NCBI GenBank assembly: GCA_965223565.1 | Contig: CBDCWV010000010.1 | Coordinates: 110,927-174,926 of the forward strand | DNA: 64,000 nucleotides | Reading direction: 5' to 3' | DNA from: Myxococcota bacterium | Lineage (GTDB): Bacteria; Myxococcota_A; UBA9160; UBA4427 | Shown: piece by piece, positions 1-64,000 of the stretch | Layout of the letters: each line of letters opens with the position of its first letter | Numbering within the stretch: position 1 is the first letter of the stretch | Notes under the pieces: model-generated | Told to the model about the DNA's origin: nothing | Databases searched by the model: none | The model's input: the letters and a program-made list of their open reading frames with translations, nothing else | Translations under genes and position numbers: made by a program

Positions 1-1
1 G

Positions 2-745
2 CGGCCCCCTTCCCGGGCGTCGCGGCGACTCGTCCCGGCTGCGGTCGTCTCGCGCAGGCGCAGGCGGGTCGCCGCAGTCCTCGCGGCGGGGCTCCTGCTC
101 GCGGGCCCGATCGGCTGCGGCGGCCGCAATCCGCGTGCCCCATCCGCGGTCCACACGGTTCGGGCCGGCGAGAACCTCTACCGCATCGGCCTTCGCTACG
201 GCGTTCCGGCCGAACGGATCGCTCGCGCCAATGACATCCGCGACGTGACGACGCTCCGGATCGGTCAGCGGCTGGTCATCCCCGACGCGGGGCGAAGCGT
301 TGGCCCGCGCAGCCGGCGCGGACGCGACCGCGATCGGGCGCGTCGGCGCGCGCGCCGCATCGCGCATGACCATGCGGCACTCCAGTTCTCGTGGCCAGCC
401 CGGGGGCGCTTGAGCTCGCGTTTCGGCATGCGCCGCGGACGCCCGCACGAGGGCATCGACATCGCCGCGCGGACGGGCACGCCGATCTTCGCTTCCGAGT
501 CGGGTCGTGTGATCCACAGCGGTCGGCTCGGCAGCTACGGCAAGGTCGTGATCGTGAAGCATGCCGGTCGCTACCGGTCCGTGTACGCGCATGCGAGCCG
601 GCTGCACGTCCGAAAGGGCGAGTTCGTCGAGCGGGGGCAGAAGATCGCCGAGGTCGGCTCGAGTGGACGCTCGACGGGACCCCACGTGCACTTCGAGATC
701 CGGCGATCCGAGACGCCCCAGAATCCGCTCGGCTTTCTGCCCTGA
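2..745 (+). CDS. LysM + M23 peptidase lipoprotein (NlpD-like), 5' end truncated by window
   Basis: Frame is open from base 2. Lipobox-like LLAGPIGC, LysM HTVRAGENLYRIGLRYGV, M23 zinc motifs HEGID and HVH. Confidence 0.9.
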   Translation, partial: RPPSRASRRLVPAAVVSRRRRRVAAVLAAGLLLAGPIGCGGRNPRAPSAVHTVRAGENLYRIGLRYGVPAERIARANDIRDVTTLRIGQRLVIPDAGRSVGPRSRRGRDRDRARRRARRIAHDHAALQFSWPARGRLSSRFGMRRGRPHEGIDIAARTGTPIFASESGRVIHSGRLGSYGKVVIVKHAGRYRSVYAHASRLHVRKGEFVERGQKIAEVGSSGRSTGPHVHFEIRRSETPQNPLGFLP

Positions 746-829
746 GGAGCCGCGCCGAAGACCCCCTGCGCTGAGGAGCGCTGGACGGACCGCCCCCGGA
801 CGTGCCAGGCGTCTCGCATGGGCGGACGG

Positions 830-2917
830 CTATTCGTGAGCGATCTGCTCGCGCAAGGCGTCGGCCGGGATCGCGGCCGAGAAGTGGAAGCCCTGCATCT
901 CGTAACAACCCTCGGCGCTCAGGAACTCCGCTTGATCCGAGTGGGAGACGCCCTCGGCGACCGGATGCAGATTCAGATCCCGCGCCATCCGGATCACGCT
1001 CGCGAGCAGTCGGCTCCCCTCGCCGTCGGGCGCGACCGTCTCGACCAGCCGGCGATCGATCTTCAGGACGTCGATCGGCTGGCTCAACAGAATCGCGAGC
1101 GCCGAATAGCCCTGCCCGAAATCGTCGAGCACGATGCGGACGCCGACCCTGCGGAGCTCTTCGAGCGCCCGGGCGATGCGGTCGTCGTCGCGCAGGAGCA
1201 GATTCTCGGTGATCTCGAGATCCAGCTGCTCGGGGGGCAGTCCCGAAACCTTGAGCGCTTCGACGACCGCCGAGAAGACGTCGTCCTGCTCGAACTGGAC
1301 GGGTGAGATGTTGACCGAGAGGCGCACCGGATCGTCGGGCCGGAGCGCTCGCCAGGATGCGGCCTCGCGACAGGCTTGCATGAGCGTCCAGCGACCGAGG
1401 TCCGTGATGAAGCCCGTCTCCTCGGCGACGCGTAGCGCCTCGCCCGGCGCCACGCGCCCGAGCGAGGGCGAGCTCCAACGAAACAGGGCCTCCGCGCCGA
1501 CGATCCGATCGTTCCGATAGTCGATACGCGGCTGGTAGTGGAGCTCGATCTCACCGGCGCTCATCGCCGCGCGCAGCTCGTGCTCGAGCGACAGACGCCG
1601 AACGGCACCGTCTTCCATCGATTGATTGAAGAAGCGCCAGCCGCCGCCCGCTTCCTTTGCGGCATAGAGCGCGGCGTCGGCGCGCTTGCGCAGATCGTCC
1701 GTCGTCTGTCCGTCGACGGGAAAGAGCGCGATTCCGACACTCGCCGCGGGAGCGAGCGTCTGTCCCATCAGATCGACCGGCTGGCGCATCGCCTCGAGCA
1801 TGCGTGTCGCCACGAGCTCTGCGTCGCGGGGACCGTGGATCCCCGAGAGCAGAATCGTGAACTCGTCCCCGCCGAGTCGCGAGACGCGCGCCTCGGTCGA
1901 CGTGGGCGCGTCCTTGTCCAGACACACGACGTCTTCGGCGCGCACCGTATCCGACAGGCGCGCCGAGATGATCCGCAGGAGCTGGTCGCCTGCGTCGTGG
2001 CCGAGGGTGTCGTTGATCAGCTTGAAGCGGTCGAGGTCGATGTAGAGGAGGGCGAGCTGCTCGCCCTCGCGCTTCGCTCGCGCGAGGGCGTGCGAGAGAC
2101 AATCGTCGAAATGGCGTCGATTGCCGAGGCCCGTCAGCTCGTCGACGCGAGAGCGCGCCTCGGCCTCCGCCAGCCGACGCATATGGTCCGTCGTGTCCTC
2201 GCAGACGCCGAAGACACGCGCCGTTCCCTCCTCGCCGATGGCTCCGAACGCGCGGCCCCGCGTCCGGAAATGGCGCGGATTCCCACTCGCGTCGGTCAAC
2301 CGGATCTGGACGCAGAAGGGCGTGCCACTGCGAGCCGCTTCGAAGAGCGTGCCCGTGAAGAGCGCGCGATCGTCGGGATGGATGCAGTCGAGGAGCGAGG
2401 TCGGCGAGATGAGATCTTCGCTCTTCTTCTCGCCGATGATCTCCCGAAGCTGCGCCGAGGGACGCAGCGCCCCCGTGTCCGGGCGGAAATCGAAGTAGAC
2501 GAGATCCGTCGTCGACTCGAGCTGCTGAAGCGTGGTCGCCTGGCGTTTCAATTCCTCGAAGCGTTGCCATCGCGCGAGGACGGCGCGGATATGATCCGCG
2601 ATCCGGGCCGGGTCGAGCGAGGCGGGCAGGAGCTCGAAGACATGGTGATCGACGGTCGGATGCGCGCTCTCGCTCTCGGGCGTGTGCAGGACGACGGCGG
2701 GCGCATTCGGATAGGCGTCGACCAGCTGCGTGCAGGTCGAGGCGAATTGCGATCCGCCGCTACCGGGTAGCAGGACCAGGACCATCGGTGGCGCGGTTAC
2801 GAGATCGAGATCGTGGACCTTGAGCCCAGCGGACTCGAGCTGCCCCGCGATATCCACCGTGCGCGGATCGTCGGCCGCCGTCCAGATGGCGACATCGATC
2901 TTTCGCTCCTGGCCCAT
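830..2917 (-). CDS. PAS-GGDEF-EAL diguanylate cyclase/phosphodiesterase with degenerate REC-like N-terminus
   Basis: PAS motif IHPDDR, intact RLGGDEF, GAEALFRW and LDDFGQGYS. Start set at ATG 2917; the ORF track extends to 3004. Confidence 0.92.
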   Translation of the reverse strand: MGQERKIDVAIWTAADDPRTVDIAGQLESAGLKVHDLDLVTAPPMVLVLLPGSGGSQFASTCTQLVDAYPNAPAVVLHTPESESAHPTVDHHVFELLPASLDPARIADHIRAVLARWQRFEELKRQATTLQQLESTTDLVYFDFRPDTGALRPSAQLREIIGEKKSEDLISPTSLLDCIHPDDRALFTGTLFEAARSGTPFCVQIRLTDASGNPRHFRTRGRAFGAIGEEGTARVFGVCEDTTDHMRRLAEAEARSRVDELTGLGNRRHFDDCLSHALARAKREGEQLALLYIDLDRFKLINDTLGHDAGDQLLRIISARLSDTVRAEDVVCLDKDAPTSTEARVSRLGGDEFTILLSGIHGPRDAELVATRMLEAMRQPVDLMGQTLAPAASVGIALFPVDGQTTDDLRKRADAALYAAKEAGGGWRFFNQSMEDGAVRRLSLEHELRAAMSAGEIELHYQPRIDYRNDRIVGAEALFRWSSPSLGRVAPGEALRVAEETGFITDLGRWTLMQACREAASWRALRPDDPVRLSVNISPVQFEQDDVFSAVVEALKVSGLPPEQLDLEITENLLLRDDDRIARALEELRRVGVRIVLDDFGQGYSALAILLSQPIDVLKIDRRLVETVAPDGEGSRLLASVIRMARDLNLHPVAEGVSHSDQAEFLSAEGCYEMQGFHFSAAIPADALREQIAHE

Positions 2918-3126
2918 TGCGCCCCCGAGAACCGGCCGCGAAACGGGCCAGAACGAGGGGCTTATCGGACGTCGAGCGGGCTTCGCTGTATAGCCGGCCA
3001 CCATTTCATGCGAGAAATGAACGGTCGTGGGGCATGCGCGAGACGTGGATGCGCGCGGCCTGCCGATCGCTTGCAGCGCGATTGCAGGGTGACGAGCGAC
3101 GTTCTGCTAGGCTCGGTTTTCGCCGC

Positions 3127-3202
3127 GCCCCCGTAGCTCAGAGGATAGAGCGTCGGTTTCCTAAACCGTGCGTCGCAGGTTCGAGTCCTGCCGGGGGCGC
3201 CA
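3127..3202 (+). tRNA. tRNA-Arg (anticodon CCT)
   Basis: Acceptor stem GCCCCCG/CGGGGGC, D arm GCTC-AGAGGATA-GAGC, anticodon loop TTCCTAA, T arm GCAGG-TTCGAGT-CCTGC, encoded CCA; 76 nt. Confidence 0.95.
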
Positions 3203-3805
3203 GGCGGCGAGGAGCTCCGCGACCGTCGTCAGCGTCGTCAAGCCGTCCAGCGTATGCTCGAGGACCAGCCGAGCATATTCGGCCGGATAGCCGGCGACCG
3301 CGTCGGTCGGGACGACGACCGAGTAGCCATGGTCGACGCCCTCGATCGACATGCCGATGATGCCGCGATTGAGCGAGACGCCCGTCGCGATCACGGTGCG
3401 GGTCCCGAGGCTTCTCAGGTATGGATCGAGCGAGGTATTGACGAAGGGTGCAATCCCGTGGAGCCGCTCCGAGATCAGGTCGTCGGGCTCGAGCAGCTCG
3501 GGGACGGGCCGCGCGGCCTCGGAGCCGACGGGAATGTGCTCGGGATCGTCCATCAGCCGACTCACGAAGGGCATGTTGCGATAGCTGCCGGCGCGATCGG
3601 GTCTGAAGGCAGCCGTGCAGTGGATGATGCGCATCCCCGCCCGTCGGGCGCCCGCAAAGAGCTCGGCGCAACGTTCGACGATCTGCTCCTCGCGCACGAC
3701 CTCCCTGGGGCCGGGAAATCGAGCGAGGTCGCCGACGACGCCGCGCTCCATCTCCATGCAGAGCACCGTCGTGTGTTCTGGACGAACGAGATCTGGGAGC
3801 TCCAC
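3161..3805 (-). CDS. Isochorismatase/cysteine hydrolase family protein (catalytic Cys apparently absent)
   Basis: Family pattern TTVLCMEMERG...SLGTRTVIATGVS...DAVAG. GTG start preceded by GGGAGG. 3' end reads into the tRNA antisense. Confidence 0.8.
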   Translation of the reverse strand: MELPDLVRPEHTTVLCMEMERGVVGDLARFPGPREVVREEQIVERCAELFAGARRAGMRIIHCTAAFRPDRAGSYRNMPFVSRLMDDPEHIPVGSEAARPVPELLEPDDLISERLHGIAPFVNTSLDPYLRSLGTRTVIATGVSLNRGIIGMSIEGVDHGYSVVVPTDAVAGYPAEYARLVLEHTLDGLTTLTTVAELLAAWRPRQDSNLRRTV

Positions 3806-4004
3806 GGGTCCTCCCGACTGACTGCAGCGTGGCTGAATCGGCCGTGTGGGCGCTCGGCGGCGCAATGCCAGTGTCTAGCAAACGAGTGGCGGGTCGCGAT
3901 TGGGCGTAGCCCGAGCGGATCTTTCGTGCGAGTGTCGGGTCGACCTACGGCGCCTTCGCGGTCGAGCCGGTCGATCGACGAGTTGTCGCAGGGGGGAATC
4001 GGTC

Positions 4005-4772
4005 GTGGCCGAGTTCGATGGACAGGTCGTCGTCATATCCGGAGCCGCGAAGGGACAGGGACGCGAGACGGCGCGCGTCTTTCACGAGGCAGGAGCGCAG
4101 GTCTTTCTCGCGGACATCGACGATGTGGCGGGTGAGCGCGCGGCGGCGGCGATCGGTGTGCGCGCGCACTTCGTCCATCTCGACGTGAGCCGCGAGCAGG
4201 ATTGGCAAGAGCTGAGAGACCAGGTCCTGAAGGAAGCTTCGAGAGTCGACGTACTCGTGAACAATGCGGGGACGACCTGCCGCGGCGACCTCGTCGACGT
4301 CGCACCCGAAGCGTTCCGACGCGTCGTCGAGATCAATCTGATCGGCACGTTTCTCGGCACGCACGTTCTCGCGCCCGCGATCGGTGAGACCGGGGGCGGC
4401 GCGATCATCAACGTGTCCTCCGTCCAGGGTCTACTCGCGCGGAGCGGCGTGGGTGCCTATACCGCAAGCAAGTTTGCGATTCGCGGTCTGACGAAGGTCG
4501 CGGCGCTCGAGCTCGGCCCGCTCGGCATTCGTGTCAACTCGATCCATCCCGGCGGCGTCGCAACGGATTTCATCACCGAGGCCTCGGGCCTCGAGCTGAC
4601 GCCGGAGCAGCTCGATGCCGGCCACGCGCATCTCCCGATTCCGCGTTGCGGCCGCGTCGAGGACATCGCGCCCGTGACGCTCTTCCTGGCCAGTCGCGCG
4701 GCCGGCTACATTACGGGCGCCGAGATCGTGATCGACGGGGGGATGACGGCGGGCATCCCGCGTATCGCCTGA
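4005..4772 (+). CDS. Short-chain dehydrogenase/reductase (hydroxysteroid dehydrogenase-like SDR)
   Basis: SGAAKGQG, LVNNAG, NVSS, YTASK, VNSIHPGG. GTG start inferred. Confidence 0.9.
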   Translation: MAEFDGQVVVISGAAKGQGRETARVFHEAGAQVFLADIDDVAGERAAAAIGVRAHFVHLDVSREQDWQELRDQVLKEASRVDVLVNNAGTTCRGDLVDVAPEAFRRVVEINLIGTFLGTHVLAPAIGETGGGAIINVSSVQGLLARSGVGAYTASKFAIRGLTKVAALELGPLGIRVNSIHPGGVATDFITEASGLELTPEQLDAGHAHLPIPRCGRVEDIAPVTLFLASRAAGYITGAEIVIDGGMTAGIPRIA

Positions 4773-4787
4773 CAGAACGGGGGCCGA

Positions 4788-5195
4788 ATGGACGCACGCT
4801 CGAAGCGACGCGTTGCCGTGATCGAGGGCTACTTCTCGGCGATTGCCGCGCAGGATCCCGAACGCGTGGCCACGTTCTATACGGATGACTACGTACTCGA
4901 GCTCCCCTATCACAAGCCGAACGAGCCGCTCGTCGTACACGGCCGCGAGACGGTCGTCGAGTATCTCGAGCTGATCCTCGCTCGCCAACGGATGAAGCTC
5001 CAGCTCTCGGGTGTGCATGCCGTTCCCGACGAGGATCTGTTGATCGCCGAGTATTCGAGCGAGGGCGAGTTCACGGATACCGGCGCGCCGTACCGCAACC
5101 TCTATGTGGGCTATTTCTATTTCGAAGGCGAACGGCTCCGCCGGCTCCGGGAGTACTACAATCCACAATCGCCCGGTGCGTCTGCGATAGACTGA
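4788..5195 (+). CDS. SnoaL/NTF2-like protein (PhzA/B-like)
   Basis: 135 aa with pattern FYTDDYVLELPY...YRNLYVGYF...LREYYNP. Confidence 0.8.
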   Translation: MDARSKRRVAVIEGYFSAIAAQDPERVATFYTDDYVLELPYHKPNEPLVVHGRETVVEYLELILARQRMKLQLSGVHAVPDEDLLIAEYSSEGEFTDTGAPYRNLYVGYFYFEGERLRRLREYYNPQSPGASAID

Positions 5196-5207
5196 GGGAG
5201 ATCGTCG

Positions 5208-6065
5208 TTGAAGGTCGGGGTCTTCTTCACGGCCGGTGAGCACGCCGCCGACATCGCAGAGGTCGCTCGGGCTGCCGAAGCGCTCGGCTTCGGCTCGCTC
5301 TGGCTCGGCGAGCACGTCGTCATGCCGGTCGCATACGAACGGGTCTATCCGGGCTCCGAGACGGGCGAGGCGCCGTCGTTCGCGGCGCTGCTCTCCTCGC
5401 CGATCGTCGCACTCGCGCGGGCAGCTGCCGTGACGGAACGGCTCGAGCTCGGAACCGGTGTCTGTCTGCTGCCGCTGCACGAGCCGATCGCGCTCGCGAA
5501 AGACATCGCGACGCTCGACCGCGACTCGGGCGGGCGTTTTCTCTTCGGGGTCGGTGGCGGCTGGCTGCGCGAGGAGACCGAGATCCTCGGCGGCGACTTC
5601 GACCGACGTTGGCGACAGATCGCGGACGCGGTGGAGGCCATGAAACGCCTCTGGCGGGACGATGTCGCGCAGCACGCCGGGCCCTATACGCGATTCCCCC
5701 CGGTTCGTCTGTATCCGAAGCCGGCCCAGCAGCCGCATCCTCCGGTCCTTCTCGGCGGCAGCGCGGCGCGCATCTTCGAACGGGTCGTCGCGTGGGGCGA
5801 AGGCTGGATTCCCGGGGTCTCGTCCGTCGAGGAGTTTCGCGAGGGTCAGGCCGAGCTGCGGCGGACGGCGACCGAACGCGGGCGGGATCCGGATTCGTTC
5901 GTGCAGGTGGCGTTCGGATTGCCCGGCGCGTTGCGCAACGCGACCGAGCTGGCGGCGCTCCGGGATCTCGGGGCCGACCACGCCACCGTCTGGCTGGCCG
6001 AGCGCGGCGAGGGCGTCTTCTCCGAGCTCGAGTCGCTCGCCTCGGAGCTTCGGGCACTCGCGTGA
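5208..6065 (+). CDS. LLM-class oxidoreductase, putative F420-dependent (Rv2161c/TIGR03619-like)
   Basis: GFGSLWLGEHVVMP, LELGTGVCLLP, LAKDIATLD, GVGGGWLREE. Confidence 0.85.
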   Translation: MKVGVFFTAGEHAADIAEVARAAEALGFGSLWLGEHVVMPVAYERVYPGSETGEAPSFAALLSSPIVALARAAAVTERLELGTGVCLLPLHEPIALAKDIATLDRDSGGRFLFGVGGGWLREETEILGGDFDRRWRQIADAVEAMKRLWRDDVAQHAGPYTRFPPVRLYPKPAQQPHPPVLLGGSAARIFERVVAWGEGWIPGVSSVEEFREGQAELRRTATERGRDPDSFVQVAFGLPGALRNATELAALRDLGADHATVWLAERGEGVFSELESLASELRALA

Positions 6066-6173
6066 GCTGCGGGCGTCCCGGTTCCGCTGGCGCCTCGGAT
6101 GCGTGCGTCGCGCTTCGCGTATCGAAGCTACGATCCCGCTACGAACCCCACTGATTCATGCTGGAGCCGATCG

Positions 6174-6530
6174 ATGTCTCTCGAAGTCGGAATCGAAGAA
6201 GAGAAGAGCTACATGGTGACGGACGACATGGCGCCGGGTCACCTGCCCGCCAAGGTACTGTCGACGCCGAGCATGATCGGCCTGATCGAGGGCACCTGCC
6301 TTTTCGCAGTCCAGCCTCACCTCGAAGAGGGCCAGGTCACGGTCGGCACGCATGTCTGCGTCAGTCACGAAGGTGCTGCGGCCTCGGGACAGGAGATCCG
6401 GATCCAATGTCGCCTGACGGAGATCGACAAGCGCCGGTTGACGTTCGAGACCGAGGTCACGGTCGATGGTCGTCGCATCTCGAAGGGAACCCACCAGCGC
6501 GCGGTGATCGATCCCGCGCGCTTTGGCTAG
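6174..6530 (+). CDS. Hotdog thioesterase (FlK-like)
   Basis: VLSTPSMIGLIE (Thr, Glu), VSHEG (His), GTHQRAVI. Confidence 0.85.
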   Translation: MSLEVGIEEEKSYMVTDDMAPGHLPAKVLSTPSMIGLIEGTCLFAVQPHLEEGQVTVGTHVCVSHEGAAASGQEIRIQCRLTEIDKRRLTFETEVTVDGRRISKGTHQRAVIDPARFG

Positions 6531-6633
6531 CCGAGCGGCCCCGTTTCACTCGAGCTCTCCGCGTGGGTGTGAACGGACGCGAATCGAGATGCGAACGCGC
6601 TATCGCGCAAACGCGAGAGGGTGGAACGTTCCG

Positions 6634-7461
6634 ATGGGTGCCAGCGGCTTCGAGCGGGAGACGATCACGCGTGATTTCGGTGCCGTGCTGCACGGGCTCG
6701 ACGCACGGGATCCCGACGCGACGACCGCGCTTCGCGATGCCGTCCACGACCATGGCGTCGTCTTCCTGAGAGACCAGCATCTCGACGACGACGAACACAT
6801 CGCCGTCGCCTCCCGCTTCGGCCCGCTCGGCGTCTATCCCGTCCAGGCGGCGGCGGGTATGACCGCGCCGCTCGAGTTCATCGAGGATGGTCCCGACGAT
6901 CCGCCGAAGGCCGACGGCTGGCATACGGACGTCACCTGGGTCGAGACGCCGCCCGTGCTGGCCTTTCTCTGCATGCTCGAACGGCCGGAGCGGGGCGGGG
7001 ATACGCTCTGGGTCGATACGGCGGGGGCCTGGGACGCGCTCTCGCCCGTGATGCAGGAAATGCTCGCGGGACTCGAGCTCTTCCACGATGTCGGTTCCAG
7101 TCGCGAGGTCCTGGTCCGGAAATTCGGCGAGGACGTCGTCCTTCGCACGAAGGAGCGATTCGGCATGGGCGTCGCCCATCCGCTCGTTCGCAGCCATCCC
7201 TACACGGGCCGCAAGAGTCTATTCGTGGCCGGCTACTTCATGGATCACGTCGTAGGCATGTCCTCGGCGGAGAGCAGGGCGCTGCTCGACTTCCTGATGG
7301 CGCATGCGACGGCGCCCGAGCGCGCGATCCGATGGCGCTGGCGGGAAGGGGACCTGGCGATCTGGGACGAGCGTCGCACGATGCATCGCGCCCTGGGTGA
7401 TCATTTCCCGCTCCGCCGCCGCGTTCGCCGTTGTACAGTGATGGGCGAGCGGCCCCGCTGA
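6634..7461 (+). CDS. TauD/TfdA family 2-oxoglutarate/Fe(II) dioxygenase
   Basis: WHTDVTW, GGDTLW, HPLVRSHP, WDERRTMH. Start uncertain. Confidence 0.9.
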   Translation: MGASGFERETITRDFGAVLHGLDARDPDATTALRDAVHDHGVVFLRDQHLDDDEHIAVASRFGPLGVYPVQAAAGMTAPLEFIEDGPDDPPKADGWHTDVTWVETPPVLAFLCMLERPERGGDTLWVDTAGAWDALSPVMQEMLAGLELFHDVGSSREVLVRKFGEDVVLRTKERFGMGVAHPLVRSHPYTGRKSLFVAGYFMDHVVGMSSAESRALLDFLMAHATAPERAIRWRWREGDLAIWDERRTMHRALGDHFPLRRRVRRCTVMGERPR

Positions 7462-7502
7462 CGAGCGGCCGATCCACCGATCCGAGAGGAGGGAGGACGC
7501 GC

Positions 7503-8927
7503 GTGTCGACGACGATCTCGCAACGCGATCGGCTGGAGCGGCGTCGAGAGATCGACGCGATCCGCGCGCGCGTCGACCATCCGATCATCGACGGCGACGG
7601 GCATCTACTCGAATCGGTCCCGATGCTCTGCGACACGCTCGAGCGCGTCGCGGGGCGAGGCGTCGTCGAGGGACTGCGGCGGGTGCTGCCGGAGCTCTTC
7701 ACGGGCGAGGGATCCCGTGCCGAAGGCATGCCGCGCGGCCCCTGGTGGCCTTCGCCGACCGACGCGCACTATCAGGCGACCGTCATGGTGCCCGCGCTGC
7801 TCGCCGAGCAGCTCGACGAGATCGGACTCGATTTCGTGATCCTCTATCCGTCGCTCGGGCTCGCGCTGTGTACGATTCCCGAGGCTGAGATCCGACGCGC
7901 CTCGCTCCGTGCGCTCAACACGATGCTGGTGGAGATCTGCGCCGAGCAGGCCCGCGTGCTGACGCCAGCGGCGGTGATCCCGATGCATGCGCCGGCGGAG
8001 GCGATCGAGGCACTCGAGCACGCGAGCGAGGCGGGTCTGCGCGTGGCGATGATTCCGCCCGGCGTCGCACGGCCACTCGAGGCGCATCCGACGCTCTTTC
8101 CGCAGCTCGCCCACGTCGATCGCTTCGGCATCGACTCCGACCACGACTACGATCCGGTCTGGCGGGCCTTCGAGCGATCGGGGATCGCCGTCACGGTCCA
8201 CGGGGCGGTCGGTCTGCGCTATCTGCCCGGCGGTCGCGGTTCCCCGTCGAACTACTCCTACAATCACGTGCTCGGCCACGGCTATCTGCAGAGTGAATTC
8301 TGTCGCGCACTGGTCTATGGCGGCGTGCCGATGCGGTTTCCGGACCTGCCGTTCTGTTTTCTGGAAGGTGGCGTCGCCTGGGCGATCGAGATGCTGGGCG
8401 CGCTCGAGGAGCACTACGAGAAAAGGGGTCCTGCAGGGATCGACTGCTACGATCCGGCTCGACTCGATCACGCGCTGCTCGAACGTCTGCTCGCCGAGTA
8501 CGGTTTTCCCGCGGAGCCGCCCGAGATGGTCGGCGAGACGAATCGTTCGCCCTGGGCAAGGGACGAGTTCGAGGCCTCGGGCCTGCGCGACGAGTCCGAC
8601 CTGGCGCGCATCTTCGGCGACCAGTTCTTCTTCGGCTGCGAGTCGGACGACCCTTCGGCCCATCGTGCACTCGACGCACCGGGCAATCCGCTGCATACGC
8701 GGCTGCGCCCGGTGTTCTCCTCCGATATCGGCCATTGGGACGTGCCGCGGCTCGACGATCCGCTCCCGAACGCCTTCCGACTGGTCGAACGGGGCCTACT
8801 CTCGAAAGAGGATTTCCGCCGATTCGTCTGCGACGAGGTCGTGGCGCTTCATACGCGTTGCAATCCGGCCTTCTTCGACGGCACGAACGTCGAAGGGCGA
8901 GTCGAGACGGGAGGTGCCCCGCGATGA
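7503..8927 (+). CDS. Amidohydrolase family protein (Amidohydro_2-like)
   Basis: IIDGDGHLLE, FLEGGVAW, FSSDIGHWDV. GTG start after GGAGGA. Confidence 0.85.
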   Translation: MSTTISQRDRLERRREIDAIRARVDHPIIDGDGHLLESVPMLCDTLERVAGRGVVEGLRRVLPELFTGEGSRAEGMPRGPWWPSPTDAHYQATVMVPALLAEQLDEIGLDFVILYPSLGLALCTIPEAEIRRASLRALNTMLVEICAEQARVLTPAAVIPMHAPAEAIEALEHASEAGLRVAMIPPGVARPLEAHPTLFPQLAHVDRFGIDSDHDYDPVWRAFERSGIAVTVHGAVGLRYLPGGRGSPSNYSYNHVLGHGYLQSEFCRALVYGGVPMRFPDLPFCFLEGGVAWAIEMLGALEEHYEKRGPAGIDCYDPARLDHALLERLLAEYGFPAEPPEMVGETNRSPWARDEFEASGLRDESDLARIFGDQFFFGCESDDPSAHRALDAPGNPLHTRLRPVFSSDIGHWDVPRLDDPLPNAFRLVERGLLSKEDFRRFVCDEVVALHTRCNPAFFDGTNVEGRVETGGAPR

Positions 8928-10165
8928 ACGAGACGACGACGGCGGTCGAACGGAGCGGCGTCTTTCTCGCGCCCTATCACGCCGACGACGAGAGCCCGAC
9001 GCTCCAGGTTCGACGCGACCTCGAGCTGGCCGAGCGGCTCGATGCGCTCGGCTACGACGAGCTCTGGATCGGAGAGCACCACTCGGCGTCCTTCGAATCG
9101 ATCGCATCACCGGAGCTCTTCATCGCCGCGGCAGCGGAGCGCACCCGACGAATCCGGCTCGGTACGGGTGTCGTGTCGCTGCCCTATCACCACCCCTTCA
9201 TGGTGGCTGAACGGATCCGCCAGCTCGACCATCAGACCTGGGGTCGCGTGCTCTTCGGTGTGGGTCCGGGACAGCTGCCGTCCGACGCGCACATGTTGGG
9301 GATCGACGTGGCGCGCCAGCGCGAGCGCATGCTCGAGTCGCTCGAGGTCGTGATCGCACTGCTACGCGGAGAGTCGGTGACGCGCAAGACCGAGTGGTTC
9401 GAGCTGCGGGATGCGCGCCTCCAGCTGCGTAGCTTCAGCCGACCGGAGGTAGAGATGGCGGTCGCCGCGGCGGTCTCGCCGTCGGGGCCACGCGCGGCCG
9501 GTCGCTTCGGAATCGGCATGCTCTCGATGGCTGCGACCAGCGGCGAGGGCTTCGACCTGCTGCCCGCCCATTGGGCGGTCTGCGAGCAGCTGGCGGCCGA
9601 GCACGGGCAGACCGTGGATCGACGAAATTGGCGCCTCGTCGTACCGATGCACCTGGCCGAGTCCCGTGCGCAGGCCGAGGCAGACCTGCACCACGGCCTG
9701 CTGAAGCTCGTGCGCTATTTCGTGAAGCTCGGGGCCGAGGATCTCGGATCGATCACGACGCTCGACGCTGCGATCGAGCAATGGCGGGAGCGGGGCCTGA
9801 CGCTGCTCGGGCGTGCGGTGATCGGAACGCCCGACGACGCGGTCGAGCGGATCCGGCAGCTGCAGGCACAATCGGGCGGCTTCGGGACGATCCTGCTGCT
9901 GGCGCACGATGCGGCAGATCCGCGGGCAACCGCTTCGAGCTACGACCTCTTCGCGCGCTACGTCATGCCCGCGCTCAGGGACGAGAATCGCCTGCGGCAC
10001 GAGAGTCTCGACTGGTTCGAGCGACACAGCCACGAGATCGTGGGTGGTCTGCGCAAGGCGATCGGCGAGACCGTCGAGGCGCACGAACGCGAGCGTCGCG
10101 AGCGGGGGGAGGGCGTTGCGTGGGGCGACGCGCGCGATCTGCTCGTCGGCAAGGACGAAGATTGA
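8924..10165 (+). CDS. LLM-class flavin-dependent monooxygenase (limonene monooxygenase-like)
   Basis: WIGEHHS, LGTGVVSLPYHHPF, GVGPGQLPSD. ATGA overlap with upstream gene. Confidence 0.88.
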   Translation: MNETTTAVERSGVFLAPYHADDESPTLQVRRDLELAERLDALGYDELWIGEHHSASFESIASPELFIAAAAERTRRIRLGTGVVSLPYHHPFMVAERIRQLDHQTWGRVLFGVGPGQLPSDAHMLGIDVARQRERMLESLEVVIALLRGESVTRKTEWFELRDARLQLRSFSRPEVEMAVAAAVSPSGPRAAGRFGIGMLSMAATSGEGFDLLPAHWAVCEQLAAEHGQTVDRRNWRLVVPMHLAESRAQAEADLHHGLLKLVRYFVKLGAEDLGSITTLDAAIEQWRERGLTLLGRAVIGTPDDAVERIRQLQAQSGGFGTILLLAHDAADPRATASSYDLFARYVMPALRDENRLRHESLDWFERHSHEIVGGLRKAIGETVEAHERERRERGEGVAWGDARDLLVGKDED

Positions 10166-10242
10166 TCTGCAGGCCGCGCTGGCTCGCGTGCGCCGCTGGG
10201 GCTGAACGATTCGCGGAGAGATTCGCGCAGAAGAGGGGACTC

Positions 10243-11577
10243 ATGCGTCGATTCGTCGTTGCGCTTCTCATGGGCTCGATCGCCCTGGCGGGCTGTCAGG
10301 CACGCGCGCCGCGTGAAGACGCTCTCCGCGGCTTCTCCGCCGATCGCCTCGGACGCGTGACCGAGCGATTGCAGCGCCACGTCGAGGCGGGGGCGATCGC
10401 AGGCGTCGTGGCCCTCGTCGCGCGGGACGATCGGATCGTGCATCGCACCGTCCTCGGCGATCGCGACCGTGAGGCCGAGCTCGCCATGCAGGCCGATACG
10501 ATCTTTCGCGTCTACTCCATGTCGAAGCCGATCACGAGCGTGGCCGCGTTGATTCTCGTGGAGGAGGGGCGGCTGCGGCTATCGGATCCGGTCGATCACT
10601 GGCTGCCCGAGCTGTCGAAGCCTCGGGTCCTGCTGAAGCCCGATGGTCCCCTCGACCAGACGCGGCCCGCCAAGGGGCCGATCACCGTGCGCGATCTCCT
10701 CACGCATACATCGGGCCTCGCCTACGACTTCACGAGTCAGGGCCCGCTCTCCGGAGCGCTCACCGAGCGCGGACTCCGCGGCAGCAGCGCGAAGCTCCCG
10801 CCCGACGAATACCTGAAACGACTGGGCGCGCTGCCGCTGCTATTCGACCCGGGCACGCGTTGGCACTACAGCCTGTCGACCGACGTGCTGGGCGTCCTCG
10901 TGGCACGCGCGTCGGGCATGTCGCTCCCCGATTTTCTGCGGAGCCGCATCTTCGAGCCGCTCGGCATGGTCGATACCGCGTTCTGGGTGCCCCCGGAGAA
11001 GCTCGATCGCTTCGCGGCCAACTACGCGTTCGACGACGAACGCGGCGAGCTCGTCCTGTTCGATGCGCCGGCGACCAGTGACTACCGGAACGAGCCCGCC
11101 TTTCCATCCGGCGGCGGCGGACTCGTTTCGACGGCCCGGGACTACCTGCGCTTCGCTCAGATGATGACCGGCGGCGGCGAGCTCGACGGCGTGCGGATCC
11201 TCTCGCCCGTCGGTCACAGGCTGATGACTACGAACGCACTCTGGCCCGGAGAACGCCCGGAATCCCCGTTCGGTGCGCGGTTCTTCCTCGCGGGTACGGG
11301 ATTCGGTCTCGGCGTCGCGGTGATCGAGGACCCGGGCATGGGGGTCCAATACGGCTCGATCGGCCTGAACGGCTGGGGTGGGGCGGCAGGCACCTGGTAC
11401 TGGTCGGATCCCATGGAGGGCATCTCCGCGGTCATGATGGTCCAGCGCATGAGCCAGGGGCCGGGCCCCGCGATCAGCCTCGACTTCCAGACCATGGTCT
11501 ATCAGGCCCTCGAAGTCCGCCGCGGCCCTGGCTTGCCGAGTCAGCCGGCGCCCAACAACGTGTCGACCGCGGAATAG
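10243..11577 (+). CDS. Serine hydrolase, beta-lactamase-related lipoprotein
   Basis: Lipobox ALAGC, YSMSKP (SxxK), LLTHTSG, WHYS, GWGGAAGT. Confidence 0.88.
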   Translation: MRRFVVALLMGSIALAGCQARAPREDALRGFSADRLGRVTERLQRHVEAGAIAGVVALVARDDRIVHRTVLGDRDREAELAMQADTIFRVYSMSKPITSVAALILVEEGRLRLSDPVDHWLPELSKPRVLLKPDGPLDQTRPAKGPITVRDLLTHTSGLAYDFTSQGPLSGALTERGLRGSSAKLPPDEYLKRLGALPLLFDPGTRWHYSLSTDVLGVLVARASGMSLPDFLRSRIFEPLGMVDTAFWVPPEKLDRFAANYAFDDERGELVLFDAPATSDYRNEPAFPSGGGGLVSTARDYLRFAQMMTGGGELDGVRILSPVGHRLMTTNALWPGERPESPFGARFFLAGTGFGLGVAVIEDPGMGVQYGSIGLNGWGGAAGTWYWSDPMEGISAVMMVQRMSQGPGPAISLDFQTMVYQALEVRRGPGLPSQPAPNNVSTAE

Positions 11578-12521
11578 GGGTCGACGTCCCCCGCACGCAG
11601 CGCATCGAGGATTGCCGCGCCGCCGCACGGCGCCTCGGCCAGCACCCGGGCTGCCGCGCGTTCGCGCAGCAGGTCGTGGAATACGCGTTCCCGTCGTCGG
11701 ATCGCCTTGCGTGCGAGCTGGCCGGAGGCCTCGAGATGACGCCTGTGTGCCTCGAGCAGATCGACGAGCTCTGCGATCCCCCGTGCACGCTCGGCCTCGG
11801 TCTTGACGATCGGCGGCGACCAGACGTCGACCGCCGACTCGTCGTTCGCGGCATCTCCGCCGCGAGCCGCAGGCGCTCTCAAGTGCAACATCGCCGTCAG
11901 CTGCTTGGCGACGCGGTCCGCGCCCGGGAGGTCCGCCTTGTTCACGATGAAGACGTCGCCGATCTCGAGGATGCCGGCCTTGATCGCCTGGATGTCGTCG
12001 CCCATGCCCGGAATGCTGACGACCGCCGTCGTGTGAGCGAGCTCGACGACATCGACCTCGTCCTGGCCGACACCAACGGTCTCGATCAGGACGACGTCGT
12101 ACCCCATCGCATCGAGCACCGTCGTCGCCTCGAAGCTCGCCCGCGCGAGTCCACCCAGCTGCCCGCGCGTGGCCATCGAACGGATGAAGACACCCGGATC
12201 GGTCGCGTGGGTCTGCATGCGCACACGATCGCCGAGGATCGCGCCGCCCGAGAAGGGACTCGACGGATCGACCGCGATCACGCCGACGCGGCGCTCGCGG
12301 CGCCGCAGCTCAGCCACGATCCGGTCGACGAGCGTCGACTTGCCCGCACCCGGCGGCCCGGTGATGCCGAGCAGGTGGGCCCGACCGGCGAAGGGCAGCA
12401 GCGCGCGAAGTCCGTCGATCGCGCCCGGCTCGCCCTCTTCGAGCATCCGGATCAGACGAGCGCCCGAGACCTGGTGTCCCTCACGCGCCTTCTCGGCCAG
12501 CACGATCGGATCGCGGCTCAC
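11541..12521 (-). CDS. meaB: Mutase-associated GTPase metallochaperone MeaB
   Basis: GPPGAGKST, DPSSPFSGGAILGDRVRM, ETVGVGQDE, NKAD. Confidence 0.93.
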   Translation of the reverse strand: MSRDPIVLAEKAREGHQVSGARLIRMLEEGEPGAIDGLRALLPFAGRAHLLGITGPPGAGKSTLVDRIVAELRRRERRVGVIAVDPSSPFSGGAILGDRVRMQTHATDPGVFIRSMATRGQLGGLARASFEATTVLDAMGYDVVLIETVGVGQDEVDVVELAHTTAVVSIPGMGDDIQAIKAGILEIGDVFIVNKADLPGADRVAKQLTAMLHLRAPAARGGDAANDESAVDVWSPPIVKTEAERARGIAELVDLLEAHRRHLEASGQLARKAIRRRERVFHDLLRERAAARVLAEAPCGGAAILDALRAGDVDPYSAVDTLLGAG

Positions 12522-12940
12522 GCCTCACGATCCTGAGCCCGTCGTTGGTCCCACCATTCGCGAATGAACGTCGCGATCTCCCCCGTATGCGCGCCCATCG
12601 TGAAGATCCGATCGACGCCCTGGGCTTCGAGTGCCTCGGCGTCTTCGTCGGGCACGACGCCGCCGACGACCACGAGCTTGTCGTCGATCTCCGCGTCGCG
12701 GAGGCGCTCGAGCACCTTGGGAATATGCTGCATGTGTGCGCCGGAGAGACTCGAGATGCCGACGACGTCCACGTCTTCCTGGATCGCGGCCTGGACCACC
12801 ATGTCGGGGGTCTGGCGCAAGCCCGTGTAGATCACCTCCATCCCGGCGTCGCGCAGGGACTGCGCGATCACGGTGACGCCGACCGTGTGACTGTCGAGTC
12901 CGAGCTTTGCGAGCAGGACCCGGATCTTGCGTTCGGCCAT
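12518..12940 (-). CDS. Cobalamin-binding small subunit of acyl-CoA mutase family
   Basis: AKLGLDSHTVG (DxHxxG), YTGLRQTP, SSLSGAH. Coupled to flanking genes by short overlaps. Confidence 0.93.
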   Translation of the reverse strand: MAERKIRVLLAKLGLDSHTVGVTVIAQSLRDAGMEVIYTGLRQTPDMVVQAAIQEDVDVVGISSLSGAHMQHIPKVLERLRDAEIDDKLVVVGGVVPDEDAEALEAQGVDRIFTMGAHTGEIATFIREWWDQRRAQDREA

Positions 12941-14682
12941 CAGACGCCCGAGGTGAGCGAGTCGGGATGGTAGACTCCGAACACCTCGCGCATCACATCG
13001 CAGATCTCGCCCTGGGTCGCGTAGGCCTTCACGGCCTCGAGGATCGGGGGCACGAGATTGTCGTCGCCGGTAGCGGCCTGGCGCACGCGGTCGAGGGTCT
13101 TTTGCACGAGCTCCTCGTCGCGATCGGCGCGCACACGCGTCAGCTGCGCGACCTGCTTGCGTTCCGCCTCCTGCCCGAGCTTGAAGACCTCGATCGAACG
13201 ATTCTCGTCCTGCTGGACGAGATGGTTCACACCGATCTGCTTGCGCGTTCCCTGCTCGATCTCCTGGTGGCGATCGCGCTGGGAGCGGGCGAGCTCCTTC
13301 TGGAAATAGCCCACCTCGATCGCGGCGAGCGCACCTCCCATCGCGTCGATCTTCTCGATCTCGGCCATCACCTCGTCTTCCATGCGCCGGGTCATCGATT
13401 CGAGCATGTAGGAGCCTGCGAGCGGATCGACCGTATCGGCGACGCCGGTCTCGTGCGCGACGATGTTCTGGACGGCGATCCCGACCCGCACGGCGTCCTC
13501 GCTGGGAAGGGCGTGGGCCTCGTCGTGGAGCGGCGTCGTGATCGCGTAGGCGCCGCCGCCGAGGGCGCAGGCGAGCGTCATGATGCCGAGTCGGGCGATG
13601 TTGTTGAGCGGCTGCTGGAGCGTCATGGCAGTCGTGCCCGGCGAGCTGATCAAGCGCAGCTGCATCGACTCGTGCTTCTGCGCGCCGTAGCGCTCCTTCA
13701 TCAGGCGCGCCCAGACCTTGCGGTAGGCCCTGAGCTTCGCGATCGCCTCGAAGAAATCCATCTCGAGGCCCGTCACGAAGCTCCAATAGGGCGCCACCTC
13801 GTCGATCTCGAAGCCGCGCGCAAGCGTGGCGTCGAGATATTCCATCGCGATCGCGAAGCCGAAGGCGAGCTCCTGCACGGGCGTTGCCCGGGCGGCGTAG
13901 ATCTGCGCGCTCACGACCGTGATCGGGATCCAGCTCGGATGATGACGGATGACGTACTCGATGCAGTCGGTCGCGATCCGCAATCCGTGCTTGGGCGGAT
14001 AGATGTAGCGACCGACGCAGGTGTATTCGATCAGGATCGCGTTGGACATCTGGAGCGTGAAGCTGGCCGGATCGATGTCCTTCTTTTCGAGCGCGGCCAG
14101 GATCATCGCGAGGTTGACGGGCTGCGGCGCATTGCAGACGGAATTCAGGTGCTGCAGCTTGTCCCAGGGCAGGTCGAGGGCCTTCTCCATGTCGGCGAGC
14201 GTGTCGACCGCCGTGCCTGCGCGCGCGACCTCGCCCTCGGCGAGCGGATGATCGGAGTCGTAGCCGTTCGTGGTCGGCAGGTCGTACTCGATGATGAAGC
14301 CGTTGAGTCCCTGCTCGAGCATCTTCGACCATCGCTCGGCCGAGTCGTCGGCCGTTCCGAAACCCGTCACCTGGAGCATCTTCCAGAAATCCTGGCGATA
14401 GCCGGCAGGCGTCGTGCCACGCGTGTAGGGGAACTGGCCGGGAAAGCCGAGATCCCGGGCGTAGTCGAAGTCGATCGCTGCGAGATCACGCGGCGTGTAG
14501 AGATCCTTGACCGGCCACTGCATCTGCTGCGTGACGAACTGCTTCTCGCGCTCCGGGTGCTCGGCGAGCGCCGGGTCGAGCACCTCGCGGCGCCACTTCG
14601 CCTCGGCCTCTTCGATCGCTGCGTCGTTCCTGTCCTCGCTCGGTCGATCGTCGGAGATCGCTTCGCGTTCTGCTGTGGCCAT
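12940..14682 (-). CDS. Methylmalonyl-CoA mutase family large (catalytic) subunit, highly divergent active site
   Basis: PGQFPYTRG, DLPT..GYDSDHP, YIYPP, QQPLNN, DEA.ALP, DPLAGSY. Specificity motifs are non-canonical. Confidence 0.9.
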   Translation of the reverse strand: MATAEREAISDDRPSEDRNDAAIEEAEAKWRREVLDPALAEHPEREKQFVTQQMQWPVKDLYTPRDLAAIDFDYARDLGFPGQFPYTRGTTPAGYRQDFWKMLQVTGFGTADDSAERWSKMLEQGLNGFIIEYDLPTTNGYDSDHPLAEGEVARAGTAVDTLADMEKALDLPWDKLQHLNSVCNAPQPVNLAMILAALEKKDIDPASFTLQMSNAILIEYTCVGRYIYPPKHGLRIATDCIEYVIRHHPSWIPITVVSAQIYAARATPVQELAFGFAIAMEYLDATLARGFEIDEVAPYWSFVTGLEMDFFEAIAKLRAYRKVWARLMKERYGAQKHESMQLRLISSPGTTAMTLQQPLNNIARLGIMTLACALGGGAYAITTPLHDEAHALPSEDAVRVGIAVQNIVAHETGVADTVDPLAGSYMLESMTRRMEDEVMAEIEKIDAMGGALAAIEVGYFQKELARSQRDRHQEIEQGTRKQIGVNHLVQQDENRSIEVFKLGQEAERKQVAQLTRVRADRDEELVQKTLDRVRQAATGDDNLVPPILEAVKAYATQGEICDVMREVFGVYHPDSLTSGV

Positions 14683-14781
14683 GGGTCTGGAGCTCCTGGC
14701 GCCGGTGGGGCGGTCCTCTGGGGCGGATCGAAGGCGCCCGGGACGAGAGAGCGCCACCTGGAATATCGCTGGCTGGCCAGC

Positions 14782-14804
14782 AAAAACAACCTAGAGTTGC
14801 TTTT
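14782..14804. promoter_or_regulatory. Putative TetR operator (imperfect inverted repeat)
   Basis: AAAAACAAC-CTAGA-GTTGCTTTT. AT-rich palindrome abutting the TetR ATG, between divergent genes. Confidence 0.6.
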
Positions 14805-15482
14805 ATGTCCGGGCATGTCGTACCGACGCGAGCCGATGGGGACCTCGAACGCGCCAACGCGCGTGCGCCTGCGACGGCACGCGCACGACGGCGTCCTGGG
14901 GGTCGCAGCGCGCGGGTGCGCGAGGCGATCCTCACGGCGACGCTCGAGCTGCTCGCGAGCGAGGGATTCGCCGGGGTCAGCCTACCGGGCGTCGCGCGTC
15001 GCGCCGGCGTCAACAAGACGACGGTCTACCGCGGCTGGTCCACGCCTCAAGCGCTCGTCCAGGAGGCGCTCGCCGGCTTCGAGGCCCTGGCTCTACCCGA
15101 TATCGATACGGGAAGCTGGGAGGGCGACGTCGAGGCCTTCGCCCTGGCGCGGCTGAAGCTGATCCGCGATCCGCTCGCGGCCGGAATCCTGCGGGCCGTG
15201 ATCGCGATCGGTCCGGGCGACGCGACGCGCGCCGCCTGGGTGGAGGGCTTCTGGGCACCGCTCGAGCGCGCCTGGCGCTCGCCGGTCGAACGCGCGATCG
15301 AACGCGGCGAGCTGGCCGTGTCGGCGCGCAGTGTGCCGCTCGTCGAGCTCGTCGCCGGCCCGCTCCTCCTGAGTCATCTCGCGACGGAGAAGCCACTCGA
15401 GCGACACGAGGTCGCGGCATTGGTCGCCACGATCGCGGCCGGTGTGCGGGTGGTCCACGGCCGTGAGCAGGTCGCCCGCTGA
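14805..15482 (+). CDS. TetR/AcrR family transcriptional regulator
   Basis: RRPGGRSARVREAIL, HTH VARRAGVNKTTVYRGW, C-terminal PDIDTGSWEGD. Confidence 0.9.
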   Translation: MSGHVVPTRADGDLERANARAPATARARRRPGGRSARVREAILTATLELLASEGFAGVSLPGVARRAGVNKTTVYRGWSTPQALVQEALAGFEALALPDIDTGSWEGDVEAFALARLKLIRDPLAAGILRAVIAIGPGDATRAAWVEGFWAPLERAWRSPVERAIERGELAVSARSVPLVELVAGPLLLSHLATEKPLERHEVAALVATIAAGVRVVHGREQVAR

Positions 15483-15545
15483 CTCGGGCGGCCGCCTCGC
15501 GGAGTGAGAATCGACCGACGATTCGGCACCCGCCGAGGGCCGCGA

Positions 15546-16316
15546 CTAGCGATCCGCCGAAGACATCCGTTCGAGCTCCGAGTAGCCCGGCAGCTGCGAC
15601 AGGTCCGGGACGACGACGATCTCGATCCGACGATTCTGCCGACGGTCCTCGGCCGTGTCGTTCGACGCGATCGGCATCGTCTCTCCGTAGCTGACCGCAC
15701 TGACGCGCTTCGGATCCATCCCACGATCGACCATCAGGCGCACGACGGAGATCGCTCGCGCCGCCGCCAGCTCCCAGTTCGACGGAAAGGTGGCCGTGCG
15801 GATCGGCACGTTGTCCGTATGACCCTCGATCTGGTAGCGCCGATCGGCCAGGTCCGAGAGCAGGCCGCTCACCTCTTCGATCGCTGCCTTGCCGTCCTTC
15901 GATAGACGCGCCGAGCCGGAGCCGAACAGGACGTCGGTCTGCATCTGAACGACCATGCGGCCGTTGATCACGCTGACCGTGAGCTTGCCCGCGTCGACCA
16001 TGGCGCGGAATTTCTCCGTCAGCTCCCGGAACTGAGTGATGCGACGCTCGGCCTGCTGCTCGCGCTCGCGTAGATCCGCGAGTGCGCGTTCGGTCTCGGA
16101 GAGGTCTCCCGCGAGCTGATCGCGGCGATTCGCGGTCTGTGCAAGGCTCGCCTGGAGCGACTCGATTTGGGACCGCGCGTCCGCGAGCTCGCGTTTCGTC
16201 TTGGCGTGAGCCAGGTCGAGCTCCGTATACCGGCCGGAGCTGACGCAGCCCGCGAGACTGCTCGCGAGCAGGAGCCCGGCGAAGAGCCCGACCGCCGATC
16301 GAAGATGCTGGTGCAT
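15546..16316 (-). CDS. OmpA/MotB-family lipoprotein with coiled coil
   Basis: Lipobox SLAGC, DVLFGSGSA, IEGHTD, NWELAAARA, QNRRIEI. Confidence 0.88.
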   Translation of the reverse strand: MHQHLRSAVGLFAGLLLASSLAGCVSSGRYTELDLAHAKTKRELADARSQIESLQASLAQTANRRDQLAGDLSETERALADLREREQQAERRITQFRELTEKFRAMVDAGKLTVSVINGRMVVQMQTDVLFGSGSARLSKDGKAAIEEVSGLLSDLADRRYQIEGHTDNVPIRTATFPSNWELAAARAISVVRLMVDRGMDPKRVSAVSYGETMPIASNDTAEDRRQNRRIEIVVVPDLSQLPGYSELERMSSADR

Positions 16317-16614
16317 TCTGTAGTTCCCCCGGCGGCAGAGAATCGAACACCCGCACGTGCGTCGCAATCCGGAGATCCCCACGCTCGCCCAAGCGTCGCA
16401 TCGCGAATCCGCGGCCTGTAGATTCACGTTTCCCGAAAAGAATCGAGGTTGCGCTTGGACCGCTCGATCGCGCTGATCCTCCGCCTGTTCTGCCTGGGCC
16501 AGCTCTTCGAGTGTGTCCGGCCTTTCACGAGGGTGCGTCGAACGACCCGGTCGCGTACCGCGAGGCACACCGAGACCATCTCGGCGTATCGGAGGTCCTG
16601 CACGGCGGACGGGG

Positions 16615-17100
16615 TCATCGATCGAGCTCGGGCGCGGCAGCCCACCAGGCGCCGACCAGACAGCCGATCGCGAGTGCGGAAGCCAGGACGTGAAGTCCCT
16701 GCGCGATCGCTTCGCAGGATTCCAGCAGACCCCAGCGACCGAGTAGCCAGTTCCAGTCGTGAATGTGACCGCCCACGAGGGGAAGGGCCTGTGCCTGCGC
16801 ATCCCCCAGGTATCGCGCCGCATACATCATGCTCTCTGCCAGCCAGATGCCCATCAACCAGGCAGCGAAGAGCTGTCGTGTCGCGACGAACTGGACGGCA
16901 CAGGCGACGGGAAAGAAGAGCTGACCGATCGTGCCGCCCAGAAACTGCGCGGTCTCGCCGAAGAAGGCGAAAAAGACGTGGCCCGCCTCGTGGAAGAGCA
17001 GATTCACCCCGTCCAGGAAGTGGTATTCGTAGGCGAAGACCAGCCAAGCGACGTAGGCGAGGACGGGAAGCAGGAAGGCGCGTTTCGCCGAGATCGACAC
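16615..17100 (-). CDS. Small membrane protein with HExxH motif (peptidase M50B-like)
   Basis: Hydrophobic helices, LLFHEAGHVFF, GHIHDWNWLL. Confidence 0.7.
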   Translation of the reverse strand: MSISAKRAFLLPVLAYVAWLVFAYEYHFLDGVNLLFHEAGHVFFAFFGETAQFLGGTIGQLFFPVACAVQFVATRQLFAAWLMGIWLAESMMYAARYLGDAQAQALPLVGGHIHDWNWLLGRWGLLESCEAIAQGLHVLASALAIGCLVGAWWAAAPELDR

Positions 17101-18339
17101 CTAGCGGACGAGTCCCCGTGCGAGCAGGTCGTCCGCGATGAAGCGCGAAGCGAAGTCGTGGGCCGTCTCGTTCCAATGCCCTGTGCCCATCCGGGTGTTC
17201 TCGAAGCCGTGCAGATAGACGTTCTGCTCCGTGGCAACTCGCTGGAGGCGTTCCGTCAAGCCGATCATGTGGAAGCCGTGACGCTCGGCGATCGCTCGCA
17301 GGCGACGCTCGGGATAGAGGAGGTCCGGCGCGCCGAGATCCCGAGCGAGTCTCTCGCGTCGTGCCGCGTCCGGATCGACCGCCGCCTGGGACGTGATCGA
17401 AACGACGACGAAGGGCGCGCCGACCGCCTGTGCTTCGCGATTGATCTCGCCGAGCAGTGCCTCGGTCAGTCGCCAGGCTCGCTGCCACTCCTCGGTCGCG
17501 GGCGGCAGGAATTGGGTGTCGGTCGTACCGAGCTCGGGCCGGGTGTCCGCCTTGGCGGTCTCTTTCGTCGCGGTTCTCCCGACCTCCCGCACAGCCGACT
17601 CGTCGTCGGCCGCTACGGCCTCCGCGCTCTCGTGCTCGGCCTGAAGACGACGGATCGCGATCTGTCTCCGAAGCTGATTCACGACCTCGAGAATTCGGGA
17701 GTGGTGCGTCGCGCTCAGCAGGAAGCGTCGTCGCAGACTCCCGAGGCTCCACTCACGAAAGGACGAATCGAGCACGAGCTTTCCCTCCTCCAGCGAGTAG
17801 AAAGGACGAAAGCGCTCGCCCCTCAAGCGAATGCTCAGGCTCTTCGTGTTGTTGACGAGATCATTTCCCCCGTAGAATCCCAGCAGGACGAGGTCGGGCT
17901 CGAAGCGCGAGGCGTCGCGGCGTAGGGTGATCAGCTCTTCGGCCTGTCCGTAGCCACCGATTCCGAAGTTCAGGACCTCGATACGGCGTCCGTCGCTTCG
18001 CTCGTCTGCGTTCAGGCGATGCTCGAGTCGCTTCCAGTAGGTGTCTTCGATCTCGACCTGCCGCGCCTCGGTAAACGAGTCGCCTAGCACGGCGATCCGA
18101 AACACCCCCTCGGGCTTCTCGAGGTCATGCTCGACGTCGCGATAGCCATACTGGTTGATCGCAAGATTCGAATAGCCCTCGCGATCGTAGATCCCCTTCT
18201 TCCCCGGCTCGAGCGCGACGGCCCGGTCGTGATCGTAGGCGTCGAAGATCGGAAACGTCACGCCTGCGAGGCGAAGCCCGATCTCGACGATCGCGACACC
18301 GACGAGCAGAAGAACGATCCGCGCGAGAGCTACCTTCAC
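17101..18339 (-). CDS. SGNH/GDSL hydrolase family, membrane-anchored
   Basis: N-terminal TM, LGDSFTE, NFGIGGYG, GGNDL, GHWNETAH. Confidence 0.85.
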   Translation of the reverse strand: MKVALARIVLLLVGVAIVEIGLRLAGVTFPIFDAYDHDRAVALEPGKKGIYDREGYSNLAINQYGYRDVEHDLEKPEGVFRIAVLGDSFTEARQVEIEDTYWKRLEHRLNADERSDGRRIEVLNFGIGGYGQAEELITLRRDASRFEPDLVLLGFYGGNDLVNNTKSLSIRLRGERFRPFYSLEEGKLVLDSSFREWSLGSLRRRFLLSATHHSRILEVVNQLRRQIAIRRLQAEHESAEAVAADDESAVREVGRTATKETAKADTRPELGTTDTQFLPPATEEWQRAWRLTEALLGEINREAQAVGAPFVVVSITSQAAVDPDAARRERLARDLGAPDLLYPERRLRAIAERHGFHMIGLTERLQRVATEQNVYLHGFENTRMGTGHWNETAHDFASRFIADDLLARGLVR

Positions 18340-18396
18340 TTCGTCCCCCGGACCCCACGATCTCCTCGGGCACTCTAGGCGTTGGTCGAGTCGGCG

Positions 18397-20553
18397 TCAC
18401 GACCGGGAGGACGGCAGGAAGAAGATCGGCGAGGACCAGGCGCGCTCTCCGACCGGTGCCAGGCAATCGTCGGGGGCCACCCCCGGCGGTGGCGCCCGAC
18501 ATAGCTCGACTGCGATACAGCGTCCCGAGTCGTCGCGCTCGCATCGAAGCGGATCACCATTGATCGCCGGCGTCGCCTCCTGAACGATTCGCACGTAGTA
18601 GGCGGTCTCCCGCTCCGGAGCGGTGCCCTCAGGATCGTCGAATTCCACCCGGCAGCCTACGGCGGGATCGGCTGGACAGTCGAAGACCCGCCAGGGATCC
18701 TCGATGCGCGCGGCAATCGCCGCTTCGCCGCGTGGCCCCGGAGAGATGCGTACGACTTCGACCCGCTCGATCCCATGTCGCTCGTCCGAGGGATGGTGGC
18801 ACTCGCCCAGGCAGAGCGACGCAATCCGCTCGGCCGAGAGTGCCGCGTGCACGAAATCGGGGCAGCCCGGTCGTTGACGGCGCGCACCCAGGACCCGGAC
18901 CTCGAATCGAAACCGTGAACCCCTTCGTGCCGTGATCTCCGACCCCATAGGGTGCCGCCGCCCCGCGTCGTCGATGGCGTCGAAGTGCAGCACGATTCGC
19001 GCGCCCGAGGTGCCGTAGACGCGCTTGCGCGAGAGTGCATCGAAGATGCTGTCGCGATCCCGTGCGGTCGCGTGCACGGCCGTGAGGCCCCCGCTGTAGT
19101 AGTAGGCCGTGTGACGGGGATCGAAGAAGTCGGCCGGCAGGGGATATCGGACGCCATCGGTCATGACGAGTCGCGCGAACTCCTTGTAGCCCGTACCGGG
19201 GCGACTGCGATGCGTGTCGCTCGCGGCGACGAATCCGAACCGAAAGCGATCGTCGACGCGCTTGCCTTCCACGTCGGCCAGGGCGAGGGCGTACTGCGCG
19301 CTCTGTCGCGGTCGGTAGGTCCAGGCGGGCATGAACGCCGATTCCAATTGACCGCAATCGCCCCAATCTTCGGGTGTCGTGCCCGCGACCGCATCGGTGA
19401 GCGAACCGAGCCCGCCGTAGGAGGAATCCACCCCGGCGGCCGCCTGCACCGCCTCGTCGACCGCAATCTCACACGCCGCACTCTCGACATCGTCACATCG
19501 GGCGCGCGCCAGTCGGGCTGCCCGTTCGCAGCAGAGCTCGATCCCGGGTCCCGTCGACGGGCAGTGGTAGCGTTTATCCGCGTCCCGAGCGGGCCGTTCG
19601 AATTCGACGTAGCGCTCGGAGTTCCCGTGGCCGGAATAGACCTCGAGCAGGCGTTGCCAGCGGGGATCGTGCTGCTCGAGCTGGAGATCGAGACGCGCGT
19701 GGGCCGGATTCGTCGTGCCCCAGGCGAGTCCGTGGGGAATCACGAGTGCGCGATGGTTCCACTCGTCGAGCTTTCGGAACAGGTCGCGCGGTGTGGCTGC
19801 CGACTCGCGGCAGTCGAGCGGGAGCGCCCGGACGGGCACGTCTGGCGGGCAGTCCTCGACGGCGGTGGCGTCGAAGAGATAGCGATGGAAGCTCGCGAAA
19901 TCCGAGTAGCGGCGCTCGCCCATCAGAACGCCCAGCGTTCCAATCCCGCCGAAGGGCCAGGCGAATCCGGGAGCCGAGGCGATCGGGCGCGCAGGAATCG
20001 CCTCGTCGGCCAGGTCCGCGAGAACGACGTTCTTGTGCCCGTAGTGGCGCTCCGGGCGATCGGCATGCGACCACTCCCAGCCGAGGAAGCTCACGAGATC
20101 GGGCTGTTCGGAATCGCCGGCGATCGCGTCGCAGGCGCGCACGGCCTCGATCGTCGCGCGCCAATGTGCGGGCGTCAGGCTCTCGGCATGGTCGTTGATG
20201 CTCCAGAAATCGAGCTGTGAGCAGAAACGAGCGAAGTCACAGGCGTCGGCCGGCGTCCGCCTCATGTCGAGGCCTTCGATCTGATAGGACTGGAGAAACG
20301 AATCCGCGCTGTAGTTCGTGTGCACGTGAAGATCGCCGAACAGAACCTGCTCCGATCCTTCCGCGGTAGCGTCGCCCGGTCGGCGAACGACGGGCCTGGC
20401 CCGATTCGTCGGCTCGCCCACGAGCATCGGTTCTCCCTGACGCGCGGAGTGCCATGTCATGGCGTAGAGCGAGGCAAGAGTGAAGAGGAGGATCGAAACC
20501 ACGATGCCGAGCGCGATCGCAGCGTAACGAATGGCTCGCTTCAGGAGGCCCAT
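18397..20553 (-). CDS. DUF3604 family protein (PHP-like metal-binding)
   Basis: N-terminal TM, LFGDLHVHT, LDFWSINDHAE, FLGWEWS, YGTSG, ERAWSSPI. Confidence 0.85.
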   Translation of the reverse strand: MGLLKRAIRYAAIALGIVVSILLFTLASLYAMTWHSARQGEPMLVGEPTNRARPVVRRPGDATAEGSEQVLFGDLHVHTNYSADSFLQSYQIEGLDMRRTPADACDFARFCSQLDFWSINDHAESLTPAHWRATIEAVRACDAIAGDSEQPDLVSFLGWEWSHADRPERHYGHKNVVLADLADEAIPARPIASAPGFAWPFGGIGTLGVLMGERRYSDFASFHRYLFDATAVEDCPPDVPVRALPLDCRESAATPRDLFRKLDEWNHRALVIPHGLAWGTTNPAHARLDLQLEQHDPRWQRLLEVYSGHGNSERYVEFERPARDADKRYHCPSTGPGIELCCERAARLARARCDDVESAACEIAVDEAVQAAAGVDSSYGGLGSLTDAVAGTTPEDWGDCGQLESAFMPAWTYRPRQSAQYALALADVEGKRVDDRFRFGFVAASDTHRSRPGTGYKEFARLVMTDGVRYPLPADFFDPRHTAYYYSGGLTAVHATARDRDSIFDALSRKRVYGTSGARIVLHFDAIDDAGRRHPMGSEITARRGSRFRFEVRVLGARRQRPGCPDFVHAALSAERIASLCLGECHHPSDERHGIERVEVVRISPGPRGEAAIAARIEDPWRVFDCPADPAVGCRVEFDDPEGTAPERETAYYVRIVQEATPAINGDPLRCERDDSGRCIAVELCRAPPPGVAPDDCLAPVGERAWSSPIFFLPSSRS

Positions 20554-20714
20554 CCGATTCCGTTCTCCTCGCCGTTTTCTGGTCTCGATGGTAGTCGCGC
20601 TCGCGTGCGCTGCACGCTGCTGCGGCCGAGCCGCGAACGGAGCCGGCTCGCTCGATTGAGCTTTCCAAGAGAGCGAGATAGCGTCGGGCGCACGAGTGAT
20701 GGAAGGAGCACGAC

Positions 20715-21200
20715 GTGGACAGTGTTCAGGAGCTGATCGAGATCGAGGCCATCAAGCGACTGAAAGGCCGCTATGTCCGTGCCGTCGATACCAAGGACTG
20801 GGAGCTGCTGGCGAGCACGTTCACGCCGACGGCACGGAGCGTCTACAACGACGGGATCTTCGCCTTCGAAGGACGCGACGAGATCATCGCCTTTCTCAAG
20901 GGAGCGCTCGACACGAAGGTGATCGTCTCGATGCACCATGCGCATACGCCGGAAATCGAGATCACCGGCGAGAGCTCGGCACGCGGCACCTGGTATCTCG
21001 AGGACACCGTGATCAACCCCGGCGACGCGACCGAGCACAACCCGGCGAAGAACGTGATGGTCGGGACCGGGATCTACCACGACGAGTACACGAAGGTCGA
21101 CGGTGCGTGGCTGATCGCCCTCACGGGCTACGAGCGGATCTTCGAGTACAGCTCGCCCGTCCACCCGAAGGCGACCCTGCGTACACGCTGGCATCGCTGA
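20715..21200 (+). CDS. SnoaL_4/NTF2-like protein (BaiE-like)
   Basis: IEAIKRLKGRYVRAVDTKDW, HHAHTPEI, GIYHDEY. Confidence 0.85.
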   Translation: MDSVQELIEIEAIKRLKGRYVRAVDTKDWELLASTFTPTARSVYNDGIFAFEGRDEIIAFLKGALDTKVIVSMHHAHTPEIEITGESSARGTWYLEDTVINPGDATEHNPAKNVMVGTGIYHDEYTKVDGAWLIALTGYERIFEYSSPVHPKATLRTRWHR

Positions 21201-21203
21201 CGA

Positions 21204-22313
21204 TCAGGGCGCCATCGTGTCGGGCGCGTCGAAGCCGTAGGGGCGATAGATGCCGACGATGAAGTTCTCGTGCATGCCGTAGCCCACGTCGCCGTTGCTG
21301 GCGTCGAATCGGCAAAGCGTCTCGTTCAGTCCAAAGACCTGCGCCCGCACACGCGGCGAGCTGACGTCGTACTGGAGGCCCTCGACCTTGAGCGGGCCCT
21401 GGTAGACGCCGTGCCCCCAGCCATCGGTATTGATGTAGCCGCTGCCCATTCCGAGATTGACCGTACGGAGCGCGGTGTTCTCGATCGTGAGGTCGCTGTT
21501 GGCGAAGCCGATCGTCGCGCCCGAGATCTCCCGCGTGCCCGGGTGGTACCGCATCTCGTGGCTCGGTGAGCCGAGGATCTCGCTCTCCTTGTCGATCCCG
21601 TAATTGAAGACCTTGATGCCTTCTTCGAGGACGCGTTCACCGTCGGGGCCCTCTTCGATGAAGACCTTGATCATGTAGTCGTCGAATTGCATCGGCATCC
21701 AGTTGTGGAAGAAGCCGTGCGCGCGCTCCTCCGTCACACGAATGCCGGGAGGCTCCGGCTCGCCGACGCCGCGGATTCCCCAGGACCGATCGCGCGCCCC
21801 CTTCCACTTGTCGGGGCGAACGTCGAAGGACTTGCCCGCCACCTCGAGCGTGCCGGAATAGCAGCCGACCTGAGCGAACCGAGCGTTCTCCATCACGGTG
21901 CGACCGAAGCTCTTCTTGATGGACTTGGGCTCTTCGAGCGGCGGGTGCGCCCCGTTCCATTCGACGTCGAAGCCGACCCCCCATTCGTTGTCCTCGCAGA
22001 CGAGTCGGAGTCGTTTGAGACCCTCGAGGACCTCGATCCGGAAGGGACCCACTTGCGTGTCCATGCGATCGTGGCCGAGCTCGCGCGACGCCCGCACCGT
22101 GTACTGAGTCCCGCCGTAGGAGACGCAGACGAAGGCGTCGGTCACGCCGAGATTCGGGTACTGACCGATTCCCGTCACGAGGAAGAGCTCGTCGCTCGAC
22201 GCGTGCATGTTGAAGTAGTAGCGGTCGAAGAAGTTTCGATCGCTCGTGAAGACCTCGTCGAACGGATCGGTCGTCTGGTGGGCGAGGTAGTCGTCCATGG
22301 GGCCCAAAGGCAT
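21204..22313 (-). CDS. Conserved hypothetical protein, Rv3169-like
   Basis: MPLGPMDDYLAHQ..SDRNFFDRYYFN, RDRSWGIR. Similarity recalled, not searched. Confidence 0.65.
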   Translation of the reverse strand: MPLGPMDDYLAHQTTDPFDEVFTSDRNFFDRYYFNMHASSDELFLVTGIGQYPNLGVTDAFVCVSYGGTQYTVRASRELGHDRMDTQVGPFRIEVLEGLKRLRLVCEDNEWGVGFDVEWNGAHPPLEEPKSIKKSFGRTVMENARFAQVGCYSGTLEVAGKSFDVRPDKWKGARDRSWGIRGVGEPEPPGIRVTEERAHGFFHNWMPMQFDDYMIKVFIEEGPDGERVLEEGIKVFNYGIDKESEILGSPSHEMRYHPGTREISGATIGFANSDLTIENTALRTVNLGMGSGYINTDGWGHGVYQGPLKVEGLQYDVSSPRVRAQVFGLNETLCRFDASNGDVGYGMHENFIVGIYRPYGFDAPDTMAP

Positions 22314-22350
22314 GGCACTCTCCTGGTGGTCTCGGCTGCGTCCGGCAAGC

Positions 22351-23208
22351 CTAGGCGAATCCCGGACGACCAGCCTCCGAGAGCACGGCGCGCATCGCCG
22401 CCGCCGTACGCCGACCGACGTCGACGGGATCCATCCCTTCGTGCTCCTCGGAGATGACCTCGACGCCCGTCGGCGCGCGACAGCCGATCTCGTCGAGCGT
22501 GCGCAGGAGCGGGACGAGCGGAATCGCTCCGTCACCCGGTAGCAGGCGCGCCCGCATCGCCTCGGCGGGTAGGTCGTCCCAGGCCTCGCGCGGAGCATCG
22601 TTCCACTGGGTGCTGGCGATCTTGTCGCCTGGAATCGTGCGCAACCCCTCGAGATCGGCGCCACCGCGAAACCAGTGCCAGCTGTCGAAGAGGATCGTCG
22701 CATTGTCGCGACCGGTCCGACCGATCAGATCGAGGGCATGGACGATCGTCGGTACGCCGCTCCAGGGGAGGAATTCGTAGGTGACGAGCAAGCCATGTTC
22801 ACGTGCACGATCACACACCCTTGCCAGATCCTCTGCGGCTCGGTCGTAGTCGAGCACTCGACCGAAGCCCTGGGTCAGATTCAACGATCGCGCGCCGAGC
22901 TGCTCGGCGATCTCGAGGTAGTCCCTTTCCTCGAGCAGCTCGACCATCGCCTCGCCCGGAGCGGGGATCGCCTGATCGGTCCACGTCAGCAGACAGTCCA
23001 GATCGGCCACGACGAGCCCGTTGTCGGCCAACAGCCGGCGCGCGTCGTCCCAGTCGAGGCCCGCCGCACGGGCGCTGCGCAGATCCTGCGGCCAGACCGA
23101 GATCGCGTCGTATCCGCCGGCAACGGCTGCCGCCACCACGTCCGGAAAGCTCGCGCTCAGGATATTCGTCGTGTTGAAGACGAGGTGTTCGGGACCGAGC
23201 TCGGTCAT
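22351..23208 (-). CDS. Sugar phosphate isomerase/epimerase (AP endonuclease 2 TIM barrel)
   Basis: TYEFLPW, LFDSWHW, RLLPGDG, GVEVIS. Confidence 0.85.
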   Translation of the reverse strand: MTELGPEHLVFNTTNILSASFPDVVAAAVAGGYDAISVWPQDLRSARAAGLDWDDARRLLADNGLVVADLDCLLTWTDQAIPAPGEAMVELLEERDYLEIAEQLGARSLNLTQGFGRVLDYDRAAEDLARVCDRAREHGLLVTYEFLPWSGVPTIVHALDLIGRTGRDNATILFDSWHWFRGGADLEGLRTIPGDKIASTQWNDAPREAWDDLPAEAMRARLLPGDGAIPLVPLLRTLDEIGCRAPTGVEVISEEHEGMDPVDVGRRTAAAMRAVLSEAGRPGFA

Positions 23209-23338
23209 GCGTCTCTGCCTCCCCGGACCACGCCGAATCCGCCGCCACGCTACCGCAGATCCGGTTGGCCCGGTCTGGCGGACCCGGGCGGGACGGACGA
23301 AGCTTGAGCCGAGTTTGGCAGAACAAGGAAGCAGCCCG

Positions 23339-23875
23339 ATGGCGACCCTCGACGAGCTCGAAGCACGACTGCAGGCACTGGAAGACATCCACGCGATCAC
23401 CCAGCTCAAGCACCGCTACTTCCGGCACCTCGATCACAAGGAGTGGGGGCCCCTGCGCGCCTGCTTCACGGAGGATGTCGAAACCCACTACGAGAGCGGT
23501 CATTATCGATTCGAAGGCATCGAAGACGTGATGCGATTTCTCTCCGAGAGCCTCGAGGGCCTGACGGCCGGGGGGCGTGTCGCGCTCCACCTCGGACATC
23601 ATCCCGAAATCGAGCTACTCGGCCCGACGAGCGCGCGCGGCCGCTGGACGCTCCACGCACCGATCGTCGAGACTGCCGACGGCTGCCTCGGCAGCCACGA
23701 CTCGTTCTACCTCGACGAGTACCGGAAGGAGGGCGACGACTGGCGAATCTGTCGAATCGGCTACGAGAGCTATACGCAGATTCGCTACCCGGCGCAGGGA
23801 CTCGAGGCTTCGATCGGCGAAGAGTCCGACTCACGTGCGGTGAACGCGAACGCGCGGGCCGTGGCGCAACGCTAG
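23339..23875 (+). CDS. SnoaL_4/NTF2-like protein (BaiE-like)
   Basis: LEDIHAITQLKHRYFRHLDHKEW, HLGHHPEI, FYLDEYRK. Confidence 0.85.
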   Translation: MATLDELEARLQALEDIHAITQLKHRYFRHLDHKEWGPLRACFTEDVETHYESGHYRFEGIEDVMRFLSESLEGLTAGGRVALHLGHHPEIELLGPTSARGRWTLHAPIVETADGCLGSHDSFYLDEYRKEGDDWRICRIGYESYTQIRYPAQGLEASIGEESDSRAVNANARAVAQR

Positions 23876-23896
23876 TATCGACGAAGCGCGTCGCGT

Positions 23897-24574
23897 TCAA
23901 CCGAGTGGCGGTGCGCCGAGCTCCGCCATGTCCTGCTTCCAGCGATCGAACCAATAGCGATTCGGGTCTTCCCGACGCGTCGCTTCGATTCGCCCCGTGT
24001 CCCAGAGCTTCGAGAACGTGAAGGCGCGCGGGCAGTGGATCAGCGCCTCGTCGACCCCGAGCAGGATGCCCTGCAGGATGCGCGTATTGTCGTCGGGGTC
24101 GAAGACGTCGGGCGACACGCCCGAGAGGCCGTCGCCTTCGCGCTCGAGGACCGAGACCCGTCCATTCACGCGAACGGTCCAATCGCACCCGGGGATGAGG
24201 AAGAGCAAGCCGGCACGAGGATTGGTCTCGAGGTTCTCGTACGACTGGAACAGGTTGTTGCCGGCGATGTCGGGCAGAAGGAGCCTCTTCGCGTCGACGA
24301 CCCGCACGAAGCCCGGTCGACCACCCTTGGGTGACGCGTCGCAGTCTCCGCGCGCGCTCGCGGTCGCCAACACCACGAATGGCGCCCGGCGAACGAAGTC
24401 CTGGATCATCCCGTTCATCTCGGGCAGGACCTTCTTGCGCACGATCTCGATCGGGAGACCGAACTTCTCTTGGGCTCGATTCGGCTTCGCAGCTCCGTCG
24501 AGATTCGACGCGATCGGAGAAGTCTTCGGTTCGCGCGCGGTGGGCGACTCGAGATCGGGGGAATGCTGTTCCAT
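23897..24574 (-). CDS. Pyridoxamine 5'-phosphate oxidase-like FMN-binding protein
   Basis: DASPKGGRPGFV, PDIAGNN, GLLFLIPG, VRVNG, HCPRA. Confidence 0.85.
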   Translation of the reverse strand: MEQHSPDLESPTAREPKTSPIASNLDGAAKPNRAQEKFGLPIEIVRKKVLPEMNGMIQDFVRRAPFVVLATASARGDCDASPKGGRPGFVRVVDAKRLLLPDIAGNNLFQSYENLETNPRAGLLFLIPGCDWTVRVNGRVSVLEREGDGLSGVSPDVFDPDDNTRILQGILLGVDEALIHCPRAFTFSKLWDTGRIEATRREDPNRYWFDRWKQDMAELGAPPLG

Positions 24575-24676
24575 GACGGCCTCACTGACTGCTCGTCCAG
24601 CAAGCGTATCGCAGGGAACCTCGAGGCTCGAAGCCGCCCCGTGCGCAACGGCGGGGGATCGCTCGATTGCAAGGGA

Positions 24677-25069
24677 TCAGGCGAGCCAGATCTGGTGGGC
24701 GAGCTTGCCGGCCGCAACGAAGGTGATGAGCATCGTCCCGAAGGCGCCGATCGCGCGCAGAGGGTGGCTGATGGAGTCGCCCTTCAGGCCGACCGCGTGC
24801 GCGATCCGGGCCACGACGAGCGCGATACCGAGGCCGTGCAGCCAGCCCGTCGAGGCGCCGTTCAGCTCGAGCGCCAACAGCATCAGGAGCAGGAGCGGAA
24901 CGTACTCGACGAAGTTCGCGTGACGCCGCATGGCGAGCAGCAATTCCGGGTTGCCGCCGTCGCCGATCGAGATCCCCGTCTTGCCGCGCAGCGCACCTGC
25001 GGGCGCCGCCAGGCCAAAGGACATCAGCGCGAAGATGATCAGGTAGAGAGAGGTGATCGGAACGGACAT
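24677..25069 (-). CDS. MAPEG family membrane protein
   Basis: ISIGDGG, MRRHANFVEYVP, RIAHAVG. AGGAGG ribosome-binding site. Confidence 0.88.
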   Translation of the reverse strand: MSVPITSLYLIIFALMSFGLAAPAGALRGKTGISIGDGGNPELLLAMRRHANFVEYVPLLLLMLLALELNGASTGWLHGLGIALVVARIAHAVGLKGDSISHPLRAIGAFGTMLITFVAAGKLAHQIWLA

Positions 25070-25377
25070 CGGAGCCTCCTCGGTCGTGCCAGTCGCCGCT
25101 CGAGATCCGGCGTGCCGGACCCGGACTCGAGAAACCAGGCGTAGAGAATGCAGTAGACGGATCGATTGCGACCAGTCCGGATTCGCACCCACGACGTGTG
25201 AGACGATCCGAGAAGGACAGCCGTCGATCATGAATCGTGGCAGATCGGCGAGAGATCCGCGCGGGGCACGCATGCGGGGCGAAAGCGACCCGCATAACGT
25301 CGAGAAAGCTCGGGCTCGGAATGCTCGAGGGAATGATCCGGTCGGCCGATCGTTCTGGGGAGGGGAGGAACCCGAAA

Positions 25378-25857
25378 TTGATCGACCCGAGAATCAAGCG
25401 TGCAGGGCTGATCGCCCTGGCCGTGCTCGTGCTCGCACCCCTCGCCTCAGCCGTCTGGAACGACTGGATGGAGGGCACTCAGAAGGAGATGATCGAGAAC
25501 CAGATCAAGTTCGCGGAACACCATCGCGGCCGCCCGGTGAAGGAGACCGCGGCCGAGCGGGCACAGCGGACCGCACGGCTCTGCGGCGAGACGCTGGAGA
25601 TCGACGAGTGCACCGTTCCCGAATCGGTCTGGGACGTGCGTCGATGCCTGGACCGACTGCGCCGGAACGGCTGCGATTCCCTGCCGGAGATCCACCTCTG
25701 TGCGGCGGTCGAACAGCTCGAGATCTGCGAAGACCCCTTTCTCGACCATGCCCGGAACGGCTGTGATCGTCTGCGTGAGACGGCCAACTGCCGATCGAAG
25801 CCCACGCCCGACGAGCTCCCGAGCGATCTCTGGCTGATCCGCTTCGATCCCGACTGA
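25378..25857 (+). CDS. Hypothetical membrane-anchored Cys-rich protein
   Basis: TTG start after GGGAGGA, one TM helix, 8 Cys, internal repeat RNGCD-L-E. Confidence 0.55.
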   Translation: MIDPRIKRAGLIALAVLVLAPLASAVWNDWMEGTQKEMIENQIKFAEHHRGRPVKETAAERAQRTARLCGETLEIDECTVPESVWDVRRCLDRLRRNGCDSLPEIHLCAAVEQLEICEDPFLDHARNGCDRLRETANCRSKPTPDELPSDLWLIRFDPD

Positions 25858-25881
25858 CGGGACACACGCCCCATCAGACGG

Positions 25882-26859
25882 TCATGCGCTCGGGCTCTTC
25901 GGCTCGAAGTCGAGCCCGAGGCGATGGGCGAGCGCGTGCAGGAAGCCCAGCTCGAGTCGCCGGCTGACCGCGGCCTGCGGCAAGAACGAGTCGGCTCCGT
26001 GGAAGAGGCCCGGATAGACGCAGAGCTCGCAGGCCACGCCCGCCGCCATCAGTCGGCGCGCGTACTCGATGTCCTCGTCGCGAAACAGGTCTTCGGCACC
26101 GACACAGATATAGGCGGGTGGCAGGCCTGCGAGGTCGCTCGCGCGGGCTGCCGCGGCGTAGGGCGAGGCGTCGACACCCGGCTCGCCGTCGAGATACATC
26201 GCCCATGCATTGAACGACGTCTGGCGATTCCAGACCGGATGGTCGCTGATCTGGCCCGAGGGCGTGTCGTGCAGGTTGTCGATCATCGGATAGAGCAGTA
26301 GCTGAAAGGCGATTGCAGGACCTCCGCGATCGCGATTCAGGAGCGCGAGTCCAGCGGCCATCCCGCCACCAGCGCTCGCACCGCCGATCGCGATTCGAGT
26401 GGGATCGATCCCGAGCGCGCTCGATCGTTCGACTGCCCACGAAAGGGCCGCATGGCAATCCTCCGGGCCCGCTGGAAACGGATCCTCCGGCGCCAGGCGA
26501 TAGTCGACGGAGAGCACGCTGCAATCGAGTGATTCGGCGATCACGCGGGCGCGATCGTCCTGGGCCGAGCCGAGGATATAGCCGCCACCGTGTATCCAGA
26601 GGAGACAGGGCCGCGGCGTGCCGCGGGCAGCCGCTCGTTTGTCCGGATGGAAGTAGTGATAGACCGCGACGGCACCGTCCGAGGTCCCGACGGAATGCGC
26701 TTCGATCTCGACCGGCGTCTCTGGCGCCGCGATCGGCGCCTCACTCATGGCCTCGCGAACTGCGACGATGTTGTCGCGGTCGATCTGCGCGAGGGCCGGG
26801 GGCAGGGCGTCGATTACCGGTCGGAGTTCGGGGTCGATTCGATCGAAGTCGAGTTTCAC
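25882..26859 (-). CDS. Alpha/beta hydrolase, HSL/Aes esterase family
   Basis: HGGGY, DYRLAPE, GASAG, GAEDLFRDE, FHG. GTG start after GAGGAG. Confidence 0.92.
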   Translation of the reverse strand: MKLDFDRIDPELRPVIDALPPALAQIDRDNIVAVREAMSEAPIAAPETPVEIEAHSVGTSDGAVAVYHYFHPDKRAAARGTPRPCLLWIHGGGYILGSAQDDRARVIAESLDCSVLSVDYRLAPEDPFPAGPEDCHAALSWAVERSSALGIDPTRIAIGGASAGGGMAAGLALLNRDRGGPAIAFQLLLYPMIDNLHDTPSGQISDHPVWNRQTSFNAWAMYLDGEPGVDASPYAAAARASDLAGLPPAYICVGAEDLFRDEDIEYARRLMAAGVACELCVYPGLFHGADSFLPQAAVSRRLELGFLHALAHRLGLDFEPKSPSA

Positions 26860-27149
26860 GGCGCTCCTCGGATCCATCTTCTCTTCCGCCCTCACATCTC
26901 GGGCAGCCGCCGGCGATCCGGAATGCGGGGCGGCGCGCGCATCCAGTCGATCGGGGCGCCGGCAGGATAGCTCGATCGCGCGGCGTGGGAGATCGCAGCC
27001 GGCCTCAGCCGCGGGCGAACGGGGTGCTATCGTGCCGCCCGGCCGGGTCCTGGAAGGCCCGCCACGATCGAAGAACAGCCATTGCCGCGATCCGCGGTGC
27101 GCCCGCAGAGTCAGGGAGCGCCCGCGAGCCAGGGAGTCACGACGCGACC

Positions 27150-27623
27150 ATGCCGATCAACGAAGGCGACAAGATCCCGAGTGTCACACTCAAGGCGACC
27201 GACATGTCCGACGTCTCGACCGATGCGCTCTTCGCCGGCAAGAAGGTCGTCCTGATCGCCGTGCCGGGGGCTTTCACGCCGACCTGCTCGAATCAACACC
27301 TGCCCGGCTTCATCGAGCGTTCAGACGCGATCCGCGCCAAGGGCGTGGACGATATCATCTGCATGTCGGTCAACGATGCGTTCGTGATGGGCGCCTGGGC
27401 CGAGGATCGTGGCGCGGGCGACGCGGTCAGGCTCGTCGCCGACGGCAATGGGGATCTCACGCGCGCATTGGGACTCGAGTTCGACGGCTCGGCAATCGGA
27501 TTCGGATTGCGCTGCCAGCGCTTTGCGGCGATCGTCGAGAACGGGATCGTCACGCACCTGGCGGTCGATGCCGGTGGAGAATTCGAGGTCAGCAGCGCCG
27601 AGGCGATTCTCGCGGCACTCTGA
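27150..27623 (+). CDS. Peroxiredoxin, Prx5-like
   Basis: VPGAFTPTCS, SVNDAFVM, ADGNG. Confidence 0.93.
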   Translation: MPINEGDKIPSVTLKATDMSDVSTDALFAGKKVVLIAVPGAFTPTCSNQHLPGFIERSDAIRAKGVDDIICMSVNDAFVMGAWAEDRGAGDAVRLVADGNGDLTRALGLEFDGSAIGFGLRCQRFAAIVENGIVTHLAVDAGGEFEVSSAEAILAAL

Positions 27624-27726
27624 GCTCCAGCCAGCCAGAACGGGGCTGCGGAATCGAGCTCCAGGATTTCGAACCCGAACGGGCGTCGATCGGATCACGC
27701 CCCATCAAACGGAGGGAATACCAATC

Positions 27727-28293
27727 ATGGCCAATGAACAATTCGGACCGCTTGCCGCGCTGATCGGTACCTGGGAAGGCGACAAGGGCATCAACGTCTC
27801 CTACGACTACGACAAGAAGGAGATCATCGAAACGCCCTACACGGAGACCGCGGTCTTCAACATCGTCGGCGACGTCACGAATGGGAACCAGACGCTCTGG
27901 GTGATCGACTACACGACGGCGGCGAAACGAATCGGCGAAGAGGACGTCTTCCATACCGAGCTCGGCTACTGGCTCTGGGATCCGGCGCGCGGCGAGGTGA
28001 TGCGCTGCTTCATGGTGCCACGTGGCTCGACGATCCTGGCGGGAGGTAAGTGCGCAGCGAACGCAACGAAATTCGACATGAACGCGAAGATCGGTCAGGA
28101 AGACTTCGGCGTCCTCTCCAACCCCTATCTGATCCAGCACGCGAAGTGCATCGAGTACAAGCTCAGCTGCACGATCGAGGGCGACGTCTGGAGCTACTCC
28201 GAGAACACGATCATGGAGATGACCGCAACGGGCGGCGTAATGGACCACACGGACGTGAACACGCTCGAGCGGGTGACGACCAAGATCGGGTGA
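27727..28293 (+). CDS. Nitrobindin/FABP-like heme-binding beta-barrel protein
   Basis: GPLAALIGTWEG, ELGYWLW, C-terminal HTDVNTL. Confidence 0.8.
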   Translation: MANEQFGPLAALIGTWEGDKGINVSYDYDKKEIIETPYTETAVFNIVGDVTNGNQTLWVIDYTTAAKRIGEEDVFHTELGYWLWDPARGEVMRCFMVPRGSTILAGGKCAANATKFDMNAKIGQEDFGVLSNPYLIQHAKCIEYKLSCTIEGDVWSYSENTIMEMTATGGVMDHTDVNTLERVTTKIG

Positions 28294-28299
28294 GCCGAT

Positions 28300-29493
28300 T
28301 CAGTTCGGCCCGAAGCGCACGGGCAATCGGGTCGGTCCGCGCAGGACCGTTCCCTCGATACCGACGCCGTTCGAGTCCGAATCCGAGACCGAGAGCTCGA
28401 GGTCGGGTAGTCGCTCCGAGAGGACGCGAAGGCTGACTTCCATCTCGCGACGCGCGAGGTGGGAGCCCAGGCAGAAGTGCAGCCCGTGGCCGAAGGAGAG
28501 TGAATCGCGTTCGTTGCGCCAGGGATCGAATCGGTCCGGGTGCTCGAAGTGAGCGGGATCGCGGTTGGCGGAGGTGACGCCGAAGATGACGTCGCTGCCG
28601 GCCGGGATCGCGACCCCCGCCCACTCGACGTCCTTCGGCGCGAAGCGGGGAAGCAGGGCCGTCGGTCCCTCCCAGCGGAGTGATTCCTGCACGACCGCCG
28701 GGATGATCTCGGGGTCGTCCTTCACGGCCTGCCAGACGTCACGATGGGTCAGGAGGGCGAAGAGCATGCTCCCCAGACCGCGGTAGGTCGTGTCGGCGCC
28801 GGCGGGAAAGAGCAGCCGCAGGAACGAGAAGATCTCCTCGTCCGAGAGACGCTCCCCCTCGACCTCGACGGTCGCGAGCGAGGACAGCAGATCTTCGCCG
28901 GGGCTCACGCGGCGATCCGCGATGATCGGCTTCAGATAGGCGGTGAACTCACGCGATGCCTCGCGTGCGAAGTCGGGATTCCAGGGGAAATCGATCAGCC
29001 CGTCGCCCCATCGCTTCAGCTGTTCGAAGTCCGTGGGCGGGAAGTCGAGGAGTCTCGTGATGACGGTGAACGCGTAGCGAACGGTGTACGACTCGACGAG
29101 GTCCGCGCGGCCGTCGCCCGCGATCTCATCGACGAGCTGGTGGGCCACGGGCGTGAGAAACGCCTCGACGAACTCCTTCATGAGCCGCGGTCGGAAGGCC
29201 GCGGAGACCAGGCTGCGATTGCGGCGATGTTCGTCGCCGCCCATGCACTGGATCGTCTTGCCCATCACGGGGCCCGAGTGACGCAGATAGGCCGCAGCGG
29301 AGGGGAAGGTCTCGTCGTCCGCGAAAGCGGCCTTCAGATCGTCGTAGCGGGTGATCAGCCGCGCGAGCCGACCGTGATAGCGCACGGGCGCGACGGCATG
29401 GCGATCCCGTAGATCGCGAAGGACCTCATGCAGCGCAGGGACCGCGTCGGTCGCGAAATCGATTTCGGGGTATTCGGGTTCGGATCGGTCCAT
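28300..29493 (-). CDS. Cytochrome P450
   Basis: AGADTT (I helix), ESLR, ANRDP, FGHGLHFCLG heme ligand motif. Confidence 0.95.
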   Translation of the reverse strand: MDRSEPEYPEIDFATDAVPALHEVLRDLRDRHAVAPVRYHGRLARLITRYDDLKAAFADDETFPSAAAYLRHSGPVMGKTIQCMGGDEHRRNRSLVSAAFRPRLMKEFVEAFLTPVAHQLVDEIAGDGRADLVESYTVRYAFTVITRLLDFPPTDFEQLKRWGDGLIDFPWNPDFAREASREFTAYLKPIIADRRVSPGEDLLSSLATVEVEGERLSDEEIFSFLRLLFPAGADTTYRGLGSMLFALLTHRDVWQAVKDDPEIIPAVVQESLRWEGPTALLPRFAPKDVEWAGVAIPAGSDVIFGVTSANRDPAHFEHPDRFDPWRNERDSLSFGHGLHFCLGSHLARREMEVSLRVLSERLPDLELSVSDSDSNGVGIEGTVLRGPTRLPVRFGPN

Positions 29494-29682
29494 CGGCGGG
29501 CCTCCTGTCGGAAGGACGACGATAGCTCGCGAGCGCGGCCCGCGGACGTTTCGGGCTCGCTCCGCCGGGCCCGAGTCCTTATGCTCGAAGCGCTGTGAAG
29601 GGCCTCCGAACGAGGCGCTGCAGTCAGGGGGAGGCGACGGGCGTCTCCCGTCGCGAGACGTCAGCCTGGAGCATCGATCGAC

Positions 29683-30816
29683 ATGAGTGAGTCCGACGTC
29701 CATTCCCAGAGCCCCGTGCGCACGACGCGCGACGACACACGTCTGCGCGAGAGGCTCGAACGCTGGCTGGCGGGACAGCTCGGACCGCAGGCCAAGCCCG
29801 CCGTGTCGGAGATCTCGAGCCCCTCGGCCTCGGGCATGTCGAGCGAGACGCTGCTCTTCGAGGCGCGTTGGACGGGCGAGGGCGGTCGGGCCGAGGGCGG
29901 GGCCTTCGTCGGGCGCATGGCACCCTCGGCCGCCGACCATCCGACGTTCCCGACCTATGACATGGCGATGCAGGCGAATGTGCTCCGCCTGGCGGGTGCC
30001 GCGGGCGTCCCCGTGCCGAAGGTTCGCTGGCTCGAGACGGACCCCGAGCCGCTCGGGGCACCCTTCTTCGTGATGGACCGGCTCGAGGGGCGGGTACCGG
30101 CCGATGTGCCCACCTACGTCGTCGAGGGCTTCGTGTGCGATGCGACCGATGCGGAACGCCGCCGGCTCCAGGACAACACGGTCGCTGCGATCGGCCGTAT
30201 CCACTCGATCGATCTCGCGGCGAACGACGCGTCGTTCCTCGAGTTCCCAGTGCCGGGCGATACGCCGCTCGAGCGGCATTTCGAGAACCAGCGCGCCTAC
30301 TATGCGTGGGCGACGCCGGACCGGCGCTCGCCGCTGATCGAACGCAGCTTCGAATTCCTGAAGGCCAGCTGGCCGAACGAGACCAGCACGGTCGTGAGCT
30401 GGGGCGACTCGCGAATCGGCAACATCATGTACGCGAACGACGGCTTCGAGCCCATCGCGATTCTCGACTGGGAGATGGCCGGCCTGGGAACGCGAGAGCT
30501 CGACCTCGGTTGGCTCTCGTTCATGCACACTTTCTTCCAGAAGCTCTTCGAGGGCATGGGGCTGCCGGGGCTGCCCGACTTCCTGAAGCCGGGCGATATC
30601 GCGCAAACCTACGCGCGGGAGACGGGGCACGAGGTCGAGGATCTGCGTTGGTACGTGACCTACGGCGCCCTGCGACACGCGATCATCATGAGTCGCATCA
30701 GCGACCGCGCCGTCCACTTCGGCCAGGCGGAGCCGACCGAGGATCCCGACGACCGGATCCCCCACCGCGCCTCGCTCGAGGCGATGCTCGAGGGCTCCTT
30801 CTGGACCGAGAGCTGA
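29683..30816 (+). CDS. Phosphotransferase, APH-like (Rv3168-like)
   Basis: SGMSSETL, PFFVMDR, WGDSRIGN, LDWEMA. Confidence 0.88.
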   Translation: MSESDVHSQSPVRTTRDDTRLRERLERWLAGQLGPQAKPAVSEISSPSASGMSSETLLFEARWTGEGGRAEGGAFVGRMAPSAADHPTFPTYDMAMQANVLRLAGAAGVPVPKVRWLETDPEPLGAPFFVMDRLEGRVPADVPTYVVEGFVCDATDAERRRLQDNTVAAIGRIHSIDLAANDASFLEFPVPGDTPLERHFENQRAYYAWATPDRRSPLIERSFEFLKASWPNETSTVVSWGDSRIGNIMYANDGFEPIAILDWEMAGLGTRELDLGWLSFMHTFFQKLFEGMGLPGLPDFLKPGDIAQTYARETGHEVEDLRWYVTYGALRHAIIMSRISDRAVHFGQAEPTEDPDDRIPHRASLEAMLEGSFWTES

Positions 30817-30829
30817 GCCGCGGAGCCCG

Positions 30830-32104
30830 CTAGATCTCGTCGGGCACGCCGAAGAACGTCTGGTAGGCCCGGAATCGCTCGCGCTCCGCCGCGATCTGGC
30901 CGGCGTCGGCGCGGTCGTACTCGAATCGACCGTGGCTTCCCTTCGGCTTGGCCGCCAGGTAGCGCCGGATGCGATCGGCCGTCGATTCGTCGAATGGCAG
31001 TCTCAGGTCCGAGTACATTCGCCCCAGCGTGTCGACCGGATCGTCCATGAAATCCTGATACAGCACATTCGACACGAAGCCGTCCCTGAGCGTCCCGTCC
31101 TTCATCCATCGCATCAGGTTTGCCTGGGTCTCCGCACGACCATCGGCCATGACCAGGTCGTCGAGCATGCCGCCGCCCCAGGGATCGTCGGTTCGCCACC
31201 AGAAGATCGTGCCCATGACGTTGACGAAGGAGTCGCCGACCGTGATCGGATCGCGGTGGGTCAGCACGATCTTGGCGTCGGGATAGTGCTCGAGGACCTG
31301 GGGGATATGGTCGATCCAGAGCGGATTCTTGAGCAGCCAATGCTCCTTTGCGTATTTCCACTGCAGCAGCTTCAGAAATCGCTTGTGCCATCGAATCGTG
31401 TAGTCGACGTCCTGCTTCGCCAGATGCTCGGCGTAGCTCGGGATCTGGAACGAGAACACGAAGACGTTCGACAGGAACGAGGCGTAGAGGTACTCGGCGC
31501 ACTCGACCGGAAGCGCGCCTCCGAACTTGTGCATCGCCTTCCACTCGGGCGTGATCCGATCGAAGATCGTGATCAATCTGTCGGCCCGCTCGATGCGCGG
31601 GTCGTCGTCGTAGCTCTCCGCTTCGGGGGGCGGGCAGGGAAACATCGCCTCCCAGCGCTTCACGATCCGGAAGCGCGGATCCGTCGATAGGACCTCGTGC
31701 AGGATCGTCGTGCCCGTGCGCCCGTGGCCGAGGATCATGACCGGCGCGTGGATCACCTCCTCTTCGATCTCGGGAAAGCGCGTGTAGTAGTCCTGAATCC
31801 GAAGGCGGGTCTCGAGGTACTGCACGAAATCGGAACGCGTCAGGATGCGCCCCATGAAGTTGAGCTTCGCCTCCTCCTCGACGGCTCGGATCAAGACCCG
31901 AAAATGCTCGATCCAGCCGTCGTCGCCGAAGTCGTCGAGGCCCGTATTGGCACGCGCCTCCGCGAGGAGCGAGTTCTCGTCGAGCGGCACGATGCTCTTG
32001 GCGTTGAGGATCTCGCCTTCCTCGTTCAGTCGCGCCACCCAGTCGGGACGAGGTGCCGGTTGCCAACGGGTGCGGCGATCGAAGCTCGTGGACGACTCGG
32101 TCAA
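30830..32104 (-). CDS. Sulfotransferase family protein
   Basis: GHGRTGTTILH (5'-PSB loop), WLLKNP, THRDP. TTG start overlaps upstream stop, with GAGGAG upstream. Confidence 0.88.
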   Translation of the reverse strand: MTESSTSFDRRTRWQPAPRPDWVARLNEEGEILNAKSIVPLDENSLLAEARANTGLDDFGDDGWIEHFRVLIRAVEEEAKLNFMGRILTRSDFVQYLETRLRIQDYYTRFPEIEEEVIHAPVMILGHGRTGTTILHEVLSTDPRFRIVKRWEAMFPCPPPEAESYDDDPRIERADRLITIFDRITPEWKAMHKFGGALPVECAEYLYASFLSNVFVFSFQIPSYAEHLAKQDVDYTIRWHKRFLKLLQWKYAKEHWLLKNPLWIDHIPQVLEHYPDAKIVLTHRDPITVGDSFVNVMGTIFWWRTDDPWGGGMLDDLVMADGRAETQANLMRWMKDGTLRDGFVSNVLYQDFMDDPVDTLGRMYSDLRLPFDESTADRIRRYLAAKPKGSHGRFEYDRADAGQIAAERERFRAYQTFFGVPDEI

Positions 32105-33423
32105 TCTCGTGCTCCTCTGGCGTCGAAGGCCTCGAATCGGCGCGCGTGGTCCCGCTCGCGCTCGGACTCGATCCGAGCGCGCTCGCTCGCGTCGATCGAG
32201 CCGGTCTCCGGTGGCAGATGGCGGCGGAGATCGGCGATCTCGACGAGCTCCGCCTCGATCGCCGGTCGTCGACCACCGCCACTCGAGAGATCGAGGCCGG
32301 CCCAGCGCAGAAAGAGAAAGCCACGCTCGAGCCCGTCGGGGTCGAGCCAATTGTGGACGCCGGGATCTTCCAGCGAGAGGACACAGGTGAAGCGCCCGTC
32401 GGCGTCGTAGACGGCCTGATGCGAATTGCAGCTGGCCGACCGCGCGAGGTTCTCATTCGTCGTGCCCCAGAGATTCGTGATCGGCACGCCGACGTAGCGG
32501 GCCGTTCCGGGGTCGATCCGGAGCACGAGCGCTTCGCCGGGGCGCACGTGAAAATGCCCGATCGAGTAGGCCATCGTCACCAGCTTGCCGTGCTCGCCGC
32601 TGATGACAGGCTGGGGGAATCGATTCGCAGGCTGGGCGAAGGGGGCGACCGTCAGCCGGATCGCTTCGCTGAACCACTTCTCGACGCGTGCGGCGGCCAG
32701 CGCCACGCGCGCGGCATCGTCTCCGTCGCGCGGTCCGCCGCGATCGACGTGGTTCTCGATCGAGAGCCGACTCGGGCGCTCGCGAGCCCAGTCGGCCAGC
32801 GTCTCGCGCACCAGGAGCATCTCCGCATCGGGCGTACTCTGCACGAAATGCTCGATGCGCGACCCCGCCGGCACTCGCACAGTCGCATCGCTCTCGACGA
32901 CCTGCTCGGGCGTCCCCTTCGGTCCGAAGCGCAGGCGGAATCGCGAGTGGGGCGCGATGCCGAGATCCTCCTTCGTGAGATTGCCGAGCGTATGCCACTT
33001 CTCCGTCAGCGCGGAGAGCTCGAAGATCGTCGCGGGCGAGGCACTTGCTTCGCCCGTGAGCACGAAATCCGATCGACCGTCGAGCGGAATCAGTCGGTAG
33101 AACGTATCGGGGTTGTCGTGCAGGCCGCGATTGCCGGGCACGGCGCGCCCGCCGAGCATTCGCGGCGTTCGCATGATGAGGCGCGGCAGGTCTTCACCCG
33201 TGTAGCCGTCGGCGAGGCCGACGAGGGCGTTGAGTGCGATCTCCGTGGCGATCTCGGGGAGTCGGGCCCGAGACGCCGGGTCCGCGATCGAGAACGCGTC
33301 GGACAGACGTCGCTCGCCCGTACGCCGGGCTGCGAGGACGGCGGGCTGTTCGAGCAGGTCGAGCGTATGCTCTTCGATCCGGGTCTGGATCTCGGCCGAA
33401 TGTCGCAGGGTGCGGAACGGCAT
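32101..33423 (-). CDS. Hypothetical protein, DUF1214-like
   Basis: GLHDNPDTFYR, C-terminal DADGRFTCVLSLEDPGVHNWLD...RW. Confidence 0.7.
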   Translation of the reverse strand: MPFRTLRHSAEIQTRIEEHTLDLLEQPAVLAARRTGERRLSDAFSIADPASRARLPEIATEIALNALVGLADGYTGEDLPRLIMRTPRMLGGRAVPGNRGLHDNPDTFYRLIPLDGRSDFVLTGEASASPATIFELSALTEKWHTLGNLTKEDLGIAPHSRFRLRFGPKGTPEQVVESDATVRVPAGSRIEHFVQSTPDAEMLLVRETLADWARERPSRLSIENHVDRGGPRDGDDAARVALAAARVEKWFSEAIRLTVAPFAQPANRFPQPVISGEHGKLVTMAYSIGHFHVRPGEALVLRIDPGTARYVGVPITNLWGTTNENLARSASCNSHQAVYDADGRFTCVLSLEDPGVHNWLDPDGLERGFLFLRWAGLDLSSGGGRRPAIEAELVEIADLRRHLPPETGSIDASERARIESERERDHARRFEAFDARGARD

Positions 33424-33463
33424 CGAGAGACGATAACGCGCTCCATCGCGCCTCGGGGGTCAT

Positions 33464-34339
33464 TTGGATTTCTGGCTCAGCTATATCGACGAAGATCCCA
33501 GGCAGGCGATCGAGGTGGCGAAGATCGCCGAGGGACTGGGCTTCAAAGGACTCGCGCTGGCGGATCACGTCGCGGTACCTCTTCGCTTCGATTCCGTTCA
33601 TCCCTCGGGCGATCCGACGCCGTTCGACCATCGCTCCGACTTTCCCGACCCCTTGATCACGGCGGCGACGCTGCTCGCTGCGACCAGCACCCTCGAGGTC
33701 ATGACGTACGTCTACGTGCTACCTGCGCGCGAGCCCTTTTCGGTCGCGAGCCAGGTTGCGTCACTCGATCTGCTCGCCCCGGGTCGCTTCCGCTTTGGCG
33801 TGGGGGCGGGCTGGCTGCTGGAAGAGATCGAGGTGCTCGGGCATCCGACTCGCGGACGGGGGCGGCGAATGGACGAGATGCTCGAGATCATTCGACGGCT
33901 CTGGAGCGAGGACGCGGTCGAGTTTCACGGCGAGTTCTTCGACTTTCCCGCCGTCGGCGTCGCTCCGTCTCCGTCCTCGCAGGTGCCGATCTGGGTAGGC
34001 GGCAAGAGTGCGGCCGCTCTCGACCGTGCCGCGCGTCACGACGGCTGGCTCGGCATGAACTACGACCTGCCCGAGGTCGAGGCGCTGCTCGACACCCTCG
34101 CGGAAAAGCGACGAGTGGCAGGCGAGGGCACAGCGCGCGACCCGGCAGGCGGACGATTCGAGGTCTTCGTGATCCCGAACGCGGAGCCGGACGAAGCGCT
34201 CTACGCAGACCTCTCCGCGCGTGGCGTGACCGCGACGATGGGCATGGCCTGGGCCTACAACGATCGCTCGTTCGCTTCGCTCGAGGCGAAACGGCGAGCG
34301 CTCGCGGCGTTCGCCGAGCGGTTCATCCAGCGCGGCTGA
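33464..34339 (+). CDS. LLM-class oxidoreductase, putative F420-dependent (TIGR03619-like)
   Basis: LADHVAVP, YVYVLPAREP, GVGAGWLLEE, PIWVGG. Confidence 0.85.
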   Translation: MDFWLSYIDEDPRQAIEVAKIAEGLGFKGLALADHVAVPLRFDSVHPSGDPTPFDHRSDFPDPLITAATLLAATSTLEVMTYVYVLPAREPFSVASQVASLDLLAPGRFRFGVGAGWLLEEIEVLGHPTRGRGRRMDEMLEIIRRLWSEDAVEFHGEFFDFPAVGVAPSPSSQVPIWVGGKSAAALDRAARHDGWLGMNYDLPEVEALLDTLAEKRRVAGEGTARDPAGGRFEVFVIPNAEPDEALYADLSARGVTATMGMAWAYNDRSFASLEAKRRALAAFAERFIQRG

Positions 34340-34366
34340 GGCCCCGCGAAGGTCGCCGTCCTCGGC

Positions 34367-35347
34367 TCAGGAAAGCGCCGGGAGCACCTCGTTCGCGTAG
34401 CGCTCGAGACTCCGCCAGGCCCGGTCGATCGGAACGCCACCCACGAGGGGATGCAGGCAGGGGCTGTAATCGGGACCGTTGGCGCGGATGCGTTCGATGC
34501 ACTCTCCGGGGGACAGAATCTCGTAGCGCTTCTGGGCGCGCAGCGCGTCGATCGTGGACGCCAGATCTTCGCCGGGCCGCGGGATGCCCACCCGTTTCCA
34601 GGAAGCGTACTCGCGCGCTTCGCGCAGGAAGAACGGCGCGAGCTCCAGCCAGGCACGCTCGGGATCGTCGTCGATGAAGAGCATCGAGTTCGACTCGGCC
34701 GGGTAGAAGACGCCGCCCGTCTTGCCGTGCCGCTCGAGCTCGCGGCGATAGAGCGAGCCGAGCTCGGGCATCTCCATCGGGGGGAAGAAGGGCAGGCCGA
34801 AGCGCGCGGCGCGACGCGCCGCCGCCTCGCTCATGCCGCCGATCGCGAAGGGTGGATGCGGACGCGAAATGGGCTGCGGCGTCACCCGAATCGTGTGGCC
34901 GTTGTACTCGAAGGGCTCGCCGCTCCAGGCCTTGAGGAGCGTCTCGATCACATGGTCCATTCGAGCGCCACGCGTTCGCCAATCCTTGTCGCAAGCTGCG
35001 TATTCCTCGGGCCGATAGCCCGATCCCGCGACGAAGCTGAAGCGGCCACCGCTCATCAGATCGAGAACGGCGATGTCCTCGGCCAGGCGCACGGGGTCGT
35101 AGAGCGTGACGAGCAGGGCCGTGCAGTTGACGGCGATCGATTCCGTTCGGCCGATGATCGCCGCGGCGAGTGTGAGCGGTGCGGGTAGCCAGCCGTTCTC
35201 AGCGACGTGATGTTCTTCGACGCTCACGACGCCGAATCCGGCCCGCTCGGCGAACGAGGCCATCTCGAGGGCGGCCCGATAGCGCGAGGACTCCGTCTTC
35301 GGGTCTTCCGAGCGACCCGTCATGTTGAGGCGCAAGGTCGTGGGCAA
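34367..35347 (-). CDS. LLM-class flavin-dependent oxidoreductase
   Basis: SVEEHH, LYDPVRLAEDIAVLD, GSGYRPEEY. Start uncertain (TTG). Confidence 0.85.
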   Translation of the reverse strand: MPTTLRLNMTGRSEDPKTESSRYRAALEMASFAERAGFGVVSVEEHHVAENGWLPAPLTLAAAIIGRTESIAVNCTALLVTLYDPVRLAEDIAVLDLMSGGRFSFVAGSGYRPEEYAACDKDWRTRGARMDHVIETLLKAWSGEPFEYNGHTIRVTPQPISRPHPPFAIGGMSEAAARRAARFGLPFFPPMEMPELGSLYRRELERHGKTGGVFYPAESNSMLFIDDDPERAWLELAPFFLREAREYASWKRVGIPRPGEDLASTIDALRAQKRYEILSPGECIERIRANGPDYSPCLHPLVGGVPIDRAWRSLERYANEVLPALS

Positions 35348-35427
35348 GGGGGGCGAGTCTCCCGGTCCAGCGGGTCGAACGGCGGCGATGTGTCCGATCG
35401 AGCGCGACACTAGCTCGATTCCAAGTG

Positions 35428-36726
35428 TCAGGTGACCTCGGAGGGCACGTCGAAGCATGCCTGGTAGTCCCCATAGCGCGCTCGCTCGGTTGCCAGATCG
35501 AGCCCGAGGTCGTGGAAGGAGTAGAAGTGCCTTCCGAATTTGCCCCGGGGCTTGTGGTCCAGGTAGGTCCGCATGCGAGCTTCCGCGTCGGCGGTGTAGT
35601 CCCATCCGAAATATTCGTAGACGCCGCGGATCGTGTCGAATGGGCGATCCATCAGGTCCTGGAAGCGAACGTCGAAGAACTGCGCCGAGGGGAGCTCGCC
35701 CTGGTCGCGAAGGCGCATCACTTCGTAGAGCTGTGGCGCGTAATAATCCGGCCCGAACGCGCGCTTTACGCCCTCCGGATCGACCTGCTTGGTTCGCATC
35801 CAGAGAATCGCCGAGATGATGCTCACGGTCGATCCCATGATCTGGAGCGGATCGCGATGGGTCTGGATCAGGCGCGCGTCGGGATAGGTCTCGAATAGCG
35901 TCGGGAGCCAGTTCATGTGCGCCGGCGCCTTCAGCAGCCAACGTTCCCGCTTCACCTTCCACTGCAGGATCTGCAGGATCTGCTTGTGGAGGCGATACGC
36001 CGGGCGCATGTCGATCGTCGCGATCGCCGCCGCATAGCTCGGCACCTGGTGGAGCGCCTGGATGTGATCCCCGATGAAGGCGTTGGCCGTGATGTCGCCG
36101 CATTCAGCCGGAATCCGCCCGCCCATCTCGTGCATCGCCTGATAGGCCGGTACGAGCTTCGGCCAGAGCGTGAGCTCTCGATCGGCCCGCTCGATTCGCA
36201 GATCCGTTTCGTAGCTGGCCTCTTCCGGGGGTGGACACGGATAGCGCGCCTCCCAGCTGAGCAGCGTTCGGTGGCGCGGATCCTGCGTGAGCAGCTCGTG
36301 CAGGATCGACGTCCCCGAACGGGATAGTCCGACGATGAAGAGCGGCTCGCGGATCTCCTCCCGCTCGATCTCCGGGTGTCGCTTGAAGGTCTCGACGATC
36401 TGCAACCGGTTCTCGAGCAGGACCAGGACGTCCCGACGGGCGAGCAGTCGGCCGACGAAGGTGAGCTGCGCCTCGTGCTCGAGCGAGTGCATCAGCGCGG
36501 CGAAGGGAGCCCGGAAATCCTCGGGACCGAAATCCGAGAGCCCCGTGCGGTCGCGGGCCTCGGCGAGCAGGCACGCCTCGTCGAGGGAGATGCTCGCTTC
36601 GAGGGGCTCGCCGATCGCGTTCAGGGTGATCAACCAATCGGATCGCTGACGCGAGAAATCGGTCAGAGCACGGATATCCGCCGTCGAATCGGGTGCATCG
36701 GGCTCCGCCATCGTTTCGTCGGGCAT
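35428..36726 (-). CDS. Sulfotransferase family protein
   Basis: GLSRSGTSILH, WLLKAP, THRDP. Paralog of 30830..32104. Confidence 0.9.
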   Translation of the reverse strand: MPDETMAEPDAPDSTADIRALTDFSRQRSDWLITLNAIGEPLEASISLDEACLLAEARDRTGLSDFGPEDFRAPFAALMHSLEHEAQLTFVGRLLARRDVLVLLENRLQIVETFKRHPEIEREEIREPLFIVGLSRSGTSILHELLTQDPRHRTLLSWEARYPCPPPEEASYETDLRIERADRELTLWPKLVPAYQAMHEMGGRIPAECGDITANAFIGDHIQALHQVPSYAAAIATIDMRPAYRLHKQILQILQWKVKRERWLLKAPAHMNWLPTLFETYPDARLIQTHRDPLQIMGSTVSIISAILWMRTKQVDPEGVKRAFGPDYYAPQLYEVMRLRDQGELPSAQFFDVRFQDLMDRPFDTIRGVYEYFGWDYTADAEARMRTYLDHKPRGKFGRHFYSFHDLGLDLATERARYGDYQACFDVPSEVT

Positions 36727-36937
36727 GGATCCTCGCGGACGTCCGGCAGGGGGTGTCGGCTCTGGCCGGCCCGGATTGAAACGCGTGGCCGGAAGCCCTG
36801 CAATATCCGCCGACGCGATCGACGCCACGCCATCGCGCTCGCTCGTCGCCGAGCCCGAGACTATGCTCGTCGCCCCACGTGCCACCCCACGCGGCGGCTT
36901 CGTGGTCGGGCTCGATCAGACGAAGGGGATCCCCAGG

Positions 36938-37960
36938 ATGTTGAAGGTGACCGCGACGATGGGCGCGAACGTGCCCCTGCGCGAAGTCGTGCTCCATGCG
37001 AAGCGCGTGGAAGCGCTCGGCTACGACACGCTGTCGGTCGCGGAGGCGGTCCACGACGGGATGCTCTCCGCGATGGCCGCGCTCGGCGCGACGACGCGTC
37101 TCCGTGTGAGCCAGGGCGTCCTCGTCGCCTTCGCGCGCAGCCCCATGCTCGCGGCTCAGGGAGCCTGGGACCTTCAGCAGTACTCGAACGGTCGTTTCCA
37201 GCTCGGACTCGGTACCCAGGTCAAGGGCAACATCATCGGTCGTTTCGGGATGCCGTGGAGTGCGCCCGCGGCGCGCATCACGGACTACGTCGGGGCCGTT
37301 CGGGCCTGCTTCGACGCCTTCCAGAACGGCACGCCACTCGATTTCGAGAGCGAGTCCTACACGCTCAATCGGCTGCAGCCCTTCTTCAACCCCGGTCCGC
37401 TCGAATGCGGTCCGCCCTCGATCCTGATGGGGGCGGTCGGCCCCCTGATGACACGCGCCGTCGGCCGGGTGGGCGATGCACTCCAGACGCATCCGACCAA
37501 TAGCGAGGCGCGCTACCTGCGGGAGGTGACGCGACCGCGGCTCGAGGAGGGCAGCCGCGATGCCGGTCGCGACGTACGGATCGAATTGACGGCGGGGCCG
37601 ATGATCGCGACGGGTGCGACACGGGCGGAGGTCGAGGCGGAGACCCAGGCGGCCCGCGAGAGCCTCGTCTTCACGCTCAGCACCCCCGTCTATTGGCCGG
37701 CCCTCGAATATCATGGCTGGCGCGAGGTCGGCGAGAAGCTCCGCGACTACACGCGCGCCGGCCGCTGGGCCGAGATGAACGATCTCGTGACGGATGAAAT
37801 TCTCGAAAAATTCGTTCCAGCAGGAACTTATGACGAGATCCCTGATATTCTGCTCGAGGAATATGACGACGTCGCCGAGCGGATCCTCTTCCCGGTTCCC
37901 ACGGATCCAGCGAACGACGCCGCCGCGCGAAAGGCGATCGAGCGTCTGCAGGGCGGCTGA
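36938..37960 (+). CDS. LLM-class oxidoreductase, putative F420-dependent (TIGR03617-like)
   Basis: AEAVHD, AFARSP, LGLGTQVK, RLQPFFNPGP, HPTNS. Confidence 0.88.
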   Translation: MLKVTATMGANVPLREVVLHAKRVEALGYDTLSVAEAVHDGMLSAMAALGATTRLRVSQGVLVAFARSPMLAAQGAWDLQQYSNGRFQLGLGTQVKGNIIGRFGMPWSAPAARITDYVGAVRACFDAFQNGTPLDFESESYTLNRLQPFFNPGPLECGPPSILMGAVGPLMTRAVGRVGDALQTHPTNSEARYLREVTRPRLEEGSRDAGRDVRIELTAGPMIATGATRAEVEAETQAARESLVFTLSTPVYWPALEYHGWREVGEKLRDYTRAGRWAEMNDLVTDEILEKFVPAGTYDEIPDILLEEYDDVAERILFPVPTDPANDAAARKAIERLQGG

Positions 37961-38054
37961 GGCGCCGACCGCTGCCAGCCGCGCTCGCGTTTCATATCCT
38001 CGGGCGGACCGGATGCGACGTCCACGGCACGCTTCCTCTGATGGAGAACCCGGC

Positions 38055-39254
38055 ATGGCCGCTGCTCAGCTCGACCCCGAACTCTTCCTGCCCGAGCCCG
38101 AACCGGCGGAGGTGAGGTACACGATCGTCTCCGTCGACGATCACGTCGTCGAGCCACCCTGGCTCTTCGAGCGATACCTGCCGAAGAAGCTCGCGGAACG
38201 CGGGCCCCAGCTGATCGAGACGCCAGAGGGCCACGAGGTCTGGCAGTTCGAGGGCGAGATCTTCACGCAGGTCGGGATGAACGCCGTCGCTGGCCGTCGC
38301 CCGGAGACGGTTCAGCTCGAGCCCTTCCGCTTCGAGCAGATGCGACCGGGCTGCTACGACATCGACGCCCGCATCCGCGACATGGACGTCGGCGGCATCT
38401 GGGCGCAGCTCAACTTTCCCTCGTCGATCACCGGATTCTGCGGGCGCATCTTCGCGAACGCGCGCGACAAGGAAGTCGGTCGCGCTTGCGTTCGGGCCTG
38501 GAACGATTGGCTCTACGAGGAGTGGTACAAGCCACATCCGGATCGCATCATCCCCTGCGGCATCACCTATCTCCAGAACTCGGAATGGGCCGTCGAGGAG
38601 ATCCATCGCAACGCCGAGCGCGGCTTCGTGTCGGTCACGTTTCCCGAACGGCCGCACGCCGTCGGGATGCCGAATCTGTGGGACCGCGACCACTGGGATC
38701 CGATCATCCAGGCCTGCGTCGATACCGGGACCGTGATCTCGCTTCACGTCGGGAGCTCCGGCATGTACCCGACGCCGGAAGGGGCGCCGACCCTGCAGCT
38801 GGGGGCGACGATGTTCGGCCAGCTCTCGCTCGCCGCCTGCGCCGAATGGCTCTGGTCGGCGTATCCCGTGCGGCATCCCGAGCTCAAGATCGCGATGAGC
38901 GAGGGTGGCATCGGCTGGGTGGCGATGCTGCTCGATCGACTCGACAACATCATCGACCGCTCGGGCTACGGCCTCGGTTGGGACGAACGCCCGGCCGACG
39001 TGTTGAAGCGGAATTTCTGGTTCTGCACGCTCGACGATCCCGGCACGATCAATACGCGCTACCGGATCGGCGTCGAGAACATCCTGTTCGAAACGGACTA
39101 CCCGCATGGCGACGGCACCTGGCCCGAGAGCCAGCAGCTGATCGAAGACGTCTGGGGCGACATCCCGAACGAGGAGATTCGCATGATGTGCAGCGAGAAC
39201 GCCGCGGCGCTCTATCGTCACCCCCTGCCCGAAGTGGTGCTGCCCCGGGATTGA
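38055..39254 (+). CDS. Amidohydrolase family protein (Amidohydro_2-like)
   Basis: SVDDHVVEP, AWNDW, SEGGIGW, FETDYPH. Confidence 0.9.
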   Translation: MAAAQLDPELFLPEPEPAEVRYTIVSVDDHVVEPPWLFERYLPKKLAERGPQLIETPEGHEVWQFEGEIFTQVGMNAVAGRRPETVQLEPFRFEQMRPGCYDIDARIRDMDVGGIWAQLNFPSSITGFCGRIFANARDKEVGRACVRAWNDWLYEEWYKPHPDRIIPCGITYLQNSEWAVEEIHRNAERGFVSVTFPERPHAVGMPNLWDRDHWDPIIQACVDTGTVISLHVGSSGMYPTPEGAPTLQLGATMFGQLSLAACAEWLWSAYPVRHPELKIAMSEGGIGWVAMLLDRLDNIIDRSGYGLGWDERPADVLKRNFWFCTLDDPGTINTRYRIGVENILFETDYPHGDGTWPESQQLIEDVWGDIPNEEIRMMCSENAAALYRHPLPEVVLPRD

Positions 39255-39299
39255 AGCGGCGTCGTCCCCCGAAGGCTCGAAGCACGCCAAGGAGTCAGC

Positions 39300-40964
39300 A
39301 TGAGCTCGATCGCCATCCGTGGAGGAACCCTGGTCGACGGGACCGGAGCGCCGGGCCGAAAGGCCGACCTGCTCGTCGAGGACGGTCGCGTGGCCGCGAT
39401 CGGCGACCGGCTCACGGCCGACCACGAGCTCGATGCGAGCGGTGCGGTCGTGGCACCGGGCTTCATCGACATCCACACCCACTACGACGCCCAGGTCTTC
39501 TGGGATCCGGCACTCACGCCTTCGTGCTTCCATGGTGTCACGACCGTCGTCGCGGGCAATTGTGGCTTCTCGATCGCGCCGACGCGCGAGGCGGATCGCG
39601 AGACGATCGCGCTCACGCTCGAGAAGGTCGAGGACATGAATCCCGCCTCGCTGATGGAGGGGATTCCCTGGGACTTCGAGACCTTTCCGGAATACCTCGC
39701 GTCGGTCGAACGTCGTGGCACGCTGCTCAATTTCGGCGCCTATGTCGGCCACACGGCGTTGCGCCTATTTCACATGGGGGCGGACGCGTACGAGCGGGCG
39801 GCCACCGAGGACGAGGTTGCGGCGATGAGCCGCTCGGTTCGCGAGGCGATGGAGGCGGGCGCCGTCGGATTGGCGACGAGCTTCGCGCCGACCCACGTCG
39901 GCATCGAGGGCAAGCCCGTCTGCAGCCGACTGGCCGAGTTCTCCGAGTTCGAAGCGATGGCGCGGGAGCTGACGCGGCTGAATCGGGGCGTGATCGAGGC
40001 CACCCTCGGAACGGGCTTCGTCTACGACGAGGTATACGCCTTCCAGCGACGCGTCGGCGTTCCCGTTACCTACACTGCGCTGCTCGCGATCCCCGGGCTC
40101 TGGCAGCACGGCTCGGACGTGCACCAGAAGCAGCTCGCCGCCGGCGGCACGAAGGTCTGGCCGCAGATCTCGGTGCGAAAGGTGACGCTCCAGAATCAGC
40201 TCAAGCAGCCCTTCGTCTTCGATCCGGCCCCGTGCTTCGCTGCGCTCTACGCCGAGGCACCCGAGATGCGCTGGCAGCGCTACCGGGATCCCGAATGGCG
40301 CAAGCGGGCGATCGAGGAGCTGAAGTCGACGCCGATTCCCACGCGCTGGGAGAATTTCGAGCTGGCGGAGAGCGACGTGCACACCGCGCTCATCGATCGG
40401 CCGCTCGTCGAGATCGCGCAGGAGCGCGGCGAACATCCCTTCGACACGATGGTCGCGCTCTCGCTCGAGGAGAATCTCGAAACGCGTTTCCGCTATATCC
40501 AGGCGAACGACGACGAGGCCGGGATCGAGCACCTGCTGCAGCAGGAGCAGATGGCGCTCGGACTCTCGGACGCAGGCGCACACGTCGGAATGCTCTGCGA
40601 CGCACCGCTCCCGACGGACCTGCTAGGCAACTGGGTGCGGGAACGCGAGGTCATCCCGCTCGAGCAGGCCATCCACAAGCTGACCGGCGAGCCGGCCGGA
40701 ATCTTCCGCTTCGAAGATCGAGGCATTCTGCGCGAGGGCGCGCACGCGGACGTCTGCGTGTTCGACCCCGAGCAGGTCGGTCCGGGCCAGATCCGTCGCG
40801 TGCGTGACTTTCCGGCGGGCGCGGATCGGCTGACGGCGGATTCTCCGAGCGGCATCCGGCACGTGCTCGTCAACGGCGTCCCGATCGCGGAGGACGGCGA
40901 GAGCCGTGCCGGGAGCCTCGACGTCCGACCGGGACAGCGACCCCATCAGCTGGCGCACGCCTAG
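39300..40964 (+). CDS. N-acyl-D-amino-acid deacylase family amidohydrolase
   Basis: APGFIDIHTHYD, GNCGFS, LSDAGAH, ADVCVFDP. Confidence 0.9.
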   Translation: MSSIAIRGGTLVDGTGAPGRKADLLVEDGRVAAIGDRLTADHELDASGAVVAPGFIDIHTHYDAQVFWDPALTPSCFHGVTTVVAGNCGFSIAPTREADRETIALTLEKVEDMNPASLMEGIPWDFETFPEYLASVERRGTLLNFGAYVGHTALRLFHMGADAYERAATEDEVAAMSRSVREAMEAGAVGLATSFAPTHVGIEGKPVCSRLAEFSEFEAMARELTRLNRGVIEATLGTGFVYDEVYAFQRRVGVPVTYTALLAIPGLWQHGSDVHQKQLAAGGTKVWPQISVRKVTLQNQLKQPFVFDPAPCFAALYAEAPEMRWQRYRDPEWRKRAIEELKSTPIPTRWENFELAESDVHTALIDRPLVEIAQERGEHPFDTMVALSLEENLETRFRYIQANDDEAGIEHLLQQEQMALGLSDAGAHVGMLCDAPLPTDLLGNWVREREVIPLEQAIHKLTGEPAGIFRFEDRGILREGAHADVCVFDPEQVGPGQIRRVRDFPAGADRLTADSPSGIRHVLVNGVPIAEDGESRAGSLDVRPGQRPHQLAHA

Positions 40965-40966
40965 CC

Positions 40967-41878
40967 ATGTCCTCCAGCCAGCCGCCCCAGGACCCCGTCA
41001 TCATCGAGGTCGCGCTCAATGGCGCTACGCCGACGGAGCGAAACCCGCACTCACCCCAGACGCAGGCTGCGCTCGTGGCGGACGCCTTGCGCTGTATCGA
41101 GGCCGGAGCGGCCATCGTACACACCCACGCGCCGGACATCACGCTCGGAGGCGAGGCGGGTGCCGAGCAATACCTCGCTCATTTCGAGCCCGTACACGAG
41201 CGTCATCCCGAAGCGATCCTGTATCCGACGATCGTTTTCGGCGATACGATCGAGGCCAAGACGAGCCACATCGAGCCCTTGGCTACGCGCTATCCGCTCC
41301 GGATGGGCTTCGTCGATCCCGGCTCCCTGAACCTGACGCCGACGAGGGAAGACGGGCTTCCGGAGCCGGCCGACTGGGTCTACGCAAACTCGCCAGCCGA
41401 CGTCGCGTACAAGTTCGCACTCTGCGAGCGACTCGGACTGGGACCGGGAATGGCGATCTTCGAGCCGGGATTCCTGCGCGCGGCGCTCGCCTATCATGCA
41501 GCGGGTGCGATGCCGCAGGGCGCCTTCCTGCGCTTCTACTTCGGGGGCGAAGGAAGCTATCGGGGCGGCGATGCCGTCGATCTGCTCTTCGGCATGCCGC
41601 CGCGACCCGCCTCGCTCGACGTCTACCTCGACATGTTGGGCGAGACGCCGCTGCCCTGGTCGATCGCGGTCGTCTCGGGTGACCTCGCGGAGGGGGATCT
41701 CGCGCGGCATGCGCTCGAGCGGGGTGGACACCTGCGCGTCGGTCTCGAGGACTTCGCTGGGACGCGCATGCCCGACAATCTCCAGCTCGTCGAAGAGGCG
41801 GTCGAGCTGTGTGCGTCCGTCGGTCGACCCGTCGCGAGTGCGGCAGAGACGGCGAAGATCCTCAACCTGCCACGTTGA
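40967..41878 (+). CDS. Beta-keto acid cleavage enzyme family (BKACE/DUF849)
   Basis: IEVALNG, AGAAIVHTH, DPGSLN, RVGLED. Confidence 0.88.
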   Translation: MSSSQPPQDPVIIEVALNGATPTERNPHSPQTQAALVADALRCIEAGAAIVHTHAPDITLGGEAGAEQYLAHFEPVHERHPEAILYPTIVFGDTIEAKTSHIEPLATRYPLRMGFVDPGSLNLTPTREDGLPEPADWVYANSPADVAYKFALCERLGLGPGMAIFEPGFLRAALAYHAAGAMPQGAFLRFYFGGEGSYRGGDAVDLLFGMPPRPASLDVYLDMLGETPLPWSIAVVSGDLAEGDLARHALERGGHLRVGLEDFAGTRMPDNLQLVEEAVELCASVGRPVASAAETAKILNLPR

Positions 41879-41981
41879 GGCGTCGGAGGCCGCGAGGATT
41901 CCGGATCGCTGCCACGATGCTCCGCGATCGGACGGCCGCGGCAGCCTCAAGCGGCCCGACCGGGGACCCGACGATTCCATC

Positions 41982-42728
41982 ATGACGACGAGCCTTGCCG
42001 AGCATGCGCGAGAGGGACACGGCTGGTGGCCCTACGTCGTTCCGTATGCCGCCTTCCTGTTGATGTCGGAGCTCGGGGCGCGACTGCCCGACGGCGCGGA
42101 CCCCATCCTGCTGGCGCTGAAGCCCAGCATCGTGCTCGGGCTCATCCTGTGGTTCCGCGCGCGCGGAGCCTATCCCGAGTGGCGCGGGCAGGGCGCACGA
42201 ATCGGCTGGCTGGGCGGGGCGCTCGACGTCTTGGTCGGCCTGGCGCTCACGATCGTCTGGGTCGCGCCCTTCCTGCTGATCCCGGCGCTGCGTCCGGAGC
42301 CCGGCGGAGAATTCGATCCCGCCATGGCCGGTGAGCGCTGGATTCCGTTGGTGCTCGGCCTGCGACTGTTCGGCTACGCGATCGTGACGCCGCTCTTCGA
42401 AGAGCTCTTCATTCGCAGCTTCGTCATGCGGATGGCCGACGCCTGGGAGGTCCAGGATTTTCGTGATCTGCCGATCGCCCGCTACTCGCTTCGCAGCATG
42501 CTCGTCACGATCGTCATCTTCACGGCAGGCCACGTGCCCTGGGAGTGGTGGGTCTGTGTGCCGTGGGTCTTCCTGTCGAACCTCTGGTTCTACTACCGCA
42601 AGAGCCTATCGTCCGTCATGCTCGTACACGGCGTTACGAACGCTGCGCTCCTCGCGCTCGCGGTCTGGGGTGGTGCGCTCTTCGAGAATCCCGATGGCTC
42701 GGCATTCTCGTTCTGGTTCTTCGTCTAG
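41982..42728 (+). CDS. CAAX prenyl protease-related intramembrane protease (CPBP family)
   Basis: Multi-TM, PLFEELFIRS, H..TN (HGVTN). Confidence 0.82.
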   Translation: MTTSLAEHAREGHGWWPYVVPYAAFLLMSELGARLPDGADPILLALKPSIVLGLILWFRARGAYPEWRGQGARIGWLGGALDVLVGLALTIVWVAPFLLIPALRPEPGGEFDPAMAGERWIPLVLGLRLFGYAIVTPLFEELFIRSFVMRMADAWEVQDFRDLPIARYSLRSMLVTIVIFTAGHVPWEWWVCVPWVFLSNLWFYYRKSLSSVMLVHGVTNAALLALAVWGGALFENPDGSAFSFWFFV

Positions 42729-43078
42729 GCGGCGCCGCGATGGCCCTGTCGGATCCGCTGGGCCAGCTCCGTCAGCTCGATGATCGTCTCCTGCAGGTCG
42801 GCGGGTGCATCGTCTTCGGCCGCCATCGCCACGCCCTTCGCGCTCATCGCCATGCCCGGGTAACCGAGCCGATCCGCGTGCTGCGAGAGCGTACGCGCGA
42901 GCTGAGCCACCTCGTCGGGCTTGCGCGCGAGCTCGGCATCCTGGATCGCGTCGATGCGTTCCGCGAGTCCGATCACGAAGCGATCGATTTCCTCTGCGAG
43001 CTCGACGACGTCTTCCTGGGTCGACCGGATGGGCGGCTTTCGTTCGAACATGTTGCGGGCGTCATCGGCCAACGCCAC
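42725..43078 (-). CDS. Hpt-like four-helix protein lacking canonical His
   Basis: Pattern EIDRFV..LAERIDAIQ...LARTLS..A..LGYP resembles stand-alone Hpt. Confidence 0.55.
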   Translation of the reverse strand: MALADDARNMFERKPPIRSTQEDVVELAEEIDRFVIGLAERIDAIQDAELARKPDEVAQLARTLSQHADRLGYPGMAMSAKGVAMAAEDDAPADLQETIIELTELAQRIRQGHRGAA

Positions 43079-43190
43079 GAGAAACTAGAGCCACGCCGCG
43101 TTGCGCGATGCGGCGAACGCCGGCGGCGGTCTGCTCACTCCGGGCCGGACGTGCGTGGCGCGTGCCGGCGATCTGCCGCAGGCTTGCCGG

Positions 43191-43487
43191 ATGTTCTGTC
43201 ACGCCTGCCAGACGGAGTTTCCACTCGCGGCCGGAGAGACGGTCGGCTTCCGAGAGAGCTGCGATCGCTGTCGCGCGGATCTACACGTCTGTCTGAATTG
43301 CGCGCACTACGACCCGTCGGCCTACAACGAATGCCGCGAGCCGAATGCAGAGCGCGTGCTCGACCGCGACCGCGCCAATCGATGTGACTATTTCCGACCC
43401 GATGCGAGCGGGGGCGGGGCGAGCGACTCGGATGGGGGCCGGGCGGAGGCGCTCGCCGATCTGGAAAATCTCTTCAAGAAGGGCTAG
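43191..43487 (+). CDS. Small Cys-rich metal-binding hypothetical protein
   Basis: CHAC, CDRC, CLNC, NECRE, NRCDYF in 98 aa. Confidence 0.75.
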   Translation: MFCHACQTEFPLAAGETVGFRESCDRCRADLHVCLNCAHYDPSAYNECREPNAERVLDRDRANRCDYFRPDASGGGASDSDGGRAEALADLENLFKKG

Positions 43488-43705
43488 ATCGCCCGCGCAA
43501 CGTCACGCAATTCGGGATTTAGACACTCACCTCGAGACCCGGATACGCCGACAGGGAAATGCTCGCCCACGCCCCGCCGGGTGGGGTGGCGCGGGCGCGG
43601 TCTCCACGCGGACCCGGAAGCGAATCGGCTAGGATTGTCGGTCCCCGAGAGGGCGATACGGCAGGTGTCAGGCAACCGAGTCTTCGGCAATCGAGGTAGC
43701 CCCAG

Positions 43706-45538
43706 TTGAACATTCTCGGAATCTCGGCCTACTACCACGACAGCGCGGCCTGCCTGGTCCAGGACGGCAAGATCGTGGCGGCGGCGCAGGAAGAGCGATT
43801 CACGCGCAAGAAGCACGATTACCGGTTCCCCGAGAACGCCGTCGAGTTCTGCCTGGCCGAGGGCGGCGTCCGCGCCGAGGAGCTCGATCTCGTCACTTTC
43901 TATGACAAGCCGCTGCTGAAGTTCGACCGCCTGCTCGAGACCTACATCACCTACGCGCCGAGCGGCTTCAAGCTCTTCCTGATGGGGATGCCGCTCTGGC
44001 TCCGCCAGAAGCTGCACACGCCGCGCGAGCTCGACCAGGGACTGAAGCGGAAATACAAGGGGCGCTACGTCTTCACGGAACACCACGAGTCGCACGCGGC
44101 CAGCGCCTTCTTTCCCTCGCCGTTCGAAGAGGCGGCCGTCCTCACGCTCGACGGCGTCGGGGAATGGGCGACCGGCTCGATCGCGATGGGGCGCGGCAAT
44201 CGGCTCGAGATGCTGAAGGAGATGCGCTTTCCGCATTCGCTCGGGCTGCTCTATTCCGCCTTCACCTATTTCACGGGCTTCAAGGTCAACAGCGGTGAAT
44301 ACAAGCTGATGGGTCTCGCGCCCTACGGCGAGCCGATCTACAAGGACCTGATGATCGAGAAGCTGCTCGACATCAAGGACGACGGCTCCTTCCGTATGGA
44401 TATGTCGTATTTCGGCTTCTGCCATACCGACGTTATGACTTCGCCCAAGATGGACTCACTCTTCGGAGGGCCACCTCGACGGGCCGAGAGCGAGATCACC
44501 CAGCGCGAGATGGACATCGCGGCTTCGATCCAGGCCGTGACGGAGGAGATCGTCCTGAAGATCGCGAGCTACGCCCACGAGCTGACCGGTGCCTCGAATC
44601 TCACGATGGCCGGCGGCGTGGCGCTCAACTGCGTGGCGAACGGACGCGTCTTGCGCGAAGGGCCCTTCGACCAGCTCTGGATCCAGCCCGCGGCGGGCGA
44701 CGCCGGAGGTGCCCTCGGCGCGGCGCTCTTCACCTGGCACGAGCTGCTCGACAAGCCACGCGAGGTGATGCCGCAGGACGCGCAGTTCGGATCGCTGCTC
44801 GGCCCGAAATTCTCGAACGACGCCATCCGGGCCTATCTCGATACGGCCGAAGCCGTCTACCAGTACTACGAGAACGACGACGAGCTGGTCGACCGCGTCG
44901 CCGAGCTGATCGCCAGCGAGCAGGTCGTCGGGCATTTCTCCGATCGCGCCGAATTCGGACCGCGGGCCCTCGGCGCGCGCTCGATCATGGGGGACGGCCG
45001 ATCGCGTCAGATGCAGGAGGTGATGAACCTGAAGATCAAGTTCAGGGAGTCCTTCCGGCCCTTCGCGCCCGCCGTGCTCCGGGAGGACGTCGACGAGTTC
45101 TTCGAGATGCGACCCGACGAGAACAGCCCCTACATGCTCCTCGTCGCACCGGTCAAGGAGAGCAAGCGGCTGCCGGTCGCCGACGCCGACCGCGCCAAAG
45201 GCCTCGACAAGCTGAAGGAGGTGCGGTCGGTCGTGCCTGCCATCACGCACGTCGACTACTCGGCACGCGTCCAGACGATCGACATGCAGCATCACCCGCG
45301 CTTCTACAAGATCATCGAGAAGTTCAAGGAGAAGACGGGAAGCCCCGTCGTCATCAATACGAGCTTCAATGTCCGCGGCGAGCCGATCGTGAATACGCCC
45401 GAGGACGCCTTCCGCTGCTTCATGTACACCAACATGGATGCGCTCGTGCTCGAGAACTTCGTGATCCTCAAGCAGGACCAGCCGAACGCGAAGGAGATCG
45501 ACGTCGACGCCTATCTGGCCGAGTTCGCACTCGACTAG
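43706..45538 (+). CDS. O-carbamoyltransferase, NodU/CmcH family (SxtI-like)
   Basis: GISAYYHDS, EERFTRKKH, HHESHAASAF, DGVGE, GGVALN, GPRALG, NTSFN. Confidence 0.93.
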   Translation: MNILGISAYYHDSAACLVQDGKIVAAAQEERFTRKKHDYRFPENAVEFCLAEGGVRAEELDLVTFYDKPLLKFDRLLETYITYAPSGFKLFLMGMPLWLRQKLHTPRELDQGLKRKYKGRYVFTEHHESHAASAFFPSPFEEAAVLTLDGVGEWATGSIAMGRGNRLEMLKEMRFPHSLGLLYSAFTYFTGFKVNSGEYKLMGLAPYGEPIYKDLMIEKLLDIKDDGSFRMDMSYFGFCHTDVMTSPKMDSLFGGPPRRAESEITQREMDIAASIQAVTEEIVLKIASYAHELTGASNLTMAGGVALNCVANGRVLREGPFDQLWIQPAAGDAGGALGAALFTWHELLDKPREVMPQDAQFGSLLGPKFSNDAIRAYLDTAEAVYQYYENDDELVDRVAELIASEQVVGHFSDRAEFGPRALGARSIMGDGRSRQMQEVMNLKIKFRESFRPFAPAVLREDVDEFFEMRPDENSPYMLLVAPVKESKRLPVADADRAKGLDKLKEVRSVVPAITHVDYSARVQTIDMQHHPRFYKIIEKFKEKTGSPVVINTSFNVRGEPIVNTPEDAFRCFMYTNMDALVLENFVILKQDQPNAKEIDVDAYLAEFALD

Positions 45539-45581
45539 CACGAGAATCGACCCGAGGGACCGGGTCACAACGGGGTCTTGA

Positions 45582-46028
45582 ATGAGCAAGATGATCGAGA
45601 TCGATTGGCGTCCGGACGAGACGACGCTTCGGCAATTCGGATGGATCGCGCTGGTCGGGTTCTCGTTCCTGGCAGCGCTCGCCTGGTTCGAATGGCTGAT
45701 CTTCTCCTTCGGCCTGGGGGCGGCACGGCCGCTCGTGGCCGGCGGCTTCGCAGCGCTCGCGATCGTATCCGCGGTCTTCTCGCTCGTCGCGCCGAGGGCG
45801 AACTGGCCGATCTACGTCGGCTTGACGGTGCTCGCCTATCCGATCGGATTCGTGTTGTCGTACCTGATCATGGGATTCTTGTTCTTCGGCATGATCACGC
45901 CGCTCGGACTCTTCTTCCGGCTGATCGGCAAGGATCCCCTGCATCGCCGCTTCGAGCCGGCGGCGAGCAGCTACTGGAGCGATCCGAGGCCGCGCCGCGG
46001 CAAGGAGAGCTATTTCCGCCAATTCTGA
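45582..46028 (+). CDS. SxtJ family membrane protein
   Basis: LRQFG, FFGMITPLG, KDPL, SYW. Confidence 0.8.
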   Translation: MSKMIEIDWRPDETTLRQFGWIALVGFSFLAALAWFEWLIFSFGLGAARPLVAGGFAALAIVSAVFSLVAPRANWPIYVGLTVLAYPIGFVLSYLIMGFLFFGMITPLGLFFRLIGKDPLHRRFEPAASSYWSDPRPRRGKESYFRQF

Positions 46029-46090
46029 GCGAGGTCGGGACGCCCGATTCGCGACCGACGACGCGTGGGAGACCACGCGGGAGAGATCCG

Positions 46091-46294
46091 ATGAGCGACG
46101 AGAAGAACACGAACGAGGACTTCGCAGCGCAGGCGACCGGTGACCGGACGGGACTGGTCGGCGAGTTCACCGACTTCCTGAAAGAGAACAAGAAGTGGTG
46201 GCTGGCACCGATCGTGGTCGCGATCCTGGGCCTGGGCCTGCTCGTGCTGCTCGGCGGAACCGCAGCGGCCCCATTCATCTACACACTGTTCTGA
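46091..46294 (+). CDS. Small membrane protein, DUF5989/SxtK-like
   Basis: FLKENKKWWLAPI...APFIYTLF. Confidence 0.85.
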   Translation: MSDEKNTNEDFAAQATGDRTGLVGEFTDFLKENKKWWLAPIVVAILGLGLLVLLGGTAAAPFIYTLF

Positions 46295-46398
46295 GCCGCG
46301 TTGCCGAGCCGCATGGTGTCGTCGTAGTCGTGTCGTCGTGATCGCGGCCGGGCGGGGCGATCGTCGGGAATCGGCGATCGCCCTGCAGACGACGGCGG

Positions 46399-47250
46399 CT
46401 ACTGGTTCCCGCTGCTCAGGTCGCCGGCCAGCCCGGCCGCGCGCGTCGCGCCCATCGATTTGGCCTTGACCTCGACGAAATCCGCCGAGATCGGTGCGAT
46501 CTGCTTCGAGTAGGCCGAGAGCAGCACGCGATCGGCCAGCAGGCTGATCAGGCGCGGACAGCCCTGCGAGAACCAGTGAAAGACGTTCTCGACACCGGGA
46601 CCGAAGATCTCGTCGTAACGGCCGCCCGCAACCTCGATCCGGTGGGCGAGGTAGGGCTTCACCTGTTCGAGCGTGAGCGGCTCCATGTGATGTTCGATCG
46701 CGATCCGCTGACGGAGCTGGCGCAGCTGCGGGCTCGCCAGCTTGCGGATCAGCTCGGGCTGACCCGTCAGGACGATCTGCATCAGCTTCGCCGTGTCGGT
46801 CTCGAGGTTGGAGAGCAGACGGACCTCCTCGAGCGTCGCCGCGTCGAGATTCTGGGCCTCGTCGATGATCAGGACCGTGTTGCGACCCGTACGCAGGCGC
46901 TCGAGCAGCATGCGATTGATCGCGATCAGGTAGTCCGCCGTCGTGTCGAAGCGACCTTCGATCCCGAATTCCGCCGCGATCAGCTTGAGCAGGTCGAGCG
47001 GCGTCAGGCCGATCGTGTTGATGATCAGCGCGGTATCGGTATCCCGCGGCAGCTCGCGCAGGGCGGCCCGCAGAAGCGTCGTCTTACCCGTCCCGACTTC
47101 GCCCGTCAGGAGCAGGAAGCCCTTGCTCCGCGTGATCCCGTAGACCAGCGTCGCGAGCCCCTCTTCGTGCGTGTCGGATAGCCACAGAAAGCGCGGATCG
47201 GGCGTCAAGGAGAAGGGCAGCTCGCGCAGGCCGAAGAAGCTCTCGTACAT
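46399..47250 (-). CDS. ExeA/GspA-like AAA ATPase
   Basis: MYESFFGLRELPFS, GEVGTGKT, IIDEAQ, LTGQPEL, LRQRI, GCPRLI. Confidence 0.92.
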   Translation of the reverse strand: MYESFFGLRELPFSLTPDPRFLWLSDTHEEGLATLVYGITRSKGFLLLTGEVGTGKTTLLRAALRELPRDTDTALIINTIGLTPLDLLKLIAAEFGIEGRFDTTADYLIAINRMLLERLRTGRNTVLIIDEAQNLDAATLEEVRLLSNLETDTAKLMQIVLTGQPELIRKLASPQLRQLRQRIAIEHHMEPLTLEQVKPYLAHRIEVAGGRYDEIFGPGVENVFHWFSQGCPRLISLLADRVLLSAYSKQIAPISADFVEVKAKSMGATRAAGLAGDLSSGNQ

Positions 47251-47287
47251 CGATGTCGTTTGCCTCCTCGTCGCGATGGGGCGAGCG

Positions 47288-47331
47288 GTGCCTTCCCCAA
47301 ACGTGCCTTCCCAAACGTGCTTCCCAAACGT
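47288..47331. repeat. Three-copy degenerate tandem repeat GTGC(C)TTCCC(C)AAAC
   Basis: Units of 15, 14 and 13 bp at 47288, 47303 and 47317. Confidence 0.85.
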
Positions 47332-47559
47332 AGTCCATCGCGGTCCCGCGCGGGGATCGACCCGGCCTCTGAGCGTGTCGGACGATCGCCGCGCCTACGT
47401 GAGTGGACCTGTGTGCGCTCGGGGAGACAGCTTTCTCGGACGCGAGATCGCCGACCGGTTTTCCGAAACCCCGTGGCCGTGTCGCACCGGAAATCCGGCC
47501 GGACCCCACAAGGAGTCTCACGGTCGGATCTCCCGCGACGGCTCGCGGCCGACACGTCG

Positions 47560-48342
47560 CTAATTGGCTGCGCGATTGATCCCCGCGGCGCCCGAGTAGA
47601 TCGCTCCCACGGCAGTGGCGCCGCTCAGGATCGGCTGGAACGGGAAGAGCACCATCTGGACGGCGTAGCCGATCTTCGCGAGCACGGTCGGGGGAACGAC
47701 GATCAGGTCACCCTCGGCGACCACGATATTCGTCGAGAGGTCGCCCTCCTGGATGTCACCCAGACGCACGTGGAAGATCTGGGTCTCGCCACCCTGGGCG
47801 CGGATCACGCGAACCTTGTTGAGCGCCGCGAAGGGGCGGGCACCCCCGACCTGGCCGATCGCCTCCGACACGCGCGTCTCGGTTGCCAGAGGGAAGATTC
47901 CCGGCGCGGTCACCTCGCCGTAGATCGTGACGAACTGGCTGGGTGAATCGACGACGGTCACGTTCACGACGGCGTCCCGCTTGAAGCGGCCGATCTGCTG
48001 CTGGATCTCCTGCGCGATCTGCAAGGGTGTGCGGCCACCCGCCTGAACGTCGCCGATCAGATCGATCGAGATCTTGCCGTCCGAGCGGACGCGCACCTCG
48101 CGCTCGATGACGGGCTCCGGCAGGACGTGGATCTGCAACAGGTCGGGCGCCCCGACGATGTAGCCGGGGATCTTCGGTGCGGCCGGCGGAGGCTGCGGCC
48201 GCGTCGCGCAGCCGGCGGGCGCCAGCAGGAGCGAGAGGCTCACGACGGCGGCCAGGATTCGCTCCCCGACGCCGTGACCGACGGATGTTGGCAGAAGGCC
48301 CTGGCTCAGGGCCTGTGGCACGGCCCGAAATCTCTGCGACAC
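47560..48342 (-). CDS. Polysaccharide export lipoprotein (Wza/Poly_export + SLBB)
   Basis: Lipobox APAGC, YIVGAPDLLQI, VRSDGKISIDLIG, GEVTAPG, GDLIVVP. Confidence 0.9.
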   Translation of the reverse strand: MSQRFRAVPQALSQGLLPTSVGHGVGERILAAVVSLSLLLAPAGCATRPQPPPAAPKIPGYIVGAPDLLQIHVLPEPVIEREVRVRSDGKISIDLIGDVQAGGRTPLQIAQEIQQQIGRFKRDAVVNVTVVDSPSQFVTIYGEVTAPGIFPLATETRVSEAIGQVGGARPFAALNKVRVIRAQGGETQIFHVRLGDIQEGDLSTNIVVAEGDLIVVPPTVLAKIGYAVQMVLFPFQPILSGATAVGAIYSGAAGINRAAN

Positions 48343-48477
48343 GATCGTTCCCCCGAGCGTTTTCCGGGCACACGCGCGAAAGCGCGGGCCGGGCGTACGC
48401 TATCGAGTTCTCGGGGGGGATCGCAACTCGTGGAACATCGGGTCGATCGCGACGGGATTGGGCTCGTCGGCGGGCTG

Positions 48478-48783
48478 CTAGTCCTTCACGATCACGAACC
48501 GGAACAGGGTCTGTCCGACCTGGATCCGATCTCCCTCCGAGAGGGGGGCAGAACGGACCCGTTTTCCGTTCAGCTTCGTGCCGTTCGTCGAGGCGAGATC
48601 CTCGATCACGTAGCCCGGCGCCTCCTCGTCGAAGAGCACCATCGCGTGCTCGCGGCTGATGCCCTCGTCGAGCAGCGTGATGCCCGTCGTCGGGTTGCGG
48701 CCGATCACGACCTCGTCCTCGCCGAGGTCATAGGTCATGCCCTCGAACCCGCCGTTCAGGATTTCGAGCCGTCCCGTGCTCAT
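48478..48783 (-). CDS. Stand-alone FHA domain protein
   Basis: IGR, ISREHA, DLASTNGT, GDRIQVG. Confidence 0.92.
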   Translation of the reverse strand: MSTGRLEILNGGFEGMTYDLGEDEVVIGRNPTTGITLLDEGISREHAMVLFDEEAPGYVIEDLASTNGTKLNGKRVRSAPLSEGDRIQVGQTLFRFVIVKD

Positions 48784-48921
48784 CACGCCTCCCGATCGCC
48801 CTGTTGGTGGAAGCCCGCATCCGGATCTGCGGCGCTTCGCGGCGACCGACGGCCTCGTATCGGCCGGCGGCGACAGCGGCTTGAATCGCCAGCGTCCCTC
48901 CAGCTGCCCGCTTGATCCGTC

Positions 48922-49737
48922 TCAGCCGTCGAGCGGGAGCCGACGGTGGTCGAGCGCCGGAATCGCCTGGCGGACCCGATCGATCTCCGCCGCGTCGCAC
49001 TCGGCGACCAGGACGGTGGGTGCATCGCCCGCCTGGGCGATCACGAGCCCCCACGGATCGATCACGAGCGAGCGCCCGTGGCTCGCGCGATCCGGTCCGT
49101 GTCGGCCGCACTGTGCCGGTGCGATCACGAAGCACTGGTTCTCGATCGCACGCGCTCGCAGCAGCACCTCCCAGTGGTCCTTACCGGTCTCGCGCGTGAA
49201 CGCACTCGGGACGACCAGCCAGCGAGCGCCCTGCAGCGTCAAGGCACGATAGAGCTCCGGGAATCGCAGGTCGTAGCAGATGCTCAGGCCGACCGGTCCA
49301 AAGGGGGTCTGCGCGAGCGCGAGTGCATCGCCCGGCGCGAAATGCGTCGACTCGCGGTAGGCGTCCTCGGCGTCGGGGCCGAGCGTCACGTCGAAGAGGT
49401 GAACCTTACGGTAGCGCGCCAGCTCCTCACCTTCGGGCGAGAGGAGCACGCTCGTGTTGAAGACGCGCGGATCATCCGGAATCGCCTCGGGGAAGCTACC
49501 ACCGAGGAGCCAGATGCCGAAACGACGCGCCCAATCCCGCAAGGCGCGGACGATCTCGCCGTCCGGACCCTGAGCACAGGGGAAGCGCCCGCCCTCGCGG
49601 CGCATAAAGGCAAAGTTCTCGGGCAAGCAGACGAAGGACGCACCGCGCGCGACGGCCTCGTCGATTCCCGATTCGGCACGTGCGAGATTGGCGGGCAGGT
49701 CATCGTCGGCGGAGACTTGAACGATCGCGACGCGCAT
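48922..49737 (-). CDS. Carbon-nitrogen hydrolase (Nit1-like)
   Basis: LPEN, YRKVHLF, ICYDLRFPE, RAIENQ, GRSLVIDPWG. Confidence 0.93.
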   Translation of the reverse strand: MRVAIVQVSADDDLPANLARAESGIDEAVARGASFVCLPENFAFMRREGGRFPCAQGPDGEIVRALRDWARRFGIWLLGGSFPEAIPDDPRVFNTSVLLSPEGEELARYRKVHLFDVTLGPDAEDAYRESTHFAPGDALALAQTPFGPVGLSICYDLRFPELYRALTLQGARWLVVPSAFTRETGKDHWEVLLRARAIENQCFVIAPAQCGRHGPDRASHGRSLVIDPWGLVIAQAGDAPTVLVAECDAAEIDRVRQAIPALDHRRLPLDG

Positions 49738-49860
49738 ATTCCGTCCGAACCGCCCGACCCCCGCCCCAACACCGTCCACCTGGCACCGGGACGAAGCCCG
49801 ATCCGGGCCGACCGGTTTCAGGCGCTGCGGATCGCCAGATGCAGCAGCTCGCGCCCGGGG

Positions 49861-50967
49861 TCAGCCTCGGAACTGGCCCGGGTCGACGCCGGTCCGCCGG
49901 ATCACGTCGTAGAAATCCTTGCGATCCTTCTTGGCCATTCGTGCCGCGCGACTGATATTGCCCGAGCAACGTCGCAGCAGGCCTTCGACGTAGCGCGTCT
50001 CGAATGCCCGCTTGGCGTCCTTGAACGAGGGCACCTCCTCGCCCTCGGTCGACAACATCAGCGCCTCCGCCGAGATCGCCGCCTGGCCCGCGAGTCCGAT
50101 CGCCTGACGGATGCGCTCGCGCAGCTCGCGAACGTTGCCCGTCCAGGGCTCTTCGATCAGCCAGCGCCGGGCGTCGGCGGTGAAGCCGACCGGCTCGATC
50201 GATTCCTCCGCCGCGAACTCCGCCAGGAAGTGGGCGGCCAGTGGCAGGATATCCTCCGTACGGTCGGCCAGCGGCGCGATCCGGATCCGCTCGCCACCCA
50301 ACGCCGAGAGCGTCGAGAGGGCAGCCGAGGTGCTGGCACTCGCGTCGCGACCGTCGCTCCCCGATTCCGTATCCCCGACGGTGAGTAGCAGTCGCGTTCG
50401 TGTGGCCGAGCCCGACGCCGCGCGCATGGCTTCGACCAGGCGGGTGAGGGTGCCGGGGCTGAGCTGATCCGCCGACTCGAGAAGCAGGGAGCCCCCCTGT
50501 GCCTGCGAGAGCCCACCCGGCGCAGTACCGTCACCGAAGAGCTCACGCGTCTGGGCCGGCTCGCTCAGCCCAGCCAGCTGGAGCTCGACGAGCGGTGCAC
50601 CGGCGCGCGGACTCCACTGATGAATCGCGCGCGCGACGTGGCGCCGACCGACGCCGCTCGCACCGGCGATCGTGACGACTTCGTCCGAGCGAGCAATCCC
50701 ACTGGCCTGGTTGGAGACTTCCTGCATCGCCGCACTCGCCGCGACGATCCGATCCCCCCGGCGCCGGCCCGTCGTGCGCCCGGCGCCGTCCGTCGCTCCG
50801 ACTGGAGTGGCTCCGGCGTCGGCCGTGCCCAGGCGCTGGCCCGAATGTTGCCCGGGCTGCTGACCACTGCTGGCACGGGCGGAGCCGCTCGCGTCGACCC
50901 GTTGGCCCGTGGTGGTCTCGACCGGCGCGGAGCCGCTGACTCGGATATTCGATTGATGCTCGGACAT
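49861..50967 (-). CDS. Degenerate sigma54-activator (bEBP)-like AAA+ protein with Fis-type HTH
   Basis: VARAIH, ELFG, WTGNVREL and GNISRAAR are retained. Walker A/B and GAFTGA are degenerate. Confidence 0.75.
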   Translation of the reverse strand: MSEHQSNIRVSGSAPVETTTGQRVDASGSARASSGQQPGQHSGQRLGTADAGATPVGATDGAGRTTGRRRGDRIVAASAAMQEVSNQASGIARSDEVVTIAGASGVGRRHVARAIHQWSPRAGAPLVELQLAGLSEPAQTRELFGDGTAPGGLSQAQGGSLLLESADQLSPGTLTRLVEAMRAASGSATRTRLLLTVGDTESGSDGRDASASTSAALSTLSALGGERIRIAPLADRTEDILPLAAHFLAEFAAEESIEPVGFTADARRWLIEEPWTGNVRELRERIRQAIGLAGQAAISAEALMLSTEGEEVPSFKDAKRAFETRYVEGLLRRCSGNISRAARMAKKDRKDFYDVIRRTGVDPGQFRG

Positions 50968-51003
50968 GGCACGAAGCCCCCAGGTATGATCGTGACCGAA
51001 CCA

Positions 51004-51154
51004 GAAGTATTGGGATTCCGGAGGTTTGTCAATGCTTATTGCGGGTCAATTTCCGCTTCGACCGCTCTCGCTCGGCTCATTGGGCCCCCGGCCTATCCTG
51101 AATCGCTACGAGCCAGGCAAAAAATTGACGCGGAATCAGAGCGATGTTACCCCG
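51004..51154. promoter_or_regulatory. Candidate divergent sigma70-type promoters
   Basis: Minus strand: TTGACA (51027-51032)-17 nt-TACTTC. Plus strand: TTGACG (51126-51131)-17 nt-TACCCC with TG extension. AT-rich. The -10 matches are weak. Confidence 0.4.
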
Positions 51155-51238
51155 CGGCCACGGGTCGATGGAAAATATCTCGTTCGGAGTCATGATGCGA
51201 ATCCCCCACTCTTCTAGACCTGGCGCGGCTCCGGCGCG

Positions 51239-53152
51239 GTGAGCGCGGTCACCGAAAAGGGTCGAATTCGGCTGCTCTCCGACGCCCTGGTCGACCAGAT
51301 CGCGGCGGGGGAGGTCGTCGAACGCCCGGCCTCGGTCGTGAAGGAGCTGGTCGAGAACAGCCTCGACGCCGAGGCGCAGAAGATCCGGGTCGAGGTGCGC
51401 GACGGCGGGGCGGCGCTCGTCGCCGTGGCCGACGATGGCCTCGGGATGACACCTCAGGAGCTTCCCATGGCGCTGCAGCGCCACGCGACGAGCAAGCTCG
51501 GCTCGGCGGCCGATCTGATGCGGATCTCGAGCTTCGGCTTTCGCGGCGAGGCTTTGCCGGCGATCGCGTCGGTCTCCCGATTCCGCATCGTCAGTCGCGC
51601 AAGGGGTGCCTCGTCCGGCTACGAGATCGTCTGCGAGGCGGGCGAGATCGTTCGGGAACGCGAGGTGGGCGGTCCCGAGGGCACACGGATCGAGGTCGCC
51701 GATCTCTTTGCGTCCGTTCCGGCGCGACGGAAATTCCTGAAGCGTCCCGGAACCGAGTGGGGTCATATCGCCGACTGGCTCGGCCGGCTCGCGCTGGTCC
51801 GACCCGAGATCCACCTCGAGATGCAACGGGACGATCGCAAGGCCCACGTCTGGCCGGCCTGCGAGAATCCACGCGACCGGATCGCGATGGTGCTCTCGGA
51901 GCAGGACGCGGCGGCGCTGATCGAGGTCGACCACGTGACGCCCGAGGCGCACGTCACGGGATTCGTCTCGACACCCGAACGCACGCGGCCGAACGGGCAG
52001 GCGCTCCATCTCTTCGTGAATGGTCGGCCCGTGCGGGATCGCTTGCTACGCCACGCGCTCGTCGAGGCCTATCGCGATCTGCTGCCACGCGGTCGCTTCC
52101 CGGTCGCCGTGCTCTTCGTGCAGGTGCCGGCGGAGTCGGTCGACGTCAACGTCCATCCAGCGAAGTGGGAGGTGCGCTTCAGTGATCCCCGCGCGATCCA
52201 CCGGGCCATCCGGCACGCCGTGCGCGAAGCGATCGCGACGCGCAGCTGGCTCGGTCGGGGTGCGAGCGGCCGCGGGACGCCGCGGGCATCGGATGCGTCC
52301 CCGGCTGCCGCCGGGCGACGCGTCGGCCCGCAGCACGATACGCCGCGACTCGCGCCGGGCTCGAACGGGGGCGAATCCGCGGACGACTGGATCTTCGCCG
52401 GCCAGGCGAGCTCGCGGCGCGACGACCGATCGGCGGAGCGCGGGCGGCCAGCGCCGGCGGGAAGCGGGGCGGACCTTTGGCGGGAGCGGCCCGAGCCCGG
52501 CCATGACGCCGATCCGACGCGCGCGGCGGGCAGCAGAGCGCCGGTGGCCTCGTTCGGCGCGCTCCCGCTTCTCGGCCAGCTGCGCGCGAGCTACCTGCTG
52601 GCCGAGAGCGACCAGGGCTTGATGGTGATCGATCAGCACGCCGCGCACGAACGCATCCTCTACGAGGGACTTCGCAAGCGCTGGCTCGAGCGCGGCGTCC
52701 AGACGCAGGGACTCCTCAGCCCGGTTGCGGTCGAGCTGTCGGCGCGGTCGATCGCCGCGCTCGTCGAGGTGGGCGACCTGGTGGCGCGACTCGGTTTCGA
52801 GATCGAGCCCTTCGGCGAGGACGCCGTGCTCGTACGCGGGATTCCGGCCGAGGTCGCTGGACAGGACGTCGGCGAGCTCGTGACGGAGCTCGCGAGTGCA
52901 CTCGAGGAAGTCGAGCGCGACGACCAGACCGACGCGAGCGCGGTACGCTGGCTCCCGAGTCTCGATCGCCTGTTCGCGACGCTCGCCTGCCACTCGGCAC
53001 GACGTTTCGGCGACCGACTGCCGGAGGCAGAGCAGCGCGCCATCCTCGAGGGCCTCGACACGATCCCGTGGGCTCCCACCTGTCCCCATGGTCGGCCCGT
53101 CGCGATCCTCGTCTCCCACGACGATCTCGAGCTGCGCTTTCGACGGCGATAG
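51239..53152 (+). CDS. mutL: DNA mismatch repair protein MutL
   Basis: IAAGEVVERPASVVKELVENSLDA, GFRGEAL, DQHAAHER, CPHGRP. Confidence 0.97.
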   Translation: MSAVTEKGRIRLLSDALVDQIAAGEVVERPASVVKELVENSLDAEAQKIRVEVRDGGAALVAVADDGLGMTPQELPMALQRHATSKLGSAADLMRISSFGFRGEALPAIASVSRFRIVSRARGASSGYEIVCEAGEIVREREVGGPEGTRIEVADLFASVPARRKFLKRPGTEWGHIADWLGRLALVRPEIHLEMQRDDRKAHVWPACENPRDRIAMVLSEQDAAALIEVDHVTPEAHVTGFVSTPERTRPNGQALHLFVNGRPVRDRLLRHALVEAYRDLLPRGRFPVAVLFVQVPAESVDVNVHPAKWEVRFSDPRAIHRAIRHAVREAIATRSWLGRGASGRGTPRASDASPAAAGRRVGPQHDTPRLAPGSNGGESADDWIFAGQASSRRDDRSAERGRPAPAGSGADLWRERPEPGHDADPTRAAGSRAPVASFGALPLLGQLRASYLLAESDQGLMVIDQHAAHERILYEGLRKRWLERGVQTQGLLSPVAVELSARSIAALVEVGDLVARLGFEIEPFGEDAVLVRGIPAEVAGQDVGELVTELASALEEVERDDQTDASAVRWLPSLDRLFATLACHSARRFGDRLPEAEQRAILEGLDTIPWAPTCPHGRPVAILVSHDDLELRFRRR

Positions 53153-53173
53153 CCAGTACCGTTGGCGGCTCCC

Positions 53174-54289
53174 ATGGCTTCCGATTCCGAAACAGCAGCG
53201 GCGGAACACGCCGAAACGTTCGCGAGCAGGCACGCTCCGGCGTCACCGCGGCCTCCCGTCGTGGTGATCACGGGCCCGACAGCCTCGGGCAAGAGTGATC
53301 TCGCGCTCTCCCTGGCCGAACGCCACGGCGGCGAGATCGTGAATGCCGATTCGATGCAGGTCTTCCGATACATGGATATCGGGACCGCCAAGCCCTCGCT
53401 CGAAGAGCGTCGCCGCGTGCCGCACCACCTCTTCGACGTCGTCGACCCGGACCAGGAGTACAGCGCCGGTCGTTATGCCAAGGAGGCGCGGGCAGCCGCC
53501 GCGTCGATCCATGCCCGCAGTCGGCCCGTCTTCCTGACCGGCGGTACCGGACTCTATATCCGCGCCTTCCTCGACGGCCTGATCGAAACCGGCCAGGCCG
53601 ACCCCGTGCTGCGTCGGCGGCTCGAGAACGAGCATGCGCGCGCGGTCGGGGAGGGCGATCCGACGCGCCTACACCGAAGGCTGGCGGAGCAGGATGCGGA
53701 CGCGGCGGATCGCATCCATCCGAACGACGTGCGCCGCACCGTGCGCGCCCTCGAGATCCTGGCGCAGTCGGGCGTCCCGGCGTCCCGCGTGCGCCAGGCG
53801 CACGGGTTCGGCGATCGCCCGTTTCGGGTGCTACATCTCGCGATCGACCCCGGCCGGCGCACGCTGACCGCGCGCATCGACCGCCGCGTCGACGCCATGA
53901 TCGAAGCGGGCCTGCTTCGCGAGGTCCGGGATTTGCGCGAGCGCGGCTACGGCCCCGAGCTGAAACCGATGCAGGCGATCGGCTACCGGCATATCCAGCC
54001 CGTCGTCGATGGCGCGGATATCCTGGCGAACGCCGCCGCCGCGATGAAGGTCGATACGCGGCGCTTCGCCCGGCGCCAACGGACCTGGATCCGCGCCGTG
54101 CCGGACGTCTACTGGCACGACCCGCGTGAGCCTCGGGCGATCGAGCGCCGCGTGGCTGCCTTCCTTGCGCACGAGGGTGGCAAGAGCGACGGCGAGCCAG
54201 TCGAACAGGAGGGCGCTCACGACGAGGCGAAGAGCCCGGAGCGGGGCGCGGCGGTCGCGCGCGCTGCGCGTGTCGCCGGTCCGTCGTGA
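53174..54289 (+). CDS. miaA: tRNA dimethylallyltransferase
   Basis: GPTASGKS, NADSMQV, DIGTAKP, GGTGLY, AIGY, FARRQRTW. Confidence 0.96.
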   Translation: MASDSETAAAEHAETFASRHAPASPRPPVVVITGPTASGKSDLALSLAERHGGEIVNADSMQVFRYMDIGTAKPSLEERRRVPHHLFDVVDPDQEYSAGRYAKEARAAAASIHARSRPVFLTGGTGLYIRAFLDGLIETGQADPVLRRRLENEHARAVGEGDPTRLHRRLAEQDADAADRIHPNDVRRTVRALEILAQSGVPASRVRQAHGFGDRPFRVLHLAIDPGRRTLTARIDRRVDAMIEAGLLREVRDLRERGYGPELKPMQAIGYRHIQPVVDGADILANAAAAMKVDTRRFARRQRTWIRAVPDVYWHDPREPRAIERRVAAFLAHEGGKSDGEPVEQEGAHDEAKSPERGAAVARAARVAGPS

Positions 54290-55671
54290 GTGAAGGGTCC
54301 GCGACGCGTATTCCGATCGTGGCCCTGGTCGGTCGCCCGAACGTCGGCAAGTCGACGCTCTTCAATCGTTATGCCGGCCAGCGCCGGGCACTCGTCGCCG
54401 ACGAGCCGGGGCTGACACGCGACCGCCTCGTCGTGCGCACGGAGATCGGGGGTCGCTCGATCTGGCTCGTCGACACGGCGGGTCTCGATCGGGCGGCGAG
54501 CGCGGGGCTCGAAGGGGCGGTCCAGGATCAGGCGCGCAGCGCCGTCGAGCGCGCGGACGTGATTCTGTTCGTGGTCGATGGGAAGCAGGGCCTCGTCCCG
54601 GAGGACGAGGCGATCGCGACCCGGCTGCGTCGCTCGGGCAAGCCGCTCGCGCTGCTCGTCAACAAGATCGATCAGCCGCTGCACCATGGCGCGCGTCTGC
54701 ACGAATTCTACCGACTCGGTGTCGAACGAACCTACGCAGTCTCCGCCGAGCACGGCGGCGGCGTCTTCGACGCACTCGAACAGGTGCTGGCCGCGCTGCC
54801 AGAGGTCTTCGTCGGTACGACGGGCTCGGAAGAGACGATAGGCGCCACGCGGATCGCGATCGTCGGCCGACCGAACGTCGGCAAGAGCTCGATTGCCAAT
54901 CGATTGGCCGGCGAGGAACGCGTCGTCGTGTCCGAGCGCCCCGGCACGACGCGAGACGCCATCGACATCGCGCTGCGTCACGGCGACGACGACTACGTGC
55001 TCGTCGATACTGCCGGTCTACGCAAGGTCGGGCGGCGACAGGGACCGGGCGAGCACGGCGGCGCCTGGATGACGCTCCGCCAGCTCGAACGCGCCGACGT
55101 GGCCCTGCTCGTCGTCGACGCCGCAGAGGGAATCGCCGATCAGGATGCACGCGTCGCGTCGCTGCTGCGCGACAATGGTTGTGCCGCGCTCGTGCTCGCC
55201 AACAAATGGGATCGCGTCGAGCGCGATCGACGGCGTGACGTGTTGGCCGAGATTGCGCACGGCCTACGCTTCATGTCCGACGTGCCGATCGTGCCGGTAT
55301 CGGCCCGGACCGGCGCCGGCTTCCGCTCGCTCTTTGGCCGGCTCGGCGCCGTCGCGGCCGCAGCCGAGACGCGGATTCCCACGGCCGACCTGAATCGCTG
55401 GCTCGCGGACGTCGTCGAGAAGCACCCGCCCGCGATGGCCAGCAAGGGCGCGCGTCGGCGTCCGAACAAGCTCTTCTACGCCTCGCAGGTGGGTGTTCGG
55501 CCCCCGACGATCGTCGTCTTCTGCAGCGACCCCAAGGCGATCCAGACCGCCTACGTGCGATTCCTCGAGAACCAGCTGCGGGAGAGCTTCGGATTCGTGG
55601 GCACGCCGGTTCGCGTGCGCCTGCGCAAACGCAGCCCAGGCAAGCGCGAACAGCGAGAGACGGGCGCATAG
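54286..55671 (+). CDS. der: Ribosome biogenesis GTPase Der (EngA)
   Basis: Two G domains (GRPNVGKS twice, DTAG twice, NKID/NKWD) and KH-like C-terminus (YVRFLEN). Confidence 0.96.
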   Translation: MSEGSATRIPIVALVGRPNVGKSTLFNRYAGQRRALVADEPGLTRDRLVVRTEIGGRSIWLVDTAGLDRAASAGLEGAVQDQARSAVERADVILFVVDGKQGLVPEDEAIATRLRRSGKPLALLVNKIDQPLHHGARLHEFYRLGVERTYAVSAEHGGGVFDALEQVLAALPEVFVGTTGSEETIGATRIAIVGRPNVGKSSIANRLAGEERVVVSERPGTTRDAIDIALRHGDDDYVLVDTAGLRKVGRRQGPGEHGGAWMTLRQLERADVALLVVDAAEGIADQDARVASLLRDNGCAALVLANKWDRVERDRRRDVLAEIAHGLRFMSDVPIVPVSARTGAGFRSLFGRLGAVAAAAETRIPTADLNRWLADVVEKHPPAMASKGARRRPNKLFYASQVGVRPPTIVVFCSDPKAIQTAYVRFLENQLRESFGFVGTPVRVRLRKRSPGKREQRETGA

Positions 55672-55764
55672 CGGGTCCGGGCGGTCGCTCGGGACTCGAA
55701 CTCGCGAATCGCTCCGATACACTCCCGCGCGCGCGGGTTTCGCGCTGAGAGGACGAATCGCCGC

Positions 55765-56511
55765 GTGGCCCAGAAAAAGAGACGCAAGAACCCGAACCCG
55801 ACCGCCGAGACTCTGCGCGACCTCGAGGAGTCGGGCGACCGACTGGCACAGTGGGCAGCCGATCATGCGCTGTTGATTCTCGGCGTGATCGCGGCCCTGC
55901 TGGTGCTCGCAGGCGGGGTGGGTCTCTACACCCAACACGGCGAGACCGAGCGGGACGAGGCAGCCGATGCATTGGCGCTCGCGTCGAGTCAGTATCGGCA
56001 GGCGATGGGCGCCGACCCGGTCGGCGGGCCGATTCCCGAGCCCGCCAACCCGGAGCTCGCAGAACGCACGCGCAGCGAGTTCGTCGAACGCTTCAAGCGG
56101 GTCGCCACGGCCCACACGGGTACGACGTCGGGCGCGATCGCCTGGCTCGAGGCAGGCCAGCTCGAGAGCGAGCTGGGGCGCCTCGAGGACGCAGCCGGCA
56201 GCTTCGTCAAGGCGCGTGACGCGGTGCCCGGATCTGCCGTGGCCGCACTCGGCGCGGTCCGACTTGCGGGCCTGGCCGAAGATCGCGGTGATTTCGCCGT
56301 GGCCGCCGAAGCCTATGAGGCTGCGACGAAAATCGAGGACTATCCGCTGCGAGCCGGTGCGCTGGCGGACGCGGCAAGGACCTGGGCTGCCGCCGGTGAG
56401 ACCGAGCGGGCAATCGCCGCGTACCAGCGCCTCGAGAGCGAGTTCCCCGACACCCGAATCCCACCGCCAGTGACGGCGCTGATCTCGGAGCTGCGGCTCG
56501 CGCAGGACTGA
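55765..56511 (+). CDS. Membrane-anchored TPR protein (YfgM-like)
   Basis: Single TM followed by TPR-like helical repeats. Confidence 0.7.
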   Translation: MAQKKRRKNPNPTAETLRDLEESGDRLAQWAADHALLILGVIAALLVLAGGVGLYTQHGETERDEAADALALASSQYRQAMGADPVGGPIPEPANPELAERTRSEFVERFKRVATAHTGTTSGAIAWLEAGQLESELGRLEDAAGSFVKARDAVPGSAVAALGAVRLAGLAEDRGDFAVAAEAYEAATKIEDYPLRAGALADAARTWAAAGETERAIAAYQRLESEFPDTRIPPPVTALISELRLAQD

Positions 56512-56713
56512 GCGGCCGCATTCGGGAGCCGGAGCGGCGAGACGGCAGGGTCGAGCCCGATTGCTCGTAGCCGGCGTGCCCCCCCTGACTCTCACCACCG
56601 ATAAGATAGATTATGTAAACTAGAAATCCGGGGTGCAGGCACCCGCGCGGCGCGCGACGGCCCCTGCGTCCTGGCGACCCCTGGCCCGATCAGTCCCGAG
56701 CGGCTACAAGCAC

Positions 56714-56744
56714 GTCGTTTCGTGTACCGCGAAACGACCTTTTT
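56714..56744 (+). terminator. Intrinsic terminator-like hairpin
   Basis: GTCGTTTCG-7 nt-CGAAACGAC (9 bp perfect stem) followed by CTTTTT. Confidence 0.55.
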
Positions 56745-56764
56745 CAGCCCGTGGAGAGGACTGA

Positions 56765-57640
56765 ATGGCGGCGAGCAAGAAGAAAGCGACCAGAAAGCCG
56801 GCGAAGAAGGCGGCCAAGAAGCCCGCGAGCGCGAAGAAGAAAGCGAAGTCGGCGAGCGCGAAGAGCAAGAAGAAGTCGGCCCGACGACCCAAGGCCGCCG
56901 CCAAGAAGAAGACGGCCCGGAAAGCGGCCAAGAGCGCCGCCACGAGCAAGTCCCGAGCGAAGAAGACCGCGGCGAAGCCGAAGGCCAAGCGCGCGGCCAA
57001 ATCCACGGCCCGGTCGGCCGCAAAGACGTCCGCCAAGAGCCGAGCAGCCGGCACCCGGAAGTCGGCCTCCCGGGCGACGGCGGGAGCCGCGAAGGCCAAG
57101 GGGACGAAGGCTGCGGCCAAATCGAAGACCGCGAGCAAGGCCGTCGCCAAGAAGGACGCGGAGAAGACAGCCTCCAAGAAGGCCGCGGCGAGCGGCGCAG
57201 CCCCCGCCGGCAAGGCCGGAGCCGCCGAAAAGGCGGCGCCCGCCAAGAAGGCGCGACCAAAGAAGCCGGTCACGCCGAGCGGGCCACGCCACCCGAAGCT
57301 CGGCTACAAGTGGACCTGCTTCGAGTGCAGCGCCAAGTTCTACGATCTCGGCAAGGAAGAGCCGCTGTGCCCGAAATGCCAGGCGGACCAGCGCGATCGG
57401 CCACCGGAGGAGCCGAAGGCGACGACCGAGGTGCCCAAGCCCAAGGTCGTGCGGCCGATGGCCCAGCTGCTGGACGACGAGGAGCCCGCGCCCTCGCCCG
57501 AGGAAGAGCTAATCGACGATCCGGCGTCGCCTGCCGAAGAGATGTTCGACGACACCGAAGACGACGCGGCCGGCCTCGATATCGACGACGAGGCCGATAC
57601 CGATACCACTGCGGGTCCGCCCGAGATCGACGAGCTCTAG
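56765..57640 (+). CDS. Histone H1-like Lys/Ala-rich region fused to FYDLN-acid zinc ribbon and acidic tail
   Basis: KKAAKKPA-type repeats, then [21 protein letters not shown], then an Asp/Glu-rich tail. GGAGAGG ribosome-binding site. Confidence 0.82.
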
Positions 57641-57719
57641 ATGCGAGACGGAGATGCGAGCCCGTCACTCGGGTCGGCGTCCGGCGACCCACACACCGCG
57701 TACGGGACGGAATCCAGGC

Positions 57720-58187
57720 TCAGATCCGGATGAGTCGATTGAGGTGGCGCTTGAAGCCCTCGCCGAAATTCTCGCGGAGCGAGAGCTCGCGGTCGAGCTC
57801 GGCAATCTGGGCCTCGCGGTCCGCCACACCCGCCGCCGCATCGCGAATCGCGGAGCTCGCGCGGGCCGTCTGCTGGAACTGAGCGACGTTGCCGGAGATC
57901 GATCCGACGTCGCCGCGGGGTCGAACACGACCGAGGCGCGCCTGATCGAAACGTGAGCGCATGCCCGCGAGCTCGCCCGCATAGGCCTCGCGGAGCGCGG
58001 CCAGGTCCGCCGCGGCATAGCTCTCGTAGGGCCGATTGCCTTCCGTCGCGCGCTCGATCTGCAGATTGCGGTGGTAGTTCCAGGCGCCGGCCCCGGCCAG
58101 CAGGGCCAGCAGCAACAGGATCGAGCCCGTCGCGCGGCCGGCGATACGACGCGTGCTCGACGTAGATGTCCGGGTCCGTGGCCTCAT
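57720..58187 (-). CDS. Hypothetical membrane-anchored coiled-coil protein
   Basis: One TM (ILLLLALLAGAGAW) then helical segments; downstream of slt on the same strand. Confidence 0.6.
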   Translation of the reverse strand: MRPRTRTSTSSTRRIAGRATGSILLLLALLAGAGAWNYHRNLQIERATEGNRPYESYAAADLAALREAYAGELAGMRSRFDQARLGRVRPRGDVGSISGNVAQFQQTARASSAIRDAAAGVADREAQIAELDRELSLRENFGEGFKRHLNRLIRI

Positions 58188-58304
58188 GGCGATCGCCTCC
58201 CCGCTCGACGTCTCGAGACGCCGGCACGAGCTCGACCGCGTCATCGACCGATCGGGGCCTCGGCTCAAGCTTCGCGATGTGTCGTGTCCGGCGGTGCTCA
58301 CGGC

Positions 58305-60476
58305 TCAATAGAGCAACCGGTAGGCCTGCAGACTTCGCATCACCCTTTTCACGTAACTCCTCGTCTGTGAATAGGGAATTGATTCCACCCATTCGTCGTC
58401 CGGGCGCGGGTCGCTGCGAATCCAGTCGCGCACGACGTGGGGACCCGCGTTGTAGCTCGCGATCGACGCGGAGAGCTTGGTCGGGAAGAGCGCCGTCAGC
58501 TCGGCCAGGTAGAAAGAGCCGAGCTCGATGTTCGTGCGCGGATCGAAGAGGTCGTCCGGCGAGAACGTGGCGCGCCCGCTGCGCGAGGCCAGCCCCTCTC
58601 CGGTCTCGCGCATGATCTGGAGCAGACCCCGTGCCCCGACCGGGGAGACCACCTTGGGGCGGTAGCCACTCTCCTCGCGCATGATCGAGTAGACGAGCTC
58701 CGGATCGACGCTGCCGTCGCGCGCGGTCGCAGCGTCGACCAACGAGGCGAAGGCCGAGGGCCAGGCGTACCACCAGAGCTCTTCGAGATCGGCGACGGGC
58801 CCGCGCGCGAGTGGTGCCTGGTAGGCATCGACCACGAGCCGTTGGGCGCGATTGTAGTCCCCCGCCGAGGTCAGCAGGCGGGCCAGCGCGACGCGGTCGT
58901 CGAGCCCCCGGGCCTGCCGTGTCAGTCGCGCGGTCTCGGCGCCCCCCGCCTCGACCAGACCCGCCTCCATCAGGATCCGGATCCGCTCGAGCGCTCGGGC
59001 CGGCAGGACCGAACGTCCACGTGTGATCTCGTGATCGGGTCCTGCGAGATCGGTGATGCCTGCGCGTTCCCGGGCGCGCCAGCCGTAGTAGGCGAGCGGA
59101 TACTCACGCGCGAGATCTCGGAACAGGGTGCGCGCGAGGTCGCCCTGCCCGGCGGCCTCGAGTGCCCGACCCCGCCAATAGAGGGGGCGCAGGCGATCGA
59201 TCGGGTCCGCCGTGGCCGCCGCGAGCGATTCGAATCGCGCCGCCGCCTCGCGATATCGACCGTGCCGGTAGTCGCTCCAGCCGAGTCGCCAGAGTGCGGC
59301 CCGACTCATCCCACCCTGTCCTGGGTCCTTGGCGAGGACACGGAAGTGGGCGCGCGCCTCTTCGTCCCGATCGCGACCGTCGAGCAGGAGCGCCGCCAGA
59401 TAGTGGGCACGCAGCCGGTTCGGACCCGGCTTGCGCGCGATCTTCTCGAAGGCGGCGATCGACTCGGGCACGCGATCGGCGCGCGCCATCGAACGCGCCA
59501 GCCAGATCGGCGTATCGCCCGTCTGCGGCAGCGAACCGAAGGCCTGGACCGCTTCGGGGTAGCGTCGCATCCGGAAGAGCGTATGCGCCCGCTGCTTGCG
59601 AACGCGCCTCGCCTCGGACTTCGAGAGCCCCAATGCGAGTGCACGGTCGTAGGCGACGAGCGCCTCGTCGTTCATGCGCTCGCGGTAGAGCTCGTCGGCA
59701 CGCCGTCGCCAATGCGTCGCGTCGCGCAGGCGCTCGCCGAGGTGCGCCTCGATCACGTCGAGCCGATGGTTGGCCTGCTCGGCCTCGTCACTCGAAGGAT
59801 GGGCGTACCAGAGCAGTCGCCAGGTGATCCCAGCCGCGCGGTCCTCACCCGAACGCTCCTCGCTACGCGCGACCTTCTGCAGGATCGCCGCGCGCATCGC
59901 GTCATCGTCGGTCTCGGCGAGCGCGGAGGCCCAGGCTTCGCGGGCAGCGGACTCGTCCCGATTCGCCGCGAGCGTCTCACCGACCAGATCGTGGAGCTCG
60001 GCAGCGAGCGGCGAGTCGGCGAAGCGGGAGAGCGTTCCGACTGCGATCTGGCGCGCCGCGTCGACGCGACCCGACTCGAATTGCAGACGCGCACGCAACA
60101 AGCCGGCGTGATCGCCGACGATCGGATGACGTGCAATCAGCTGCGCGTAGAGCCAGTCCGCGTGGGAGACGTCCTGTTGATCGATCGCATCGGCAGCCGC
60201 GCGCAGCAGCGCGGCGGGATCGTCGAGCAGCACTTCGCTCCGGGCGCGCAGGACCCGATCGGCCGGCAGCCTCGGCAGCCCGTCCACGTTCGCGGCTGCT
60301 GGGGGCGCGGCTGCCGGCGAGCGAGCGCCCTGCCCCGCGCCACCGCTCCCGGCACGCTCGGCTGCACCGGGCGGCTGGGCGGCGGCGAAGACGCCGAGCG
60401 AGACGACGAGCGCCGGCAAGAGCCGATGCCTGTCGATCTGCAGACGCTGTCCCGGGGTCCATCGAGGCAAGATCAT
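58305..60476 (-). CDS. Soluble lytic transglycosylase (Slt-like) with TPR-like repeats
   Basis: IMREES, GARGLLQIM, ASYNAGP, WVESIPYSQTRSYV. Confidence 0.9.
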   Translation of the reverse strand: MILPRWTPGQRLQIDRHRLLPALVVSLGVFAAAQPPGAAERAGSGGAGQGARSPAAAPPAAANVDGLPRLPADRVLRARSEVLLDDPAALLRAAADAIDQQDVSHADWLYAQLIARHPIVGDHAGLLRARLQFESGRVDAARQIAVGTLSRFADSPLAAELHDLVGETLAANRDESAAREAWASALAETDDDAMRAAILQKVARSEERSGEDRAAGITWRLLWYAHPSSDEAEQANHRLDVIEAHLGERLRDATHWRRRADELYRERMNDEALVAYDRALALGLSKSEARRVRKQRAHTLFRMRRYPEAVQAFGSLPQTGDTPIWLARSMARADRVPESIAAFEKIARKPGPNRLRAHYLAALLLDGRDRDEEARAHFRVLAKDPGQGGMSRAALWRLGWSDYRHGRYREAAARFESLAAATADPIDRLRPLYWRGRALEAAGQGDLARTLFRDLAREYPLAYYGWRARERAGITDLAGPDHEITRGRSVLPARALERIRILMEAGLVEAGGAETARLTRQARGLDDRVALARLLTSAGDYNRAQRLVVDAYQAPLARGPVADLEELWWYAWPSAFASLVDAATARDGSVDPELVYSIMREESGYRPKVVSPVGARGLLQIMRETGEGLASRSGRATFSPDDLFDPRTNIELGSFYLAELTALFPTKLSASIASYNAGPHVVRDWIRSDPRPDDEWVESIPYSQTRSYVKRVMRSLQAYRLLY

Positions 60477-60656
60477 CGCTCCTCGCGCTTGCGCAGCCGA
60501 CCTTCTCGGTCGGCGGGCGCTCAGTCTGACGGCGGCCCGTGGCTGCGAAAAGGGCCTGAATCCACCCGGACGTTTCGAACGATCGGGCGACACATTGAGG
60601 GGAAGGAAACGCAAAGTTACCGTGTCGCCGCTTTGATTCCGATTCCCTCGCAACTC

Positions 60657-61955
60657 GTGTGCACACTGCGCGGCCTGATCGCCGTCGTCCTCCTCGCTGG
60701 CTGCGCGCCGGACGAGCTGCGCGAGACACCGCATGCGACGGCGCGATCGAGCGAGGTCGGCGCGGGCGCGGGAGAGGCTCCCGGGAGCGACGAAACGAAA
60801 GCCAGCTCCGGGCGGGACCCGGCGCGCGCGCGGGGTCTCTGGGTCCTCGCCGAAGGCAGCTACCGCGTGTTGGCCGATCCGACGCGCATCGATCCCCTGC
60901 TCGAGCGCGCGGCACGGCTCGGTGTAACGGATCTCTTCGTCCAGGTCTATCGCGGCGGCAGGGCCTTCTACGCGGCCGGTCCGGACGTCGAACGCGCACC
61001 CGAGGTCGCGCGGTCGCTGGCGCGCGACGTCGACGTGCTCGCGACGTTGATCGAGGCGGCACACGCGCAGGATCTGCGCGTTCACGCCTGGGTGAACGTC
61101 CTCTCGCTGTCGACCCGGGCGGATGCGTCCGTGATCGCGCGGCTGGGCCGGGAGGCGATCCTGGTCGATCGTCACGGTCGCTCGCTGCTCGACTATCCTG
61201 ACTTCGACGTGCCACCGCCGGATCGCGACTACTATCGAATGGGAACCCGTGGCCTCTACCTCGATCCCGCCGTTCGCGCCGTTCGAGACCATCTGGTCGA
61301 CACGTTTCGCGATCTGCTGCTTCGCTACCCCGAGCTCGATGGACTCCATCTCGACTACATTCGGCATCCCGGCGTTCTCCCCTTCAGTCCAGGCTCGCGC
61401 TTCGGCGTCGGACTCGAGTTCGGCTACGGCGCCGAGAGTCGCGCGCGCTACCGCGCCGAGACCGGTGGCCCCGATCCGATCGACGGCGCGCCGCCGGGTG
61501 CGGTTCGCGCTGCCGCTGCCTGGGATGCCTGGCGTCGGCATCAAGTGACGACGCTGGTCGACGAGATCGCGGCCGCGAGCCGTGCGACACGGCCCGGGAT
61601 CGTGCTGTCGGCCGCCGTGATCGCCTATCGGGATCGGGCCTATCTCTCACTCGCACAGGATTGGAAGGGCTGGCTCGAACGCGACTCGATCGACCTCGCG
61701 ATCCCGATGGTCTACACGCTCGACGACCGGCTGCTGCGCTACCAGCTCGAGGACTTCGCCGGCTGGGCGATCGCCGATCGGATCTGGCCCGGCCTCGGGG
61801 TCTGGCTCTTCTCCGATGCGCCGGAACGGGCCGTCGCCCAGCTGTCGGCCCTGCGGGCCGGGGGATTCTCTGGCGAGGTGCTCTTCTCCGACGACGCGCT
61901 CGCGACGGCACCGGCGCTCGTCGAGGCGCTGGCGATCGCGACGCCCGACCGATGA
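60657..61955 (+). CDS. Glycoside hydrolase lipoprotein, GH10-like/DUF187 (YddW/DigH-like)
   Basis: Lipobox LLAGC, LFVQVYRGG, VHAWVN, YLDP, DGLHLDYIR, PMVY. Start could be 60633. Confidence 0.78.
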   Translation: MCTLRGLIAVVLLAGCAPDELRETPHATARSSEVGAGAGEAPGSDETKASSGRDPARARGLWVLAEGSYRVLADPTRIDPLLERAARLGVTDLFVQVYRGGRAFYAAGPDVERAPEVARSLARDVDVLATLIEAAHAQDLRVHAWVNVLSLSTRADASVIARLGREAILVDRHGRSLLDYPDFDVPPPDRDYYRMGTRGLYLDPAVRAVRDHLVDTFRDLLLRYPELDGLHLDYIRHPGVLPFSPGSRFGVGLEFGYGAESRARYRAETGGPDPIDGAPPGAVRAAAAWDAWRRHQVTTLVDEIAAASRATRPGIVLSAAVIAYRDRAYLSLAQDWKGWLERDSIDLAIPMVYTLDDRLLRYQLEDFAGWAIADRIWPGLGVWLFSDAPERAVAQLSALRAGGFSGEVLFSDDALATAPALVEALAIATPDR

Positions 61956-63190
61956 CCGCCGCCGATTCGCGGTCCGATCCGCTCGCGCTACTCGACGACT
62001 ACGACTTCGAGCTGCCGCCGCGGGCGATCGCGCAGACGGCGACGCAAGAACGCGACGCCGCGCGCATGCTCGTGCTCGATCGCGCGAGCGGCGCGATCGT
62101 CGACCCGGCGGGCGACCCCCGCGTGCGGGACCTGCCCGCCTGGCTGCGTCCCGGCGACCTCCTGGTCGTCAACACGACGCGCGTCCTGCCGGCGCGCCTG
62201 GCTGGCCGCAAAGCGAGCGGCGGGGCTGCGGAAGCCCTGCTCTTGGGTCGGGAGTCGTCGTCCGAAGCGCTGGCCGACGAGGTCGTGGGGGCGCCACCCG
62301 CAACGAGGACCAGCGAAATCGAGGCGCAGCCAGCCGCCCCCAGCCAGCGCCGATATCGTGCCCTGCTCAGGTGCACGGGTCGGGTTCGCGAGGGGCTCGC
62401 ACTACGTTTCGGCGAGGGCGACACGATCGTGGCGGTGGTGGTCGCGATCCACGAACGCGGCGAGGTCACGCTCGCGTTCGATGCGGACGTCGACCCCTAT
62501 CGGGTCGGATCAGCGCCGCTCCCCCCGTATATCCGTCGACCGACCGCGGCGGCAACGGCGGGAACCGGCGACGCGGAAGCAGCCACCCGCGCGGCGGATC
62601 TCGAGCGGTACCAGACGGTCTACGCGCGCGAGCCCGGGGCGGTCGCCGCGCCGACGGCAGGGCTCCACTTCACACAGTCCCTCTTCGAGGCGCTCGCCGC
62701 ACGCGGGATCGAACGGGCCGAGGTCGTATTACACGTCGGGGCTGGGACCTTTCGTCCCCTCGACGCCGACGCGCTCGAGACGGGCCGGCTGCATGCCGAG
62801 CGTTTCGAGCTGCCCGAACGGACCGTGCGAGCCGTCACGCAGACCCGCGCGCGCGGCGGCCGGATCGTCGCGGTCGGGACGACGACGACGCGTGTGCTCG
62901 AGAGCTGCGTCGATGCAGCAGGCGAGCTCGTCGCACGCCGTGGCGAGACGACGCTCTTCCTGCGCCCTGGTGGTCCGCCGATTCGCGTCGTCGACGCACT
63001 CTTCACGAATTTCCATTTGCCGCGCTCGTCCCTCCTGCTGCTCGTCGCGGCGTTCATCGGCCGCAAGCCGCTGCTCGACGCCTACGCGCACGCGCTCGCC
63101 CGCGGCTATCGATTCTATTCCTATGGTGACGCCATGTTGGTCCTGCCCGACGCTCGGCAGGAAGCGAGCATGCGCGGAGAGCGACCGTGA
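61952..63190 (+). CDS. queA: S-adenosylmethionine:tRNA ribosyltransferase-isomerase
   Basis: YDFELP..IAQ, VVNTTRV, PLPPYI, RYQTVYA, AAPTAGLHF, LHVGAGTF, VGTT, YRFYSYGDAM. Confidence 0.97.
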   Translation: MTAADSRSDPLALLDDYDFELPPRAIAQTATQERDAARMLVLDRASGAIVDPAGDPRVRDLPAWLRPGDLLVVNTTRVLPARLAGRKASGGAAEALLLGRESSSEALADEVVGAPPATRTSEIEAQPAAPSQRRYRALLRCTGRVREGLALRFGEGDTIVAVVVAIHERGEVTLAFDADVDPYRVGSAPLPPYIRRPTAAATAGTGDAEAATRAADLERYQTVYAREPGAVAAPTAGLHFTQSLFEALAARGIERAEVVLHVGAGTFRPLDADALETGRLHAERFELPERTVRAVTQTRARGGRIVAVGTTTTRVLESCVDAAGELVARRGETTLFLRPGGPPIRVVDALFTNFHLPRSSLLLLVAAFIGRKPLLDAYAHALARGYRFYSYGDAMLVLPDARQEASMRGERP

Positions 63191-64000
63191 TGTTGGGGGC
63201 GTTCGGCTTCGAGATCGAAGCCAGAGACGGTCTTGCGCGTACGGCGCGACTCGCGACGCCCCACGGCGTGATCGAGACGCCGACGTTCATGCCCGTCGCG
63301 ACGTTCGGTGCGGTGCGTGGGCTCTCGAATGCCGAGCTCGCCGGGGCCGGTGCGCAGATCCTCCTCTCGAATACCTATCATCTCCACGAGCGACCGGGCG
63401 AGGACGTGATCGCCGAGCTCGGCGGGCTGCACGGCTTCACGGGCTGGCGCGGCCCCTGGCTCACGGATAGCGGCGGCTTCCAGATCACGTCGCTCGCCGA
63501 CCGCGCGAAGATCGACGAGCAGGGTGTCACGTTCGCCTCCCCGCTCGACGGTCGCCGCCGGCTGCTCTCGCCCGAACGCGCGATCGAGATCCAGCAGGCG
63601 CTCGAATCCGATCTCGCGATGGTGCTCGACGAGTGTCTACCGATCGCACAGGCCCCCGGCGGTCGCACCGATCCCGCCGCGCTCGAGCGTGCGATGGAAC
63701 GAACCCTTCGCTGGGCCGAACGCTCGCGCCAGGCGCGCACGCGGAAGGACCAGGCGGTCTTCGCGATCGTTCAGGGGGGCACCTCCGTCGCGCTGCGCAG
63801 GCGCAGTGCCGCAGCGACGGCGGCGCTCGGCTTCGACGGTCATGCCCATGGCGGACTCGGCCTGGGCGAGACGCGCGCGGAGCGACGTGCGGCGGTCGAG
63901 GCCGGACATGCCGAGCTCCCCGAGGATCGGCCGCGCTACCTGATGGGACTCGGGCGTCCGATCGATCTGCTCGATGGCGTCGCGGCCGGCGTCGACCTGT
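63190..64000 (+). CDS. tgt: tRNA-guanine transglycosylase, 3' truncated by window
   Basis: Translated by hand (absent from ORF track): TPHGVIETPTFMPV, NTYHL, TDSGGFQ, LDEC, IVQGG, PRYLMG. Confidence 0.95.
   Translation, partial: MLGAFGFEIEARDGLARTARLATPHGVIETPTFMPVATFGAVRGLSNAELAGAGAQILLSNTYHLHERPGEDVIAELGGLHGFTGWRGPWLTDSGGFQITSLADRAKIDEQGVTFASPLDGRRRLLSPERAIEIQQALESDLAMVLDECLPIAQAPGGRTDPAALERAMERTLRWAERSRQARTRKDQAVFAIVQGGTSVALRRRSAAATAALGFDGHAHGGLGLGETRAERRAAVEAGHAELPEDRPRYLMGLGRPIDLLDGVAAGVDL

Follow-up and report, generated by a model that had tools for sequence, protein, structure and literature searches.

An operon for a putative cobalamin-dependent isomerase with a rewritten substrate pocket in a Myxococcota bacterium

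The window, a 64,000-nucleotide stretch of DNA from a Myxococcota bacterium, carries three adjacent genes for the large subunit of a mutase, a small cobalamin-binding subunit and a MeaB chaperone (Table 1). The TGA of the large-subunit gene and the ATG of the small-subunit gene overlap as TGATG, and the small-subunit stop overlaps the GTG start of the MeaB gene as GTGA, confirming the translational coupling proposed in a preliminary description of this DNA. An AGGAG was read about 10 nt upstream of the large-subunit ATG. No second barrel gene was found in the operon. The divergent TetR-family regulator is likely to be a ligand-responsive repressor of the mutase operon, and the same arrangement was repeated at a locus with 84% identity (L001/L011). 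The region between the mutase and regulator genes contains an AT-rich imperfect palindrome close to the TetR start and is a putative regulatory region; a simple scan of it gave neither a sigma-70 consensus promoter nor an intrinsic terminator.

Table 1. Features of the mutase locus, with positions in the window
Feature	Position	Strand	Basis
MeaB G-protein chaperone, 326 aa, dedicated to the neighbouring mutase	11541..12521	-	PF03308 and TIGR00750 matches
Small cobalamin-binding subunit, 140 aa	12518..12940	-	PF02310 and TIGR00640 matches
Mutase large (TIM-barrel) subunit, 580 aa	12940..14682	-	PF01642 and TIGR00641 matches
Divergent intergenic region between mutase and TetR genes	14683..14804	.	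Read from the sequence
TetR-family regulator, divergent from the mutase operon	14805..15482	+	PF00440 and PF16859

The large subunit is a member of the acyl-CoA mutase superfamily, with its whole barrel domain matched above curated cut-offs by PF01642 (504.6 bits, cut-off 22.1, residues 55-569) and TIGR00641 (469.1 bits, cut-off 303.8). It scored below the cut-offs of the equivalog models for methylmalonyl-CoA mutase (MCM; NF006944, 379.7 bits against 876) and IcmF (NF045497, 172.1 against 1500), and below that of the MutA model (TIGR00642, 144.9 against 617.25). The best sequence match in the PDB was 2-hydroxyisobutyryl-CoA mutase (HCM; 4r3u_A, 387 bits, 36.7% identity). The AF2 model (pLDDT 80.9, pTM 0.85; below pLDDT 50 at the loop 385-393, PLHDEAHAL, and at residues 353-356) has eight strands, and Foldseek matched it to 4r3u_A with a TM of 0.90 and an rmsd of 2.3 Å and to MCM alpha chains with a TM of 0.84-0.87. 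The predicted fold is thus a (beta/alpha)8 barrel like that of the MCM and HCM catalytic chains. The small subunit matched PF02310 (92.3 bits), TIGR00640 (145.6 bits), 2yxb_A (131.6 bits) and HcmB (4r3u_C, 116.3 bits). Its cobalamin motifs, KLGLDSHTVG (K...DxHxxG), SSLSGAH (SxL) and VVGGV (GG), were all found, and DxHxxG, SxL and GG are kept across 73 small subunits of the family. MeaB matched PF03308 (310.8 bits) and TIGR00750 (339.3 bits, cut-off 240.75), and its G motifs GPPGAGKS, ETVGVGQ and NKAD are kept across 63 orthologs. The cofactor machinery is therefore intact, as had been claimed earlier.

To map the pocket, the large subunit was aligned with HMMER to four solved mutases, MCM and HCM structures among them, and the alignment to 5req_A served to fix the residue numbers (residue = chain index + 1). 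In MCM, isobutyryl-CoA mutase (ICM) and HCM, Y89, R207 and Q197 hold the carboxylate or alkyl group, H244 together with Y243 binds the thioester carbonyl, and S114, S164, T195, R283, H328 and Q330 contact the CoA arm. In MCM, Y75, R82 and R87 are outer positions touching the CoA nucleotide, E247 contacts the cofactor/substrate region, Y89 helps drive Co-C homolysis, and mutation of Y89, Y243, H244 or E247 cripples the enzyme. Fixed replacements, written from MCM to query, were M78→G94, Y89→V105, S114→I130, S164→L179, T195→Q211, D199→A215, K202→I218, R207→V223, Y243→A259, H244→Q260, E247→A263, R283→Y299, H328→I345, Q330→S347, T331→P348, H364→T382 and N366→P384. Q197 is replaced by S213 in the query and by proline in most clade members. 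Variable within the family were Y75→T91, T77→A93, R82→D98, T85→K101, R87→L103 and Q361→Y379; about half of the clade members have the canonical residue at the T85 and Q361 positions. S285 and E370 are kept, and of about 20 CoA or substrate contact positions, S285 alone is kept and about 19 are changed. More broadly, canonical mutases share 79 conserved columns, of which 45 are retained, GYDSD and D369-E370 among them, while the other 34 are changed and mostly line the barrel. No shifted copies of the canonical motifs were found in the alignments to solved structures, and every substitution listed in the preliminary description was reproduced.

The replacement set V105, V223, A259, Q260, I130, L179, Y299 and S347-P348 is family-invariant and mostly more hydrophobic; E132, C183, C222 and R225 are additional invariant pocket residues. 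The signature motifs of the large subunit are QV[TS]GFGT, NAILIEYTCVGRY, VSAQ, SSPGT and T.PLHDEAH. The position of E247 was never Glu or Asp in 17 family rows sampled, and since E247 is lost and Y89 has become valine, cofactor activation may differ or be weak.

Across 120 homologs (67-88% identity) the replacement residues did not vary, or hardly did (121/121 sequences with the query), and the same held in a second set (59/59 sequences) from Myxococcota, Binatia, Alpha- and Gammaproteobacteria; both sets together span 59-88% identity. Because these residues do not drift, they point to purifying selection, which together with the intact operon bears out the earlier argument against decay. Clustering at 50% identity put the family into a single group (60% identity, 801 bits), after which matches dropped straight to 42% identity and 454 bits. 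In the tree the clade was monophyletic (support 100) with a stem length of 0.41, and it lay apart from MCM, ICM-type enzymes and HCM. Given also the failed MCM and IcmF equivalog models, the clade is a separate and conserved branch of the acyl-CoA mutase superfamily that has yet to be characterised, in agreement with the preliminary description; our literature search gave no paper mentioning it. Dozens of other PF01642 clades in a library of 50%-identity representatives also have non-canonical signatures, so a rewritten active site is not unique and is less surprising. Within the same genome, the rewritten signature occurs in only one of five mutase paralogs. Q197, K202, Y243 and H244 are kept in each of the other four, which comprise a canonical MCM, an IcmF-like fusion and two more mutases. 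At least three of these four have a MeaB beside or fused to them, which brings the genome to at least four MeaB copies.

The L-S-MeaB core was conserved in a survey of 81 loci. Frequent neighbours were EthD-domain proteins, SDRs, SnoaL-like proteins, sulfotransferases, P450s and transporters, and TonB receptors were also prominent. The EthD gene is directly downstream in 31/63 loci and separates the L gene from the S gene in two, and in Myxococcota loci a divergent MFS transporter abuts the operon. The EthD, SDR and SnoaL partners typical of other loci are absent from the window's own operon. CoA-activating enzymes were almost absent: the PROSITE AMP-binding pattern was found in 3/1229 neighbour genes of the 81 loci, and the 25 commonest Pfam families among 230 neighbours included no AMP-binding or CoA-transferase family.

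On the evidence of gene content, conservation, phylogenetic separation and fold, the operon probably encodes a heteromeric AdoCbl-dependent radical isomerase of an uncharacterised clade, made of a barrel, a B12 subunit and a dedicated MeaB. By analogy with MCM and HCM, MeaB would deliver AdoCbl to the small subunit, where it would bind base-off/His-on via DSHTVG. Substrate binding would then close the barrel over the upper corrin face, Co-C homolysis would follow, the 5'-deoxyadenosyl radical would take a hydrogen from the substrate, and after a 1,2-shift the hydrogen would be given back. Since the pocket residues are replaced and the outer CoA-nucleotide positions are unconserved, the substrate is probably something other than methylmalonyl-, isobutyryl-, 2-hydroxyisobutyryl- or similar short acyl-CoAs. 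We infer that it is most likely an oxygenated hydrophobic compound, alicyclic or branched, and that the host pathway is most likely accessory and catabolic. This pathway might be under TetR or AraC control, and elsewhere it would be tied to SDR, SnoaL-like, EthD, sulfotransferase and P450 proteins and uptake transporters. The earlier proposal is thus partly supported: the pocket differs and the clade is conserved and uncharacterised, and none of shifted residues, membership in a characterised subfamily or relaxed selection, each named earlier as grounds for refutation, was found. A bulkier or non-CoA substrate would be a candidate.

Since the earlier alignment had been made by eye, misalignment might have concealed the canonical residues of what is really a standard MCM, ICM or HCM. 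However, the four HMMER alignments to structures, MAFFT and the structural match all gave the same mapping, the large subunit falls far short of the MCM and IcmF equivalog cut-offs, and the genome already encodes a canonical MCM and an IcmF-like protein elsewhere. This identity is refuted computationally and has a negligible chance of being correct. Loss of Y89, Y243, H244 and E247 could also mean a catalytically dead paralog like MutA, whose remaining role would be structural, regulatory or in cobalamin storage; the weak TIGR00642 match would agree with this, as would the in-frame TAA in the ortholog of one same-genus genome. Such a paralog is improbable, because the replacement residues are invariant, the operon has no catalytic large-subunit partner, and it has its own intact B12 subunit and dedicated MeaB. 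Moreover, the large subunit scores far too low for the MutA profile, and its structural model matched MutA chains with a TM of only about 0.62, much worse than the catalytic chains.

For the preferred reading, an active isomerase, the evidence is divided on whether the substrate carries CoA. The enzyme might still be an acyl-CoA mutase that binds CoA in a modified way and acts on a large hydrophobic acyl group derived from a steroid, terpenoid or branched alkyl compound. To our knowledge, all PF01642 enzymes characterised so far act on CoA esters, HCM is the closest relative with a solved structure, and the N-terminal segment PGEYPYTRGT.P.GYR..LW, the CoA-lid equivalent, is strongly conserved as a whole in the clade. 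In L012, L014 and L033 the operon is immediately preceded by a crotonase gene on the same strand, L080 and L083 have an acyl-CoA dehydrogenase gene after MeaB, and FadB-like and ACAD genes lie 6-9 kb upstream at the locus of Sphingobium herbicidovorans, a species with a cultured carrier strain (MH). This possibility falls somewhat short of an even chance, since nearly all of the contact positions are changed, the equivalents of R82 and R87 vary freely, and Ile and Leu replace S114 and S164, placing bulky side chains where small polar residues line the pantetheine tunnel of MCM; the scarcity of AMP-binding and CoA-transferase neighbours also stands against it. A non-CoA substrate is plausible and about as likely; candidates would be free keto- or hydroxy-acids, or alicyclic ketones made by the neighbouring SDRs. 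It would agree with an inner pocket that is fixed yet different while the outer nucleotide-contact positions are unconstrained, with tunnel-lining Ser/Thr replaced by Ile, Leu, Gln or Tyr, and with the transport and oxidation genes and nearly absent CoA-activating enzymes of the neighbourhoods. Loss of the lid residues Y75, M78, R82 and R87 is common to a wider 38-row clade (0-25% retention vs 64-75% in the other 107 representatives). However, a non-CoA substrate has no known precedent in the mutase family, the residue roles behind the argument are transferred from MCM, HCM and IcmF structures, and missing neighbour ligases are weak evidence where genomes are rich in unlinked CoA ligases. In addition, reading by eye showed an AMP-binding fragment and a thiolase-like gene close to another wider-clade member of this genome (C16:937349-939049). 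If the substrate is free of CoA, no earlier member of the methylmalonyl-CoA mutase fold family would have been known to work without a CoA ester. In a fuller and only slightly less likely version, the clade would be the first CoA-free, MeaB-serviced AdoCbl isomerase of this fold, with the tunnel filled, a free oxygenated hydrophobic substrate, and EthD as partner alongside SDR, SnoaL and sulfotransferase proteins in a branched or alicyclic pathway. If so, CoA-lid loss may reach a much larger uncharacterised clade.

Among known systems, HCM (HcmAB with MeaH, Aquincola tertiaricarbonis, PDB 4R3U) has the same split into a barrel of about 560-580 aa, a B12 subunit of about 135-140 aa and a G-protein chaperone. 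Its acidic D117 position is matched by the family-invariant E132, and some clade loci share its ecological link to P450/EthD-type oxidation systems. However, HCM keeps I90, Q208, the Y243/H244 equivalents, E247, H328/Q330 and the YTMRxR lid, where the clade has V, V, A/Q, A, I/S and a variable lid, and it lies in a different part of the tree. HCM operons carry a 2-HIBA-CoA ligase, which has no counterpart at the clade loci. An HCM/RCM identity was therefore rejected (V105, E132, V223 and SAQ in place of I90, D117, Q208 and GYH). MCM (P. shermanii 1REQ, human 2XIJ) shares the fold, DxHxxG, the MeaB/MMAA chaperone, GYDSD and D369-E370, but at 31.5% identity its Y89, Q197, R207, Y243, H244, E247, H328 and Q330 are all replaced in the query. 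An MCM (EC 5.4.99.2) identity was rejected on V105, V223, S/P213, A259 and Q260 in the clade and on the NF006944 score. MutA is also a barrel paralog that has lost catalytic and tunnel residues, but it binds no cobalamin, is always the partner of a catalytically active MutB and shows sequence drift, whereas the changes in the query are invariant. A MutA-type beta subunit was rejected on the TIGR00642 score, the single barrel gene and the B12 subunit of its own. ICM, like the operon's enzyme, is split into a large and a small subunit. An ICM/IcmF identity was rejected on Val/Val at positions 89/207 instead of Phe/Gln, Ala/Gln at 243/244 and the NF045497 score. Pivalyl-CoA and ethylmalonyl-CoA mutases have their own signature at 89/207 with Y243/H244 conserved, and judged by that signature, the missing Y243/H244 argue against membership in either group. 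ICM/IcmF and pivalyl-CoA mutase are precedents for new specificity through positions 89 and 207 on the same scaffold. These enzymes changed two to three pocket residues and kept Y243/H244 and the CoA contacts, as the alignment showed for the IcmF-like paralog, whereas the clade changed nearly the whole set.

The mutase operon lies on the minus strand, and its three genes, encoding the large subunit, the small B12-binding subunit and the G-protein chaperone MeaB, are translationally coupled. All three proteins passed the curated cut-offs of the Pfam and NCBIfam family models, and there is an AGGAG about 10 nt 5' of the ATG of the 580-aa gene. The MeaB gene is convergent with a beta-lactamase-family gene, and the two overlap by 37 bp.

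Genes of the mutase operon and the divergent regulator gene (window positions)
Feature	Position	Strand	Remarks
Mutase large subunit, 580 aa	12940-14682	-	Pfam and NCBIfam: methylmalonyl-CoA-mutase-type barrel subunit
B12-binding subunit, 140 aa	12518-12940	-	Pfam and NCBIfam; ATG overlaps preceding TGA
MeaB, 326 aa	11541-12521	-	Pfam and NCBIfam; GTG overlaps preceding TGA
TetR-family gene	14805-15482	+	divergent from the mutase operon

The G+C content of the window is about 67%. A simple scan for promoters and terminators found none. An AT-rich imperfect palindrome, AAAAGCAAC-TCTAG-GTTGTTTTTGC on the minus strand (window 14770-14810), adjoins the TetR start in surroundings of 67% G+C and is a candidate TetR operator. 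One flank of the operon (window 6523-11577, plus strand) encodes a TauD-family dioxygenase, an amidohydrolase_2, a luciferase-like monooxygenase and the beta-lactamase-family protein. The other flank (window 15546-21200) encodes an OmpA-like protein, a GDSL lipase, a DUF3604 protein and a SnoaL_4 protein, and the last of these shares an ORF cluster with one that recurs next to the mutase in proteobacterial loci.

Active-site residues were mapped by HMMER against 2-hydroxyisobutyryl-CoA mutase (HCM, 4R3U) and the methylmalonyl-CoA mutases (MCM) of human (2XIJ), M. tuberculosis (6OXC) and P. shermanii (5REQ). Canonical residues follow P. shermanii numbering, calibrated on the Y89F chain, and replacement residues are numbered on the large subunit of the window. 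The four solved structures gave identical mappings, and every active-site substitution listed in the preliminary description proved to be real. Canonical motifs that had merely shifted were also considered there, and no displaced copy was present. An ordinary mutase that had been misaligned is thus ruled out, as the four alignments agree. Further replacements beyond that list are S114 to I130, S164 to L179, T195 to Q211, K202 to I218, R283 to Y299, T331 to P348, H364 to T382 and N366 to P384, while S285 and E370 are retained. From structures of MCM, HCM and the fused isobutyryl-CoA mutase IcmF, we take Y89 and R207 to be carboxylate contacts and H244 to be the contact of the thioester carbonyl; small Ser/Thr residues presumably line the tunnel, R82 and R87 bind the nucleotide and E370 binds the ribose. 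The replaced pocket is more hydrophobic overall, with E132 (at the position of HCM D117), Q260, R225, Y299, C183 and C222 as new polar candidates. The cofactor machinery is intact, as first described: the small subunit has the K...DxHxxG (KLGLDSHTVG), SxL and GG motifs, and MeaB has every G motif.

The replacement residues were invariant or nearly so among 120 homologs of 67-88% identity. Q104-V105, N214, I216-Y226 (ILIEYTCVGRY), A259-Q260, S347-P348-G-T, P384-L385, D387-E388 and H390 were identical in 121 of 121 sequences. In a wider set of 59 sequences, reaching down to 59% identity and including Binatia, Alpha- and Gammaproteobacteria, V105, L179, S181, C183, N214, V223, A259, Q260, Y299, S347, P348 and E388 were still invariant, while the equivalents of the outer positions Y75, R82, R87 and Q361 vary freely in the family. 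We also compared the 79 columns that are at least 90% conserved in 25 canonical representatives. Forty-five of them are kept, including GYDSD, D369-E370 and many glycines and prolines, and the 34 changed columns are mostly on barrel strands. Since the replacement residues are fixed, the outer positions are free and 45 of the 79 columns are kept, the pattern is that of a re-specified pocket and not of relaxed selection, which had been raised as a way in which the first interpretation could fail. A catalytically dead paralog is unlikely. The B12 subunit, MeaB and the motifs close to the cofactor are all preserved in the family, and the substrate pocket carries a different conserved set; on the best-supported reading of the sequences, the operon encodes an AdoCbl radical isomerase that is functional and has a new specificity.

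The large subunit failed the equivalog models for MCM, IcmF and MutA (the inactive MCM beta subunit) by wide margins. Its family amounts to essentially one cluster (60% identity, 801 bits) in 1.84 billion representatives at 50% identity, and the next full-length match in this library scores 454 bits at 42% identity. Modelled with AlphaFold2 from the family alignment, the large subunit has eight strands (pLDDT 80.9, pTM 0.85). The best structural matches of the model are HCM (TM 0.90) and then MCM alpha chains; in sequence, the large subunit shares 36.7% identity with HCM and 31.5% with human MCM. In a FastTree phylogeny of 147 sequences, with library representatives picked for similarity to the query, the family did not cluster with the characterised HCM, isobutyryl-CoA mutase type or MCM, which were placed elsewhere; in accordance with the proposed uncharacterised subfamily, it formed a separate clade with support of 100 and a long stem. 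Its sisters are two other non-canonical representatives, and together they fall within a clade of 38 sequences (support 99), of which the family is the most derived branch. Y89, Q197 and R207 are mostly retained in this clade and Y243, H328 and Q330 are lost; the CoA-lid residues Y75, M78, R82 and R87 occur in 0-25% of its sequences, compared with 64-75% elsewhere. E370 is universal among the compared sequences. Dozens of other PF01642 clades in the same representative table also have non-canonical signatures, and thus a rewritten site is not unique in PF01642.

The assembly (6.8 Mb, 94% complete) contains five PF01642 genes: a canonical MCM, an IcmF-like fusion, a 689-aa paralog, a 575-aa paralog and the mutase of the window. 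The other four all keep Q197, K202, Y243 and H244. There are at least four MeaB copies; besides that of the operon, three adjoin or are fused to the MCM, IcmF-like and 689-aa genes. Given these paralogs and their MeaBs, the operon encodes an extra, separately serviced enzyme. Some 85 kb upstream of the window, its contig carries a group of adjacent genes (C10:22151-28348): the IcmF-like fusion (MeaB and mutase in one 1253-aa open frame), the canonical 731-aa MCM and a further MeaB. A member of the 38-sequence clade is found on another contig (C16:937349-939049) with its own small subunit and KstD-like flavoprotein and amidohydrolase genes. The TetR-linked cassette is the only copy of the family in the genome. 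A third contig (C15:492156-503792) shares synteny with MFS-type mutase loci from other Myxococcota, in the order Sulfotransfer_3, GST, MFS (<), EthD (>), DUF1214 (<) and PAS histidine kinase (<), with a 368-aa ORF without a Pfam match after EthD. The three-gene cassette is absent between MFS and EthD there, where the gap is only 166 bp, and this looks like an empty site.

The family is patchy: of 401 genomes sampled from the phylum, 12 carry it, all in one order, as do 2 of 11 genomes of the genus. Only five metagenome-type sequencing runs contained the stretch itself. One genome of the genus (G098) has an 87%-identical large-subunit ortholog with one in-frame TAA (C23:126245-127939), which may be a pseudogene or a sequencing error; this agrees with the scattered occurrence of the operon. 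The clade is also present in Myxococcota MAGs from sea and soil and in Steroidobacteraceae, Halieaceae and sphingomonads, with cultured strains among the carriers and some copies on Sphingobium megaplasmids. The culturable carriers Sphingobium herbicidovorans MH, Haliea salexigens DSM 19537, Croceicoccus estronivorus MH-B5 and Novosphingobium aquimarinum make the function directly testable. Full-text literature searching found no paper on the clade; a paper on estradiol in Novosphingobium refers to the canonical MCM pathway alone, and the mutase is named neither in a paper on tomatine in Sphingobium nor in its supplements.

Clustered ORFs from 81 loci showed that the core of large subunit, small subunit and MeaB is constant. 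SDR and SnoaL-like genes precede the operon in proteobacterial loci, which are flanked by AraC or TetR regulators, TonB receptors, sulfotransferases and PAPS-synthesis genes. In Myxococcota loci the immediate neighbour of the operon is a divergent MFS transporter gene or a TetR gene, and genes for sulfotransferases and P450s are found repeatedly. We tallied Pfam families in 230 neighbour genes. SDR (19), AraC (10), EthD (8), SnoaL_4 (7) and sulfotransferase (5) led the 115 from sphingomonads and Halieaceae; the 115 from Myxococcota were more mixed, with sulfotransferase (4) and glyoxalase (4) the most frequent. Neither batch had an AMP-binding or CoA-transferase family among its top 25. The PROSITE AMP-binding pattern matched 3 of 1229 neighbour genes, a count that is only indicative, since the PROSITE patterns for acyl-CoA dehydrogenase (ACAD) and thiolase proved insensitive, with zero matches despite ACADs being present. 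Three loci have a crotonase upstream, and two have an ACAD downstream. Residue patterns and gene context lean against the canonical CoA binding mode, and family precedent and the occasional CoA-enzyme neighbours lean toward a CoA substrate. A link to steroid catabolism was considered because the carriers include Steroidobacteraceae, C. estronivorus and tomatine degraders and because KshA-like and extradiol dioxygenase genes are neighbours; as such genes lie at a distance of several kb and only some of the loci have them, the link is a suggestion.

To our knowledge, only a few carbon-skeleton mutases depend on AdoCbl. Whenever a new specificity was assigned, as with isobutyryl-CoA mutase, ethylmalonyl-CoA mutase, HCM and pivalyl-CoA mutase, a metabolic pathway was opened and a biocatalyst for tertiary or quaternary carbons became available. 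Keeping the whole cofactor-handling apparatus with a different, strictly conserved pocket makes the clade a well-defined candidate for a new kind of radical chemistry. Should the substrate lack CoA, the defining binding mode of the family would need revision, and the label 'methylmalonyl-CoA mutase family protein', which many such genes carry, would be misleading.

A 214-aa EthD-domain gene is directly downstream in 31 of 63 loci. In two loci (L045 and L048) it lies between the genes of the large and small subunits and not after MeaB, which suggests that the mutase has the EthD protein as an integral partner, and such tight linkage could assign a function to the orphan EthD domain. In S. herbicidovorans MH (L103, pMSHV 363967-389646), the mutase-EthD operon (B6S01_RS16405-16420) lies behind two AraC regulators and beside a P450 and ferredoxin pair. 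The arrangement is similar to that of the ethRABCD cluster for ether degradation, where EthD is said to have been first named.
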